A stretch of 64,000 nt of DNA from Pristiophorus japonicus (Eukaryota): positions 310,001 to 374,000 of the forward strand of contig NW_027251778.1 of NCBI RefSeq assembly GCF_044704955.1. The letters run 5' to 3'. Below are positions 1 to 64,000 of this stretch, one piece after another. The notes below the pieces were generated by a model. That model ran no database searches. It was given only the letters and a program-made list of their open reading frames with translations, and had not been told where the DNA came from. A program made the translations under genes and the position numbers. How positions within the stretch are numbered: position 1 is the first letter of the stretch; each line of letters opens with the position of its first letter.

Positions 1-34
1 CAGGCGGTGTATTACTCCGCCGTTAGAGTTGGAG
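1..34 (+). pseudogene. TRBV: Family-B V segment B0, 3' end only (window edge); 2nd Cys changed to Ser
   Basis: Reads QAVYYSAVRVG, then CACAGCG(35-41), 23-bp spacer, CCCCAAACC(65-73). Confidence 0.7.
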
Positions 35-484
35 CACAGCGCTACAGAAAGAGGCACAACCCGGCCCCAAACCGCCAGAAACTGATTGCTTTGTGCAGAT
101 CCGGTACACGTATTTCCATCATTCCCCAGGTGAGCTCAATTTTTAGTCACACCTTCTCTCTATTTCGAGAAAGAAAGTAAGAAAGAAATGAATTAGAAAG
201 AAAGAAGGAGAGAATGAAAGAAAGAAAAAAATGAGAGAATAAATGAAAGAAAGAAGGATTGAAAGAAAGGAGGAGAGAAAGAAGGAAGGGAGAAAGTAAG
301 AAGTACGGAAAGGAAGAATGTTTTTTCTCTGCACAAAGCTCATATATGTCAACCAATCAAAACTTCATGAAACTGACGAGCACTGAATAGATTTCACGTT
401 GCAAAAGCAATCCTGTGTAGTAATTATTCTTACATCTACACCTCAGAAACAAGCATTCGCATTGCCCGGATGAGGGGAAGTTCT

Positions 485-602
485 ATTGGATACTCTTGCA
501 ATGACGTTTCTTCCTCCACCAACCATAAAACGAGGCGCAGGTAGCGAGAAGATCCCACTGAGTGTCAGCAGGACTGGGCTGGGAGGTGGAGAGTCTGTGA
601 TC
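485..602 (+). promoter_or_regulatory. Family-A V promoter (inverted CCAAT plus CRE-like TGACGT)
   Basis: ATTGG 485-489 and TGACGT 502-507, ~100 bp upstream of leader ATG; similar arrangement ahead of nearly all leaders; CRE-like decamers are established TCR Vbeta promoter elements. Confidence 0.65.
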
Positions 603-1753
603 ATGATGTGCACTGTTTGCCTATTTCCACTGTTGCTGTTTCTCGCAGGTAACTCTTTACACCTGACAGGCAATGCGGGCCTCGTTTAATCTGGTAACGT
701 ATATTCGGGTTGCTGAATGTCCGCTGCAATCTGTTAGATCACTTAAGGGCTTTATAATTGTTTAGCGCAACGAGTTGTTAGGATCAGGAGCGTCCATCCT
801 GAGAGGGCGGTGGAACACATTCAATAGTAAATCGCAAAAGCCAATTGGATCAGTAGCTGAAGGGGGAAATTCTGCAGGGCTATTGGATGAAGTTATATCG
901 GAGTCGGAATAATCGGGAGGGTGTTTTAAAGAGAAAGCAATGCAAGTTGGAGCAAATCGTCTCCTATTGTGCTGGAACAGCGCATGTTCCCACAAATCCA
1001 TTATATTGTGGTCTAATTGGTTTCTAAATATAGCTCACCTACCTCGTCGTCTCTGTTTGAGCTGAAAGTTGGACGGGCCGAGACGGCGGGACCAGGCCGA
1101 TTGACCAGGTGAGTGAGTCGAACCAGTCCGTCTCCATACACTGGTGGACGAGGCAAAGGAGCCAGAATCGGCGGCGCAGATGAGAAGGGGAGCCAGCTAA
1201 TATGTTGACCCCAACACCCCTCCCCCGCTAATCAGCAATGGGCACTGAGGCCAAGTGTAGCAATTTAGGGGCGATCGGAATGATTTCAGCTGACACTCGG
1301 CCATCCACAGATAACGAGACTGTATTTCAGCTGGGCGTACTGTTCGACTGTTTTGTGCAGCGCACGTTTTGACACAATCGTCTCTCTCTCTATCTATGCC
1401 TGTTGTACCTGTTTATATTTGACACGACCTGTTTCTCATGTTCCACTGTAGCCCCTTGCAGGAGTGCTTTGGTTTCCCAGTCGTCCAACCGGCTGTCGCT
1501 TGGAGTTGGTCTCATAGCTGAAATGCACTGTTACCAGAATGACACAAGCCTGACAACCATGTACTGGTACCGACAGCGTAGCGGAGCAGGCTTCCAGCTC
1601 ATCGCGACCTCAGTTGGCATCAGCGAACCCACGCCTGAAGATGGTTTCAAGGACAGGTTTAAAGGCACCAGACTGGATATTAAAACTTGCAGCCTCAAAA
1701 TTCTGAGCGTGGAGCTGGCTGACACGGCGGTGTATTACTGCGCTGCAAGTGAT
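603..1753 (+). CDS. TRBV: TCR V segment A1 (leader 603-648, V exon 1452-1753), intact
   Basis: Leader MMCTVCLFPLLLFLA with phase-1 GT donor; AG acceptor in frame; Cys, WYRQ and DTAVYYCAASD present; RSS 1754-1792. Confidence 0.88.
760..990 (+). mobile_element. Old CR1-type LINE 3' tail inside the leader intron (present in the A-cassette introns)
   Basis: Degenerate 'cagcgagttgttaggatc...ctgagagggcggtgg...ttcaatagtaa...aattggat...ctgcagggct' resembles the CR1 ORF2 C-terminus/3'UTR seen at 44630-44880. Confidence 0.6.
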
Positions 1754-1792
1754 CACAGTGATACAAGCATGCTTAGCCCCGCGTCAAAAACA
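1754..1792 (+). other. 23-RSS of family-A V (representative)
   Basis: CACAGTG + 23 nt + TCAAAAACA. Confidence 0.92.
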
Positions 1793-1989
1793 TACCACCC
1801 TATCACACTGAGGCGGAAACTCACTTAAGCAAAGCTGAAAAAGGCACCTGCACGTCGATGAATTCTCAACACGATTACTGGTGACTGCAATGTGTGGAAT
1901 AAGGACATCTATTCTAATTTAGAAAAATCAAAAAAGATGTCTGGATACTCGATCAAATCGATTATTTCAAACAAATTCTTGATGATAAC

Positions 1990-2425
1990 ATATGAAATAG
2001 GAGCAGGAGTAAGCCATTCGGCCCCTCGAGCCTGCTCCGACGCTCAACAAATTCATGGCTGATCTGATCATGGGCCCTGCTCCACTTGCCCGCCCACTCC
2101 CCATAACCCTTGCCTTACTTATCGATCATACAAATGTCTATCTCGACCTTAAATACATTCAGTGACCCCAACTTCCACAGCTCCCTGGGGTGGAGAATTC
2201 AATAGTTTCAATAACCTCTAAGAGAAGATATTCCTCCACATCTCCTTCTTAAATGGCCGATCCTTTTATACTGAAACTACGCCCCACAGTTCTATATTCC
2301 CACCCACGAGGGGAATCATCCTCTCGGCATCTCCCCTATCGAGCCCCCTCAGAACCTTATACTTTTCAATAAGGTCAGCTCATTCTTCTAATAGCCAATG
2401 TGTACATGCGCAACCTGCTTAACCT
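1990..2425 (-). mobile_element. CR1/HER1-like LINE 3' fragment, fused to an orphan family-B nonamer (CCCCAAACC 2428-2436)
   Basis: 'ggagcaggagt..gccattcggcccctcgagcctgctcc' tail; minus-strand RT C-terminal remnants. Confidence 0.8.
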
Positions 2426-2524
2426 ATCCCCAAACCGCCAGAAACCGATTGCTTCCTGCAGATCCGTTACACATGTTTCCATCATTCCCCAGGTGAGCTC
2501 AATTTTCAGTGTTTCTCTCTGACG

Positions 2525-3050
2525 CGAGGAAGAAAAGAAGAAAGAAAGAAAGAAGGAAAGAAAGAAGGAAAGAAATGACAGTAAAAAGGAGAAACGAAAC
2601 GACACAAAGGAAAGAAAGAAAGAAGGAGAGAAAGAAAGGAGAGACAGAAAGGAGGAGAGAAGGAAGAAAAGGAGAGAAAGCAAGAAGGGGAAAACGAAAG
2701 AAGAAGAGAAACAAGGAGCGAAAGAAAGGCGAGAATGAAAGAAGGGGAGAAATAAAGAAGGGGATAAGAAAGAAGGAGAAAACATTAAGTAGAAAAGGAG
2801 AGAAGGAAAGAGGGAGAGAAGGAAAGCAGGAGAGAAAAAAAGGAGAGAAAGAATGAAGGAGAAAAAGAAAGAAGGGGCGAAAGAAAGAAGGAGAAAAAGA
2901 AAGAATGAGAGATAGAAAGAAAGAATGAGTGAAAGAAACCAGCACAGTAAAAAAGAACGAATGGGAGAAAGAAAGAATGAGAGTAAGAAAGAGCAACAGA
3001 AAGAAAGAAGAGAAAGAAAAAGGGGTGAAAGAAACAATGGTGAGAAAGGA
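2525..3050. repeat. Purine-rich (GA/GAAA) low-complexity tract; a variable-length tract precedes each promoter
   Basis: Almost exclusively A/G; source of the spurious F/L/S-rich and K/R/E-rich ORFs. Confidence 0.9.
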
Positions 3051-3336
3051 TGTTGTTTATCTGCACAAAGCTCATATATGTCAACAGTTCAAAACATAAT
3101 CAAACAGGCGAACACTTTGAGTTGATTGCACATTGCAAATGCAGTCCTGCGTACTAATTATTCTTTCATTTACATCACAGAAGCAAGGGTTGAATTTGCC
3201 CGGTTAAGGGGAAGTTCTATTGGGCAATTTTGTAATGACGTTACTTCCTCCACCAACCACTAAACGAGGCGCAGGGGGCGATAATACCCCACTGAGATTC
3301 AGCAGGTCTGGGCTGGGAGGTGGAGAGTCTGTGATC

Positions 3337-4476
3337 ATGATGTGCACTGTTTGCCTATATACACTGTTGCTGGTTCTCTCAGGTAATTCTTTACACCTGT
3401 CGGGCAATTCGGGCCTGGTTTAATCTGGTAATTTATATCCGGGTTGCTGAATGTATGCGGCCATCAATGATCAATTAAATGTTGTATAATTGTTCGGCGC
3501 AGCGAGTTGTTAGGATCAGGAATGTCCTGCCTGAGATGTCGGTGGAACACATTCAATAGTAGCTCTTAAAACGCAATTGGATCAATATCTGAAGGGGGAT
3601 TCTGCAGGGTTGTGGGGAGAAGGTGTGTCGGATAGGAATAATCGGGAGATTGTTTCAAAGAAACTGCACTGCAAGTTCGTCCAAATGGTCTGCTACCCTG
3701 CTGTAACAATCCATGTTCCTACAAATCCATTATATTGTGGCCGAATTGGTTTCTAGATATATGTCACGCTTCTCGCTGTCTCACTTTGAGCTGAAGTTTG
3801 GACGGGACGCGGGGGCGTGTACCTGCCGATTGCCAAGGTAAGAGAGCCGAACCAGTCAGTCGCCATAGACTGGTGGATGGTGCAAATGAGCCAGAATCGG
3901 GTGCGCACAGGGTTAGGGGGTCCCGCTAACATGTTGCATCCCCCTCCCCACCCCCAGCAATGGGCAGTGAGACCGAGTGTAGTGATTTAACGTCGCTCTG
4001 GCCGTGTTCAGCTGATACTAGGCCATCCACAGATGAGGAGTCTCTATTTTAGCTCGGCCAACTGTTCGACTGTGCTTTGCATCGCGTGTTTTGGCCGAAA
4101 GTCTCTCTCTCTCTCTGTATCCCCGTTGTAGCTGTTTATTGTTGACCTGACCTGTTTCTCCTGTTACTCTGTAGCCCCTTGCAGGAGCACACTGGTTTCC
4201 CAGTGGCCGAACCGGCTGTCGCTTGGAGCGGGGCTCACCACTGAAATACACTGTTACCAGAACGACACCAGCGATAACTACATGCACTGGTACCGGCAGC
4301 TTAGCGGGGCAGGCTTCCAGCTCATAGCGACCTCTATCGGCACCTCGGTCCCCACGTTTGAAGACGGTTTCAAGGATAGGTTTGATGGCAGCAGACCCGA
4401 TCTCAAATCTTGCAGCCTAAAAATACGGAGCCTGAAACCAGCTGACATGGCGGTGTATTACTGCGCTGCAAGTGAT
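3337..4476 (+). CDS. TRBV: TCR V segment A2 (leader 3337-3382, V exon 4175-4476), intact
   Basis: Open frame to YYCAASD; RSS CACAGTG 4477 to TCAAAAACA 4515. Confidence 0.87.
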
Positions 4477-4711
4477 CACAGTGATTCAAGCAGGTTTAGC
4501 ACCGCGTCAAAAACAAACCACCCTCTCACACTGAGCAGAAAACTCACTTAGGTAAGAGGTGAAATAGTCACCTTCACATCGATGAACGCTCAAACCGTTT
4601 TCTGGTGACTGCAACGTGTTGAATAAGTACATCTATTCTAATTTAGGGAAATCAGAAACGATTTCTGGATTCCAGATCAAACGGATTATTTCAACCAAGT
4701 TATTTATGATA

Positions 4712-5440
4712 ACGTATGAAATAGGAGCAGGAGTGAGCCATTCCGACTCTAGAGCCTGCTCCGCCACTCAATAAGATGATGGCTGATCTGACCATGGGCT
4801 CAGCTCCACTCGCCCTCCCGCTCCCCTAACCCTTGCCTTCGTTATCGATCAAAAACCTGTCTATCTCCACCTTAAATATATTTAATGACCCAGCATCCAC
4901 AGGGGTGGAGAATTCAAAAGTTTCGTGAACCGCTGAGAGAAGAAATTGCTCCACATCTCCGCCTTAAATATGCGGACCCTTATTCTGAAACTATGCCCCC
5001 AGATCGAGATTCCCCCCACGAGGGGAAACATCCTCTCTGCATCTCCGTTGTCGAACCCCCTCAAAATCTTGTAAGTTTCAATAAGTTCACCTCTCATTCT
5101 TCTAAACGACAATGTGTACAGGCCCAACCTGCGAAAACCTTCCTCAGAAGGCAACCCCTTCATCTCAGGAATTAACCTCGTGAAGCTTCTCTGAACAGCC
5201 TGCAATACAAGTACATCCTTCCTTAAATACGGAGACCAAAGCTGTACGCAGTACTCCAGGAGTGGTCTCACCAAAGCTCTGATCAAAGTAGATGCAGCTT
5301 TTAAAAGGAGGATTGGATATATACTTGAAAAGAACAACAGCATGTCGGACTATGGGGAAAGTGCAGGGGGTGGGGTCGTCAGACTAAGTGCATGACACAG
5401 ACTGCGCCGGCTAGATTAACTCTTTTTGCTCTGTGTGAAT
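4712..5440 (-). mobile_element. CR1-like LINE fragment (minus) abutting a short plus-strand LINE tail
   Basis: ORF 4882-5343 contains ALVRPLLEYCVQLWSPYLRKD, a CR1 ORF2 motif. Confidence 0.85.
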
Positions 5441-5590
5441 TTGTGCAGATTTTCTGCCTCCACATTTACTTTAAATCGTTGCTTGCTGACTGCCTTGATC
5501 TACAGAATACCGTTGCTAAAAAAAAATCAGTCAAATACCTCGTTGATTGCATTTCTGATCGATCTTAATTGAGCCCCTATTCCTTTCCAG

Positions 5591-5896
5591 GTAATGCGCT
5601 GTCAGGCCCGCCAGCCTAGTGACCCGCTACCATTGTTGCAGTACAGCAAGGCAGCGCAGAACTGAGTTGTTTCCGCAAAGGATTTGCCCGTCAGAGCCTG
5701 CTTTGGTATAAATTCGCCGGAGAGGGGCCCGTGTTAATTGGCCATTTCATCTGGTCGTCGCAACCCCAAATGGCAGAGGGATTAAAGGCGAGATTTCACA
5801 TGGCGCGAGGCGAAACTGAAAGTAATGCCAGTCTCCGGATTAGCGGCTTGCGAGCGAGCGACCACGCGGTGTATTACTGCGCCGATAACCCTGGAG
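5591..5896 (+). pseudogene. TRBV: Family-B V B1, pseudogene
   Basis: TAG TGA in FR1; heptamer mutated to CATAGCC. Confidence 0.85.
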
Positions 5897-6463
5897 CATA
5901 GCCCGACAGGCAGAAGCAGAACCCGATCCCGAACCACAAGGAACTGTTTGCTTTGTGCAGATCCGTTACACGTATTGACATCAGTCCCCAGGTGAGCTCC
6001 ATTTTCAGTCTCTCCTTCTCTCTGTCTCGAGAAAGAAAGGAAGAAAGAAATGAATAAGAATGAAAGAAGGAGAGAATGAAAGAAAGAAAAAAATGAGAGA
6101 AGAAATGAAAGAAAGAAGGAGAGAAAGAAAGGAGGAGAGAAAGAAGGAATGGAGAAAGTAAGAAGGAGGGAAAGGAAGAATGCTTTGTATCTGTACAAAG
6201 CTCATATATGTTAACCGTTCAAAACTTAATGAAACTGGCGAGCACTGAATAGATTGCACACTGCAAAAGCAATCCTGTATTCTAATTATTCTGACATCTA
6301 CACCTCAGAAAAAAGCATTGGCATTGCCCGGATGAGGGGAAGTTATATTGGATACTCTTGCAATGACGTTACTTCCTCCACCAATCACAAAACGAGGTGC
6401 AGGGGGTGATAAGATCCCATTGAGTATCAGAGGTTTGGGCTGGGCGGTGGGGAGTCTGTAATC

Positions 6464-6509
6464 ATGATGTGCACTGTTTGCCTATATACACTGTTGCTGC
6501 TTCTCGCAG
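6464..6509 (+). pseudogene. Orphan leader exon with promoter (its own V exon deleted)
   Basis: MMCTVCLYTLLLLLA G|GT; intron breaks at ~6710 into post-B flank sequence. Confidence 0.8.
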
Positions 6510-7186
6510 GTAACTCTTTACACCTGTCGGCCAATTCGGGCACGGTATAATCTGGTAACTTATGTTCCAGATGCTGAATGTACGCTGCAATCAGTTTGAT
6601 CGCTTAAATGCTTTATAATTGTTTAGCGCTGTGAATTGTTAGTATCAGGAGTGCCCAGCCTGAGAGGGCCGTGAAACACATTCAATCGTAACTGGAAAAA
6701 GACAATTGGAGCAATAGCTCAATTTTCAGTCTCTCCTTCTCTCTGTCTCGGGAAAGAAAGGGAATAAAGAAATGAATAAGAAAGAAAGAAAGAGAGAATG
6801 AAAGAAAAGAAAAAATGAGAGAAGAAATGAAAGAAAGAAGGAGAGAAAGGACGGAGGAGAGAAAGAAGGAAGGTAGAAAGTAAGAAGTCGGGAAAGGAAG
6901 AATATTTTGTATCGGCACAAAGCTCATATATGTCAACCGTTCAAAACTTAATGAGGCTGGTGAGCACTGAATATATTGCACATTGCAAAAGCAGTCCTGT
7001 ATACTAATTATTCTTACATCTACACCTCAGAAACAAGCATTCGCATTGCCCAGATGTGGGGAAGTTCTATTGGATTCTCTTGCAATGACGTTACTTCCTC
7101 CACCAACCACAAAACCAGGCGCAAGGGGCGATAAGTTCCCATTGAGTGTCAGCAGGGCTGGGCTGGGCGGTGGGGAGTCTGTGATC

Positions 7187-8301
7187 ATGATATGCCCTGT
7201 TTGCCTATATACACTGTTGCTGCTTCTCGCAGGTAAGTCTTTTTACCTGTCGGGCAATTCGGGCCCGGTTTAATCTGGTAACTTATATTCGGGTTGCTGA
7301 ATGTACGCTGCAATCAGTTGGATCACTTAAATGTTTTCTAATTGTTTAGCGCAGCGAGTTGTTAGGATCAGAAGTCTCCTGCCTGAGAGGGCGGTGAAAG
7401 TCAATCAAAAATAACTCGCAAAAGGCAATTGGATCAATAGCTGAAGGGCGAAATTCTGCAGGTCTGTGGGGAGAAGGTATGTCGGAGTTGGAATAATCGG
7501 GAGGGTGTTTCAAAGAGACAGCACAGCAAGATGGACCAAATGGTTTCCTACACTGCTGTAACACCCCATGTTCCTAGACATCCATTATATTGTGGTCTAA
7601 TTGGTTTCGAAATATATGTCATGTGCCTCGTTGCCTCCGTTTGATGTGAAAGCTGAACAGACCGTGGTGGCGAACCAATCCGTCTCCATAGACTGGTGCA
7701 CGGTGCAAAGGAACCAGAATCGGGGGCGCACGGGGTGAGGGCGACCGACTAACAGGTTGCATCCCCCACCCCCCACTCCCAGCAGTGGGCACTGAGAACA
7801 AGTGCAGCAAATTTGGCGCCTCTCTGGTCGTGTTCAGCTGATACTTGGCCATTCACAGATGTCGAGTCAGTATTTTAGCCTGGCGGATTGTTCTGCTGTG
7901 GTGTGCATCGCACGTTTTGGCAGAATGTCTCTCTCTATCTCTCTCTCCATCCCCGTTGTAGCTGTTTATATTTAACCCGATCTGTTTCTCCTGTTCCTCT
8001 GTAGCCCCTTGCAGGAGCGCTCTGTTTTCCCAGTGGCCGAACCGCCTGTTGCTTGGAGCTGGGCTCACCGCTGAAATGCACTGTTACCAGAACAACTCCA
8101 GCTTTTGCTACATGTACTGGTACCCGCAGCGTAGCAGGGCAGCCTTCCAGCTCATAGCGACCTCTGTCGGCGTATCGGTCCCCACGTTTGAAGACGGTTT
8201 CAAGGACAGGTTTGATCGCACCAGACCCGATCTTAAATCGTTCAGCCTAAAAATGCAGAGCTGAAAGCGGCTGACACCGCGGTGTATTACTTCGCTGCCA
8301 G
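7187..8301 (+). pseudogene. TRBV: Family-A V A3, pseudogene (leader 7187-7232, exon from 8005)
   Basis: 1-nt deletion gives TGA in FR3; YYF instead of YYC; heptamer and spacer deleted. Confidence 0.87.
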
Positions 8302-9150
8302 CGCCAAAAACACACCTACTCGAGCACTGAGTCAAAAACTCACGAAGCAGGACTCAAATAGTCACCTGCATTTCGCTCAAACTTACACCGTTTTCTGCTA
8401 ATGCAACGTGTAAATAAGGACATCTATTCTAAATTAGAAACATCGAAAACGATTTGTGTATTCCAGATCAAACGGATTATTATGACCAACTTATTTCTGA
8501 GAACATAAGAAATAGGAGCAGGAGTCGGCCATATGGGCCTACGAGCCTGCTCCGCCATTCAATAAGATCATGGCTGATCTGATCATGGACTCAGCTCCCA
8601 TCATCATAGGCCGTCCCTCGGAATCGAGGAAGACTTGCTCCAACTCTTAAAATAAGTTATATACTGACTGCTTTGTGCAGATCCGTTGCACATATTTCCA
8701 TCATTCCCCAGATGCGCTCAATACTCAGTGATTCTTTCTCTCTGTCTCAAGAAAGAAAGAAAGGAAGAATTGAATAAGAAAGAAAGAAGGGGAGAAAAGA
8801 AGACAGAAACATAGAGAGAAGTAAAGAAATAAGGCGAGAAGGAAAGCAATAAAGAAAAAAAGAATATCGTGTATCTGCACAAAGCTCATATATATCAACA
8901 GTACAAAACTAAATGAAACTCGCGAAGACTTTCAATAGATTGCACATTGCAAAGGCAGTCCTGTGTATCAATTATTCTGACATCTACACCTCAGAAACTA
9001 GCATCTGCATTGCCTGCATGAAGGGAAGTTCTCTTGGATACAGTTGCATTGACGTTTCTTCCTCCACCAACCACAAAACGAGGCGCAGGAAACGAAAATA
9101 TCCCATTCAGTATCAGCAGCGCTGGGCTGGGAGTTGCAAAGTCTGTGATC

Positions 9151-10290
9151 ATGATGTGCAGTGTATCCCTATATACACTGTTGCTGGTTCTCGCAGGTAA
9201 CTCTTAACACCAGTCGGGCAATTCGGGCCCGGTTTAATCTGGTAAATTATAGTCGGGTTGCTGAATGTACGCTGCAATCAGTTAGCTCACTTAAAGACTT
9301 TATAATTGTTTAGCGAAGCAAGTTGTTAAGATCAGGAGTGTCCTGCCTGAGAGGGTAGTGAAACACATTCGATAGTAACTCGTAAAAGGCAATTGGATCA
9401 ATAGCTGAAGGCGGAAATTCTGCAGGGCTCCTGGGAGAAGATATGTCGGAGTTGGAATAATCGGAAGGTTGTTTCAAAGAGACAGCACTGCAAGATGGAC
9501 CAAATGGTCTCCTACTCTTCTGTAGCACCCCATTTTCCGACAAATACATTATATTGTGGCCTAATTGGTTTCTAAATAAATGTATTGTGCGTTATCAGCT
9601 CCCTTTGAGCTGAAGGTTGGACGGGCCGAGGCAGCGAGTCCCGGTCGATTGCCCAGGTGAGAGAGCTGAACTCGTCCGTCTCCATCGACTGGTGGGCGGT
9701 GCAAAGGAGCCAGAATCTGCGGGGCAGCGGGTGAGGGGAGCCGGCTAACATATTGCCTACAACCCCACCCAGCAATGGTCACTGAGGCCAAGTGGAGCGA
9801 TTTAGCGCCGCTCCGGTCGTGACCAGCTGGTACTAGGCTATCCACAGATGAAGAGTCTGTATTTTAGCTGGTCGTACTGTTCGACTGTGTTGTGCATCGC
9901 GCGTTTTGGTAGAAAGTGTCTCTCTCTCTATATATCCCCGTTGTAGCTGTTTATAGTTGACCCGACCTGTTTCTCATGTTCCTTTATAGCCCCTTGCAGG
10001 AGCGCTGTGCTTTCCCAGTGGCCGAACCGGCTGTCGCTTGGAATGGGGCTCACCGCTGAAATGCACTGTTACCAGAACAACACAAGCCTATCCACCATGT
10101 ACTGGTACCGGCAGCATAGCTGGTCAGGTTGCAGCTCATAGCGACTTCGATCACCGCCAACGTCCACACGCCTGAAGACGGTTTCAAGGAGAGGTTTAAA
10201 GGCACCAGAACCGATCTTAAATCTTGCAGCCTGAAAATACTGAGCGTAAAGCCGGATGACACGGCGGTGTATTACTGCGCTGCCAGTGAT
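9151..10290 (+). pseudogene. TRBV: Family-A V A4, frameshifted (leader 9151-9196, exon 9990-10290)
   Basis: 301-nt exon with a 1-nt deletion in FR2 leading to TAG; RSS at 10291 intact. Confidence 0.85.
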
Positions 10291-10523
10291 CACAGTGATT
10301 CAAGCAGGTTTAGCCCTGTATCAAAAACACATCACCCTCTCACACTGAGCCGAAAACTCACTTAAGCAGCGCTCAAAAAGTCACCTGCACATCGATGAAT
10401 GCGCACCACGTTTTCTGGTGACTGCAACGTGTTGAATGAGGACATCGATTCTAATTTAGAATAATCAAAAACGATTTCTGGATTCCAGATCAAAAGGATT
10501 ATTTCAACCAAATTATTTATGAG

Positions 10524-11270
10524 AGCATAAGAAATACGAGCTGGAATGGGCCATTCGGCCCCTCGATCCTGATGCACCATTCAATGAGATCATGGCTGAT
10601 CTGATCATGGAATCAGCTCCTCTTCACCACCCGCTCGCACTGACCCTTGCCTCCATGATCGCTCAAACTCTGTCCATCTGCAGCTTAAATATATTCAGTG
10701 AACCAGCCTCCACAGGTCTCTGCGGTGGAGAGTTCAAAAGTTTCACGAACCTCTGAGACAAGAAATTCGTCCACATCTCCATCTTAAATGGGCGATCCCA
10801 TTATTCTGAGACTATGCTCCCTCGTTCTAGATTCCTCAACGAGGGGAAATATTCATACTGCATCTACCTTGTCGAGCCCCCTGAAAAACATGTATGTTTC
10901 AATAAGTTCACCTCTCATTCTTCTAAACGCCTATAGGTAGAGGCCCAAACATCTCAACATTTCTCAAAAGACAACCCCTTCAGCTCAGGAATAGAACGAG
11001 TGCACCTTCTCTGAACAGGCTCCAATGCAAATATATCCTTTCATAAATACGGAGATCAATACTGTGGGCAGTACAGTAGGTGTGGGCTCACCAACGCCCT
11101 TTTGAAAGCAGATTCAGCTTTTAAAAGGATGAATGGATATATACTTGAAAAGAACAACAATATGTCGGGCTATGGGGAAAGAGCAGGGGTTGGGGCAGTG
11201 AGGTGAGTTGCATGATGCAGACTGCACGGGCTAGATTGGCAACTTCTGCGCTCTATGAATTTGTTCAGAT
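10524..11270 (-). mobile_element. CR1-like LINE fragment plus short plus-strand tail
   Basis: Homologous to 4712-5440. Confidence 0.78.
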
Positions 11271-11413
11271 TTTCTGGCTCCTATGTTTATAATTAAATCG
11301 TTGCATGCTGTCTGTCTTGATCGACAGAATAACGTGGCTAAAAAAAACTTCAATCAAATGCCTCGTTGATTGCGTCTCTGATCGATTTTTATTGAGCCCC
11401 TATTCCTTTCCAG

Positions 11414-11709
11414 GTAATGTGCTGTCAGACCCGCTAGCCCAGTGGCCCGCTACCGGTGTTGCAGTACAGCAAGGCAGCGCGGAACTGACTTGTTTTCGCA
11501 ATGGATTCGCCCGCTTTCGTATAAATTCGCCGGAGAAGGGCTAGTGTTAATTGGCTATTTCATCTGGTCGTCGCAACCCCAAATGTCAGAGGGACTAAAG
11601 GCGAGATTTCACATGGCGCGAAGCGAGAGTGAAAGGAAAGCCATTCTCTGGATTAGCGGCTTGAGAGCGAGCGACCAGGCGGTGTATTACTGAGCCGATA
11701 GTGTTGGAG
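11414..11709 (+). pseudogene. TRBV: Family-B V B2, pseudogene
   Basis: 10-nt deletion before the Trp motif; TAC TGA at the 2nd Cys; RSS 11710-11748. Confidence 0.87.
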
Positions 11710-12356
11710 CACAGCGCTACAGACAGAGGCACAACCCGGCCCCAAACCGCCAGCAACTGATTGCTTTGTGCAGATCCGTTTCACGTATTTCCATCATTCC
11801 CCAGGTGAGTTCAATTTTCAGTCTTTCTCTCTGTCTCGAGAAAGAAAGGCAGAAAGAAAAAAAGAAGAAAGAAAGAAGGAGAGAAAGACAGACAGTAAAA
11901 AGGAGAAACATAACGACAGAAACCAGAGAAAGAAAGAAGGAACGAAAGAAAAACGAATAGAATTAAAGAAGTACAGAAAGAAAGAATGAGAGATAGAAAG
12001 AAAGAAAGAGTGAAAAAAGAAGCACATTAAGAAAGAAAGAATAGTTGAAAGAAAGACAGGTGAGAAAGGATGTTATGTATCTGCATAAAGCTCATATATG
12101 TCAACCGTTCAAAACATAATCAAACTGACGAACACTTTGAACAGATTGCTCATGGCAAAAGCAGTCCTGCGCACTAATTATTCTGACATTTACATCACAG
12201 AAGCAAGGATTGACTTTGCCCAGTGAAAGGAACGTTCTATTGGGCAATCTTGCAATGACGTTACTTCCTCCACCAACCAGAAAACGAGGTGCAAGAAGCG
12301 ATAAGATTCCATTGAGTGCTAGCAGGGTTGGACTGGGAGGTGGGGAGTCTGCGATC

Positions 12357-13513
12357 ATGATGTGTACTGTTTGCCTATATACAGTGTTGCTGATTCTCGC
12401 AGGTAACTCTTTATACCTGTCGGGCAATTCGGGCCCGGTTTAATCTGCTAACTGATAGTCGGGTTGCTGAATGTACGCTGCAATCAGTTAGCTAACTTAA
12501 AGGCTTGATAATTGTTTAGTGAAGCAAGTTGTTAAGAGCAGGAGTGTCCTGCCTGAGAGGGTAGTGAAACACATTCGATAGTAACTCGTAAAAGGCAATT
12601 GGATCAATAGCTGAAGGCGGAAGTTCTGTTGGGAGAAGGTGTGTCGGAGTAGGAATAATCGGGAGGTTGTTTCAAAGAGACAGCACTGCAAGATGGACCA
12701 AATGGTGTACTCTGCTCCTACTCTTACTCTCCTACTCTTCTGTAGCACCCCATGATCCGACAAATACATTATATTGTGGCCTAATTGGTTTCTAAATAAA
12801 TGTCACGTGATTTGTCGGCTCCCTTTGAGCTGAAGGTTGGACGGGCGGAGGCGGCGAGTGCCGGCTGATTGCCCAGGTGAGAGAGCCGAACCCGTCCGTC
12901 TCCATCGACTGGTGGGCGATGCAAAGGAGCCAGAATCGTCGGCGCAGCGAGTGAGGGGAGCTGGCTAACATGTTGCCCGCAACCCCACACAGCATTGGGC
13001 ACTGAGACCAAGTGTAGCGATTTAGCGCCACTCCGTTTGTGAGCAGCTGATTCTAAGCCATCCACAGATGACGAGGCTGTATTTTAGCTGGGCGTACTGT
13101 TCGACTGTGGTGTGCATCGCGCGTTTTGACTGAAAGTGTCTCTCTCTATATATGTATCCCTGATGTACCTGTTTATATTTGACACGACCTGTTTCTCCTG
13201 TTCCCCTGCAGCCCCTTGCAGGAGCGCTCTGATATCCCAGTGGTCCAAACGCCTATCGCTTGGAGCGGGGCTCGCTGCTGAAATGCATTGTTACCAGAAC
13301 GACTCCAGCTATAGCTACATGCACTGGTACCGTCAGCGTAGCGGGACAGGCTTTCAGCTCTTTTCGACCTCGCTCACCACCAACGACCACACGCCTGAAG
13401 ACGGTTTCGAGGAGAAGTTTAAAGGCACCAGACCCGATCTTAAATCTTACAGCCTAAAAACACTGAGCATGGAGCCGGCTGACACAGCGGTGTATTAATG
13501 CGCTGCCAGTGAT
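12357..13513 (+). pseudogene. TRBV: Family-A V A5, pseudogene with intact leader (12357-12402; exon 13212-13513)
   Basis: TAT TAA before the 2nd Cys; heptamer CATAATG. Confidence 0.87.
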
Positions 13514-13747
13514 CATAATGATTCAAGCAGGTTTAGCTCTGCGTCAAAAACACATCACCCTCTCACACTGAGCGGAAAACTCGCTTAAGCAGAGCTCAAA
13601 AAGTTACCTGCACATCGATGAATGCTCACCACGGTTTCTGCTGACTGCAACGTGTTGAATAAGGACCTCTATTGTCATTTAGAATAACCCAAAAAGATTT
13701 CGGGATACCAGATCAAACGGATTCTTTCAACCAAATTCTTTTTGATA

Positions 13748-14480
13748 ACTTATGTAATAGTAGCAGGAGTGTGACATTCGGTCCCTCGAGCCTGCTCCGC
13801 CACTTAATAAGATCATGCCTGATCTGATCATGGGCTCAGCTCCACTTCCCCGCACACTCCCATAACCCTTGCCTCCCTTATCGATGAATAATCTGTCTCT
13901 CTCCAGGGTAAATATATTCAATGACCCAACCTCCACAGCTCTATGCGGTGGATAATTCAAATGTTTTATGAACATCTGAGAAAAGAAATGTGTCCACATT
14001 TCTGTCTGAAATTGGTGGCCCCTGATTCTCAAACTATGCCCCGAGTTCTCGATTCTCCCCACGAGGTGAAACATTCACTCTGCATCTCCCCTGTCGAGCC
14101 GCTCAGAATCATATTCATTTCAATAAGTTCACCTCTCTTTCTTCAAAACGCCCATGTGTACAGGCCCAACCTGCTCAACCTTTCCTCAAAAGGCAACCCC
14201 ATCATCTCAGGAATCAACCTCGTGAACCTTCTCTGAACAGACTCCAATGCAAGGATATCCTTCCATAAATACTGAGATCAATACTGTCGGCAGTAGGTGT
14301 GGGCTCACCAACGCCCTGTTTAAAGCAGATTCAGCTTTTAAAAGGAGGAATGGATATGTACTTGAAAAGAACAACAATATGTCGGGCTATGGGGAAAGAG
14401 CAGGGTTTGGGGCAGTGTGGTGAGTTGCATGATGCAGACTGCACGGGCTAGATTGGCAACTTCTGCGCTCTGTGAATTTG
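13748..14480 (-). mobile_element. CR1-like LINE fragment plus short plus-strand tail
   Basis: ORF 13727-14074 reads GHSLRIRG..FFSQ, CR1 C-terminus. Confidence 0.8.
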
Positions 14481-14629
14481 TTCAGATTTTCTGGCTCCAA
14501 TGTTTTAATTAAATCGTTGCTTGCTGTCTGTCTTGATCGACAGAATAACGTGGCTAAAAAAAACTTCAGTCAAATGCCTCGTTGATTGCGTCTCTGATCG
14601 ATTTTAATTGAGCCACTATTCCATTCCAG

Positions 14630-14935
14630 GTAATGTGCTTTCAGACCCGCTAGCCCAGTGGCCTGCTACCATTGTTGCAGTACAGCAAGGCAGCGCGGAA
14701 CTGACTTGTTTTCGCAATGGATTCGCCCGTCAAAGCCTGCTTTGGTATAAATTCGCCGGAGAAGGGCTCGTGTTAATTGGCTATTTCATCTGGTCGTCGC
14801 AACCCCAAATGGCAGAGGGACTAAAGGCGAGATTTCACATGGCGCGAAGCGAGAGTGAAAGGAAAGCCATTCTCCGGATCAGCGGCTTGAGAGCGAGCGA
14901 CCAGGCGGTGTATTACTGCGCCGATAGTGTTGGAG
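14630..14935 (+). CDS. TRBV: Family-B V exon B3, open frame, no leader of its own
   Basis: Acceptor ttccag|GT; NVLSDPLAQWP..ELTC..LLWYK..DQAVYYCADSVG; RSS 14936-14974. Confidence 0.82.
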
Positions 14936-14974
14936 CACAGCGCTACAGACAGAGGCACAACCCGGCCCCAAACC
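14936..14974 (+). other. 23-RSS of family-B V (representative)
   Basis: CACAGCG + 23 nt + CCCCAAACC. Confidence 0.82.
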
Positions 14975-15067
14975 GCCAGCAACTGATTGGTTTGTTCAGA
15001 TCCGTTACACGTATTTCCATCATTCCCCGGGTGAGCTCAACTTTCAGTCTCTCCTTCTCTCTGTCTC

Positions 15068-15402
15068 GAGAAAGAAAGGATGAAAGAAAGAAAGAAGAAA
15101 GAAAGAAGGAGAGAAAGCAAGACAGTAAAAAGGAGAAAAGTAACGACAGAAAGCAGAGAAAGAAGGAAGGAGAGAAAGAAAGGAGAGAAAGAAAGTTGGA
15201 GAGAAGGAAGGAAAAGAGAGAAGGAAAGAGAGAGAGAATGAAAGCAGGACAGAAAGCAAGGAGTGAAAGAACGAAGGAGAACAAGAAAGATGGATTGAAA
15301 TCAAGAAGGAGAGAAAGAAAGAATGAGAGATAGAAAGAAAGAGTGAAAGAAAAAAGCACAGTAAGAAAGAAAGAATGGGTGAAAGAAAGACAGGTGAGAA
15401 AG
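15068..15402. repeat. Purine-rich tract (copies at ~25617-25951, 33926-34260, 42235-42570)
   Basis: A/G low complexity. Confidence 0.85.
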
Positions 15403-15572
15403 GATGTTGTGTATCTGCACAAAGCTCATATATGTCAACCGTTCAAAACATAACCAAACTGGCGAACTCTTTGAACAGATTGCTCATTGCCAAAGCAGTC
15501 CTGCCGACTAATTATTCTGACATTGACATCTCAGAAGCAAGGATTGACTTTGCCCGGTTAAGGGAACGTTCT

Positions 15573-15690
15573 ATTGGGCAATCTTGCAATGACGTTACTT
15601 CCTCCACCAACCAGAAAACGAGGTGCAAGAAGCGATAAGATCCCATTGAGTGCCAGCAGGGCTGGGCTGGGAGGTGGGGAGTCTGTGATC
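15573..15690 (+). promoter_or_regulatory. Family-A promoter: ATTGG, TGACGTTA, GATAAG
   Basis: ATTGG 15573-15577, TGACGTTA 15590-15597, GATAAG 15634-15639. Confidence 0.65.
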
Positions 15691-16825
15691 ATGATGTGCA
15701 CTGTTTGCCGATATACACTGTTGATGATTCTCGCTGGTAAATCTTTATACCTGTCGGGCAATTCGGGCCCGGTTTAATCTGCAAACTGATAGTCGGGTTG
15801 CTGAATGTACGCTGCAATCAGTTAGCTAACTTACAGGCTTTATAATTGTTTAGTGAAGCAAGTTGTTAAGATCAGGAGTGTCCTGCCTGAGAGGGTAGTG
15901 AAACACAATCCATAGTTACTCGCAAAAGGCAATTGGATCAATAGCTGAAGGCGGAAGTTCTGTTGGGAGAAGGTGTGTCGGAGTAGGAATAATCGGGAGG
16001 TTGTTTCAAAGAGACAGCACTGCAAGATGGACCAAATGGTCTCCTACTCTTCTGTAGCACCCCATGTTCCGACAAATACATTATATTGTGGCCTAATTGG
16101 TTTCTAAATAAATGTCACGTGATTTTTCGGCTCCCTTTGAGCTGAAGGTTGGACGGGCCGAGGTGGCGAGTCCCGGCTGATTGCCCAGGTGAGAGAGCCG
16201 AACCCGTCCGTCTCCATCGACTGGTGGGCGGTGCAAAGGAGCCAGAATCGTCGGCGCAGCGGGTGAGCGGAGCCGGCTAACATGTTGCCCGCAACCCCAC
16301 ACAGCATTGGGCACTGAGACCAAGTGTAGCGATTTAGCGCCACTCCGTTTGTGAGCAGCTGATTCTAGGCCATCCACAGATGACGAGGCTGTATTTTAGC
16401 TGGGCGTACTGTTCGACTGTGGTGTGCATCGCGCGTTTTGACTGAAAGTGTCTCTCTCTATATATGTATCCCTGATGTACCTGTTTATATTTGACACGAC
16501 CTGTTTCTCCTGTTCCCCTGCAGCGCCTTGCAGGAGCGCTCTGATTTCCCAATGGTCCAAACGCCTATCGCTTGGAGCGGGGCTCACTGCTGAAATGCAT
16601 TGTTACCAGAACGACTCCAGCAATAGCTACATGTACTGGTACCGGCAGCGTAGCGGGACAGGCTTTCAGCTCATAGCGACCTCGCTCACCACCAACGACC
16701 ACACGCCTGAAGACGGTTTCAAGGAGAAGTTTAAAGGCACCAGACCCGATCTTAAATCTTACAGCCTAAAAACACTGAGCATGGAGCCGGCTGACACAGC
16801 GGTGTATTACTGCGCTGCCAGTGAT
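15691..16825 (+). CDS. TRBV: TCR V segment A6 (leader 15691-15736, exon 16524-16825), intact
   Basis: Open frame; RSS CACAGTG at 16826, nonamer TCCAAAACA. Confidence 0.87.
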
Positions 16826-17059
16826 CACAGTGATTCAAGCAGGTTTAACTCTGCGTCCAAAACACATCACCCTCTCACACTGAGCCGAAAACTCACTTAA
16901 GCAGAGCTCAAAAAGTCACCTGCACATCGATGAATGCTCACCACGGTTTCTGCTGACTGCAACGTGTTGAATAAGGACCTCAATTGTAATTTAGAATAAC
17001 CAAAAAGGATTTCGGGATATCAGATCAAACGGATTCTTTCAACCAAATTCTTTATGATA

Positions 17060-17800
17060 ACTTATGTAATAGTAGCAGGAGTGTGACATTCGGCCCCTCG
17101 AGCTTGCTCCGCCACTTAATAAGATCATGCCTGATCTGATCATGGGCTTAGCTCCACTTCCCCGCCCACTCCCATAACCCTTGCCTCCCTTATCGATGAA
17201 TAATCTGTCTCTCTCCACCTTAAAGATATTCAATGACCCAACCTCCACAGCTCTCTGCGGTGGATAATTCAAATGTTTTATGAACATCTGAGAGAAGAAA
17301 TGTGTCCACATTTCCCTCTGAAATTGGTGGCCCCTTATTCTCAAACTATGCCCCGAGTTCTAGATTCCCCCCACGAGGGGAAACATTCACTCTCCATCTC
17401 CACTGTCGAGCCACTCAGAATCATATTCGTTTCAATAAGTTCACCTCTCTTTCTTCAAAACGGCAATATGTACAGGCCTAACCTGCTCAAACTTTCCTCA
17501 AAAGGCAACCCCATCATCTCAGGAATCAACCTCGTGAACCTTCTCTGAACAGGCTCCAATGCAACTATACCCTTCCTTAAATACGGAGACCAAAACTGTA
17601 CGCAGTACTCCAGGTGTGGTCTCACCAACGCCCTGTTGAAAGCAGTTTCAGCTTTTAAAAGGAGGATTGCTTATATACTTGAAAAAAACAACAACATTTC
17701 GGGCTACGGGGAAAGAGCAGGGGGTGGGGTCGTCAGATTAATTGCATCATTCAGACTGCACGGGCTGGATTGGCTGCTTCTGCGCTCTGTGAATTTGTGC
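17060..17800 (-). mobile_element. CR1-like LINE fragment plus tail (copies ~27608-28350, 35917-36660)
   Basis: CR1 ORF2 remnants on minus strand. Confidence 0.8.
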
Positions 17801-17942
17801 AGATTTTCAGCCTCCAATTTAATTAAATCGTTGCATGCTGTCTGTCTTGATCCACAGAATATCGTGGTTAAAAAAAATTCAGCCAAATGCCTCGTTGATT
17901 GCATTGCTGATCGATCTTAGTTGATCCCCTATTCCTTTCCAG

Positions 17943-18154
17943 GTAATGTGCTGTCGGACCCGCTAGCCCAGTTGCCCGCTTCGATTGTTGTAGTATAGCG
18001 AGGCAGCGCAGAACTGAATGGTTTTCGCAGTGGATTCGCCTATCAGAGTCTGCTTTGGTATAAATTCGCCGGGAAAGGGCCCGTGTTAATTGGCTTTTTC
18101 ATCTGGTGGTCGCAACGCCAAAGGGCAGAGTGATTAACGGGGAGATTTCACATG
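17943..18154 (+). pseudogene. TRBV: Family-B V B4, truncated pseudogene
   Basis: TAG in FR1; 1st Cys lost; 3' third and RSS deleted. Confidence 0.85.
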
Positions 18155-18661
18155 TCTTGAGAAAGAAAGGAAGAAAGAAATATATAAGAAAGAAAGAAGG
18201 AAACAAAAAGGTGACAGTAAAATGGAGAGGAGTAACGAAAGAAAGAAAGAGAGAAAGAAAGGAGAAGGAAAGAATAGAAAGGAAGATGGGGAGAAAAAAG
18301 TTAGGCGAGAAAGATTGGAGGAGCGGAAGAAAGGAGAGAAAGAAGGAAGTGAGAAAGAAAGGAGAGAAAGATAGAATGTGATGTATCTGCACAAAGCTCA
18401 TATATGTCACCGTTCAAAACTTATTGCAACTCACAGAAACGTTGAGTCAATTGCACAGTGCAAAAGCAGTCCTGTGTACTGATTATTCTGACATTTACAT
18501 CTTAGAAACAAGCATCCGCATTGCCCGGAGGAGGGGACGTTCTATTGGATACTCATGCAATGTCGTTACTTCCTCCACCAAACATTAAACGAGGAGCAGG
18601 GGGCGATAAGATCTCATTGATTGTCAGCAGGGCTGGGCTGGGAGGTGCTGAGTCTGTGATC

Positions 18662-19751
18662 ATGATGTGCACTGTTTGCCGATATACACTGTTGCTGGTT
18701 CTTGCAGGTAACTCTTTATACCTGTCGGGCAATTCGGGCACGATTTAATCTGGTAACTTATAGTCGGGATGCTGAATGTACGCTGCAATCTGTTAGATCA
18801 CTGAAAGATTTTATAATTTTGAGCTCAGCGAGTTGTTAGGATCAGGAGTGTCCTGCCTGAGAGGGAGGTGAAACACATTCAATAGTAACTCGCAAAAGAC
18901 AATTGGATTAAAAGCTGAAGGAGGTATTCTGCAGGGCTGTGGAGAAAAGGTGTGTCGCAGTAGGAATAATCGGGAGGTTTTTTCAAAGAGACCGAACTGC
19001 AAGATGGACCAAATGCTTCCCTACCCTGCTGTAACACACCATGTTCCTAAAGATCCATTATATTTTGGCCTAATTGGTTTCTAGAAATGCGTCACTTGCC
19101 TCGTTTCATCACTTTGTGCTGAAGGTTGGACGGGCCGAGGCGGCGGAATCGGATGCGCACGGTGTGATGGGTCCCGCTAACATTTTGCATCTCGCCACTA
19201 CTCCCCCCCGCCACCCCTCACCCCCAGCAATGTGCACTGGGACCAAGTGCAGCAATTTAACGCCGCTACGGTCGTGTTCAGCTGATTCTAGACCATCCAC
19301 TGATGACGAGTCTGTATTTTAGTTGGGCGAACTGTTCGACTGTGGTGTACATCGCGCGTTTGAGCAGAAAGTGTCTCTCTCTATCTCTCCATCTATCCCC
19401 GTTGCAGCTGTTTTATTTAACGCGACCTGTTTCTCCTGTTCCTGTGTAGCCCCTTGCAGGAGCGCGCTGGTTTCACAGTGGCCGAACCGGCTGTCGCTTG
19501 GAGCCGAGCTCACGGCTGAAATGTACTGTTACCAGAACGACACCAGCGATACCTACATGTACTGGTACCGGCACCATCGCGGGACAGTCTTTCAACTCAT
19601 CGCGACCTCTGTCGGCACATCGGTCCCCACGTTTGAAGAAGGTTTCAAGGACAGGTTTTATGGTAGCAGATCCGATCTTAAATCTTGCAGCCTAAAAATA
19701 CCGAGCGTGGATCTGGCTGACACGGCGGTGTATTACTGCGCTGCCAGTGAT
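18662..19751 (+). CDS. TRBV: TCR V segment A7 (leader 18662-18707, exon 19450-19751), open frame
   Basis: RSS 19752-19790; promoter CRE variant TGTCGTTA. Confidence 0.85.
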
Positions 19752-22700
19752 CACAGTGATTCAATCAGGTTTAGACCCGCTTCAAAAACATACCAGCCTC
19801 TCACACTGAGCCGAAAACTCACTTAAGCAGAGCTCAAAAAGTCTCCTGCACGTCGCTGAAAGCTTGCACAGTTTTCTGGTGACTGCAATGTGTTAAATAA
19901 GGACATCTATTCTAATTTAGACACATCCAAAACGATTTCTGTATTCCAGATCAAAGGGATTATGTCAACCAATTTCTTTATGAGAACATAAGAAGTAGGA
20001 GCAGGAGTCGGCCATATGGCCCCACGAGCCTGCTCCGCCATTCAATAAGATCATGGCTGCTCTGATCATGGACTCAACTCCTATCATCATAAGCCGACCC
20101 TCGGAATCTAGGAAGACATGCTTCCACTCTTAAAATAAGTCAGAAACAGATTGTTTTATGCAGATCCCTTATACGTTTTGCGATCATTCGCTAGGTGTGC
20201 TCAATTGTCAGTGTTTCTTTCTCTCCCTCTCAAGAAAGAAAGGAAGGAAGAAATCAATACGAAAGAAAGAAGAGTAAAGAAGACAGTAAAATAGAGAGAA
20301 GTTAAGAAAGAAAGAGAGAAGAAAAGAAGGAGAGAAAGAAAGAAGAGGAGAAAGAAAGAAGGCGAGATGGAAGGAAATAAAGAGAGAAAGAATGTCGTGT
20401 ATCAGCACAAAGCTCATATATATCAACAGTTCAGAAATTAATGAAACTCGCATACACTATCAATAGATTGCCCATTGCAATAGTAGTTCTGTGCACTGAT
20501 TATTCTTACATTTACATCTCAGAAACAAGAATCTGCATTGCCCGGATGAGGAAAATTTCTATTGGATACTCTTGCAATGACGTTACTTCCTCCACCAACC
20601 ACAAAACGAGGCACAGGGGCGATAAGATCCCATTGAGTGTCAGCAGGGCAGGGTTGGGAGGTGGGGAGTCTGTGACCATGATGTGCACTGTTTGCCTATA
20701 TACGCTGTTGTTAGTTCTCGCAGGTAAGTCTTTATACCTGTCGGGCAATTCGGGCACGGTTTAACCTGCTAACTGATAGTCGGGTTGCTGAATGTACGCT
20801 GCAATCAGTTAGCTCACTTAAAGGCTTTATAATTGTTCAGCGCAGCGAGTTGTTCGGATCAGAAGTGTCCAGCCTGAGAGGGCGGTGCAACTCACTTAAT
20901 AGTAACTCGCAAAGGCAAATTGGATCAGTAACTGAAGGGGGAAATTCTGCAGAGCTGTTGGGAGAAGGTATGTCGGAGTAAGAATAATCGGGAGGGTGTT
21001 TCATTGAGACAGCACTGCAAGATGGACCAAATGGTCTACTCTGCTGTAATACCCCATGTTCCTCCAATTCTATTATATTGTGGTCTAATTGGTTTCTAAA
21101 TATATGTCACCTACCTCGTCGCCTCCGTTTGAGCTGAAAGTTAGACAGGCCGAGACGGCGGGTCCAGGCCGATTGCCCAGGTGAGTGAACCAAACCAGTC
21201 CATCTCCATAGCCTGGTGGACAGAGAAAAGGAGCCGAACTACAAGATGGACGAAATGCTTCCCTACCCTGCTGTAACACACCATGTTCCTAAACATCCAT
21301 TATATTTTGGCCTAATTGGTTTCTAGAAATGCGTCACTTGCCTCGTTTCATCACTTTGTGCTGAAGGTTGGACGGGCCGAGGCGGCGGAATCGGATGCGC
21401 ACGGTGTGATGGGTCCCGCTAACATTTTGCATCTCGCCACTACTCCCCCCCGCCACCCCTCACCCCCAGCAATGTGCACTGGGACCAAGTGCAGCAATTT
21501 AACGCCGCTCCGGTCGTGTTCAGCTGATTCTAGACCATCCACTGATGACGAGTCTGTATTTTAGTTGGGCGAACTGTTCGACTGTGGTGTACATCGCGCG
21601 TTTGAGCAGAAAGTGTCTCTCTCTATCTCTCTATCTATCCCCGTTGCAGCTGTTTTATTTAACGCGACCTGTTTCTCCTGTTCCTGTGTAGCCCCTTGCA
21701 GGAGCGCGCTGGTTTCACAGTGGCCGAACCGGCTGTCGCTTGGAGCCGAGCTCACGGCTGAAATGTACTGTTACCAGAACGACACCAGCGATACCTACAT
21801 GTACTGGTACCGGCAGCATCGCGGGACAGTCTTTCAACTCATCGCGACCTCTGTCGGCACATCGGTCCCCACGTTTGAAGAAGGTTTCAAGGACAGGTTT
21901 GATGGTAGCAGATCCGATCTTAAATCTTGCAGCCTAAAAATACTGAGCGTGGATCTGGCTGACACGGCGGTGTATTACTGCGCTGCCAGTGATCACAGTG
22001 ATTCAATCAGGTTTAGACCCGCTTCAAAAACATACCAGCCTCTCACACTGAGCCGAAAACTCACTTAAGCAGAGCTCAAAAAGTCTCCTGCACGTCGCTG
22101 AAAGCTTGCACCGTTTTCTGGTGACTGCAATGTGTTAAATAAGGACATCTATTCTAATTTAGACACATCCAAAACGATTTCTGTATTCCAGATCAAAGGG
22201 ATTATGTCAACCAATTTCTTTATGAGAACATAAGAAGTAGGAGCAGGAGTCGGCCATATGGCCCCACGAGCCTGCTCCGCCATTCAATAAGATCATGGCT
22301 GCTCTGATCATGGACTCAACTCCTATCATCATAAGCCGACCCTCGGAATCTAGGAAGACATGCTTCCACTCTTAAAATAAGTCAGAAACAGATTGTTTTG
22401 TGCAGATCCCTTATACGTTTTGCGATCATTCGCTAGGTGTGCTCAATTGTCAGTGTTTCTTTCTCTCCGTCTTAAGAAAGAAAGGAAGGAAGAAATGAAT
22501 ACGAAAGAAAGAAGAGTAAAGAAGACAGTAAAATAGAGAGAAGTTAAGAAAGAAAGAGAGAAGAAAAGAAGGAGAGAAAGAAAGAAGAGGAGAAAGAAAG
22601 AAGGCGAGATGGAAGGAAATAAAGAGAGAAAGAATGTCGTGTATCAGCACAAAGCTCATATATATCAACAGTTCAGAAATTAATGAAACTCGCATACACT

Positions 22701-23475
22701 ATCAATAGATTGCCCATTGCAAAAGTAGTTCTGTGCACTGATTATTCTTACATTTACATCTCAGAAACAAGAATCTGCATTGCCCGGATGAGGAAAATTT
22801 CTATTGGATACTCTTGCAATGACGTTACTTCCTCCACCAACCACAAAACAAGGCACAGCGGCGATAAGATCCCATTGAGTGTCAGCAGGGCAGGGTTGGG
22901 AGGTGGGGAGTCTGTGACCATGATGTGCACTGTTTGCCTATATACGCTGTTGTTAGTTCTCGCAGGTAAGTCTTTATACCTGTCGGGCAATTCGGGCACG
23001 GTTTAACCTGCTAACTGATAGTCGGGTTGCTGAATGTACGCTGCAATCAGTTAGCTCACTTAAAGGCTTTATAATTGTTCAGCGCAGCGAGTTGTCGGAT
23101 CAGAAGTGTCCAGCCTGAGAGGGCGGTGGAACTCACTAAATAGTAACTCGCAAAGGCAAATTGGATCAGTAACTGAAGGGGGAAATTCTGCAGAGCTGTT
23201 GGGAGAAGGTATGTCGGAGTAAGAATAATCGGGAGGGTGTTTCATTGAGACAGCACTGCAAGATGGACCAAATGGTCTACTCTGCTGTAATACCCCATGT
23301 TCCTCCAATTCTATTATATTGTGGTCTAATTGGTTTCTACATATATGTCACCTACCTCGTCGCCTCCGTTTGAGCTGAAAGTTAGACAGGCCGAGACGGC
23401 GGGTCCAGGCCGATTGCCCAGGTGAGTGAACCAAACCAGTCCGTCTCCATAGCCTGGTGGACAGAGAAAAGGAGC
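18992..23475. repeat. 2,242-bp tandem duplication, junction at ~21234
   Basis: ORFs 19323/21565 and 20441/22683 are offset by 2,242. Confidence 0.9.
20678..21993 (+). CDS. TRBV: TCR V segment A8 (leader 20678-20723, exon 21692-21993), chimeric intron, intact
   Basis: Open frame; RSS 21994-22032. Confidence 0.85.
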
Positions 23476-24055
23476 CAGAATCAGCGGCGCACTGGGTGAG
23501 CGGAGCCCACTAACATGTTACCACCAACCCTCCCAGCAATGGTCACTGAGGCCAAGTGTACCAATTTAGCACCACTCCGGTCATGACCAGCTGGTAATAA
23601 GCCATCCACAGATGACGAGTCTGTATTTTAGCGGGTCGCACTGTTCGACTGTGTTGTGCATCGCGCATTTTGGTAGAAAGTTTCTCGCTCTCTCTCTATC
23701 CCCGTTGTAGCTGTTTATATTTGACCCGAACTGTTTCTCCTGTTCCTCTGTAGCCCCTTGCAGGAGCGCTGTGGTGTCCCAGTGGCCGAACCGGCTGTCG
23801 CTTGGAGTGGGGCTCACCGCTGAAATGCACTGTTACCAGAACGACACCAGCGATAACTACATGGACTGGTACCAGCAGCGTAGCGGGGCAGGGTTCCAGC
23901 TCATAGCGACCTCGGTCACTACCAATGACCCCACGCCTGAAGACGGTTTCAAGGAGAGGTTTAAAGGCACCAGAACCGATCTTAAATCTTGCAGCCTGAA
24001 AATACTGACAATGGAGCCAGGTGACACGGCGGTGTATTACTGCGCTGCCAGTGAT
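22920..24055 (+). CDS. TRBV: TCR V segment A9 (leader 22920-22965, exon 23754-24055), open frame, MDW instead of MYW
   Basis: RSS 24056-24094. Confidence 0.83.
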
Positions 24056-24288
24056 CACAGTGATTCAAGCAGGTTTAGCCCTGCATCAAAAACACATCAC
24101 CCTCTCACACTGAGCCGAAAACTCACTTAAGCAGCGCTCAAAAAGTCACCTGCACATCGATGAATGCTCACCACGTTTTCTGGTGACTGCAACGTGTTGA
24201 ATGAGGACATCTATTCTAATTTAGAATAATCAAAAACGATTTCTGGATTCCAGATCAAAAGGATTATTTCAACCAAATTATTTATGAG

Positions 24289-25030
24289 AGCAAAAGGAAT
24301 AGGAGCAGGAGTGGGTCATTCCCGCGCCTCGACCCTGCTGCACCACTCAATGAGATCATGGCTGATCTGATCATGGAATCAGCTCCACTTCACCGCCCGC
24401 TCGCACTGACCCTTGCCTCCATGATCGCTCAAAATCTGTCGATCTCCACCTTAAATATATTCAGTGAACCAGCCTCCACAGCTCTCTGCGGTGGACAGTT
24501 TAAAAGTTTCACGAACCTTTGAGACAAGAAATTCCTCCACATCTCCATCTTAAATGGGCGATCCCATTATTCTGAGACTGTGCTCCCTAGTACTAGATTC
24601 CACCACGAGGGTAAACATGCACACTGCATCTACCTTGTCGAGCCCCCTCAGAAACATGTATGTTTCAATAAGTTCACCTCTCATTCTTCTAAACTCCAAT
24701 GGGTAGAGGCCCAAACATCTCAACTTTTCTCAAAAGGCAATCCCTTCAGCTCAGGAATAGACCGAGTGCACCTTCTCTGAACAGCCTCCAATGCAAGGAT
24801 ATCCTTCCATAAATACTGAGATCAATACTGTCGGCAGTACAGTAGGTGTGGGCTCACCAACGCCCTGTTGAAAGCAGATTCAGCTTTTAAAAGGAGGAAT
24901 GGATATATACTTGAAAGGAACAACAATATGTCGGGCTATGGGGAAAGAGCAGGGGTTGGGGCAGTGTGGTGAGTTGCATGATGCAGACTGCACGGGCTAG
25001 ATTGGCAACTTCTGCGCTCTGTGAATTTGT
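24289..25030 (-). mobile_element. CR1-like LINE fragment plus tail (copies ~32598-33340, 40907-41650)
   Basis: Homologous to 10524-11270. Confidence 0.78.
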
Positions 25031-25178
25031 TCAGATTTTCTGGCTCCAATGTTTTAATTAAATCGTTGCTTGCTGTCTGTCTTGATCGACAGAATAACGT
25101 GGCTAAAAAAAACTTCAGTCAAATGCCTCGTTGATTGCGTCTCTGATCGATTTTAATTGAGCCCCTATTCCTTTCCAG

Positions 25179-25484
25179 GTAATGTGCTTTCAGACCCGCT
25201 AGCCCAGTGGCCTGCTACCATTGTTGCAGTACAGCAAGGCAGCGCGGAACTGACTTGTTTTCGCAATGGATTCGCCCGTCAAAGCCTGCTTTGGTATAAA
25301 TTCGCCGGAGAAGGGCTCGTGTTAATTGGCTATTTCATCTGGTCGTCGCAACCCCAAATGGCAGAGGGACTAAAGGCGAGATTTCACATGGCGCGAAGCG
25401 AGAGTGAAAGGAAAGCCATTCTCCGGATCAGCGGCTTGAGAGCGAGCGACCAGGCGGTGTATTACTGCGCCGATAGTGTTGGAG
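25179..25484 (+). CDS. TRBV: Family-B V exon B5, open frame, leaderless
   Basis: Same protein as B3; RSS 25485-25523. Confidence 0.82.
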
Positions 25485-26239
25485 CACAGCGCAACAGACA
25501 GAGGCACAACCCGGCCCCAAACCGCCAGCAACTGATTGGTTTGTTCAGATCCGTTACACGTATTTCCATCATTCCCCGGGTGAGCTCAACTTTCAGTCTC
25601 TCCTTCTCTCTGTCTCGAGAAAGAAAGGATGAAAGAAAGAAAGAAGAAAGAAAGAAGGAGAGAAAGCAAGACAGTAAAAAGGAGAAAAGTAACGACAGAA
25701 AGCAGAGAAAGAAGGAAGGAGAGAAAGGAAGGAGAGAAAGAAAGTTGGAGAGAAGGAAGGAAAAGAGAGAAGGAAAGAGAGAGAGAATGAAAGCAGGACA
25801 GAAAGCAAGGAGTGAAAGAACGAAGGAGAACAAGAAAGATGGATTGAAATCAAGAAGGAGAGAAAGAAAGAATGAGAGATAGAAAGAAAGAGTGAAAGAA
25901 AAAAGCACAGTAAGAAAGAAAGAATGGGTGAAAGAAAGACAGGTGAGAAAGGATGTTGTGTAGCTGCACAAAGCTCATATATGTCAACCGTTCAAAACAT
26001 AACCAAACTGGCGAACTCTTTGAACAGATTGCTCACTGCCAAAGCAGTCCTGCCGACTAATTATTCTGACATTGACATCTCAGAAGCAAGGATTGACTTT
26101 GCCCGGTTAAGGGAACGTTCTATTGGGCAATCTTGCAATGACGTTACTTCCTCCACCAACCACAAAACGAGGTGCAAGAAGCGATAAGATCCCATTGAGT
26201 GCCAGCAGGGCTGGGCTGGGAGGTGGGGAGTCTGTGATC

Positions 26240-27374
26240 ATGATGTGCACTGTTTGCCGATATACACTGTTGATGATTCTCGCTGGTAAATCTTTATACC
26301 TGTCGGGCAATTCGGGCCCGGTTTAATCTGCAAACTGATAGTCGGGTTGCTGAATGTACGCTGCAATCAGTTAGCTAAATTAAAGGCTTTATAATTGTTC
26401 AGCGAAGCAAGTTGTTAAGATCAGGAGTGTCCTGCCTGAGAGGGTAGTGAAACACAATCCATAGTAACTCGCAAAAGGCAATTGGATCAATAGCTGAAGG
26501 CGGAAGTTCTGTTGGGAGAAGGTGTGTCGGAGTAGGAATAATCGGGAGGTTGTTTCAAAGAGACAGCACTGCAAGATGGACCAAATGGTCTCCTACTCTT
26601 CTGTAGCACCCCATGTTCCAACAAATACATTATATTGTGGCCTAATTGGTTTCTAAATAAATGTCACGTGATTTGTCGGCTCCCTTTGAGCTGAAGGTTG
26701 GACGGGCCGAGGTGGCGAGTCCCGGCTGATTGCCCAGGTGAGAGAGCCGAACCCGTCCGTCTCCATCGACTGGTGGGCGGTGCAAAGGAGCCAGAATCGT
26801 CGGCGCAGCGGGTGAGCGGAGCCGGCTAACATGTTGCCCGCAACCCCACACAGCATTGGGCACTGAGACCAAGTGTAGCGATTTAGCGCCACTCCGTTTG
26901 TGAGCAGCTGATTCTAGGCCATCCACAGATGACGAGGCTGTATTTTAGCTGGGCGTACTGTTCGACTGTGGTGTGCATCGCGCGTTTTGACTGAAAGTGT
27001 CTCTCTCGATATATGTATCCCTGATGTACCTGTTTATATTTGACACGACCTGTTTCTCCTGTTCCCCTGCAGCCCCTTGCAGGAGCGCTCTGATTTCCCA
27101 ATGGTCCAAACGCCTATCGCTTGGAGCGGGGCTCACTGCTGAAATGCATTGTTACCAGAACGACTCCAGCTATAGCTACATGTACTGGTACCGGCAGCGT
27201 AGCGGGACAGGCTTTCAGCTCATAGCGACCTCGCTCACCACCAACGACCACACGCCTGAAGACGGTTTCAAGGAGAAGTTTAAAGGCACCAGACCCGATC
27301 TTAAATCTTACAGCCTAAAAACACTGAGCATGGAGCCGGCTGACACAGCGGTGTATTACTGCGCTGCCAGTGAT
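26240..27374 (+). CDS. TRBV: TCR V segment A10 (leader 26240-26285, exon 27073-27374), intact
   Basis: Open frame; RSS from 27375. Confidence 0.87.
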
Positions 27375-28491
27375 CACAGTGATTCAAGCAGGTTTAACTC
27401 TGCGTCCAAAACACATCACCCTCTCACACTGAGCCGAAAACTCACTTAAGCAGAGCTCAAAAAGTCACCTGCACATCGATGAATGCTCACCACGGTTTCT
27501 GCTGACTGCAACGTGTTGAATAAGGACCTCAATTGTAATTTAGAATAACCAAAAAGGATTTCGGGATATCAGATCAAACGGATTCTTTCAACCAAATTCT
27601 TTATGATAACTTATGTAATAGTAGCAGGAGTGTGACATTCGGCCCCTCGAGCTTGCTCCGCCACTTAATAAGATCATGCTTGATCTGATCATGGGCTTAG
27701 CTCCACTTCCCCGCCCACTCCCATAACCCTTGCCTCCCTTATCGATGAATAATCTGTCTCTCTCCACCTTAAAGATATTCAATGACCCAACCTCCACAGC
27801 TCTCTGCGGTGGATAATTCAAATGTTTTATGAACATCTGAGAGAAGAAATGTGTCCACATTTCCCTCTGAAATTGGTGGCCCCTTATTCTCAAACTATGC
27901 CCCGAGTTCTAGATTCCCCCCACGAGGGGAAACATTCACTCTCCATCTCCACTGTCGAGCCACTCAGAATCATATTCGTTTCAATAAGTTCACCTCTCTT
28001 TCTTCAAAACGGCAATATGTACAGGCCTAACCTGCTCAAACTTTCCTCAAAAGGCAACCCCATCATCTCAGGAATCAACCTCGTGAACCTTCTCTGAACA
28101 GACTCCAATGCAACTATACCCTTCCTTAAATACGGAGACCAAAACTGTACGCAGTACTCCAGGTGTGGTCTCACCAACGCCCTGTTGAAAGCAGTTTCAG
28201 CTTTTAAAAGGAGGATTGCTTATATACTTGAAAAAAACAACAACATTTCGGGCTATGGGGAAAGAGCAGGGGGTGGGGTCGTCAGATTAATTGCATCATT
28301 CAGACTGCACGGGCTGGATTGGCTGCTTCTGCGCTCTGTGAATTTGTGCAGATTTTCAGCCTCCAATTTAATTAAATCGTTGCATGCTGTCTGTCTTGAT
28401 CCACAGAATATCGTGGTTAAAAAAAATTCAGGCAACTGCCTCGTTGATTGCATTGCTGATCGATCTTAGTTGATCCCCTATTCCTTTCCAG

Positions 28492-28703
28492 GTAATGTGC
28501 TGTCGGACCCGCTAGCCCAGTTGCCCGCTTCGATTGTTGTAGTATAGCGAGGCAGCGCAGAACTGAATGGTTTTCGCAGTGGATTCGCCTATCAGAGTCT
28601 GCTTTGGTATAAATTCGCCGGAAAAGGGCCCGTGTTAATTGGCTTTTTCATCTGGTGGTCGCAACGCCAAAGGGCAGAGTGATTAACGGGGAGATTTCAC
28701 ATG
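28492..28703 (+). pseudogene. TRBV: Family-B V B6, truncated (copy of B4)
   Basis: Same lesions as B4. Confidence 0.85.
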
Positions 28704-29211
28704 TCTTGAGAAAGAAAGGAAGAAAGAAGTATATAAGAAAGAAAGAAGGAAACAAAAAGGTGACAGTAAAATGGAGAGGAGTAACGAAAGAAAGAAAGAG
28801 AGAAAGAAAGGAGAAGGAAAGAATAGAAAGGAAGATGGGGAGAAAAAAGTTAGGCGAGAAAGATTGGAGGAGCGGAAGAAAGGAGAGAAAGAAGGAAGTG
28901 AGAAAGAAAGGAGAGAAAGATAGAATGTGATGTATCTGCACAAAGCTCATATATGTCAACCGTTCAAAACTTATTGCAACTCACAGAAACGTTGAGTCAA
29001 TTGCACAGTGCAAAAGCAGTCCTGTGTACTGATTATTCTGACATTTACATCTTAGAAACAAGCATCCGCATAGCCCGGAGGAGGGGACGTTCTATTGGAT
29101 ACTCATGCAATGTCGTTACTTCCTCCACCAAACACTAAACGAGGAGCAGGGGGCGATAAGATCTCATTGATTGTCAGCAGGGCTGGGCTGGGAGGTGCTG
29201 AGTCTGTGATC

Positions 29212-30301
29212 ATGGTGTGCACTGTTTGCCGATATACACTGTTGCTGGTTCTTGCAGGTAACTCTTTATACCTGTCGGGCAATTCGGGCACGATTTAATC
29301 TGGTAACTTATAGTCGGGATGCTGAATGTACGCTGCAATCTGTTAGATCACTGAAATATTTTATAATTTTGAGCTCAGCGAGTTGTTAGGATCAGGAGTG
29401 TCCTGCCTGAGAGGGAGGTGAAACACATTCAATAGTAACTCGCAAAAGACAATTGGATTAAAAGCTGAAGGAGGTATTCTGCAGGGCTGTGGGGAAAAGG
29501 TGTGTCGCAGTAGGAATAATCGGGAGGTTTTTTCAAAGAGACCGAACTGCAAGATGGACCAAATGCTTCCCTACCCTGCTGTAACACACCATGTTCCTAA
29601 ACATCCATTATATTTTGGCCTAATTGGTTTCTAGAAATGCGTCACTTGCCTCGTTTCATCACTTTGTGCTGAAGGTTGGACGGGCCGAGGCGGCGGAATC
29701 GGATGCGCACGGTGTGATGGGTCCCGCTAACATTTTGCATCTCGCCACTACTCCCCCACGCCACCCCTCACCCCCAGCAATGTGCACTGGGACCAAGTGC
29801 AGCAATTTAACGCCGCTCCGGTCGTGTTCAGCTGATTCTAGACCATCCACTGATGACGAGTCTGTATTTTAGTTGGGCGAACTGTTCGACTGTGGTGTAC
29901 ATCGCGCGTTTGAGCAGAAAGTGTCTCTCTCTATCTCTCCATCTATCCCCGTTGCAGCTGTTTTGTTTAACGCGACCTGTTTCTCCTGTTCCTGTGTAGC
30001 CCCTTGCAGGAGCGCGCTGGTTTCACAGTGGCCGAACCGGCTGTCGCTTGGAGCCGAGCTCACGGCTGAAATGTACTGTTACCAGAACGACACCAGCGAT
30101 ACCTACATGTACTGGTACCGGCAGCATCGCGGGACAGTCTTTCAACTCATCGCGACCTCTGTCGGCACATCGGTCCCCACGTTTGAAGAAGGTTTCAAGG
30201 ACAGGTTTGATGGTAGCAGATCCGATCTTAAATCTTGCAGCCTAAAAATACTGAGCGTGGATCTGGCTGACACGGCGGTGTATTACTGCGCTGCCAGTGA
30301 T
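29212..30301 (+). CDS. TRBV: TCR V segment A11 (leader 29212-29257, exon 30000-30301), intact
   Basis: Open frame; RSS from 30302. Confidence 0.86.
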
Positions 30302-31227
30302 CACAGTGATTCAATCAGGTTTAGACCCGCTTCAAAAACATACCAGCCTCTCACACTGAGCCGAAAACTCACTTAAGCAGAGCTCCAAAAGTCTCCTGCA
30401 CGTCGCTGAAAGCTTGCACCGTTTTCTGGTGACTGCAATGTGTTAAATATGGACATCTATTCTAATTTAGACACATCAAAAACGATTTCTGTATTTCAGA
30501 TCAAAGGGATTAGGTCAACCAATTTCTTTATGAGAACATAAGAAGTAGGAGCAGGAGTCGGCCATACGGCCCCACGAGCCTGCTCCGCCATTCAATAAGA
30601 TCATGGCTGCTCTGATCATGGACTCAACTCCTATCATGATAAGCCGACCCTCGGAATCTAGGAAGACATGCTTCCACTCTTAAAATAAGTCAGAAACAGA
30701 TTGGTTTGTGCAGATCCCTTATACGTTTTGCGATCATTCGCTAGGTGTGCTCAATTGTCAGTGTTTCTTTCTCTCCGTCTCAAGAAAGAAAGGAAGGAAG
30801 AAATCAATACGAAAGAAAGAAGAGTAAAGAAGTCAGCAAAATAGAGAGAAGTTAAGAAAGAAAGAGAGAAGAAAAGAAGGAGAGAAAGAAAGAAGAGGAG
30901 AAAGAAAGAAGGCGAGATGGAAGGAAATAAAGAGAGAAAGAATGTCGTGTATCAGCACAAAGCTCATATATATCAACAGTTCAGAAATTAATGAAACTCG
31001 CATACACTATCAATAGATTGCCCATTGCAATAGTAGTTCTGTGCACTGATTATTCTTACATTTACATCTCAGAAACAAGAATCTGCATTGCCCGGATGAG
31101 GAAAATTTCTATTGGATACTCTTGCAATGACGTTACTTCCTCCACCAACCACAAAACGAGGCACAGGGGCGATAAGATCCCATTGAGTGTCAGCAGAGCA
31201 GGGTTGGGAGGTGGGGAGTCTGTGACC

Positions 31228-32364
31228 ATGATGTGCACTGTTTGCCTATATACGCTGTTGTTAGTTCTCGCAGGTAAGTCTTTATACCTGTCGGGCAATT
31301 CGGGCACGGTTTAACCTGCTTACTGATAGTCGGGTTGCTGAATGTACGCTGCAATCAGTTAGCTCACTTAAAGGCTTTATAATTGTTCAGCGCAGCGAGT
31401 TGTTCGGATCAGAAGTGTCCAGCCTGAGAGGGCGGTGGAACTCACTAAATAGTAACTCGCAAAGGCAAATTGGATCAGTAACTGAAGGGGGAAATTCTGC
31501 AGAGCTGTTGGAAGAAGGTATGTCGGAGTAAGAATAATCGGGAGGGTGTTTCATTGAGACAGCACTGCAAGATGGACCAAATGGTCTACTCTGCTGTAAT
31601 ACCCCATGTTCTTCCAATTCTATTATATTGTGGTCTAATTGGTTTCTAAATATATGTCACCTACCTCGTCGCCTCCGTTTGAGCTGAAAGTTAGACAGGC
31701 CGAGACGGCGGGTCCAGGCCGATTGCCCAGGTGAGTGAACCAAACCAGTCCATCTCCATAGCCTGGTGGACAGAGAAAAGGAGCCAGAATCAGCGGTGCA
31801 CTGGGTGAGCGGAGCCCACTAACATGTTACCACCAACCCTCCCAGCAATGGTCACTGAGGCCAAGTGTACCAATTTAGCACCACTCCGGTCGTGACCAGC
31901 TGGTAATAAGCCATCCACAGATGACGAGTCTGTATTTTAGCGGGTCGCACTGTTCGACTGTGTTGTGCATCGCGCGTTTTGGTAGAAAGTTTCTCGCTCC
32001 CTCTCTATCCCCGTTGTAGCTGTTTATATTTGACCCGAACTGTTTCTCCTGTTCCTCTGCAGCCCCTTGCAGGAGCGCTGTGGTGTCCCAGTGGCCGAAC
32101 CGGCTGTCGCTTGGAGTGGGGCTCACCGCTGAAATGCACTGTTACCAGAACGACACCAGCGATAACTACATGTACTGGTACCAGCAGCGTAGCGGGGCAG
32201 GGTTCCAGCTCATAGCGACCTCGGTCACTACCAATGACCCCACGCCTGAAGACGGTTTCAAGGAGAGGTTTAAAGGCACCAGAACCGATCTTAAATCTTG
32301 CAGCCTGAAAATACTGAGAATGGAGCCGGGTGACACGGCGGTGTATTACTGCGCTGCCAGTGAT
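31228..32364 (+). CDS. TRBV: TCR V segment A12 (leader 31228-31273, exon 32063-32364), intact
   Basis: Open frame; RSS from 32365. Confidence 0.87.
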
Positions 32365-33487
32365 CACAGTGATTCAAGCAGGTTTAGCCCTGCATCAAAA
32401 ACACATCACCCTCTCACACTGAGCCGAAAACTCACTTAAGCAGCGCTCAAAAAGTCACCTGCACATCGATGAATGCTCACCACGTTTTCTGGTGACTGCA
32501 ACGTGTTGAATGAGGACATCTATTCTAATTTAGAATAATCAAAAACGATTTCTGGATTCCAGATCAAAAGGATTATTTCAACCAAATTATTTATGAGAGC
32601 AAAAGGAATAGGAGCAGGAGTGGGTCATTCCCGCGCCTCGACCCTGCTGCACCACTCAATGAGATCATGGCTGATCTGATCATGGAATCAGCTCCACTTC
32701 ACCGCCCGCTCGCACTGACCCTTGCCTCCATGATCGCTCAAAATCTGTCGATCTCCACCTTAAATATATTCAGTGAACCAGCCTCCACAGCTCTCTGCGG
32801 TGGACAGTTTAAAAGTTTCACGAACCTTTGAGACAAGAAATTCCTCCACATCTCCATCTTAAATGGGCGATCCCATTATTCTGAGACTGTGCTCCCTAGT
32901 ACTAGATTCCACCACGAGGTGAAACATGCACACTGCATCTACCTTGTCGAGCCCCCTCAGAAACATGTATGTTTCAATAAGTTCACCTCTCATTCTTCTA
33001 AACTCCAATGGGTAGAGGCCCAAACATCTCAACTTTTCTCAAAAGGCAATCCCTTCAGCTCAGGAATAGACCGAGTGCACCTTCTCTGAACAGCCTCCAA
33101 TGCAAGGATATCCTTCCATAAATACTGAGATCAATACTGTCGGCAGTACAGTAGGTGTGGGCTCACCAACGCCCTGTTGAAAGCAGATTCAGCTTTTAAA
33201 AGGAGGAATGGATATATACTTGAAAGGAACAACAATATGTCGGGCTATGGGGAAAGAGCAGGGGTTGGGGCAGTGTGGTGAGTTGCATGATGCAGACTGC
33301 ACGGGCTAGATTGGCAACTTCTGCGCTCTGTGAATTTGTTCAGATTTTCTGGCTCCAATGTTTTAATTAAATCGTTGCTTGCTGTCTGTCTTGATCGACA
33401 GAATAACGTGGCTAAAAAAAACTTCAGTCAAATGCCTCGTTGATTGCGTCTCTGATCGATTTTAATTGAGCCCCTATTCCTTTCCAG

Positions 33488-33793
33488 GTAATGTGCTTTC
33501 AGACCCGCTAGCCCAGTGGCCTGCTACCATTGTTGCAGTACAGCAAGGCAGCGCGGAACTGACTTGTTTTCGCAATGGATTCGCCCGTCAAAGCCTGCTT
33601 TGGTATAAATTCGCCGGAGAAGGGCTCGTGTTAATTGGCTATTTCATCTGGTCATCGCAACCCCAAATGGCAGAGGGACTAAAGGCGAGATTTCACATGG
33701 CGCGAAGCGAGAGTGAAAGGAAAGCCATTCTCCGGATCAGCGGCTTGAGAGCGAGCGACCAGGCGGTGTATTACTGCGCCGATAGTGTTGGAG
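33488..33793 (+). CDS. TRBV: Family-B V exon B7, open frame, leaderless
   Basis: RSS 33794-33832. Confidence 0.82.
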
Positions 33794-34548
33794 CACAGCG
33801 CTACAGACAGAGGCACAACCCGGCCCCAAACCGCCAGCAACTGATTGGTTTGTTCAGATCCGTTACACGTATTTCCATCATTCCCCGGGTGAGCTCAACT
33901 TTCAGTCTCTCCTTCTCTCTGTCTCGAGAAAGAAAGGATGAAAGAAAGAAAGAAGAAAGAAAGAAGGAGAGAAAGCAAGACAGTAAAAAGGAGAAAAGTA
34001 ACGACAGAAAGCAGAGAAAGAAGGAAGGAGAGAAAGAAAGGAGAGAAAGAAAGTTGGAGAGAAGGAAGGAAAAGAGAGAAGGAAAGAGAGAGAGAATGAA
34101 AGCAGGACAGAAAGCAAGGAGTGAAAGAACGAAGGAGAACAAGAAAGATGGATTGAAATCAAGAAGGAGAGAAAGAAAGAATGAGAGATAGAAAGAAAGA
34201 GTGAAAGAAAAAAGCACAGTAAGAAAGAAAGAATGGGTGAAAGAAAGACAGGTGAGAAAGGATGTTGTGTATCTGCACAAAGCTCATATATGTCAACCGT
34301 TCAAAACATAACCAAACTGGCGAACTCTTTGAACAGATTGCTCACTGCCAAAGCAGTCCTGCCGACTAATTATTCTGACATTGACATCTCAGAAGCAAGG
34401 ATTGACTTTGCCCGGTTAAGGGAACGTTCTATTGGGCAATCTTGCAATGACGTTACTTCCTCCACCAACCACAAAACGAGGTGCAAGAAGCGATAAGATC
34501 CCATTGAGTGCCAGCAGGGCTGGGCTGGGAGGTGGGGAGTCTGTGATC

Positions 34549-35683
34549 ATGATGTGCACTGTTTGCCGATATACACTGTTGATGATTCTCGCTGGTAAAT
34601 CTTTATACCTGTCGGGCAATTCGGGCCCGGTTTAATCTGCAAACTGATAGTCGGGTTGCTGAATGTACGCTGCAATCAGTTAGCTAACTTAAAGGCTTTA
34701 TAATTGTTCAGCGAAGCCAGTTGTTAAGATCAGGAGTGTCCTGCCTGAGAGGGTAGTGAAACACAATCCATAGTAACTCGCAAAAGGCAATTGGATCAAT
34801 AGCTGAAGGCGGAAGTTCTGTTGGGAGAAGGTGTGTCGGAGTAGGAATAATCGGGAGGTTGTTTCAAAGAGACAGCACTGCAAGATGGACCAAATGGTCT
34901 CCTACTCTTCTGTAGCACCCCATGTTCCAACAAATACATTATATTGTGGCCTAATTGGTTTCTAAATAAATGTCACGTGATTTGTCGGCTCCCTTTGAGC
35001 TGAAGGTTGGACGGGCCGAGGTGGCGAGTCCCGGCTGATTGCCCAGGTGAGAGAGCCGAACCCGTCCGTCTCCATCGACTGGTGGGCGGTGCAAAGGAGC
35101 CAGAATCGTCGGCGCAGCGGGTGAGCGGAGCCGGCTAACATGTTGCCCGCAACCCCACACAGCATTGGGCACTGAGACCAAGTGTAGCGATTTAGCGCCA
35201 CTCCGTTTGTGAGCAGCTGATTCTAGGCCATCCACAGATGACGAGGCTGTATTTTAGCTGGGCGTACTGTTCGACTGTGGTGTGCATCGCGCGTTTTGAC
35301 TGAAAGTGTCTCTCTCGATATATGTATCCCTGATGTACCTGTTTATATTTGACACGACCTGTTTCTCCTGTTCCCCTGCAGCCCCTTGCAGGAGCGCTCT
35401 GATTTCCCAATGGTCCAAACGCCTATCGCTTGGAGCGGGGCTCACTGCTGAAATGCATTGTTACCAGAACGACTCCAGCTATAGCTACATGTACTGGTAC
35501 CGGCAGCGTAGCGGGACAGGCTTTCAGCTCATAGCGACCTCGCTCACCACCAACGACCACACGCCTGAAGACGGTTTCAAGGAGAAGTTTAAAGGCACCA
35601 GACCCGATCTTAAATCTGACAGCCTAAAAACACTGAGCATGGAGCCGGCTGACACAGCGGTGTATTACTGCGCTGCCAGTGAT
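34549..35683 (+). CDS. TRBV: TCR V segment A13 (leader 34549-34594, exon 35382-35683), open frame, KSDSL variant
   Basis: RSS from 35684. Confidence 0.84.
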
Positions 35684-36800
35684 CACAGTGATTCAAGCAG
35701 GTTTAACTCTGCGTCCAAAACACATCACCCTCTCACACTGAGCCGAAAACTCACTTAAGCAGAGCTCAAAAAGTCACCTGCACATCGATGAATGCTCACC
35801 ACGGTTTCTGCTGACAGCAACGTGTTGAATAAGGACCTCAATTGTAATTTAGAATAACCAAAAAGGATTTCGGGATATCAGATCAAACGGATTCTTTCAA
35901 CCAAATTCTTTATGATAACTTATGTAATAGTAGCAGGAGTGTGACATTCGGCCCCTCGAGCTTGCTCCGCCACTTAATAAGATCATGCTTGATCTGATCA
36001 TGGGCTTAGCTCCACTTCCCCGCCCACTCCCATAACCCTTGCCTCCCTTATCGATGAATAATCTGTCTCTCTCCACCTTAAAGATATTCAATGACCCAAC
36101 CTCCACAGCTCTCTGCGGTGGATAATTCAAATGTTTTATGAACATCTGAGAGAAGAAATGTGTCCACATTTCCCTCTGAAATTGGTGGCCCCTTATTCTC
36201 AAACTATGCCCCGAGTTCTAGATTCCCCCCACGAGGGGAAACATTCACTCTCCATCTCCACTGTCGAGCCACTCAGAATCATATTCGTTTCAATAAGTTC
36301 ACCTCTCTTTCTTCAAAACGGCAATATGTACAGGCCTAACCTGCTCAAACTTTCCTCAAAAGGCAACCCCATCATCTCAGGAATCAACCTCGTGAACCTT
36401 CTCTGAACAGACTCCAATGCAACTATACCCTTCCTTAAATACGGAGACCAAAACTGTACGCAGTACTCCAGGTGTGGTCTCACCAACGCCCTGTTGAAAG
36501 CAGTTTCAGCTTTTAAAAGGAGGATTGCTTATATACTTGAAAAAAACAACAACATTTCGGGCTATGGGGAAAGAGCAGGGGGTGGGGTCGTCAGATTAAT
36601 TGCATCATTCAGACTGCACGGGCTGGATTGGCTGCTTCTGCGCTCTGTGAATTTGTGCAGATTTTCAGCCTCCAATTTAATTAAATCGTTGCATGCTGTC
36701 TGTCTTGATCCACAGAATATCGTGGTTAAAAAAAATTCAGGCAACTGCCTCGTTGATTGCATTGCTGATCGATCTTAGTTGATCCCCTATTCCTTTCCAG

Positions 36801-37012
36801 GTAATGTGCTGTCGGACCCGCTAGCCCAGTTGCCCGCTTCGATTGTTGTAGTATAGCGAGGCAGCGCAGAACTGAATGGTTTTCGCAGTGGATTCGCCTA
36901 TCAGAGTCTGCTTTGGTATAAATTCGCCGGAAAAGGGCCCGTGTTAATTGGCTTTTTCATCTGGTGGTCGCAACGCCAAAGGGCAGAGTGATTAACGGGG
37001 AGATTTCACATG
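36801..37012 (+). pseudogene. TRBV: Family-B V B8, truncated (copy of B4)
   Basis: Same lesions as B4. Confidence 0.85.
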
Positions 37013-37520
37013 TCTTGAGAAAGAAAGGAAGAAAGAAGTATATAAGAAAGAAAGAAGGAAACAAAAAGGTGACAGTAAAATGGAGAGGAGTAACGAAAGA
37101 AAGAAAGAGAGAAAGAAAGGAGAAGGAAAGAATAGAAAGGAAGATGGGGAGAAAAAAGTTAGGCGAGAAAGATTGGAGGAGCGGAAGAAAGGAGAGAAAG
37201 AAGGAAGTGAGAAAGAAAGGAGAGAAAGATAGAATGTGATGTATCTGCACAAAGCTCATATATGTCAACCGTTCAAAACTTATTGCAACTCACAGAAACG
37301 TTGAGTCAATTGCACAGTGCAAAAGCAGTCCTGTGTACTGATTATTCTGACATTTACATCTTAGAAACAAGCATCCGCATAGCCCGGAGGAGGGGACGTT
37401 CTATTGGATACTCATGCAATGTCGTTACTTCCTCCACCAAACACTAAACGAGGAGCAGGGGGCGATAAGATCTCATTGATTGTCAGCAGGGCTGGGCTGG
37501 GAGGTGCTGAGTCTGTGATC

Positions 37521-38610
37521 ATGGTGTGCACTGTTTGCCGATATACACTGTTGCTGGTTCTTGCAGGTAACTCTTTATACCTGTCGGGCAATTCGGGCAC
37601 GATTTAATCTGGTAACTTATAGTCGGGATGCTGAATGTACGCTGCAATCTGTTAGATCACTGAAATATTTTATAATTTTGAGCTCAGCGAGTTGTTAGGA
37701 TCAGGAGTGTCCTGCCTGAGAGGGAGGTGAAACACATTCAATAGTAACTCGCAAAAGACAATTGGATTAAAAGCTGAAGGAGGTATTCTGCAGGGCTGTG
37801 GGGAAAAGGTGTGTCGCAGTAGGAATAATCGGGAGGTTTTTTCAAAGAGACCGAACTGCAAGATGGACCAAATGCTTCCCTACCCTGCTGTAACACACCA
37901 TGTTCCTAAACATCCATTATATTTTGGCCTAATTGGTTTCTAGAAATGCGTCACTTGCCTCGTTTCATCACTTTGTGCTGAAGGTTGGACGGGCCGAGGC
38001 GGCGGAATCGGATGCGCACGGTGTGATGGGTCCCGCTAACATTTTGCATCTCGCCACTACTCCCCCACGCCACCCCTCACCCCCAGCAATGTGCACTGGG
38101 ACCAAGTGCAGCAATTTAACGCCGCTCCGGTCGTGTTCAGCTGATTCTAGACCATCCACTGATGACGAGTCTGTATTTTAGTTGGGCGAACTGTTCGACT
38201 GTGGTGTACATCGCGCGTTTGAGCAGAAAGTGTCTCTCTCTATCTCTCCATCTATCCCCGTTGCAGCTGTTTTGTTTAACGCGACCTGTTTCTCCTGTTC
38301 CTGTGTAGCCCCTTGCAGGAGCGCGCTGGTTTCACAGTGGCCGAACCGGCTGTCGCTTGGAGCCGAGCTCACGGCTGAAATGTACTGTTACCAGAACGAC
38401 ACCAGCGATACCTACATGTACTGGTACCGGCAGCATCGCGGGACAGTCTTTCAACTCATCGCGACCTCTGTCGGCACATCGGTCCCCACGTTTGAAGAAG
38501 GTTTCAAGGACAGGTTTGATGGTAGCAGATCCGATCTTAAATCTTGCAGCCTAAAAATACTGAGCGTGGATCTGGCTGACACGGCGGTGTATTACTGCGC
38601 TGCCAGTGAT
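37521..38610 (+). CDS. TRBV: TCR V segment A14 (leader 37521-37566, exon 38309-38610), intact
   Basis: RSS from 38611. Confidence 0.86.
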
Positions 38611-39536
38611 CACAGTGATTCAATCAGGTTTAGACCCGCTTCAAAAACATACCAGCCTCTCACACTGAGCCGAAAACTCACTTAAGCAGAGCTCCAAAAG
38701 TCTCCTGCACGTCGCTGAAAGCTTGCACCGTTTTCTGGTGACTGCAATGTGTTAAATATGGACATCTAATCTAATTTAGACACATCAAAAACGATTTCTG
38801 TATTTCAGATCAAAGGGATTAGGTCAACCAATTTCTTTATGAGAACATAAGAAGTAGGAGCAGGAGTCGGCCATACGGCCCCACGAGCCTGCTCCGCCAT
38901 TCAATAAGATCATGGCTGCTCTGATCATGGACTCAACTCCTATCATGATAAGCCGACCCTCGGAATCTAGGAAGACATGCTTCCACTCTTAAAATAAGTC
39001 AGAAACAGATTGGTTTGTGCAGATCCCTTATACGTTTTGCGATCATTCGCTAGGTGTGCTCAATTGTCAGTGTTTCTTTCTCTCCGTCTCAAGAAAGAAA
39101 GGAAGGAAGAAATCAATACGAAAGAAAGAAGAGTAAAGAAGTCAGCAAAATAGAGAGAAGTTAAGAAAGAAAGAGAGAAGAAAAGAAGGAGAGAAAGAAA
39201 GAAGAGGAGAAAGAAAGAAGGCGAGATGGAAGGAAATAAAGAGAGAAAGAATGTCGTGTATCAGCACAAAGCTCATATATATCAACAGTTCAGAAATTAA
39301 TGAAACTCGCATACACTATCAATAGATTGCCCATTGCAATAGTAGTTCTGTGCACTGATTATTCTTACATTTACATCTCAGAAACAAGAATCTGCATTGC
39401 CCGGATGAGGAAAATTTCTATTGGATACTCTTGCAATGACGTTACTTCCTCCACCAACCACAAAACGAGGCACAGGGGTGATAAGATCCCATTGAGTGTC
39501 AGCAGAGCAGGGTTGGGAGGTGGGGAGTCTGTGACC

Positions 39537-40673
39537 ATGATGTGCACTGTTTGCCTATATACGCTGTTGTTAGTTCTCGCAGGTAAGTCTTTATACCTGT
39601 CGGGCAATTCGGGCACGGTTTAACCTGCTAACTGATAGTCGGGTTGCTGAATGTACGCTGCAATCAGTTAGCTCACTTAAAGGCTTTATAATTGTTCAGC
39701 GCAGCGAGTTGTTCGGATCAGAAGTGTCCAGCCTGAGAGGGCGGTGGAACTCACTAAATAGTAACTCGCAAAGGCAAATTGGATCAGTAACTGAAGGGGG
39801 AAATTCTGCAGAGCTGTTGGAAGAAGGTATGTCGGAGTAAGAATAATCGGGAGGGTGTTTCATTGAGACAGCACTGCAAGATGGACCAAATGGTCTACTC
39901 TGCTGTAATACCCCATGTTCCTCCAATTCTATTATATTGTGGTCTAATTGGTTTCTAAATATATGTCACCTACCTCGTCGCCTCCGTTTGAGCTGAAAGT
40001 TAGACAGGCCGAGACGGCGGGTCCAGGCCGATTGCCCAGGTGAGTGAACCAAACCAGTCCATCTCCATAGCCTGGTGGACAGAGAAAAGGAGCCAGAATC
40101 AGCGGCGCACTGGGTGAGCGGAGCCCACTAACATGTTACCACCAACCCTCCCAGCAATGGTCACTGAGGCCAAGTGTACCAATTTAGCACCACTCCGGTC
40201 GTGACCAGCTGGTAATAAGCCATCCACAGATGACGAGTCTGTATTTTAGCGGGTCGCACTGTTCGACTGTGTTGTGCATCGCGCGTTTTGGTAGAAAGTT
40301 TCTCGCTCCCTCTCTATCCCCGTTGTAGCTGTTTATATTTGACCCGAACTGTTTCTCCTGTTCCTCTGCAGCCCCTTGCAGGAGCGCTGTGGTGTCCCAG
40401 TGGCCGAACCGGCTGTCGCTTGGAGTGGGGCTCACCGCTGAAATGCACTGTTACCAGAACGACACCAGCGATAACTACATGTACTGGTACCAGCAGCGTA
40501 GCGGGGCAGGGTTCCAGCTCATAGCGACCTCGGTCACTACCAATGACCCCACGCCTGAAGACGGTTTCAAGGAGAGGTGTAAAGGCACCAGAACCGATCT
40601 TAAATCTTGCAGCCTGAAAATACTGAGAATGGAGCCAGGTGACACGGCGGTGTATTACTGCGCTGCCAGTGAT
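39537..40673 (+). CDS. TRBV: TCR V segment A15 (leader 39537-39582, exon 40372-40673), open frame, RF changed to RC in FR3
   Basis: RSS from 40674. Confidence 0.83.
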
Positions 40674-41796
40674 CACAGTGATTCAAGCAGGTTTAGCCCT
40701 GCATCAAAAACACATCACCCTCTCACACTGAGCCGAAAACTCACTTAAGCAGCGCTCAAAAAGTCACCTGCACATCGATGAATGCTCACCACGTTTTCTG
40801 GTGACTGCAACGTGTTGAATGAGGACATCTATTCTAATTTAGAATAATCAAAAACGATTTCTGGATTCCAGATCAAAAGGATTATTTCAACCAAATTATT
40901 TATGAGAGCAAAAGGAATTGGAGCAGGAGTGGGTCATTCCCGCGCCTCGACCCTGCTGCACCACTCAATGAGATCATGGCTGATCTGATCATGGAATCAG
41001 CTCCACTTCACCGCCCGCTCGCACTGACCCTTGCCTCCATGATCGCTCAAAATCTGTCGATCTCCACCTTAAATATATTCAGTGAACCAGCCTCCACAGC
41101 TCTCTGCGGTGGACAGTTTAAAAGTTTCACGAACCTTTGAGACAAGAAATTCCTCCACATCTCCATCTTAAATGGGCGATCCCATTATTCTGAGACTGTG
41201 CTCCCTAGTACTAGATTCCACCACGAGGGGAAACATGCACACTGCATCTACCTTGTCGAGCCCCCTCAGAAACATGTATGTTTCAATAAGTTCACCTCTC
41301 ATTCTTCTAAACTCCAATGGGTAGAGGCCCAAACATCTCAACTTTTCTCAAAAGGCAATCCCTTCAGCTCAGGAATAGACCGAGTGCACCTTCTCTGAAC
41401 AGCCTCCAATGCAAGGATATCCTTCCATAAATACTGAGATCAATACTGTCGGCAGTACAGTAGGTGTGGGCTCACCAACGCCCTGTTGAAAGCAGATTCA
41501 GCTTTTAAAAGGAGGAATGGATATATACTTGAAAGGAACAACAATATGTCGGGCTATGGGGAAAGAGCAGGGGTTGGGGCAGTGAGGTGAGTTGCATGGT
41601 GCAGACTGCACGGGCTAGATTGGCAACTTCTGCGCTCTGTGAATTTGTTCAGATTTTCTGGCTCCAATGTTTTAATTAAATCGTTGCTTGCTGTCTCTCT
41701 TGATCGACAGAATAACGTGGCTAAAAAAAACTTCAGTCAAATGCCTCGTTGATTGCGTCTCTGATCGATTTTAATTGAGCCCCTATTCCTTTCCAG

Positions 41797-42102
41797 GTAA
41801 TGTGCTTTCAGACCCGCTAGCCCAGTGGCCTGCTACCATTGTTGCAGTACAGCAAGGCAGCGCGGAACTGACTTGTTTTCGCAATGGATTCGCCCGTCAA
41901 AGCCTGCTTTGGTATAAATTCGCCGGAGAAGGGCTCGTGTTAATTGGCTATTTCATCTGGTCGTCGCAACCCCAAATGGCAGAGGGACTAAAGGCGAGAT
42001 TTCACATGGCGCGAAGCGAGAGTGAAAGGAAAGCCATTCTCCGTATCAGCGGCTTGAGAGCGAGCGACCAGGCGGTGTATTACTGCGCCGATAGTGTTGG
42101 AG
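41797..42102 (+). CDS. TRBV: Family-B V exon B9, open frame, leaderless
   Basis: RSS 42103-42141. Confidence 0.82.
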
Positions 42103-42857
42103 CACAGCGCTACAGACAGAGGCACAACCCGGCCCCAAACCGCCAGCAACTGATTCGTTTGTTCAGATCCGTTACACGTATTTGCATCATTCCCCGGGTG
42201 AGCTCAACTTTCAGTCTCTCCTTCTCTCTGTCTCGAGAAAGAAAGGATGAAAGAAAGAAAGAAGAATGAAAGAAGGAGAGAAAGCAAGACAGTAAAAAGG
42301 AGAAAAGTAACGACAGAAAGCAGAGAAAGAAGGAAGGAGAGAAAGAAAGGAGAGAAAGAAAGTTGGAGAGAAGGAAGGAAAAGAGAGAAGGAAAGAGAGA
42401 GAGAATGAAAGCAGGACAGAAAGCAAGGAGTGAAAGAACGAAGGAGAACAAGAAAGATGGATTGAAATCAAGAAGGAGAGAAAGAAAGAATGAGAGATAG
42501 AAAGAAAGAGTGAAAGAAAAAAGCACAGTAAGAAAGAAAGAATGGGTGAAAGAAAGACAGGTGAGAAAGGATGTTGTGTATCTGCACAAAGCTCATATAT
42601 GTCAACCGTTCAAAACATAATCAAACTGGCGAACTCTTTGAACAGATTGCTCATTGCAAAAGCAGTCCTGCCGACTAATTATTCTGACATTGACATCATA
42701 GAAGCAAGGATTGACTTTGCCCGGTTAAGGGAACGTACTATTGGGCAATCTTGCAATGACGTTACTTCCTCCACCAACCAGAAAACGAGGTGCAAGAAGC
42801 GATAAGATCCCATTGCGTGCCAGCAGGGCTGGGCTGGGAGGTGGGGAGTCTGCGATC

Positions 42858-43727
42858 ATGATGTGCACTGTTTGCCGATATACACTGTTGCTGATTCTCG
42901 CAGGTAACTCTTTATACCTGTCGGGCAATTCGGGCCCGGTTTAATCTGCTAACTAATAGTCGGGTTGCTGAATGTACGCTGCAATCAGTTAGCTAACTTA
43001 CAGGCTTTATAATTGTTCAGCGAAGCAAGTTGTTAAGATCAGGAGTGTCCTGCCTGAGAGGGTAGTGAAACACATTCCATAGTAACTCGCAAAAGGCAAT
43101 TGGATCAATAGCTGAAGGGGAAAATTCTGCAGGGCTGTTGGGAGAAGGTGTGTCGGTGTAATAATAACCGGTAGGTTGTTTCAAAGAGACAGCACTGCCA
43201 GATGGACCAAACGGTCTCCTTCCCTGCTGTAACACTGTATGTTCCTACAAATACATTATATTGTGGCCTAATTGGTTTCTAAATAAATGTCACGTGCTTC
43301 ACCGGCTCCCTTTGAGCTGAAGGTTGGACGGGCCGAGGCAACGAGTCCCGGGTGATTGCCCAGGTGAGAGAGCCGAACCCGTCCGTCTCCATAGACTGGT
43401 GGGCGGTGCAAAGGAGCCAGAATCGGCGGCGCAGTGGGTGAGGGGAACCCGCAACCCCAACCATAATTTGGCACTGTGGCCAAGTGTAGCGATTAGCGCC
43501 GCTTCGGTTGTGAGCAGTTGATCGTAGGTCATCCACAGATGACGACTCTATATTTTAGCTGTGCGTACTGTTCGACTGTGGTGTGCATGCTGCGTTTTGA
43601 CTGAAAGTGTCTCTCTCTATATATGTATCCGTGATATACCTGTTTATATTTGACGCGACCTGATTCTCCTGTTCCCCTGTAGCCCCTTGTAGGACAGCTC
43701 TCGTTTCCCAGTGGTCGAAACGCCTGT
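42858..43727 (+). pseudogene. TRBV: Family-A V A16: leader 42858-42903 plus only ~45 nt of V exon
   Basis: Exon starts at 43683, then a deletion runs into family-B upstream sequence. Confidence 0.8.
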
Positions 43728-43750
43728 GGATAAAAAAGCTTCAGTCAAAC

Positions 43751-45035
43751 TGGCCCGCTACCATTGTTGCTGTGCAGCAAGGCATCGCGGAACTTCTTTG
43801 GTATAGATCCGCCCGAGAAGGGCCGGTGTTAACAGGCAGGCAGTGACTAGTGGGGTACCGCAAGGTTCTGTGCTGGGGCCCTAGCTGTTTACATTGTACA
43901 TTAATGATTTAGACGAGGAGATTAAATGTAGTATCTCCAAATTTGCGGATGACGCTAAGTTGAATGGCAGTGTAAGCTGTGAGGAGGCTGCTATGAGGCT
44001 GCTGACTGACTTGGATAGGTTAGGTAAGTGGGCAAATGCATGGCAAATGAAGTATAATGTGGATAACTGTGAGGTTATGCACTTTGGTTGTAAAAACAGA
44101 GAGACAGACTATTATCTGAATAGTGACATATTTGAAAAGGGGAGGTGTAACGAGACCTGGGTGTCATGGTACACCCGTCATTGAAGGTTGTCATGCAGGT
44201 ACAGCAGGCGGTTAAGAAAGCAAATGACATGTTGGCCTTCATATCGAGGGGATTTGAGTACAGGGGCAGGGAGGTGTTACTACAGTTGTACAGGGCCTTG
44301 GTGAGGCCACATCTGGAGTATTGTGTACAGTTTTGTTCTCCTTACTTGAGGAAGGACATTCTTGCTATTGAGGGAGCGCAGCGAAGGTTCACCAGACTGA
44401 TTCCCGGGATGGTGGGACTGACATATCAAGAAAGACTGGATCAACTGTGCTTGTATTCACTGGAGTTCAGAAGAATGAGAGGGGATTTCATAAAAACGTT
44501 TAAAATTCTGATGGATTTAGTCACGTTAGATGCAGGAAGAATGTTCCCAATGTTGGAGAAGTCCAGAACCAGGGGTCACAGTCTCAGGATAAGGGGGAAG
44601 CCATTTAGGACCGAGATGAGGAGATATTTCTTCACCCAGAGAGTGGTGAAGCTGTGAAATTCTCTACCACAGAAAGTTGTTGAGGCCAATTCACTAAATA
44701 TATTCAAAAAGGAGTTAGATGAAGTCCTTACTACTCGGGGGATCAAGGGGTATGGCAAGAAAGCAGGAACGGGGTACTGAGGTTGCATGTTCAGCCATGA
44801 ACTCATTGAATGACGGTGAAGGCTCGAAGGACCGAATGGCCTACTCCTGCACCTATTTTCTATGTTGCTATGTTTCTAAGTTATTTCACCTGGTCGTCGC
44901 AACACCAAATGGCAGACGGATTAAAGGCGAGATTTCACATGGCACGAAGCGAGAGTGACAGGAAATTCAGTCTCCGGATTAGCGGCTTGAGAGCGAGCGA
45001 CCAGGCGGTGTATTACTGCGCTGATAGTGTTGGAG
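43751..45035 (+). pseudogene. TRBV: Family-B V B10, internally deleted and split by a LINE insertion
   Basis: 5' pieces 43751-43832; 3' half 44881-45035 (WSSQHQMADGLK..YYCADSVG); RSS 45036-45074. Confidence 0.82.
43835..44878 (+). mobile_element. 5'-truncated CR1-clade LINE (RT C-terminal half plus 3'UTR)
   Basis: VTSGVPQGSVLGP, INDLD, KFADD and [12 protein letters not shown] motifs; frameshift at ~44170; ends in a ctatgtt-type tail. Confidence 0.93.
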
Positions 45036-45167
45036 CACAGCGCTGCAGACAGAGGCACAACCCGGCCCCAAACCACCAGAAACTGATTGTTTTTTGCAGA
45101 TCCGTTACACGTATTTCCATCATTCCCCAGGTGAGCTCAATTTTCAGTTTCTCCTTCTCTCTGTCTC

Positions 45168-45632
45168 GAGGAAGAAATGAAGAAAGAAAGGAATAAGAAA
45201 GAAAGAGAGAAAGGAAGACAGTAAAAAGGAAAGAAGTAATGAAAGAAACGACAGAAAGAAAGAGGGGCAAGAATAAAGAAGGAGAGAGAGGAAGAAGGAT
45301 AGAAAGAAAGTAGAGAGTAAAAAGATAGAAGGAAATAAGGGGAGAGTGAAAAAAGGAAAAAAAAAGGAGGAGGGAAAAAATGAAGGGGAGAAAGAAAGAC
45401 AGGATAGAAATAATTAAGACAGCTGTGTAAAAAGAAGAAGCGAAAGAAAGATAGATAGAAGGAAAGAAAGAAAGATGGAACGAAGGAAAGATGGAAGGAA
45501 ATAAAGGAGGTGAGAAAGGGAGAAGGAGAGAAAGAAAGAAGGAGAGAAAGAAAGAAAGAGAGAAAGAAAGAAGGAGAGAAAGAAAGAAGGAGAGAAAGAA
45601 ATAAGGAGAGAAAGAAAGTAGGAGAGAGAGAA
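45168..45632. repeat. Purine-rich tract with AAGAAGGAGAGAAAGA-like repeats
   Basis: Direct inspection. Confidence 0.88.
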
Positions 45633-45913
45633 TGAATGCTGTGTGTCAGACAGAGCTCATATATGTCAACTGTTCAAAATGTAACGAAACTCGCGAATAT
45701 AGTGAGTGGATTGCACTTTGCAAAAGCAGTCCTGTGCACAAATTATTCTTACATTTTCTTCTCAGCAACAGGGCTCTGCATTGCTCGGATGAGGGGCAGT
45801 TCTATTGGCCACTCTTGCAATGACGTTATTTCCTCCAGCAATAACAAAATGAGGTGCAGGGGGCGATAAGAACCCACTGAGTATCAGCAGGGCTGCGCTG
45901 GGAGGTGGGGATC

Positions 45914-47007
45914 ATGATGTGCACTGTTTGCTTATATACACTATTGCTGGTTCTCGCAGGTAACTATTTACACCTGTCGGGCAATTCGGGCCCGGTTGAA
46001 TCTGGTTATTTATATTCGGGTTGCTGAATGTTTGCAGAAATCAGTTAGATTGCTTAAAGATTTCATAATTGTTTAGCGCAGCGAGTTGTTAGGATCAGGG
46101 GTGTCCTGACTGAAAGGGCGGTGAAACACCTTCAATAGTAACTCGCAAAGGACAATTTGATCAATAGCTGAAGGAGGAATTCTGCAGGGCTGATGGAGAA
46201 GGTGTTTCAGAGTAGGAATAATCGGGAGGTTGTTTCAAAAAGACAACAAATCAAGATGGATCAAATGGTTTGCTACCCTGCTGTAATACCCCATGTTTCT
46301 GCAAATTCATTATATTGGGGCCGAATTGCTTTCTAGAGCTACGTCACGTGCCTCGTTGCATCTCTGTGCGCTGAAGGTTGAACGGGCCGAGGCTGCTGGT
46401 CCCGAGCGATTGCCACGTGAATGAGCCGGACCCGTCTCCAAGGACTGGTGGGTGGTGCAAAGGAGCTAGAATCGGGGGCACACGGGGTGAGGGGAGCCCG
46501 TTAACATGTAACAATTTCACACTTTTCCGGTCGTGATCAGCTGACACTAGGCCATCCACAGTTTACGAGTCTATATTTTAGCTGGGCGTACTGTTCGACT
46601 GTGGTGTGCATCGCGCGTTTTGACTGAAAGTGTCTCTCTCTATATATGTATCCCTGATGTACCTGTTTATATTTGACGCGACCTGTTTCGCCTGTTCCCC
46701 TGTAGCCCCTTGCAGGAGCGCTCTCGTTTCCCAGTGGTCGAAATTTCTGTCGCTTGGAGCGGGGCTCACTGCTGAAATGCATTGTTACCAGAACGACTCC
46801 AGCTATAGCTACATGTACTGGTACCGGCAGCGTAGCGGGGCAGGGTTTCAGCTCATCGCGACCTCGATCAACACCAACGACCCCACGGCTGAAGACAGTT
46901 TTAAGAAGAGGTTTAAAGGCACCAGACACAATCTTAAATCTTGCAGCCTAAAAATACTGAGCGTGGAGCCGACTGACACGGCGGTGTATTACTGCGCTGC
47001 CAGTGAT
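45914..47007 (+). CDS. TRBV: TCR V segment A17 (leader 45914-45959, exon 46706-47007), intact
   Basis: RSS 47008-47046. Confidence 0.87.
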
Positions 47008-47066
47008 CACAGTGATGCAAGCAGGTTTAGCCCTGCGTCAAAAACACACGACGCTCTCACACTGAG

Positions 47067-47105
47067 CACAGATCGACAGACAGAGGCACAACTCGGCACC
47101 AAACC
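47067..47105 (+). other. Orphan family-B 23-RSS directly behind the A17 RSS
   Basis: CACAGAT + 23 nt (cgacagacagaggcacaactcgg) + CACCAAACC. Confidence 0.75.
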
Positions 47106-47629
47106 GCCGAAAACGGTTTGCTTTGTGCAGATCCGTTACACGTATTTCAATAATTCCCAAGGTGAGCTGAATTTTCAGTCTCTCCTTCTCTCTGCCTCGG
47201 GAAAGAAAGGAAGAAAGAAATGAATAAGAAGGCAAGAAGGAGAGAATGAAAGTAAGAAAAAATGAGAGAAGAAATGAAAGAAAGAAAGAAAGAAAGGAGG
47301 AGAGGAAAAAGGAAGGGAGAAAGTAAGAAGTCGGGAAAGGAAGAATGTTTTGCATGTGCACAAAGCTCATATATGTCAACCGTTCAAAACTTAATGAAAC
47401 TGGCGAGCACTGAATAGATTGCACATTGCAAAAGCAGTCCTGTGTAGTAATTATTCTTTCATCTCCACCTCAGAAACAAGCATTCGCATGGCCCGGATGA
47501 GGGGAAGTTCTATTGGATACTGTTGCAATGACGTTACTTCCTCCACCAACCACAAAACAAAGGCGCAGGGGCGATAAGTTCCCATTGATTGTCAGCAGGG
47601 CTGGGCTAGGAGGTGGGGAGTCTTTGATC

Positions 47630-48778
47630 ATGATGTTCACTGTATGCCGATATACACTGTTGCTGCTCCTCGCAGGTAACTATTTATACCTGTCGGGCAA
47701 TTCGGACCCGGTTTAATCTGGTAACTTATATTCCGGTTGCTGAATGTACGCTGCAATCAGTTACATCACTTAAAAGTTTTCTAATTGTTTAGCGCAGCGA
47801 GTTGTTAGGATCAGAAGTCTCCTGCCTGAGAAGGCGGTGAAAGACATTCAAAAATAACTCGCAAAAGGCAATTGGATCAATAGCTGAAGGGGGAAATTCT
47901 GCAGGGCTGTTGGGAGAAGGTATGTCGGAGTAGGAATAACCGGAGTGTGTTTCAAAGAGACAGCACTGCAAGGTGGACCAAATGGCCTCCTACCCTGCTA
48001 TAACAACCCATGTTCCTACAAATATATTATATTGTGGCGTAATTCGTTTCTAAATATATGTGACGTTCCTTGTCGCCTCCCTTTGAGCTGAAGGACGGAT
48101 GGACCGAAAAGGCGGGTCCTGGCCAATTGCCCAGGTGAATGTGCCGAACCCGTCCGTCTCCATAGACTGGTGGACGGTGCAAAGGAGCCAGAATCGGAGG
48201 CGCAGATGATGAGGGGAGCCCGCTAACATGTTGCCCCCACACCCGAAGCAATGGGCACTGAGGCCAAGTGTAGCGATTTAGCGCCGCTCAGGTCGTGATC
48301 AGCTGATAGTAGGCCATCCACAAATGACGCGTCTCTATTTTAGTTCGCTGGACTGTTCAACTGTGGTTTGCATCACGCGTTTTGTCAGAAAGTCTCTCTC
48401 TCTCTCTCTCTCTCTCTATCCCTGTTGTACCTGCTTATATTTGACTCGACCTGCTTCTCCTGTTCCCCTGCAGCCCCTTGCAGGAGCGCTCTGATTTCCC
48501 AATGGTCCAAACGCCTATCGCTTGGAGCGGGGCTCACGGCTGAAATACATTGTTACCAGAACGACTCCAGCTATAGCTACATGTCCTGGTACCGGCAGCG
48601 TAGCGGGACAGGCTTCCAGCTCATAGCGATCTCGTTTGGCATCAACGAACCCGCCACGCCAGAAGATGGTTTCAAGGACAGGTTTAAAGGCACCAGACCC
48701 GATCTTAAATCTTGCAGCCTCAAAATACTGAGTGTGGAGCCGGCTGACACGGCAGTGTATTACTGCACTGCCAGTGAT
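47630..48778 (+). CDS. TRBV: TCR V segment A18 (leader 47630-47675, exon 48474-48778), one extra codon in CDR2, ends YYCTAS
   Basis: 305-nt exon, open; RSS from 48779. Confidence 0.86.
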
Positions 48779-49011
48779 CACAGTGATTCAAGCAGCTTTA
48801 GCACCGCGTCAAAAACACATCACCCTCTCACACTGATCCGAAAAATCACATAAGCAAAACTCAAAAAGTCACCTGCACATCGATGAATGCTCTCCACGTT
48901 TTTTGGTGACTGTAACGTGTTGAATAAGGACATATATCCTAATTTAGAAACATCAAAAACAATTTCTGGATTCCAGATCAAAAGGATTATTTCCACCAAA
49001 TTATTTATGAG

Positions 49012-49750
49012 AGCATAAGAAATAGGAGCAGGAGTGGGCCATTCGGCCCCTCGAGCCTGCTCCGCCATTCAATAATATCATGGCTGATCTGATCATGGAA
49101 ACAGCTCGCCGTCCCCGCCCGCTCCCCATAACCTTTCACTCCCTTATCAATCAAAAATCGGTCTATCTCCACCTTAAATATATTCAATGAGCCAGCATCC
49201 ACAGCACTCTGGGGTAGGGAAGTCAAAAGTTTCACAAAGCTCTAAGTGCAGAAATTCGTGCACATCTCCATCTTAACTGGGAGGCACCCTATTCAGAGTC
49301 GATGCTCCCAAGTTCGAGATTCCCCCCACGAAAGGAAACATCCTCCATGCACCTAACCTGTCTATCCCCCACAGAATCTTATAAGTTTCAATAAGGTCAC
49401 CTCGCCATCTTTCAAACGCCAATGAGTCGAGGGCAAAGTTGCTCAACGGCTCCTCGGAAGACAACCCTCTCATCGCAGAAATCAACCGAGTGCAACTTCC
49501 CTGGACAGCCTCCAATGCAAGTATATCCTTCCTTAAATACGGAGACCAAAACTGTACGCAGTACTCCAGGTGTGGTCTCACCAACACCCCGTTGAAAGCT
49601 GATTCAACTTTTTAAAGTAGTATTGGCTATATACTTCGCAATAAAAACAACATGTCGGGCTCTGGGGAAAGATCAGGGGGTGGGATATTCGGACTAATTG
49701 CATGATGCAAACTATACCGGCTCGATTGGCGCCTTCTGCGCTCTATGATT
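49012..49750 (-). mobile_element. CR1-like LINE fragment plus tail
   Basis: ORF 49273-49587 reads [20 protein letters not shown]. Confidence 0.85.
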
Positions 49751-49752
49751 TT

Positions 49753-50370
49753 AGAATCACAGCAACAAAGTAATTTACAGTGCAGACAGAGATCTTTTCG
49801 GCCTGATCGTGCTCATGCTGGCCGACAAAGAGCTGCACAGCCCTTAGTCAGCAGCCATGAATGTTACACATAAACCAATGTACAACGACAGAAAGGCAAT
49901 GAGCAACCGGCCCAACTAGTCCGCCTCACACAACTGCGACACCCCTGACACTGAAACATTCTGCACTCAACCACAACCGGAGCCATGTGATCTCCTGGGA
50001 GAGGCAAAAACCAGATAGAAACCCAGGCCAAGTTAGGGAGAAACAAATCTGGGAAAATTCCTCTCCGACCCATCCAGGCGATCAAAACTATTCCAGGAGA
50101 TCAGCCTGGCTGTATTCCATTTCCTGCACTATTATATCAGCTGCGAACAACAAAAGGTCATCCAGTCGAATCCCAATTTCCACCACTCGGTCCGTAACCC
50201 TGCAGGTTACTGCAATTCAAGTGCCCATCAAATCATCTCTTAAAAGTGGTGAGGGTTTTCGAGATCCACCACTCTTCAGGGCAGCGAGTTCCAGATCTCC
50301 ACAACCCTCTGCGTAAATAAGCCCTCCCCCCCTCAAATCCCCTCTAAACCTCCGAGCAATCAGATTAAAC
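49753..50370 (-). mobile_element. Distinct CR1-like LINE 3' end with long 3'UTR, found only in this cassette
   Basis: Interrupts the conserved 'gaattt|gtgcagattttct'; minus-strand RFRGDLRGG..WNSLP-like remnant. Confidence 0.65.
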
Positions 50371-50518
50371 TGCAGATTTTCTATCCAGAAATTTTGATTA
50401 TTCGTTGCTTGCTGTCTGTCTTGGTCCACAAAATAACGCAGCAAAAAAAAAAACGTCAGCCAAATGCCTCGTTGATTGCGTCTCTGATCGATCTTAATGG
50501 AGCCCTATTCCTTTCCAG

Positions 50519-50824
50519 GTAATGTGCTGTCAGACCCGCTAGCCCAGTGTACCGCTTCCATTGTTGCAGTATAGCAAGGCAGCGCGGAGCTGAGCTATTT
50601 CCGCAATGGTTTCGCCCGTCAGAGCCTGCTTTGGAATAAATTCGTCGGAGAGGAGCCCGTGTTAATTGGCTATTACATCTGGTCGGCGCAACCCCAAATG
50701 CCAGAGGGATTAAAGGCGATATTTCACATGGCACGAGGCGAGACTGAAAGGAAAGCCAGTCTCCGGATTAGCGGCTTGAGAGCGAGTGACCAGGCGGTGT
50801 ATTACTGAGCCGATAGCGTTGCAG
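50519..50824 (+). pseudogene. TRBV: Family-B V B11, pseudogene
   Basis: TAG in FR1; both Cys lost (TAT, TGA); RSS CACAGTG at 50825. Confidence 0.85.
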
Positions 50825-51290
50825 CACAGTGCTACAGACAGAGGCACAACCCGGTCCCAAACCGCCGGAAACTGATTGCTTTGTGCAGATCCGTTACACC
50901 TATTTCCATTATTCCCAATGGGAGCTCAATTTTCAGTCTCTCCTCCTCTCTGTCTCGATAAAGAAAGGAAGAAAGAAATGAATAAGAAGGATAAAAGGAG
51001 AGAATGAAAGAAAGAAAAAGTGAGAGAAGAAAAGAAAGATTGAAGGAGAGAAAGAAAGGAGGAGAGAAAAAAGGAAGGGAGAAAGTAAGAAGGAGGGAAA
51101 GGAAGAATGTTTTTTTATCTGCACGCAGCTCTGTGTGAATTTGTGCAGATTTTCTGCCTCCACATTTACTTTAAATCGTTGCTTGCTGACTGCCTTGATC
51201 TACAGAATACCGTTGCTAAAAAAAAATCAGTCAAATACCTCGTTGATTGCATTTCTGATCGATCTTAATTGAGCCCCTATTCCTTTCCAG

Positions 51291-51596
51291 GTAATGCGCT
51301 GTCAGGCCCGCCAGCCTAGTGACCCGCTACCATTGTTGCAGTACAGCAAGGCAGCGCAGAACTGAGTTGTTTCCGCAAAGGATTTGCCCGTCAGAGCCTG
51401 CTTTGGTATAAATTCGCCGGAGAGGGGCCCGTGTTAATTGGCCATTTCATCTGGTCGTCGCAACCCCAAATGGAAGAGGGATTAAAGGCGAGATTTCACA
51501 TGGCGCGAGGCGAAACTGAAAGTAATGCCAGTCTCCGGATTAGCGGCTTGCGAGCGAGCGACCACGCGGTGTATTACTGCGCCGATAACCCTGGAG
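51291..51596 (+). pseudogene. TRBV: Family-B V B12 (copy of B1)
   Basis: TAG TGA in FR1; heptamer CATAGCC. Confidence 0.85.
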
Positions 51597-52163
51597 CATA
51601 GCCCGACAGGCAGAAGCAGAACCCGATCCCGAACCACAAGGAACTGTTTGCTTTGTGCAGATCCGTTACACGTATTGACATCAGTCCCCAGGTGAGCTCC
51701 ATTTTCAGTCTCTCCTTCTCTCTGTCTCGAGAAAGAAAGGAAGAAAGAAATGAATAAGAATGAAAGAAGGAGAGAATGAAAGAAAGAAAAAAATGAGAGA
51801 AGAAATGAAAGAAAGAAGGAGAGAAAGAAAGGAGGAGAGAAAGAAGGAATGGAGAAAGTAAGAAGGAGGGAAAGGAAGAATGCTTTGTATCTGTACAAAG
51901 CTCATATATGTTAACCGTTCAAAACTTAATGAAACTGGCGAGCACTGAATAGATTGCACACTGCAAAAGCAATCCTGTATTCTAATTATTCTGACATCTA
52001 CACCTCAGAAAAAAGCATTGGCATTGCCCGGATGAGGGGAAGTTATATTGGATACTCTTGCAATGACGTTACTTCCTCCACCAATCACAAAACGAGGTGC
52101 AGGGGGTGATAAGATCCCATTGAGTATCAGAGGTTTGGGCTGGGCGGTGGGGAGTCTGTAATC

Positions 52164-52209
52164 ATGATGTGCACTGTTTGCCTATATACACTGTTGCTGC
52201 TTCTCGCAG
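52164..52209 (+). pseudogene. Orphan leader exon (copy of 6464-6509)
   Basis: Identical context to 6464-6509. Confidence 0.8.
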
Positions 52210-52886
52210 GTAACTCTTTACACCTGTCGGCCAATTCGGGCACGGTATAATCTGGTAACTTATGTTCCAGATGCTGAATGTACGCTGCAATCAGTTTGAT
52301 CGCTTAAATGCTTTATAATTGTTTAGCGCTGTGAATTGTTAGTATCAGGAGTGCCCAGCCTGAGAGGGCCGTGAAACACATTCAATCGTAACTGGAAAAA
52401 GACAATTGGAGCAATAGCTCAATTTTCAGTCTCTCCTTCTCTCTGTCTCGGGAAAGAAAGGGAATAAAGAAATGAATAAGAAAGAAAGAAAGAGAGAATG
52501 AAAGAAAAGAAAAAATGAGAGAAGAAATGAAAGAAAGAAGGAGAGAAAGGACGGAGGAGAGAAAGAAGGAAGGTAGAAAGTAAGAAGTCGGGAAAGGAAG
52601 AATATTTTGTATCGGCACAAAGCTCATATATGTCAACCGTTCAAAACTTAATGAGGCTGGTGAGCACTGAATATATTGCACATTGCAAAAGCAGTCCTGT
52701 ATACTAATTATTCTTACATCTACACCTCAGAAACAAGCATTCGCATTGCCCAGATGTGGGGAAGTTCTATTGGATTCTCTTGCAATGACGTTACTTCCTC
52801 CACCAACCACAAAACCAGGCGCAAGGGGCGATAAGTTCCCATTGAGTGTCAGCAGGGCTGGGCTGGGCGGTGGGGAGTCTGTGATC

Positions 52887-54035
52887 ATGATATGCCCTGT
52901 TTGCCTATATACACTGTTGCTGCTTCTCGCAGGTAAGTCTTTTTACCTGTCGGGCAATTCGGGCCCGGTTTAATCTGGTAACTTATATTCGGGTTGCTGA
53001 ATGTACGCTGCAATTAGTTTGATCACTTAAGTGCTTTATAATTGTTTAGTGCAGCGAGTTGTTAGGATCAGGAGCGTCCTGCCTAAGAGGGCGTTGAAAC
53101 ACATTCAATAGTAACTCGCAAAAGGCAATTGGATCAAACGCTGAAGGGGGAAATTCTGCAGGGCTGTTGGGAGAATGTATTTCGGAGTAGGAATAATCGG
53201 GAGGGTGTTTCATAGAGACAGCACTGCCAGATGGAACAAAACGTCTCCTACTCTGCTGTAACACCCCATGTTCCTACAATTCTATTATATTGTGGTCTAA
53301 TTGGTTTCTACATATATGCACCTGCCTCGTCGCCTCCGTTTGAGCTGAAACTAGGACGGAACGAGACGGCGGGTCCAGACCGATTGCCCAGGTGAATGAG
53401 CCAAACCAGTCCGTCTGCCTCGACTGGTGGACGGTGCAAAGGAGCCAGAATCGGCGGCGCACGGGGTGAGAGCGGACCCCACTAACATGTTACCAACAAC
53501 ACCCCCCCCCCCCCAGCAATAATCACTGAGGCCAAGTGTCGCAATTTAGCGCCGCTCCGGTCGTGACCAGCTGGTACTCGGCCGTTCAGAGATGACGAGT
53601 CTGTATTTTCGCTGGGCCGACTGTGCGACTGTGTTGTGCATCGCGCGTTTTGGCAGAAAGTCTCTCTCTCTCTCTCTCTCCCCTTTGTAGCTGTTTATAT
53701 TTGACCTGAACTGTTTCTCCTGTTCCTCTGTAGCCCCTTGCAGGAGCGCTGTGGTTTCCCAGTGGCCGAACCGCCTGTCGCTTGGAGTGGGGCTCACCGC
53801 TGAAATGCACTGTTACCAGAACGACACAAGCCTATCCACCATGTACTGGTACCGGCAGCGTAGCGGGTCAGGTTTCCAGCTCATAGCGACTTCTGTCAGT
53901 ACCAACAACCCCACGCCTGAAGACAGTTTTAAGGAGAGGTTTAAAGGCACCAGACACGATCTTAAATCTTGCAGCTTAAAAATACTGATCGTGGAGCCGG
54001 ATGACACGGCTGTGTATTTCTGCGCTGCCAGTGAT
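52887..54035 (+). CDS. TRBV: TCR V segment A19 (leader 52887-52932, exon 53734-54035), intact, ends YFCAAS
   Basis: RSS from 54036. Confidence 0.87.
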
Positions 54036-54269
54036 CACAGTGATACAAGCAGGTTTAGCCTTGCATCAAAAACACATCACCCTCTCACAGTGAGTCGAAA
54101 ACTCACTGAAGCTGAGCTGATAAATGCTCCTGCAAGTTGCTGAAGGCCAACACCGTTTTCTGGTGATTGCAACGTGCTAAATAACGACAAATACTCTAAT
54201 TTAATAAAATCAAAAACGATTTCTGGATTGCAGATCAAAGGGATTATTTCAAACAAAGTCTTTGTGGTA

Positions 54270-55000
54270 ACATATGAAATAGGAGCAGGAGTGGGACATT
54301 TGGCCCCTCGAGGCTGCTCCGCCACTCAATAAGATCATGGCTGATCTGATCATGGGCTCAGCTCCACTTCCCCTCCCGCTCCCCATAACCCATGCCTTCC
54401 TTATCGATCAGAAATGCGTCTATCTCCACCTTAAATATGTTTAATGACCCAGCATCCACAGGGGTGGAGAACTCAAAAGTTTCACGAAGCTTTGAGAGAA
54501 GATATTCCTCCAATACTCCGTCTTAAATATGCGGACCCTTATTCTGAAACTATGACCCTTGTTCTAGATTCCCCCCACGAGGCGAAATGTCCTCTCTGTA
54601 TCTCCCCTGTCGAGCCCCCTCAAAATCCTGTCGGTTTCAATAAGTTCACCTCTCATTCCTCGAAACGCAATGTGTACAGGCCCAAACTGCTTAACTTTCT
54701 CCAGAAGGCAAACCCCTCATCTCAAGAATCAACCTCGTGAAGCTTCTCTGAACAGCCTCAAATGCAAGTATATCCTTCCTTCAATACGGAAACCAAAACT
54801 GTCCGCCGTACTCCAGGAGTGGTCTCACCAACCCTCTGTTGAAAGTAGATGCAGCTTTTAAAAGGAGGATTGGATATATACTTGAAAAGAACAACAGCAT
54901 GTCGGATTATGGGGAAAGTGCAGGGGGTGGGGTAGTCAGACTAATTGCATGATACAGACTGCATGGGCTAGATTGACTCCTTTTGCTCTCTGTCAATTTG
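54270..55000 (-). mobile_element. CR1-like LINE fragment plus tail
   Basis: Homologous to 4712-5440. Confidence 0.78.
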
Positions 55001-55147
55001 TGCCGGTTTTCTGCCTCCACATTTACTTTAAATCGTTGCTTGCTGTCTGCCTTGATCGACAGAATACCGTCGTTAAAAGAAAATCAGTCAAATGACTTGC
55101 TGATTGCATTTCTGATCGATCTTAATTGAGCCCCTATTCCTTTCCAG

Positions 55148-55453
55148 GCAATGTGCTGTCAGACCCGCTAGCCCAGTGGCCCGCTACCATTGTTGCAGTT
55201 CAGCAAGGCAGCGCCGAACTGCGTTGTTTAAGCAATGGATTCGCCCGTCAGACCCTGCTTCGGTATAAATTAGCTGGAGAAGGGCCCGTGTTAATTGGCT
55301 ATGTCATCTGGTCGTCGCAAACCCAAATGGCAGAGGGATTAAAGGCGAGATTTCACATGGCACGAGGCGAGACTGAAAGGAAAGCCAGTCTCCGGATTAG
55401 CGGCTTGTGAGCGAGCGACCAGGCGGTGTATTACTGCGCCGAAAGTGTTGGAG
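55148..55453 (+). pseudogene. TRBV: Family-B V B13, pseudogene
   Basis: Conserved Trp changed to Arg; TGA at 55408-55410; RSS from 55454. Confidence 0.85.
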
Positions 55454-56020
55454 CACAGCGCTACAGACAGAGGCACAACCCCGTCCCAAACCACCAGCAA
55501 CTGGTTGCTTTGTGCAGATCAGTTATACCTATTTCCATTATTCCCAATGGGAGCTCAATTTTCAGTCTCTTCTTCTCTCTGTCTCGAGAAAGAAAGGAAG
55601 AAAGAAATGAATAAGAAGGAAAGAAGGAGAGAATGAAAGAAAGAAAACATGAGAGAAGAAATGAAAGATTGAAGGAGAGAAAGAAAGGAGGAGAGAAAAA
55701 AGGAAGGGAGAAAGTAAGAAGTCGGGAAAGGAAGAATAATTTGTATCGGCACAAAGCTCATATATGTCAACCGTTCAAAACTTAATGAACCTGGCGAGCA
55801 CTGAATAGATTGCACGTTGCAAAAGCATTCATGTGTACTAATTATTCTTACATCTACACCTCAGAAACAAGCATTCGCATTGCCCGGATGAGGGGAAGTT
55901 CTATTGGATACTCTTGCAATGACGTTACTTCCCCCACCAACCACAAAACGAGGCGCAGGAGGCGATGAGGTCACACTGAGTGTCGGCAGTACTGGGCTGG
56001 GAGGTGGGGAGTTTGTGATC

Positions 56021-57160
56021 ATGATGTGCACTCTTTGCCTATATACACTGTTGCTGGTGCTCGCAGGTAAATCTTTATATCTGTCGGGCAATTCGGGCCC
56101 GGTTTAATCTGCTAAGATATATTCGGGTTGCTGAATGTACGCTGCAATCACTTAGATCACTTAAAGGGTTTATAATTGTTTCACGCAGCGAGTTATTAGG
56201 ATCAGTAGTGTCCTGCCTGAGAGGGCGGTGGAACACATTAAATAGTAACTCGCAAAAGCCAATTGGATCAGTAGCTGAAGGGGGAAATTCTGCAGGGCTG
56301 TTGGGAGAAGGTATGTTGGAGTAGGAATAATCGAGAGGGTGTTTCAAAGAGAAAGCGCTGCAAGTTGGAGCAAATGTTCTCCTACTCTGCTGTAACAAAC
56401 CGTGTTCCTACCAATATATTATATTGTGGCCTGATTGGTTTCTAAATATATGTCATGTTTCTCGTCACCTCCGTTTGATGTGAAAGCTGAACAGGCCGAG
56501 GTGGCGAGTCCCAGCCGATTGCCCAGGGTGAGTGAGCCAAACCAGTCCATCTCCATAGACTGGTGCACGGTGCAAAGGAGCCAGATTCGGCGGCGCAGGG
56601 GATGAGCGGATCCCGCTAACATTTTGCCCGCCTCCCCACCCTCAGGAACGGGCACTGAGGCCAAGAGTAGCGATTTGGCGCTGCTCCCGTCGTGATCAGC
56701 TGATACGAGGCCATTCACAAATAACGAGTCTGTATTTTAGCTTGGCGAAGTATTCGACTGTGGTGTGCATCGCGCATTTGACAGAACCATCTCTCTCTCT
56801 CTATCCCTGCTGTAACTATTTATATTTGACCCGACGTGTTTCTCCTGATTCTCTGTAGCCCCTTGCAGGAGCGCTCTGCTTTCCCAGATGTCGAACCAGC
56901 TATCGCTTGGAGCGGGGCTCACCGCTGAAATGCACTGTTACCAGGACGGCACCAACCTAAACTACATGTACTGGTACCGGCAGCGTAGCGGGACAGGATT
57001 CGAGCTCATGGCGATCTCATTCGGCACATCGGTCCCCACATTTGAAAATGGTTTCAAGGACAGGTTTAAAGGCACCAGGCACGATGTTAAATCTTGCAGC
57101 CTAAAAATACAGAGCGTGGAGCTGGCTGACACAGCGGCGTATTACTGCGCTGCCAGTGAT
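56021..57160 (+). CDS. TRBV: TCR V segment A20 (leader 56021-56066, exon 56859-57160), intact
   Basis: RSS from 57161. Confidence 0.87.
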
Positions 57161-57391
57161 CACAGTGATTCAGGCAGGTTTAGACCCGCGTCAAAAACAC
57201 ACCACCCTCTCATACTGAGCTGAAAACTTACTGAAGCAGAGCTCAAAAAGTCACCTGCACATCGATGGAAGCTCACAGCGTATTCTGCTAATGCAACGTG
57301 TAGAATGAGGACATCTATTCTATTTTAGAAACGCGAAAAACGATTTCTGGATTCCAGATCAAACGGATTATTTCAACCAAATTATTTATGA

Positions 57392-58125
57392 GAACATAAG
57401 AACTAGGAGCAGGAGTCGGCCATTCCGCCTGTCGAGACTGGCTTCAATAGGATCATGGCAGATCTGATCATGGACTCAGCTCCAGTTCCCCGCCCCCTCC
57501 CACTAGCCCTTTGCTTCGATATGGCTCAGAAATCTGTCTATCTCCCCCTTAATTAAATTCAATGACCCAGCCTGCACAGCTCTCTCTGGAAGAGAAGTCA
57601 AAAGTTTCATGAACCTCTGAGAGAAGAAATTCCTCCACATCTTCATCTCAAATGGGTGACCCCTTATTCTGAAACTATGCCTCCTAGGTCTAGTTTCTGC
57701 CACGAGGGGAAACATCCTCTCTGAATCTCCCCTGTCGAGGCCCCTCAGAATCATATACTTTTCAATAAGATCACCTCATTCTTCTAAACGCCAATGTGTA
57801 TAGGCCCAACCTGCATAACCTTTCCTCAGAAGGCAACCCCTTCATCTCAGGAATCAACCTCGTGAACCTTCTCTGAACAGCCTCCAATGCAACTATACCC
57901 TTCCTTAAATACGGAGAGCAAAACTGTACGCAGTACTCCAGGTGTGGTCTCACCAAAGCCCTGTGGAAAGCAGATTCAACATTTAAAAGGAGTTTTGGAT
58001 ATATACTTGAAAAGAACAACAACATGTCGGGCTATGGGGAAAGAGCAGGGGGTGGGGTAGTCAGATTAATTGCATGATGCAGACTGCGCGGGCTAGATTG
58101 GCTCCTTTTGCTCTCTGTGAATTTG
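57392..58125 (-). mobile_element. CR1-like LINE fragment plus tail
   Basis: ORFs 57503-57754 and 57771-58025 carry CR1 motifs. Confidence 0.83.
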
Positions 58126-58274
58126 TGCAGATTTTCTGCCTCCATATTTTTAATTAAATCATTGCTTGCTGTCTGTCATTTGCACAGAATATCGTGGGTT
58201 AAAAAAAACTTCAGCCAAATGCCTCGTTGATTGGATTTCTGATCGATCTTAATTGAGCCCCTATTCCTTTCCAG

Positions 58275-58580
58275 GTAATGCGCTGTCAGGCCCGCTGGCC
58301 CAGTGGCCCGCTACCAATGTTGCAGTACAGCAAGGCAGCGCGGAACTGAGTTGTTTAAGCAATGGATTCGCCCGTCAGACCCTGCTTCGGTATAAATGCG
58401 TCCGGGAGGGGCCCGTGTTAATTGGCTATTTCATCTGGTCATCGCAACCCCAAATGGCAGAGTGATTGAAGGCGAGATGTCACATGGCGCGAAGCGAGAC
58501 TGAAAGGAAAGCCAGGCTCCGGATTAGCGGCTTGCGAGCGAGCGACCAGGCGGTGTATTACTGCGCCGATACCGTTGGAG
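58275..58580 (+). pseudogene. TRBV: Family-B V B14, pseudogene
   Basis: Trp changed to Arg; TGA at 58463-58465; heptamer CACAGTA. Confidence 0.85.
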
Positions 58581-59139
58581 CACAGTACTACAGGCAGAGG
58601 CACAACCCGGCCCCAAACCGCCAGAAACTGATTGCTTTGTGCAGATCCGTTACACGTATTTCCATCATTCCCCAGGTGAGCTCAATGTTCAGTTTCTCCT
58701 TCTCTCTGTCTCGAGAAAAAAAGGAAGAAAGAAATGAATAAGAAAGAAAGAAGCAATGATGGAAATAAAGAAAAAATGAGAGAAGAAATGAAAGAAAGAA
58801 GGAGAGAAAGAAAGAGGAGAGACAAAAGGAAGGGAGCAAGTAAGAATTAGTGAAGGGAAGAATGTTTTGCATCTGCACAAAACTCACATATGTCAACCAT
58901 TGAAAACGTAATGAAACTGGCGAGCACTGAATAGATTGCCCATTGCAAAACAGTGCTGTGTACTAATATTCATACAGTCTCAGAAACAAGCATTCGCATT
59001 TCCCGGATGAGGGGAAGTTATATTAGATACTCTTGCAATGACGTTACTTCCTCCACCAACCACAAAACGAGGCGCAGGGGGCGATAAGTTCCCATTGAGT
59101 ATCAGCAATGCTGGGATGTGAGGTGGGCAGTCTGTGATC

Positions 59140-60258
59140 ATGATGAGTACAGTTTGCCTATATACACTGTTGCTGGTTCTCGCAGGTAACTCTTTACACC
59201 TGTCGGGCAATTCGGCCCAGGTTTAATCTGGTAACTTATATTCGGTTGCTGAATATACGCTGCAATCAGTTAGATCACTTAAATGGTGTATAATTGTTTA
59301 GCACAGCGAGTTGTTAGGGTCAGTAGTGTCCTGCCTGAGAGGACGGTGGAAAACATTCAATAGTAACTCGCAAAAGACAATTGGATCAATAGCTGAAGGG
59401 GGAAATTCTGCAGGGCTGTGGGGAGAAGGCGTTTCGGTGTTGGAATAATCAGGAGGTTGTTACAAAGAGACAGCAGCTCCAGATGGACCAAATCGTTTGC
59501 TACCCTGTTGTGACACCCTATGTTCCGACAAATCCATTTTAATTGGTATCTCGATATAAGTCACGTGCCTCGTTGCATCACTTTGCGCTGAAGGTTGGGC
59601 GGGCCGGGGCAGCGGGTCCAGAGCGATTGCCCAGGTGAGTGAGCCGAACACATCCGTCTCCATCAAATGGTGGATGGTGCAAAGGAGCTAGAATCGCGGG
59701 CACACGGGGTGAGAGGAGCCCGCTAACATGTTGCATTCCCTCCCCCCCCCCACGCCCCCACCACCAGCAACGGGCACTGAGACCAAGTTTAGCAATTTTA
59801 CAATGTTCTGGTCGTGATCAGCTGACGCTAGGACATCCACATTTGACGACTCTATATTTTATCTGGGCGTACTGTTCGACTGTGGTGTGCATCGCGCGTT
59901 TTGACAGAAAGTGTCTCTCTCTATATTTGTATCCCTGATGTACCTGTTTATATTTGACGCGACCTGTTTCTCCTGTTCCCCTGTAGCCCCTTGCAGGAGC
60001 GCTCTCGTTTCCCCGTGGTCGAAAACTCCTGTTGCTTGGAGCGGGGCTCACTGCTGAAATGCATTCTTACCAGAACGACTCCAGCTATAGCTACATGTAC
60101 TGGTACCGGCAGCGTAGCGGGCCAGGCTTTCAGCTCATCGTGAGCTCGATCAGCACCAACAACCCCACGGCTGAAGACAGTTTCAAGGAGAGGTTTAAAG
60201 GCACCAGACCCGATGTTAAATCTTGCAGCCTAAAAATACTGCGCCGATAGCGTTGGAG
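59140..60258 (+). pseudogene. TRBV: Chimeric A21/B pseudogene (leader 59140-59185, exon from 59987)
   Basis: +1 insertion in FR1; 1st Cys changed to Ser; fused at TACTG (60237-60241) to a family-B end and RSS 60259-60297. Confidence 0.85.
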
Positions 60259-60389
60259 CACAGCGCTGCAGACAGAGGCACAACCCGGCCCCAAACCGCC
60301 AGAAACTGATTGCTTTGTGCAGATCCGTTACACGTTTTTCCATCATTCCCCAGGTGAGCTCAATTTTCAGTCTCTCCTTCTCTCTGTCT

Positions 60390-60855
60390 GGAGAAAGAAA
60401 GGATGGAAGAAAGAAAGAAGAAGAGAAAGTAGAGATAGGAAGATAGGAAAAAGGAGAGAAGGAATGAAAGAAAGAAGGAGAGAAATAAAGACGGAAAGCA
60501 TGAAAGAAGGGGAGAAAGTAAGACAGCAGGGAAGAAAGGAGAGAAAGAACGAAGGAGAGAAAGAACAAAAAGGAGAAAGAAAGAGTGAGCGAAAGAAAGA
60601 TCAGAAAGAAAGAAGGAGATAAAGAAAGAAGGAGGTTAAGTAGAAGGAGAGAAAGAATGGAGAGAAAGGAAGAAGGCGTGCAAGAAAGAATGAAAGAGGA
60701 AAAGAAAACACGAGAGAAATAAAGAAGGAGCAAAAGAAATAAGGAAAGAAGGAAAGAAGGAGATAATGAAAGAAGTGGAGAAAGAAGGAAGGGGAGAAAG
60801 GAAGAAGGATAGAAAGGAAGAAGGAGAGAAAGAAAGAAGTAGAGAACGAAAGAAT
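60390..60855. repeat. Purine-rich tract
   Basis: Direct inspection. Confidence 0.88.
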
Positions 60856-61143
60856 GTTGTGTATCTGCACACAGCTCATATATATCAACAGTTCAAAAGG
60901 TAATGAAACTCGCGAACACTGTCAATAGATTGCACATTGCAAATGCAGTCCTATGTATTGATTATTCCTGCATCTACACCTCAGAAACAAGAATCTGCAT
61001 TGCCCGGATGAGGAAATTTTTTTTTAGACACTCTTGCAATGACGTTACTTCCTGCACCACCAACAAAAAGAGGAGCAGGTGGCGATAAGATCCTATTGTA
61101 TGTCAGCAGGGCTGCTCTGTGAGGTGGGGAGTCTGTGATCATC

Positions 61144-62262
61144 ATGTGCACTGTTTGCCTAAATACACTGTTGCTGGTTCTCGCAGGTAACTCTTTATAC
61201 CTGTCGGGCAATTCGTGCCCGGTGTAATCTGGTAACTTATATTCGGGTTGCTGAATGTACGCTGCAATCAGTTAGATCATTTAAATGTTTCATAATTGTT
61301 TAGCGCAGCAAGTTGTTAGGATCAGGGGTGTGCTGCCTGAGAGGGCGGTGGAACACATTCAATAGTAACTCGCAAAACGCAATTGCATCAATAGCTGTCG
61401 GGGGAAATTCTGCAGGGCTGCAGGGAGAAGGTGTGTTGGAGTAGGATTAATCGGGATGTTGTTTCAAAGAGATAGCACTGCAAGTTGGAGCACATAGTAT
61501 CCGACCATTATATAACACCGCATTTTCCTACAAATCCATTATATTGTGGCCTAATAGGTTTCTAAATATATGTCACATTCCTCATCGCCTCCCTTTGAGC
61601 TGAAATTTGGACGGGGTGAGGCGGCGGGTCCCGGCCGATTGGCCAGGTGAGTGAGGCGAACAAGTCCGTCTCCATAGACTGGTGGATGATGCAAAGGAGC
61701 CAGAGTCCGTGGCGCAGATAATGAGGGGAGCCCGCTAACATGTTGCCCCCACCCGTGAAGCAATGGGCACTGACGACTAGTGTAGCGATTTAGCGCCGCT
61801 GCGGTCGTAATCAGCATTCAAAGACAACGAGTCTGTATTTTAGCAGGTCGAACTATTTGACTGTGGTGTGCATCGCGCGTTTTGTCAGAAAGTGTCTCTC
61901 TCTCTCTCTCTCTATCCCCGTTGTAGCTGTTTATATTTGACCAGACCCGTTTCTCCTGTTACTCTGTAGCCCCTTGCAGGAGTGCGTTCGTTTCCCAGTG
62001 GCCGAACCGGCTGTCGCTTGGAGCGGGGCTCACCGCTGAAATGCACTGTTACCAGAACGACACCAGCGAAAATTACATGTACTGGTACCGGCAGCGTAGC
62101 GGGTCAGGCTTCCAGCTCATAGCGACCTCGTTCTCCATCAGCGACCCCACGCCTGAAGACAGTTTCAAGGAGAGGTTTAAAGGCACCAGACGCGATATTA
62201 AATCTTGCATACTGAGCCTGGAGCCGGTTGACATGGTGGTGTATTACTGCGCTGCCAGTGAT
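61144..62262 (+). pseudogene. TRBV: Family-A V A22: open frame but probably non-rearranging (leader 61144-61186, exon 61970-62262)
   Basis: 9-nt deletion removes SLK in FR3; heptamer CGCAGTG lacks the essential CAC. Confidence 0.78.
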
Positions 62263-62495
62263 CGCAGTGATGCAAGCAGGATTAGCCCGACGTCAAAAAC
62301 ACATCACCTCTCACACTGAGCCGAAAACTGACTTAAGCAGAGTTAAAAAAGTCACCTTCTCATCGATGAATGCTCAGCACGTTTTCTGGTGACTGCAACG
62401 TGTTGAATAAGGGCATCTATTCTAATTTAGAATAATCAAAAAAGATTTCTGGATACCAAATCAAACGGATTATTTCAACCAAATTCTTTATGATA

Positions 62496-63235
62496 ACATA
62501 TGAAATAAGAGCATGGGTGGGCCATTCAGCCCCTCGAGCCTGCTCCGCCTCTCAATAAGGTCAGGGCTGATCTGATTATGGACTCAGTTCCACTTCGCCG
62601 CCTATTCCCCATAACCCTTGCCTTCCTTATCAATCAAAAATCTGTCTGTCTCCACCTTAAATATATTCAATGACCCAACCTCCACAGGTCTGTGGGGTGG
62701 AGAATTCAAAAGTTTCATGAACCTCTGACCGAAGAAATTCCTCCACATCTCCGTCTTAAATATGCGGTCTCTAATTCTGAAACTATGTCCCCTAATTCTA
62801 GATTCCCCCCAGGAGGGGAAACATCCTCTCTGCATCTCCCCTGTCGAGCCTCCACTGAATCTTATACTTTTGAATAAGATCACCTCATTCCTCTAAACGC
62901 CAATGTGTACATGCGCAACCTGCTTAACCTTTCCTCAGAAGGGAACCACCTCATCTCAGGAATCAACCACGTGAAGCTTCTCTGAACAGCCTCCAATGCA
63001 AGTATATACTTCCTTAAATAGGGAGAGCAAAACTGCACACAGTACTCCAGGTGTGGTCTCACCAACGCACTGTTGGAAGCAGATTCAGCTTTTAAAAGGA
63101 ATTTTGGATATATACTTGCAAAGAACAACAACATGTCGGGCTATGGGGAAAAAGCAGGGGTTGGGATAGTCCTATTCATTGCATGATGCAGACTGCACGG
63201 GCTAGCTTGGCTCCTTCTGCGCTCTGTGAATTTGT
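62496..63235 (-). mobile_element. CR1-like LINE fragment plus tail
   Basis: ORFs 62602-62883 and 62880-63134 carry CR1 motifs. Confidence 0.83.
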
Positions 63236-63369
63236 GCAGATTTTCTGCCTCCAATATAATTTTTAGTTGTTGCTTGCTCTCTTCCTTGATCCACAGAATT
63301 AAACTTCAGTCAAATGCCTCGTTGATTGCGTTTCTGATCGATCTTAATTGAGCCCCTATTCCTTTCCAG

Positions 63370-63675
63370 GTAATGCGCTGTCAGGCCCGCTCGCCCAGTG
63401 GCCCGCTACCATTGTTGCAGTACAGCAAGGCAGCGCCGAACTGAGTTGTTTCCGCAATGGATTCGCCCGTCAGACCCTGCTTTGGTATAAATTCGTCGGA
63501 GAGGGGCCCGTGATAATTGGCTATTTCATCTGGTCGTCGCAACCCCAAATGGCAGAAGAATTGAAGGCGAGATTTCACATGGCACGAAGCGAGAGTGCAA
63601 GGAAAGCCATCCTCCGCATTAGCGGCTTGCGAGCGAGCGACCAGGCGGTGTATTACTGCGCCGATAGCGTTGGAG
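63370..63675 (+). CDS. TRBV: Family-B V exon B15, open frame, leaderless, diverged from the B3 group
   Basis: Cys/Trp/Cys intact; RSS CACAGCG at 63676, TCCCAAACC 63706-63714. Confidence 0.82.
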
Positions 63676-64000
63676 CACAGCGATACAGGCAGAGGCACAA
63701 CCCGGTCCCAAACCTCCTGAAACTGATTGCTTTGTGCAGATCCGTTACACGTATTTCCATCATTCCCCAGGTGATCTGAATTTTCAGTCTCTCCTTCTCT
63801 CTGTCTCGAGAACGAAAGGAAAGAAGAAAGGTAGAAGCAGGAATGAAGGAGAGAATGAAAGTAATAAAAATTGAGAGAAGGAATGAAAGAAAGAAGGAGA
63901 GAAAGAAAGGAGGGGAGGAAGAAGCAAGGGAGAAAGTAAAAAGGAGCGAAAGGAAGAATGTTTTGTATCTGCACAAAGCTCATATATGTCAACCGTTCAA

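What the first reader, a model, noticed from the sequence alone, without database searches (positions are those of the whole stretch)
63370..63675. Intact leaderless B exons show a purifying-selection signature
A hand codon alignment of B3 (14630-14935) against B15 (63370-63675) gives ~16 synonymous and ~9 nonsynonymous differences, no indels, with Cys/Trp/Cys retained. Neutral drift would give roughly 2.5-3 times more nonsynonymous than synonymous changes. Both copies share the same leaderless, LINE-flanked context, so the constraint appears to post-date leader loss. That argues they are, or recently were, translated.
Basis: partly seen in the sequence, partly recalled or inferred. Interest (0 to 1): 0.7.

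Follow-up and report, generated by a model that had tools for sequence, protein, structure and literature searches.

The report
Selected leaderless shark TCR-beta V genes
In a shark's T-cell receptor beta locus, a family of variable gene segments with no recognisable start (signal-peptide) exon of its own has its intact copies under clear purifying selection while broken copies drift neutrally, so the intact ones are likely used by borrowing the start exon of the neighbouring segment, a trick already known from mouse and newt.

Summary
Observation confirmed. B3 vs B15 differ by 16 synonymous and 9 nonsynonymous changes. ML dN/dS is 0.20 (p=1.4e-4 against 1), while three non-overlapping pairs of broken B copies give 0.93-1.05. 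The window is a tandem TCR-beta V array, 14 kb upstream of D, J and C-beta. The repeat unit is promoter-leader-V(A)-RSS-LINE fragments-V(B)-RSS. No hydrophobic leader exon lies between A and any of the 5 intact B copies. No leader-bearing B turned up in the genome; the only other copy is broken and shows the same context. A's leader and B's acceptor are both phase 1, and the A exons before B3 and B15 are dead while their leaders are intact. Most likely, after B rearranges, A's leader splices over the unrearranged A exon onto B-DJ. That splice was not observed, and expression could not be tested. Leader sharing is known in mouse TRBV12-2/13-2 and newt TRD, and this scan noted it before in other shark genomes. 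New here: an amplified, apparently obligate case with a built-in neutral control. Real, modest novelty.

The parts
63370..63675 (+). B15: intact leaderless TCR-beta V exon, phase-1 acceptor, frame from 63372
   Evidence: (V-set E=1e-7); predicted V-type Ig fold, pLDDT 82, TM about 0.8 to antibody V domains
63676..63714 (+). 23-spacer RSS of B15 (heptamer CACAGCG, nonamer 3 mismatches from consensus)
63341..63369 (+). branch-point-like motif, pyrimidine tract and splice acceptor of B
   Evidence: mean pairwise difference 0.048 vs 0.162 in the preceding 120 columns, 9 lineages, broken ones included
61144..61186 (+). leader exon of the upstream A gene, phase-1 donor; likely the leader borrowed by B15
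   Evidence: the splice to B is inferred
61037..61049 (+). CRE-like promoter motif about 100 nt before the A leader; none between A and B
   Evidence: its role as a TCR V promoter element is recalled
61970..62301 (+). A V exon before B15 with its RSS: 9-nt in-frame deletion in framework 3, heptamer CGCAGTG
62496..63075 (-). 3' end of a LINE-type repeat in reverse orientation
   Evidence: 90 blast hits in fetched loci; assignment to CR1 is recalled from the translated remnant
63076..63240 (+). tail of a second dispersed repeat, holding a weak 14-codon mini-ORF at 63183-63225
14630..14974 (+). B3: intact B exon and RSS; its upstream A (13212-13513) has a stop and heptamer CATAATG, leader 12360-12402 intact
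25179..25523 (+). B5: intact B exon and RSS; upstream A (23754-24055) and leader (22923-22965) intact
33488..33832 (+). B7: intact B exon and RSS; upstream A (32063-32364) intact
41797..42141 (+). B9: intact B exon and RSS; upstream A (40372-40673) open
5591..5896 (+). B1: broken (two stops, heptamer CATAGCC); near twin B12 at 51291-51596
11414..11709 (+). B2: broken (10-nt deletion), sister of the B3 group
50519..50824 (+). B11: broken (stops, both canonical Cys lost)
55148..55453 (+). B13: broken (stop, canonical Trp lost)
58275..58580 (+). B14: broken (stop, canonical Trp lost)
17943..18154 (+). truncated B copy; twins at 28492-28703 and 36801-37012; 3' fragment at 44882-45035

Best explanation
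B is a family of shark TCR-beta V segments with no recognisable leader exon whose intact copies are under purifying selection, and they are likely expressed by borrowing the promoter and leader exon of the A segment just upstream. Shown: V fold class, 23-spacer RSS, position upstream of D-J-C beta, selection, absence of a hydrophobic leader between A and B, matching intron phase. Inferred steps: (1) B rearranges to D-J beta through its own RSS; (2) transcription starts at the A promoter 1.4-2.3 kb upstream; (3) the unrearranged A exon has no good donor before its stop, whereas B-DJ is closed by a strong J donor, so the A leader is spliced to B and A is skipped; (4) the product is an ordinary one-V beta chain. 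B's own promoter and leader were probably lost once, in the region now filled by two LINE fragments, before the unit was amplified.
For: Omega 0.197 for B3/B15 vs 0.98 pooled for three broken pairs. Lineage N/S 0.8 intact vs 2.9 broken; 2 of 1000 bootstraps reverse it. pN 9/231 vs flank 39/265, p=5e-5. No leader candidate with hydropathy 1.5 or more in 5 of 5 intact intervals, while 3 of 3 control A leaders score 2.4-2.7. An in-frame TAA lies 9 codons before the exon with no ATG between (sequence). No TGACG promoter motif between A and B. A leader donor, A acceptor and B acceptor are all phase 1. A exons before B3 and B15 are dead but their leaders and donors are intact. The nearest V family (39% identity) has its own leader 441 nt upstream, so leaderlessness is derived. 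Precedent: mouse TRBV12-2 leader on TRBV13-2 in 46,029 of 69,248 sequences (10.64898/2026.01.30.702900, passages); newt TRD L-V-V units (PMC12698447, passages).
Against: The leader-to-B joint was not seen in any transcript. No B-like protein above about 41% identity from another species was found, so there is no cDNA to show which leader is used. Leaders are open in all 15 units listed, also before broken B copies, so an intact leader before B3 and B15 does not discriminate. The B acceptor is conserved in broken copies as well. The B nonamer has 3 mismatches. The signal rests on two lineages. The strict leader scan missed real leaders with weak donors in the nearest family; the looser scan would have passed them, but the C11 interval was scanned only with the strict one.
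Confidence: 0.7

Rival explanations
1. B uses a substitute first exon taken from the repeat tail: the 14-codon phase-1 mini-ORF at 63183-63225.
For: Open, with ATG and phase-1 GT, in 5 of 5 intact copies against 3 of 7 broken ones; 144 nt from the acceptor.
Against: Hydropathy 0.9-1.2 vs 2.2-2.7 for real leaders. Donor scores 1.5 vs 4.7-9.5 for 14 of 15 locus donors (the 15th was mis-indexed). No promoter motif. By lineage it is 2 of 2 vs 3 of 7, too few to mean anything. Lost in the C11 copy.
Confidence: 0.07
2. Tandem two-V beta chain: leader, unrearranged A, then rearranged B-DJ as a supporting domain, as in NAR-TCR.
For: Leaderless supporting V domains are known in shark TCR-delta (PMC1845163, passages). 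Strict A-B pairing. Phase-1 GT dinucleotides exist at the A 3' end. B has an unusual framework 2.
Against: Those donors score -3.0 to -4.4. A reads into a stop after its RSS. No D or J between A and B. The A before B15 has a framework deletion and the A before B3 has a stop. No CDR1 cysteine in B.
Confidence: 0.04
3. The selection is historical: B was used until recently but the intact copies are no longer expressed.
For: 7 of 12 full-length copies are broken and look neutral from the start of the radiation. Weak nonamer.
Against: Two lineages kept frame, Cys/Trp/Cys, heptamer and acceptor over about 15% flank divergence. The B3 group was recently copied four times with no amino-acid change. 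Past expression still needs a leader source.
Confidence: 0.08
4. The low omega was imported by gene conversion from a leader-bearing B gene outside the assembly, or B uses a more distant or unrecognised leader.
For: The array shows many unequal-crossover junctions. Genome searches score only the best candidates (150 of 312).
Against: 18 of 19 DNA matches lie in this array and the 19th is a broken copy. The next V family is 39% identical. Differences are spread over the whole exon, and pS is not below flank divergence.
Confidence: 0.09
5. Chance or mutational bias in one selected pair.
For: One pair, picked for being intact; its synonymous count is high.
Against: p at or below 0.005 under strong bias models; broken pairs of the same sequence give omega near 1.
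Confidence: 0.02

Closest known systems
Mouse TRBV12-2 (Vbeta5.1) leader spliced to TRBV13-2 (Vbeta8.2); immgenT preprint 10.64898/2026.01.30.702900, passages read; the 1987 original was not held and is recalled
   Same: TCR-beta locus, two interleaved V families, upstream leader exon used on a downstream V exon.
   Different: Mouse TRBV13-2 also makes transcripts with its own leader, so borrowing is optional and is shown by RNA. Here B has no recognisable leader, so borrowing would be obligate, and it is inferred.
Newt (Pleurodeles waltl) TRD L-V-V units; PMC12698447, passages read
   Same: One leader exon shared between two V exons in a tandem unit.
   Different: Delta locus, supported there by amplicon and IsoSeq mapping. 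Here beta locus, unit amplified to 12 full-length copies, support from selection only.
NAR-TCR supporting V-delta of cartilaginous fish; seen through PMC1845163, passages read; Criscitiello 2006 not held
   Same: Leaderless, RSS-bearing V exon in a shark TCR locus.
   Different: Beta not delta; the upstream V is a normal TRBV with canonical Trp; no D/J between the two V exons; no CDR1 cysteine in B.

Membership tests
TCR-beta V segment (TRBV) | V-set domain with canonical Cys, Trp, Cys | tested here: met
   Pfam V-set above cut-off; invariant C26, W38, C96; model pLDDT 82 matches V domains
TCR-beta V segment (TRBV) | 3' RSS with 23-nt spacer | tested here: met
   heptamer 1 and nonamer 3 mismatches; activity untested
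TCR-beta V segment (TRBV) | upstream of D, J and C-beta in the same orientation | tested here: met
   D at C1166:387860-387875, 11 J motifs, C exons at 402079-406087 matching nurse shark TCR-beta P0006
TCR-beta V segment (TRBV) | own promoter and leader exon | tested here: not met
   so B is not a self-contained V gene
Shared-leader (L-V-V) V unit | downstream V lacks or bypasses its own leader and is in phase with the upstream leader | tested here: met
Shared-leader (L-V-V) V unit | transcripts join the upstream leader to the downstream V | not testable with these tools
   no RNA run could be laid on the region (see Tried and rejected)
NAR-TCR supporting V | leaderless V | tested here: met
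NAR-TCR supporting V | upstream NAR-type V with its own D and J | tested here: not met
   A is 66% identical to a nurse shark TCR-beta V; no D or J between A and B
NAR-TCR supporting V | CDR1 cysteine and delta constant region | tested here: not met
   no CDR1 Cys in B3 or B15; constant region is beta

The most novel reading that the evidence does not exclude
B is the membrane-proximal domain of a two-V TCR-beta chain: the unrearranged A exon is spliced through a weak phase-1 donor at its RSS onto rearranged B-DJ, giving a NAR-TCR-like tandem receptor on the beta chain, with B's shortened, Gln-less framework 2 adapted to that role.
Probability: 0.04. Interest if true: 0.8.

Novelty: new member of a known kind. 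Interest (0 to 1): 0.33.

Why it matters
V segments without a leader are normally filed as pseudogenes (recalled annotation practice). Here five such copies carry a measurable selection signal against seven neutral sister copies, so the usable shark TCR-beta repertoire is probably larger than leader-based annotation would count. If borrowing is confirmed, it extends shared-leader V units from mouse and newt to a cartilaginous-fish beta locus, in an obligate form that survived amplification of the whole unit. It gives a simple, testable case of exon definition deciding which V exon a leader reaches. It does not imply a new receptor class unless the low-probability tandem reading holds.

Tried and rejected
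Homologue searches for a cDNA with a B-type V: one search gave 1 hit among 193 candidates (P0001, an automatic chimeric gene model that includes B14 sequence, not a transcript); one search gave 0 of 2; one search gave 332 hits at E up to 0.001, best 150 listed, none above 41% identity. Single-sequence fold was uninformative (pLDDT 43); the alignment-based fold worked. PDB sequence search returned generic antibody V domains among the best 60 shown. N/S of the A exon before B15 (13.1/3.7) was tried as a test of decay and rejected: open A lineages range from 0.9 to 3.1. The strict leader scan has both false positives (22 of 200 shuffles) and misses. The B tree is star-like with inner support of 41-71, so no branch-model test was done; branch-wise ancestral counts are left open. 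Rows left out of the lineage fit: B2, B5, B7, B9, B12 and all truncated copies. Stop codons were skipped. Papers: 10 searches listed no paper describing leader sharing in a shark TCR-beta locus, judged from listings; subscription journals are mostly not held. PMC5931798 passages held nothing on the point. Tables S5K and S5L of the immgenT preprint were not seen and may bear on how general mouse leader sharing is. Earlier-findings look-ups by place and by sequence were empty.

Full report
Observation. The two exons lie where stated and align without indels. The intron is phase 1, so codons start at 63372 and 14632. There are 25 differences, 16 synonymous and 9 nonsynonymous; pS 0.221, pN 0.039; Fisher p=8e-6. 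Models with transition and CpG bias keep p at or below 0.005. A pairwise Goldman-Yang fit gives omega 0.197, LRT 14.5, p=1.4e-4.

Internal control. The array holds 12 full-length B exons, counting one that straddles the window start. Five are intact (B3, B5, B7, B9, B15) and seven are broken; there are also four truncated copies (labels other than B3 and B15 are mine). Three non-overlapping pairs of broken copies give omega 1.05, 0.93 and 0.97, pooled 0.98. Intact-by-broken pairs fall between (pN/pS 0.34-0.66). A least-squares split over 7 lineages gives N/S 0.8 for the 2 intact and 2.9 for the 5 broken; 2 of 1000 bootstraps reverse the order. Nonsynonymous divergence is below that of the upstream flank (9/231 vs 39/265, p=5e-5), and synonymous divergence is not different from it (16/72, p=0.15). 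Limits: B3, B5, B7 and B9 are one lineage, so the result rests on a single contrast, and its synonymous count is high.

What the locus is. The window is G000:C1166:310001-374000. B is a V-set domain with a predicted V-type Ig fold and a 23-spacer RSS. It alternates with family A, which is 66% identical to a nurse shark TCR-beta chain. A D segment, 11 J motifs and C-beta exons follow 14-32 kb downstream. This is a shark TCR-beta V array. The unit is promoter motif, leader, A exon, RSS, two repeat fragments, B exon, RSS, GA-rich repeat.

Is B leaderless? A scan of 12 A-to-B intervals found no hydrophobic phase-1 exon before any of the 5 intact copies; it recovered 3 of 3 control A leaders. An in-frame stop 9 codons before the exon, with no ATG after it, excludes a fused leader. 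No TGACG motif lies between A and B. A stricter scan missed weak-donor leaders in the nearest V family; the thresholds would have passed them (hydropathy 2.21). One weak candidate remains: a 14-codon mini-ORF in the repeat tail, with hydropathy 0.9-1.2 and a poor donor. The nearest family (39% identity) has its own leader 441 nt upstream, so B's state is probably a loss.

Timing and conversion. All aligned intervals share the repeat context. The only B outside the array (C11:26299869-26300217, 76% identical, broken) has the same repeat tail and intron remnant, and no leader by the strict scan. The loss therefore predates the B3/B15 split. No leader-bearing donor appeared among 19 DNA matches or 45 protein matches from 150 of 312 candidates scored. 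Differences are spread along the exon.

Mechanism. The A leader donor and both acceptors are phase 1. The unrearranged A exon has only poor phase-1 donors at its end (scores -3.0 to -4.4 against 4.7-9.5 for 14 of 15 true donors) and reads into a stop. After B joins D-J it would gain a strong J donor. By exon definition (established splicing knowledge, recalled) the leader would then be spliced to B, skipping A. The A exons before B3 and B15 are dead (stop and altered heptamer; 9-nt deletion and altered heptamer) while their leaders are intact. This argues against a two-V chain, though leaders are open in all 15 units listed, so it does not by itself prove borrowing. The A exons before B5, B7 and B9 are open and can presumably rearrange themselves. 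The splice itself was not observed. I put 0.70 on borrowing, 0.09 on a hidden donor or distant leader, 0.08 on recent death, 0.07 on the repeat-derived leader, 0.04 on a tandem chain and 0.02 on chance.

Comparison with what is known. It works like mouse TRBV12-2 leader use by TRBV13-2 (46,029 of 69,248 sequences; 10.64898/2026.01.30.702900, passages) and like newt TRD L-V-V units (PMC12698447, passages). It fails the NAR-TCR tests: no D or J between the V exons, no CDR1 cysteine, beta constant region (PMC1845163, passages). Ten literature searches listed no report for a shark beta locus, but most subscription papers are not held. Three unreviewed notes of this scan describe the same arrangement in other shark genomes; I did not test them and do not count them as support.

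Verdict. The explanation is most likely a known splicing trick in a new lineage, in an apparently obligate and amplified form with an unusually clean neutral control. Novelty: new member of a known kind. Interest 0.33.

Noticed in passing
window 63483-63500 (framework 2 of B15; same in B3): B's framework 2 is one residue shorter than in A and related V families and lacks the Gln that most of them have after the WY(R/K) motif; this may alter pairing with V-alpha.
   Followed up: no
window 63771 and the same place about 56 nt past each B RSS: A donor-like site follows the RSS in 10 of 12 copies listed; the automatic model P0001 uses it to join B14 to a downstream A out of frame.
   Followed up: partly
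window 6461, 42855, 52161: A-type promoter and leader units with no A exon behind them.
   Followed up: no
window 59989-60297 and 46708-47105: A/B junctions from deletions: an A exon fused to the 3' end and RSS of B, and an A RSS running into a B RSS remnant.
   Followed up: no
window 21234-43725: An 8.3-kb block of several units is repeated about three times at 97-99% identity; recent duplication, or partly an assembly effect.
   Followed up: no
G000:C11:26.15-26.32 Mb (L001-L004, L014): A second cluster of TCR-beta-like V exons on a large contig, with A and B relatives largely broken but some other V exons open with leader and RSS.
   Followed up: partly
G000:C1166:466462-567219: V exons on the minus strand downstream of C-beta, at least one close to an upstream family; an inverted V cluster or second locus.
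   Followed up: no
window 52 nt past most A heptamers, e.g. L007 at C1166:306514 and 309081: A second, weak RSS-like motif with 23 spacing follows the A RSS; may be chance.
   Followed up: no
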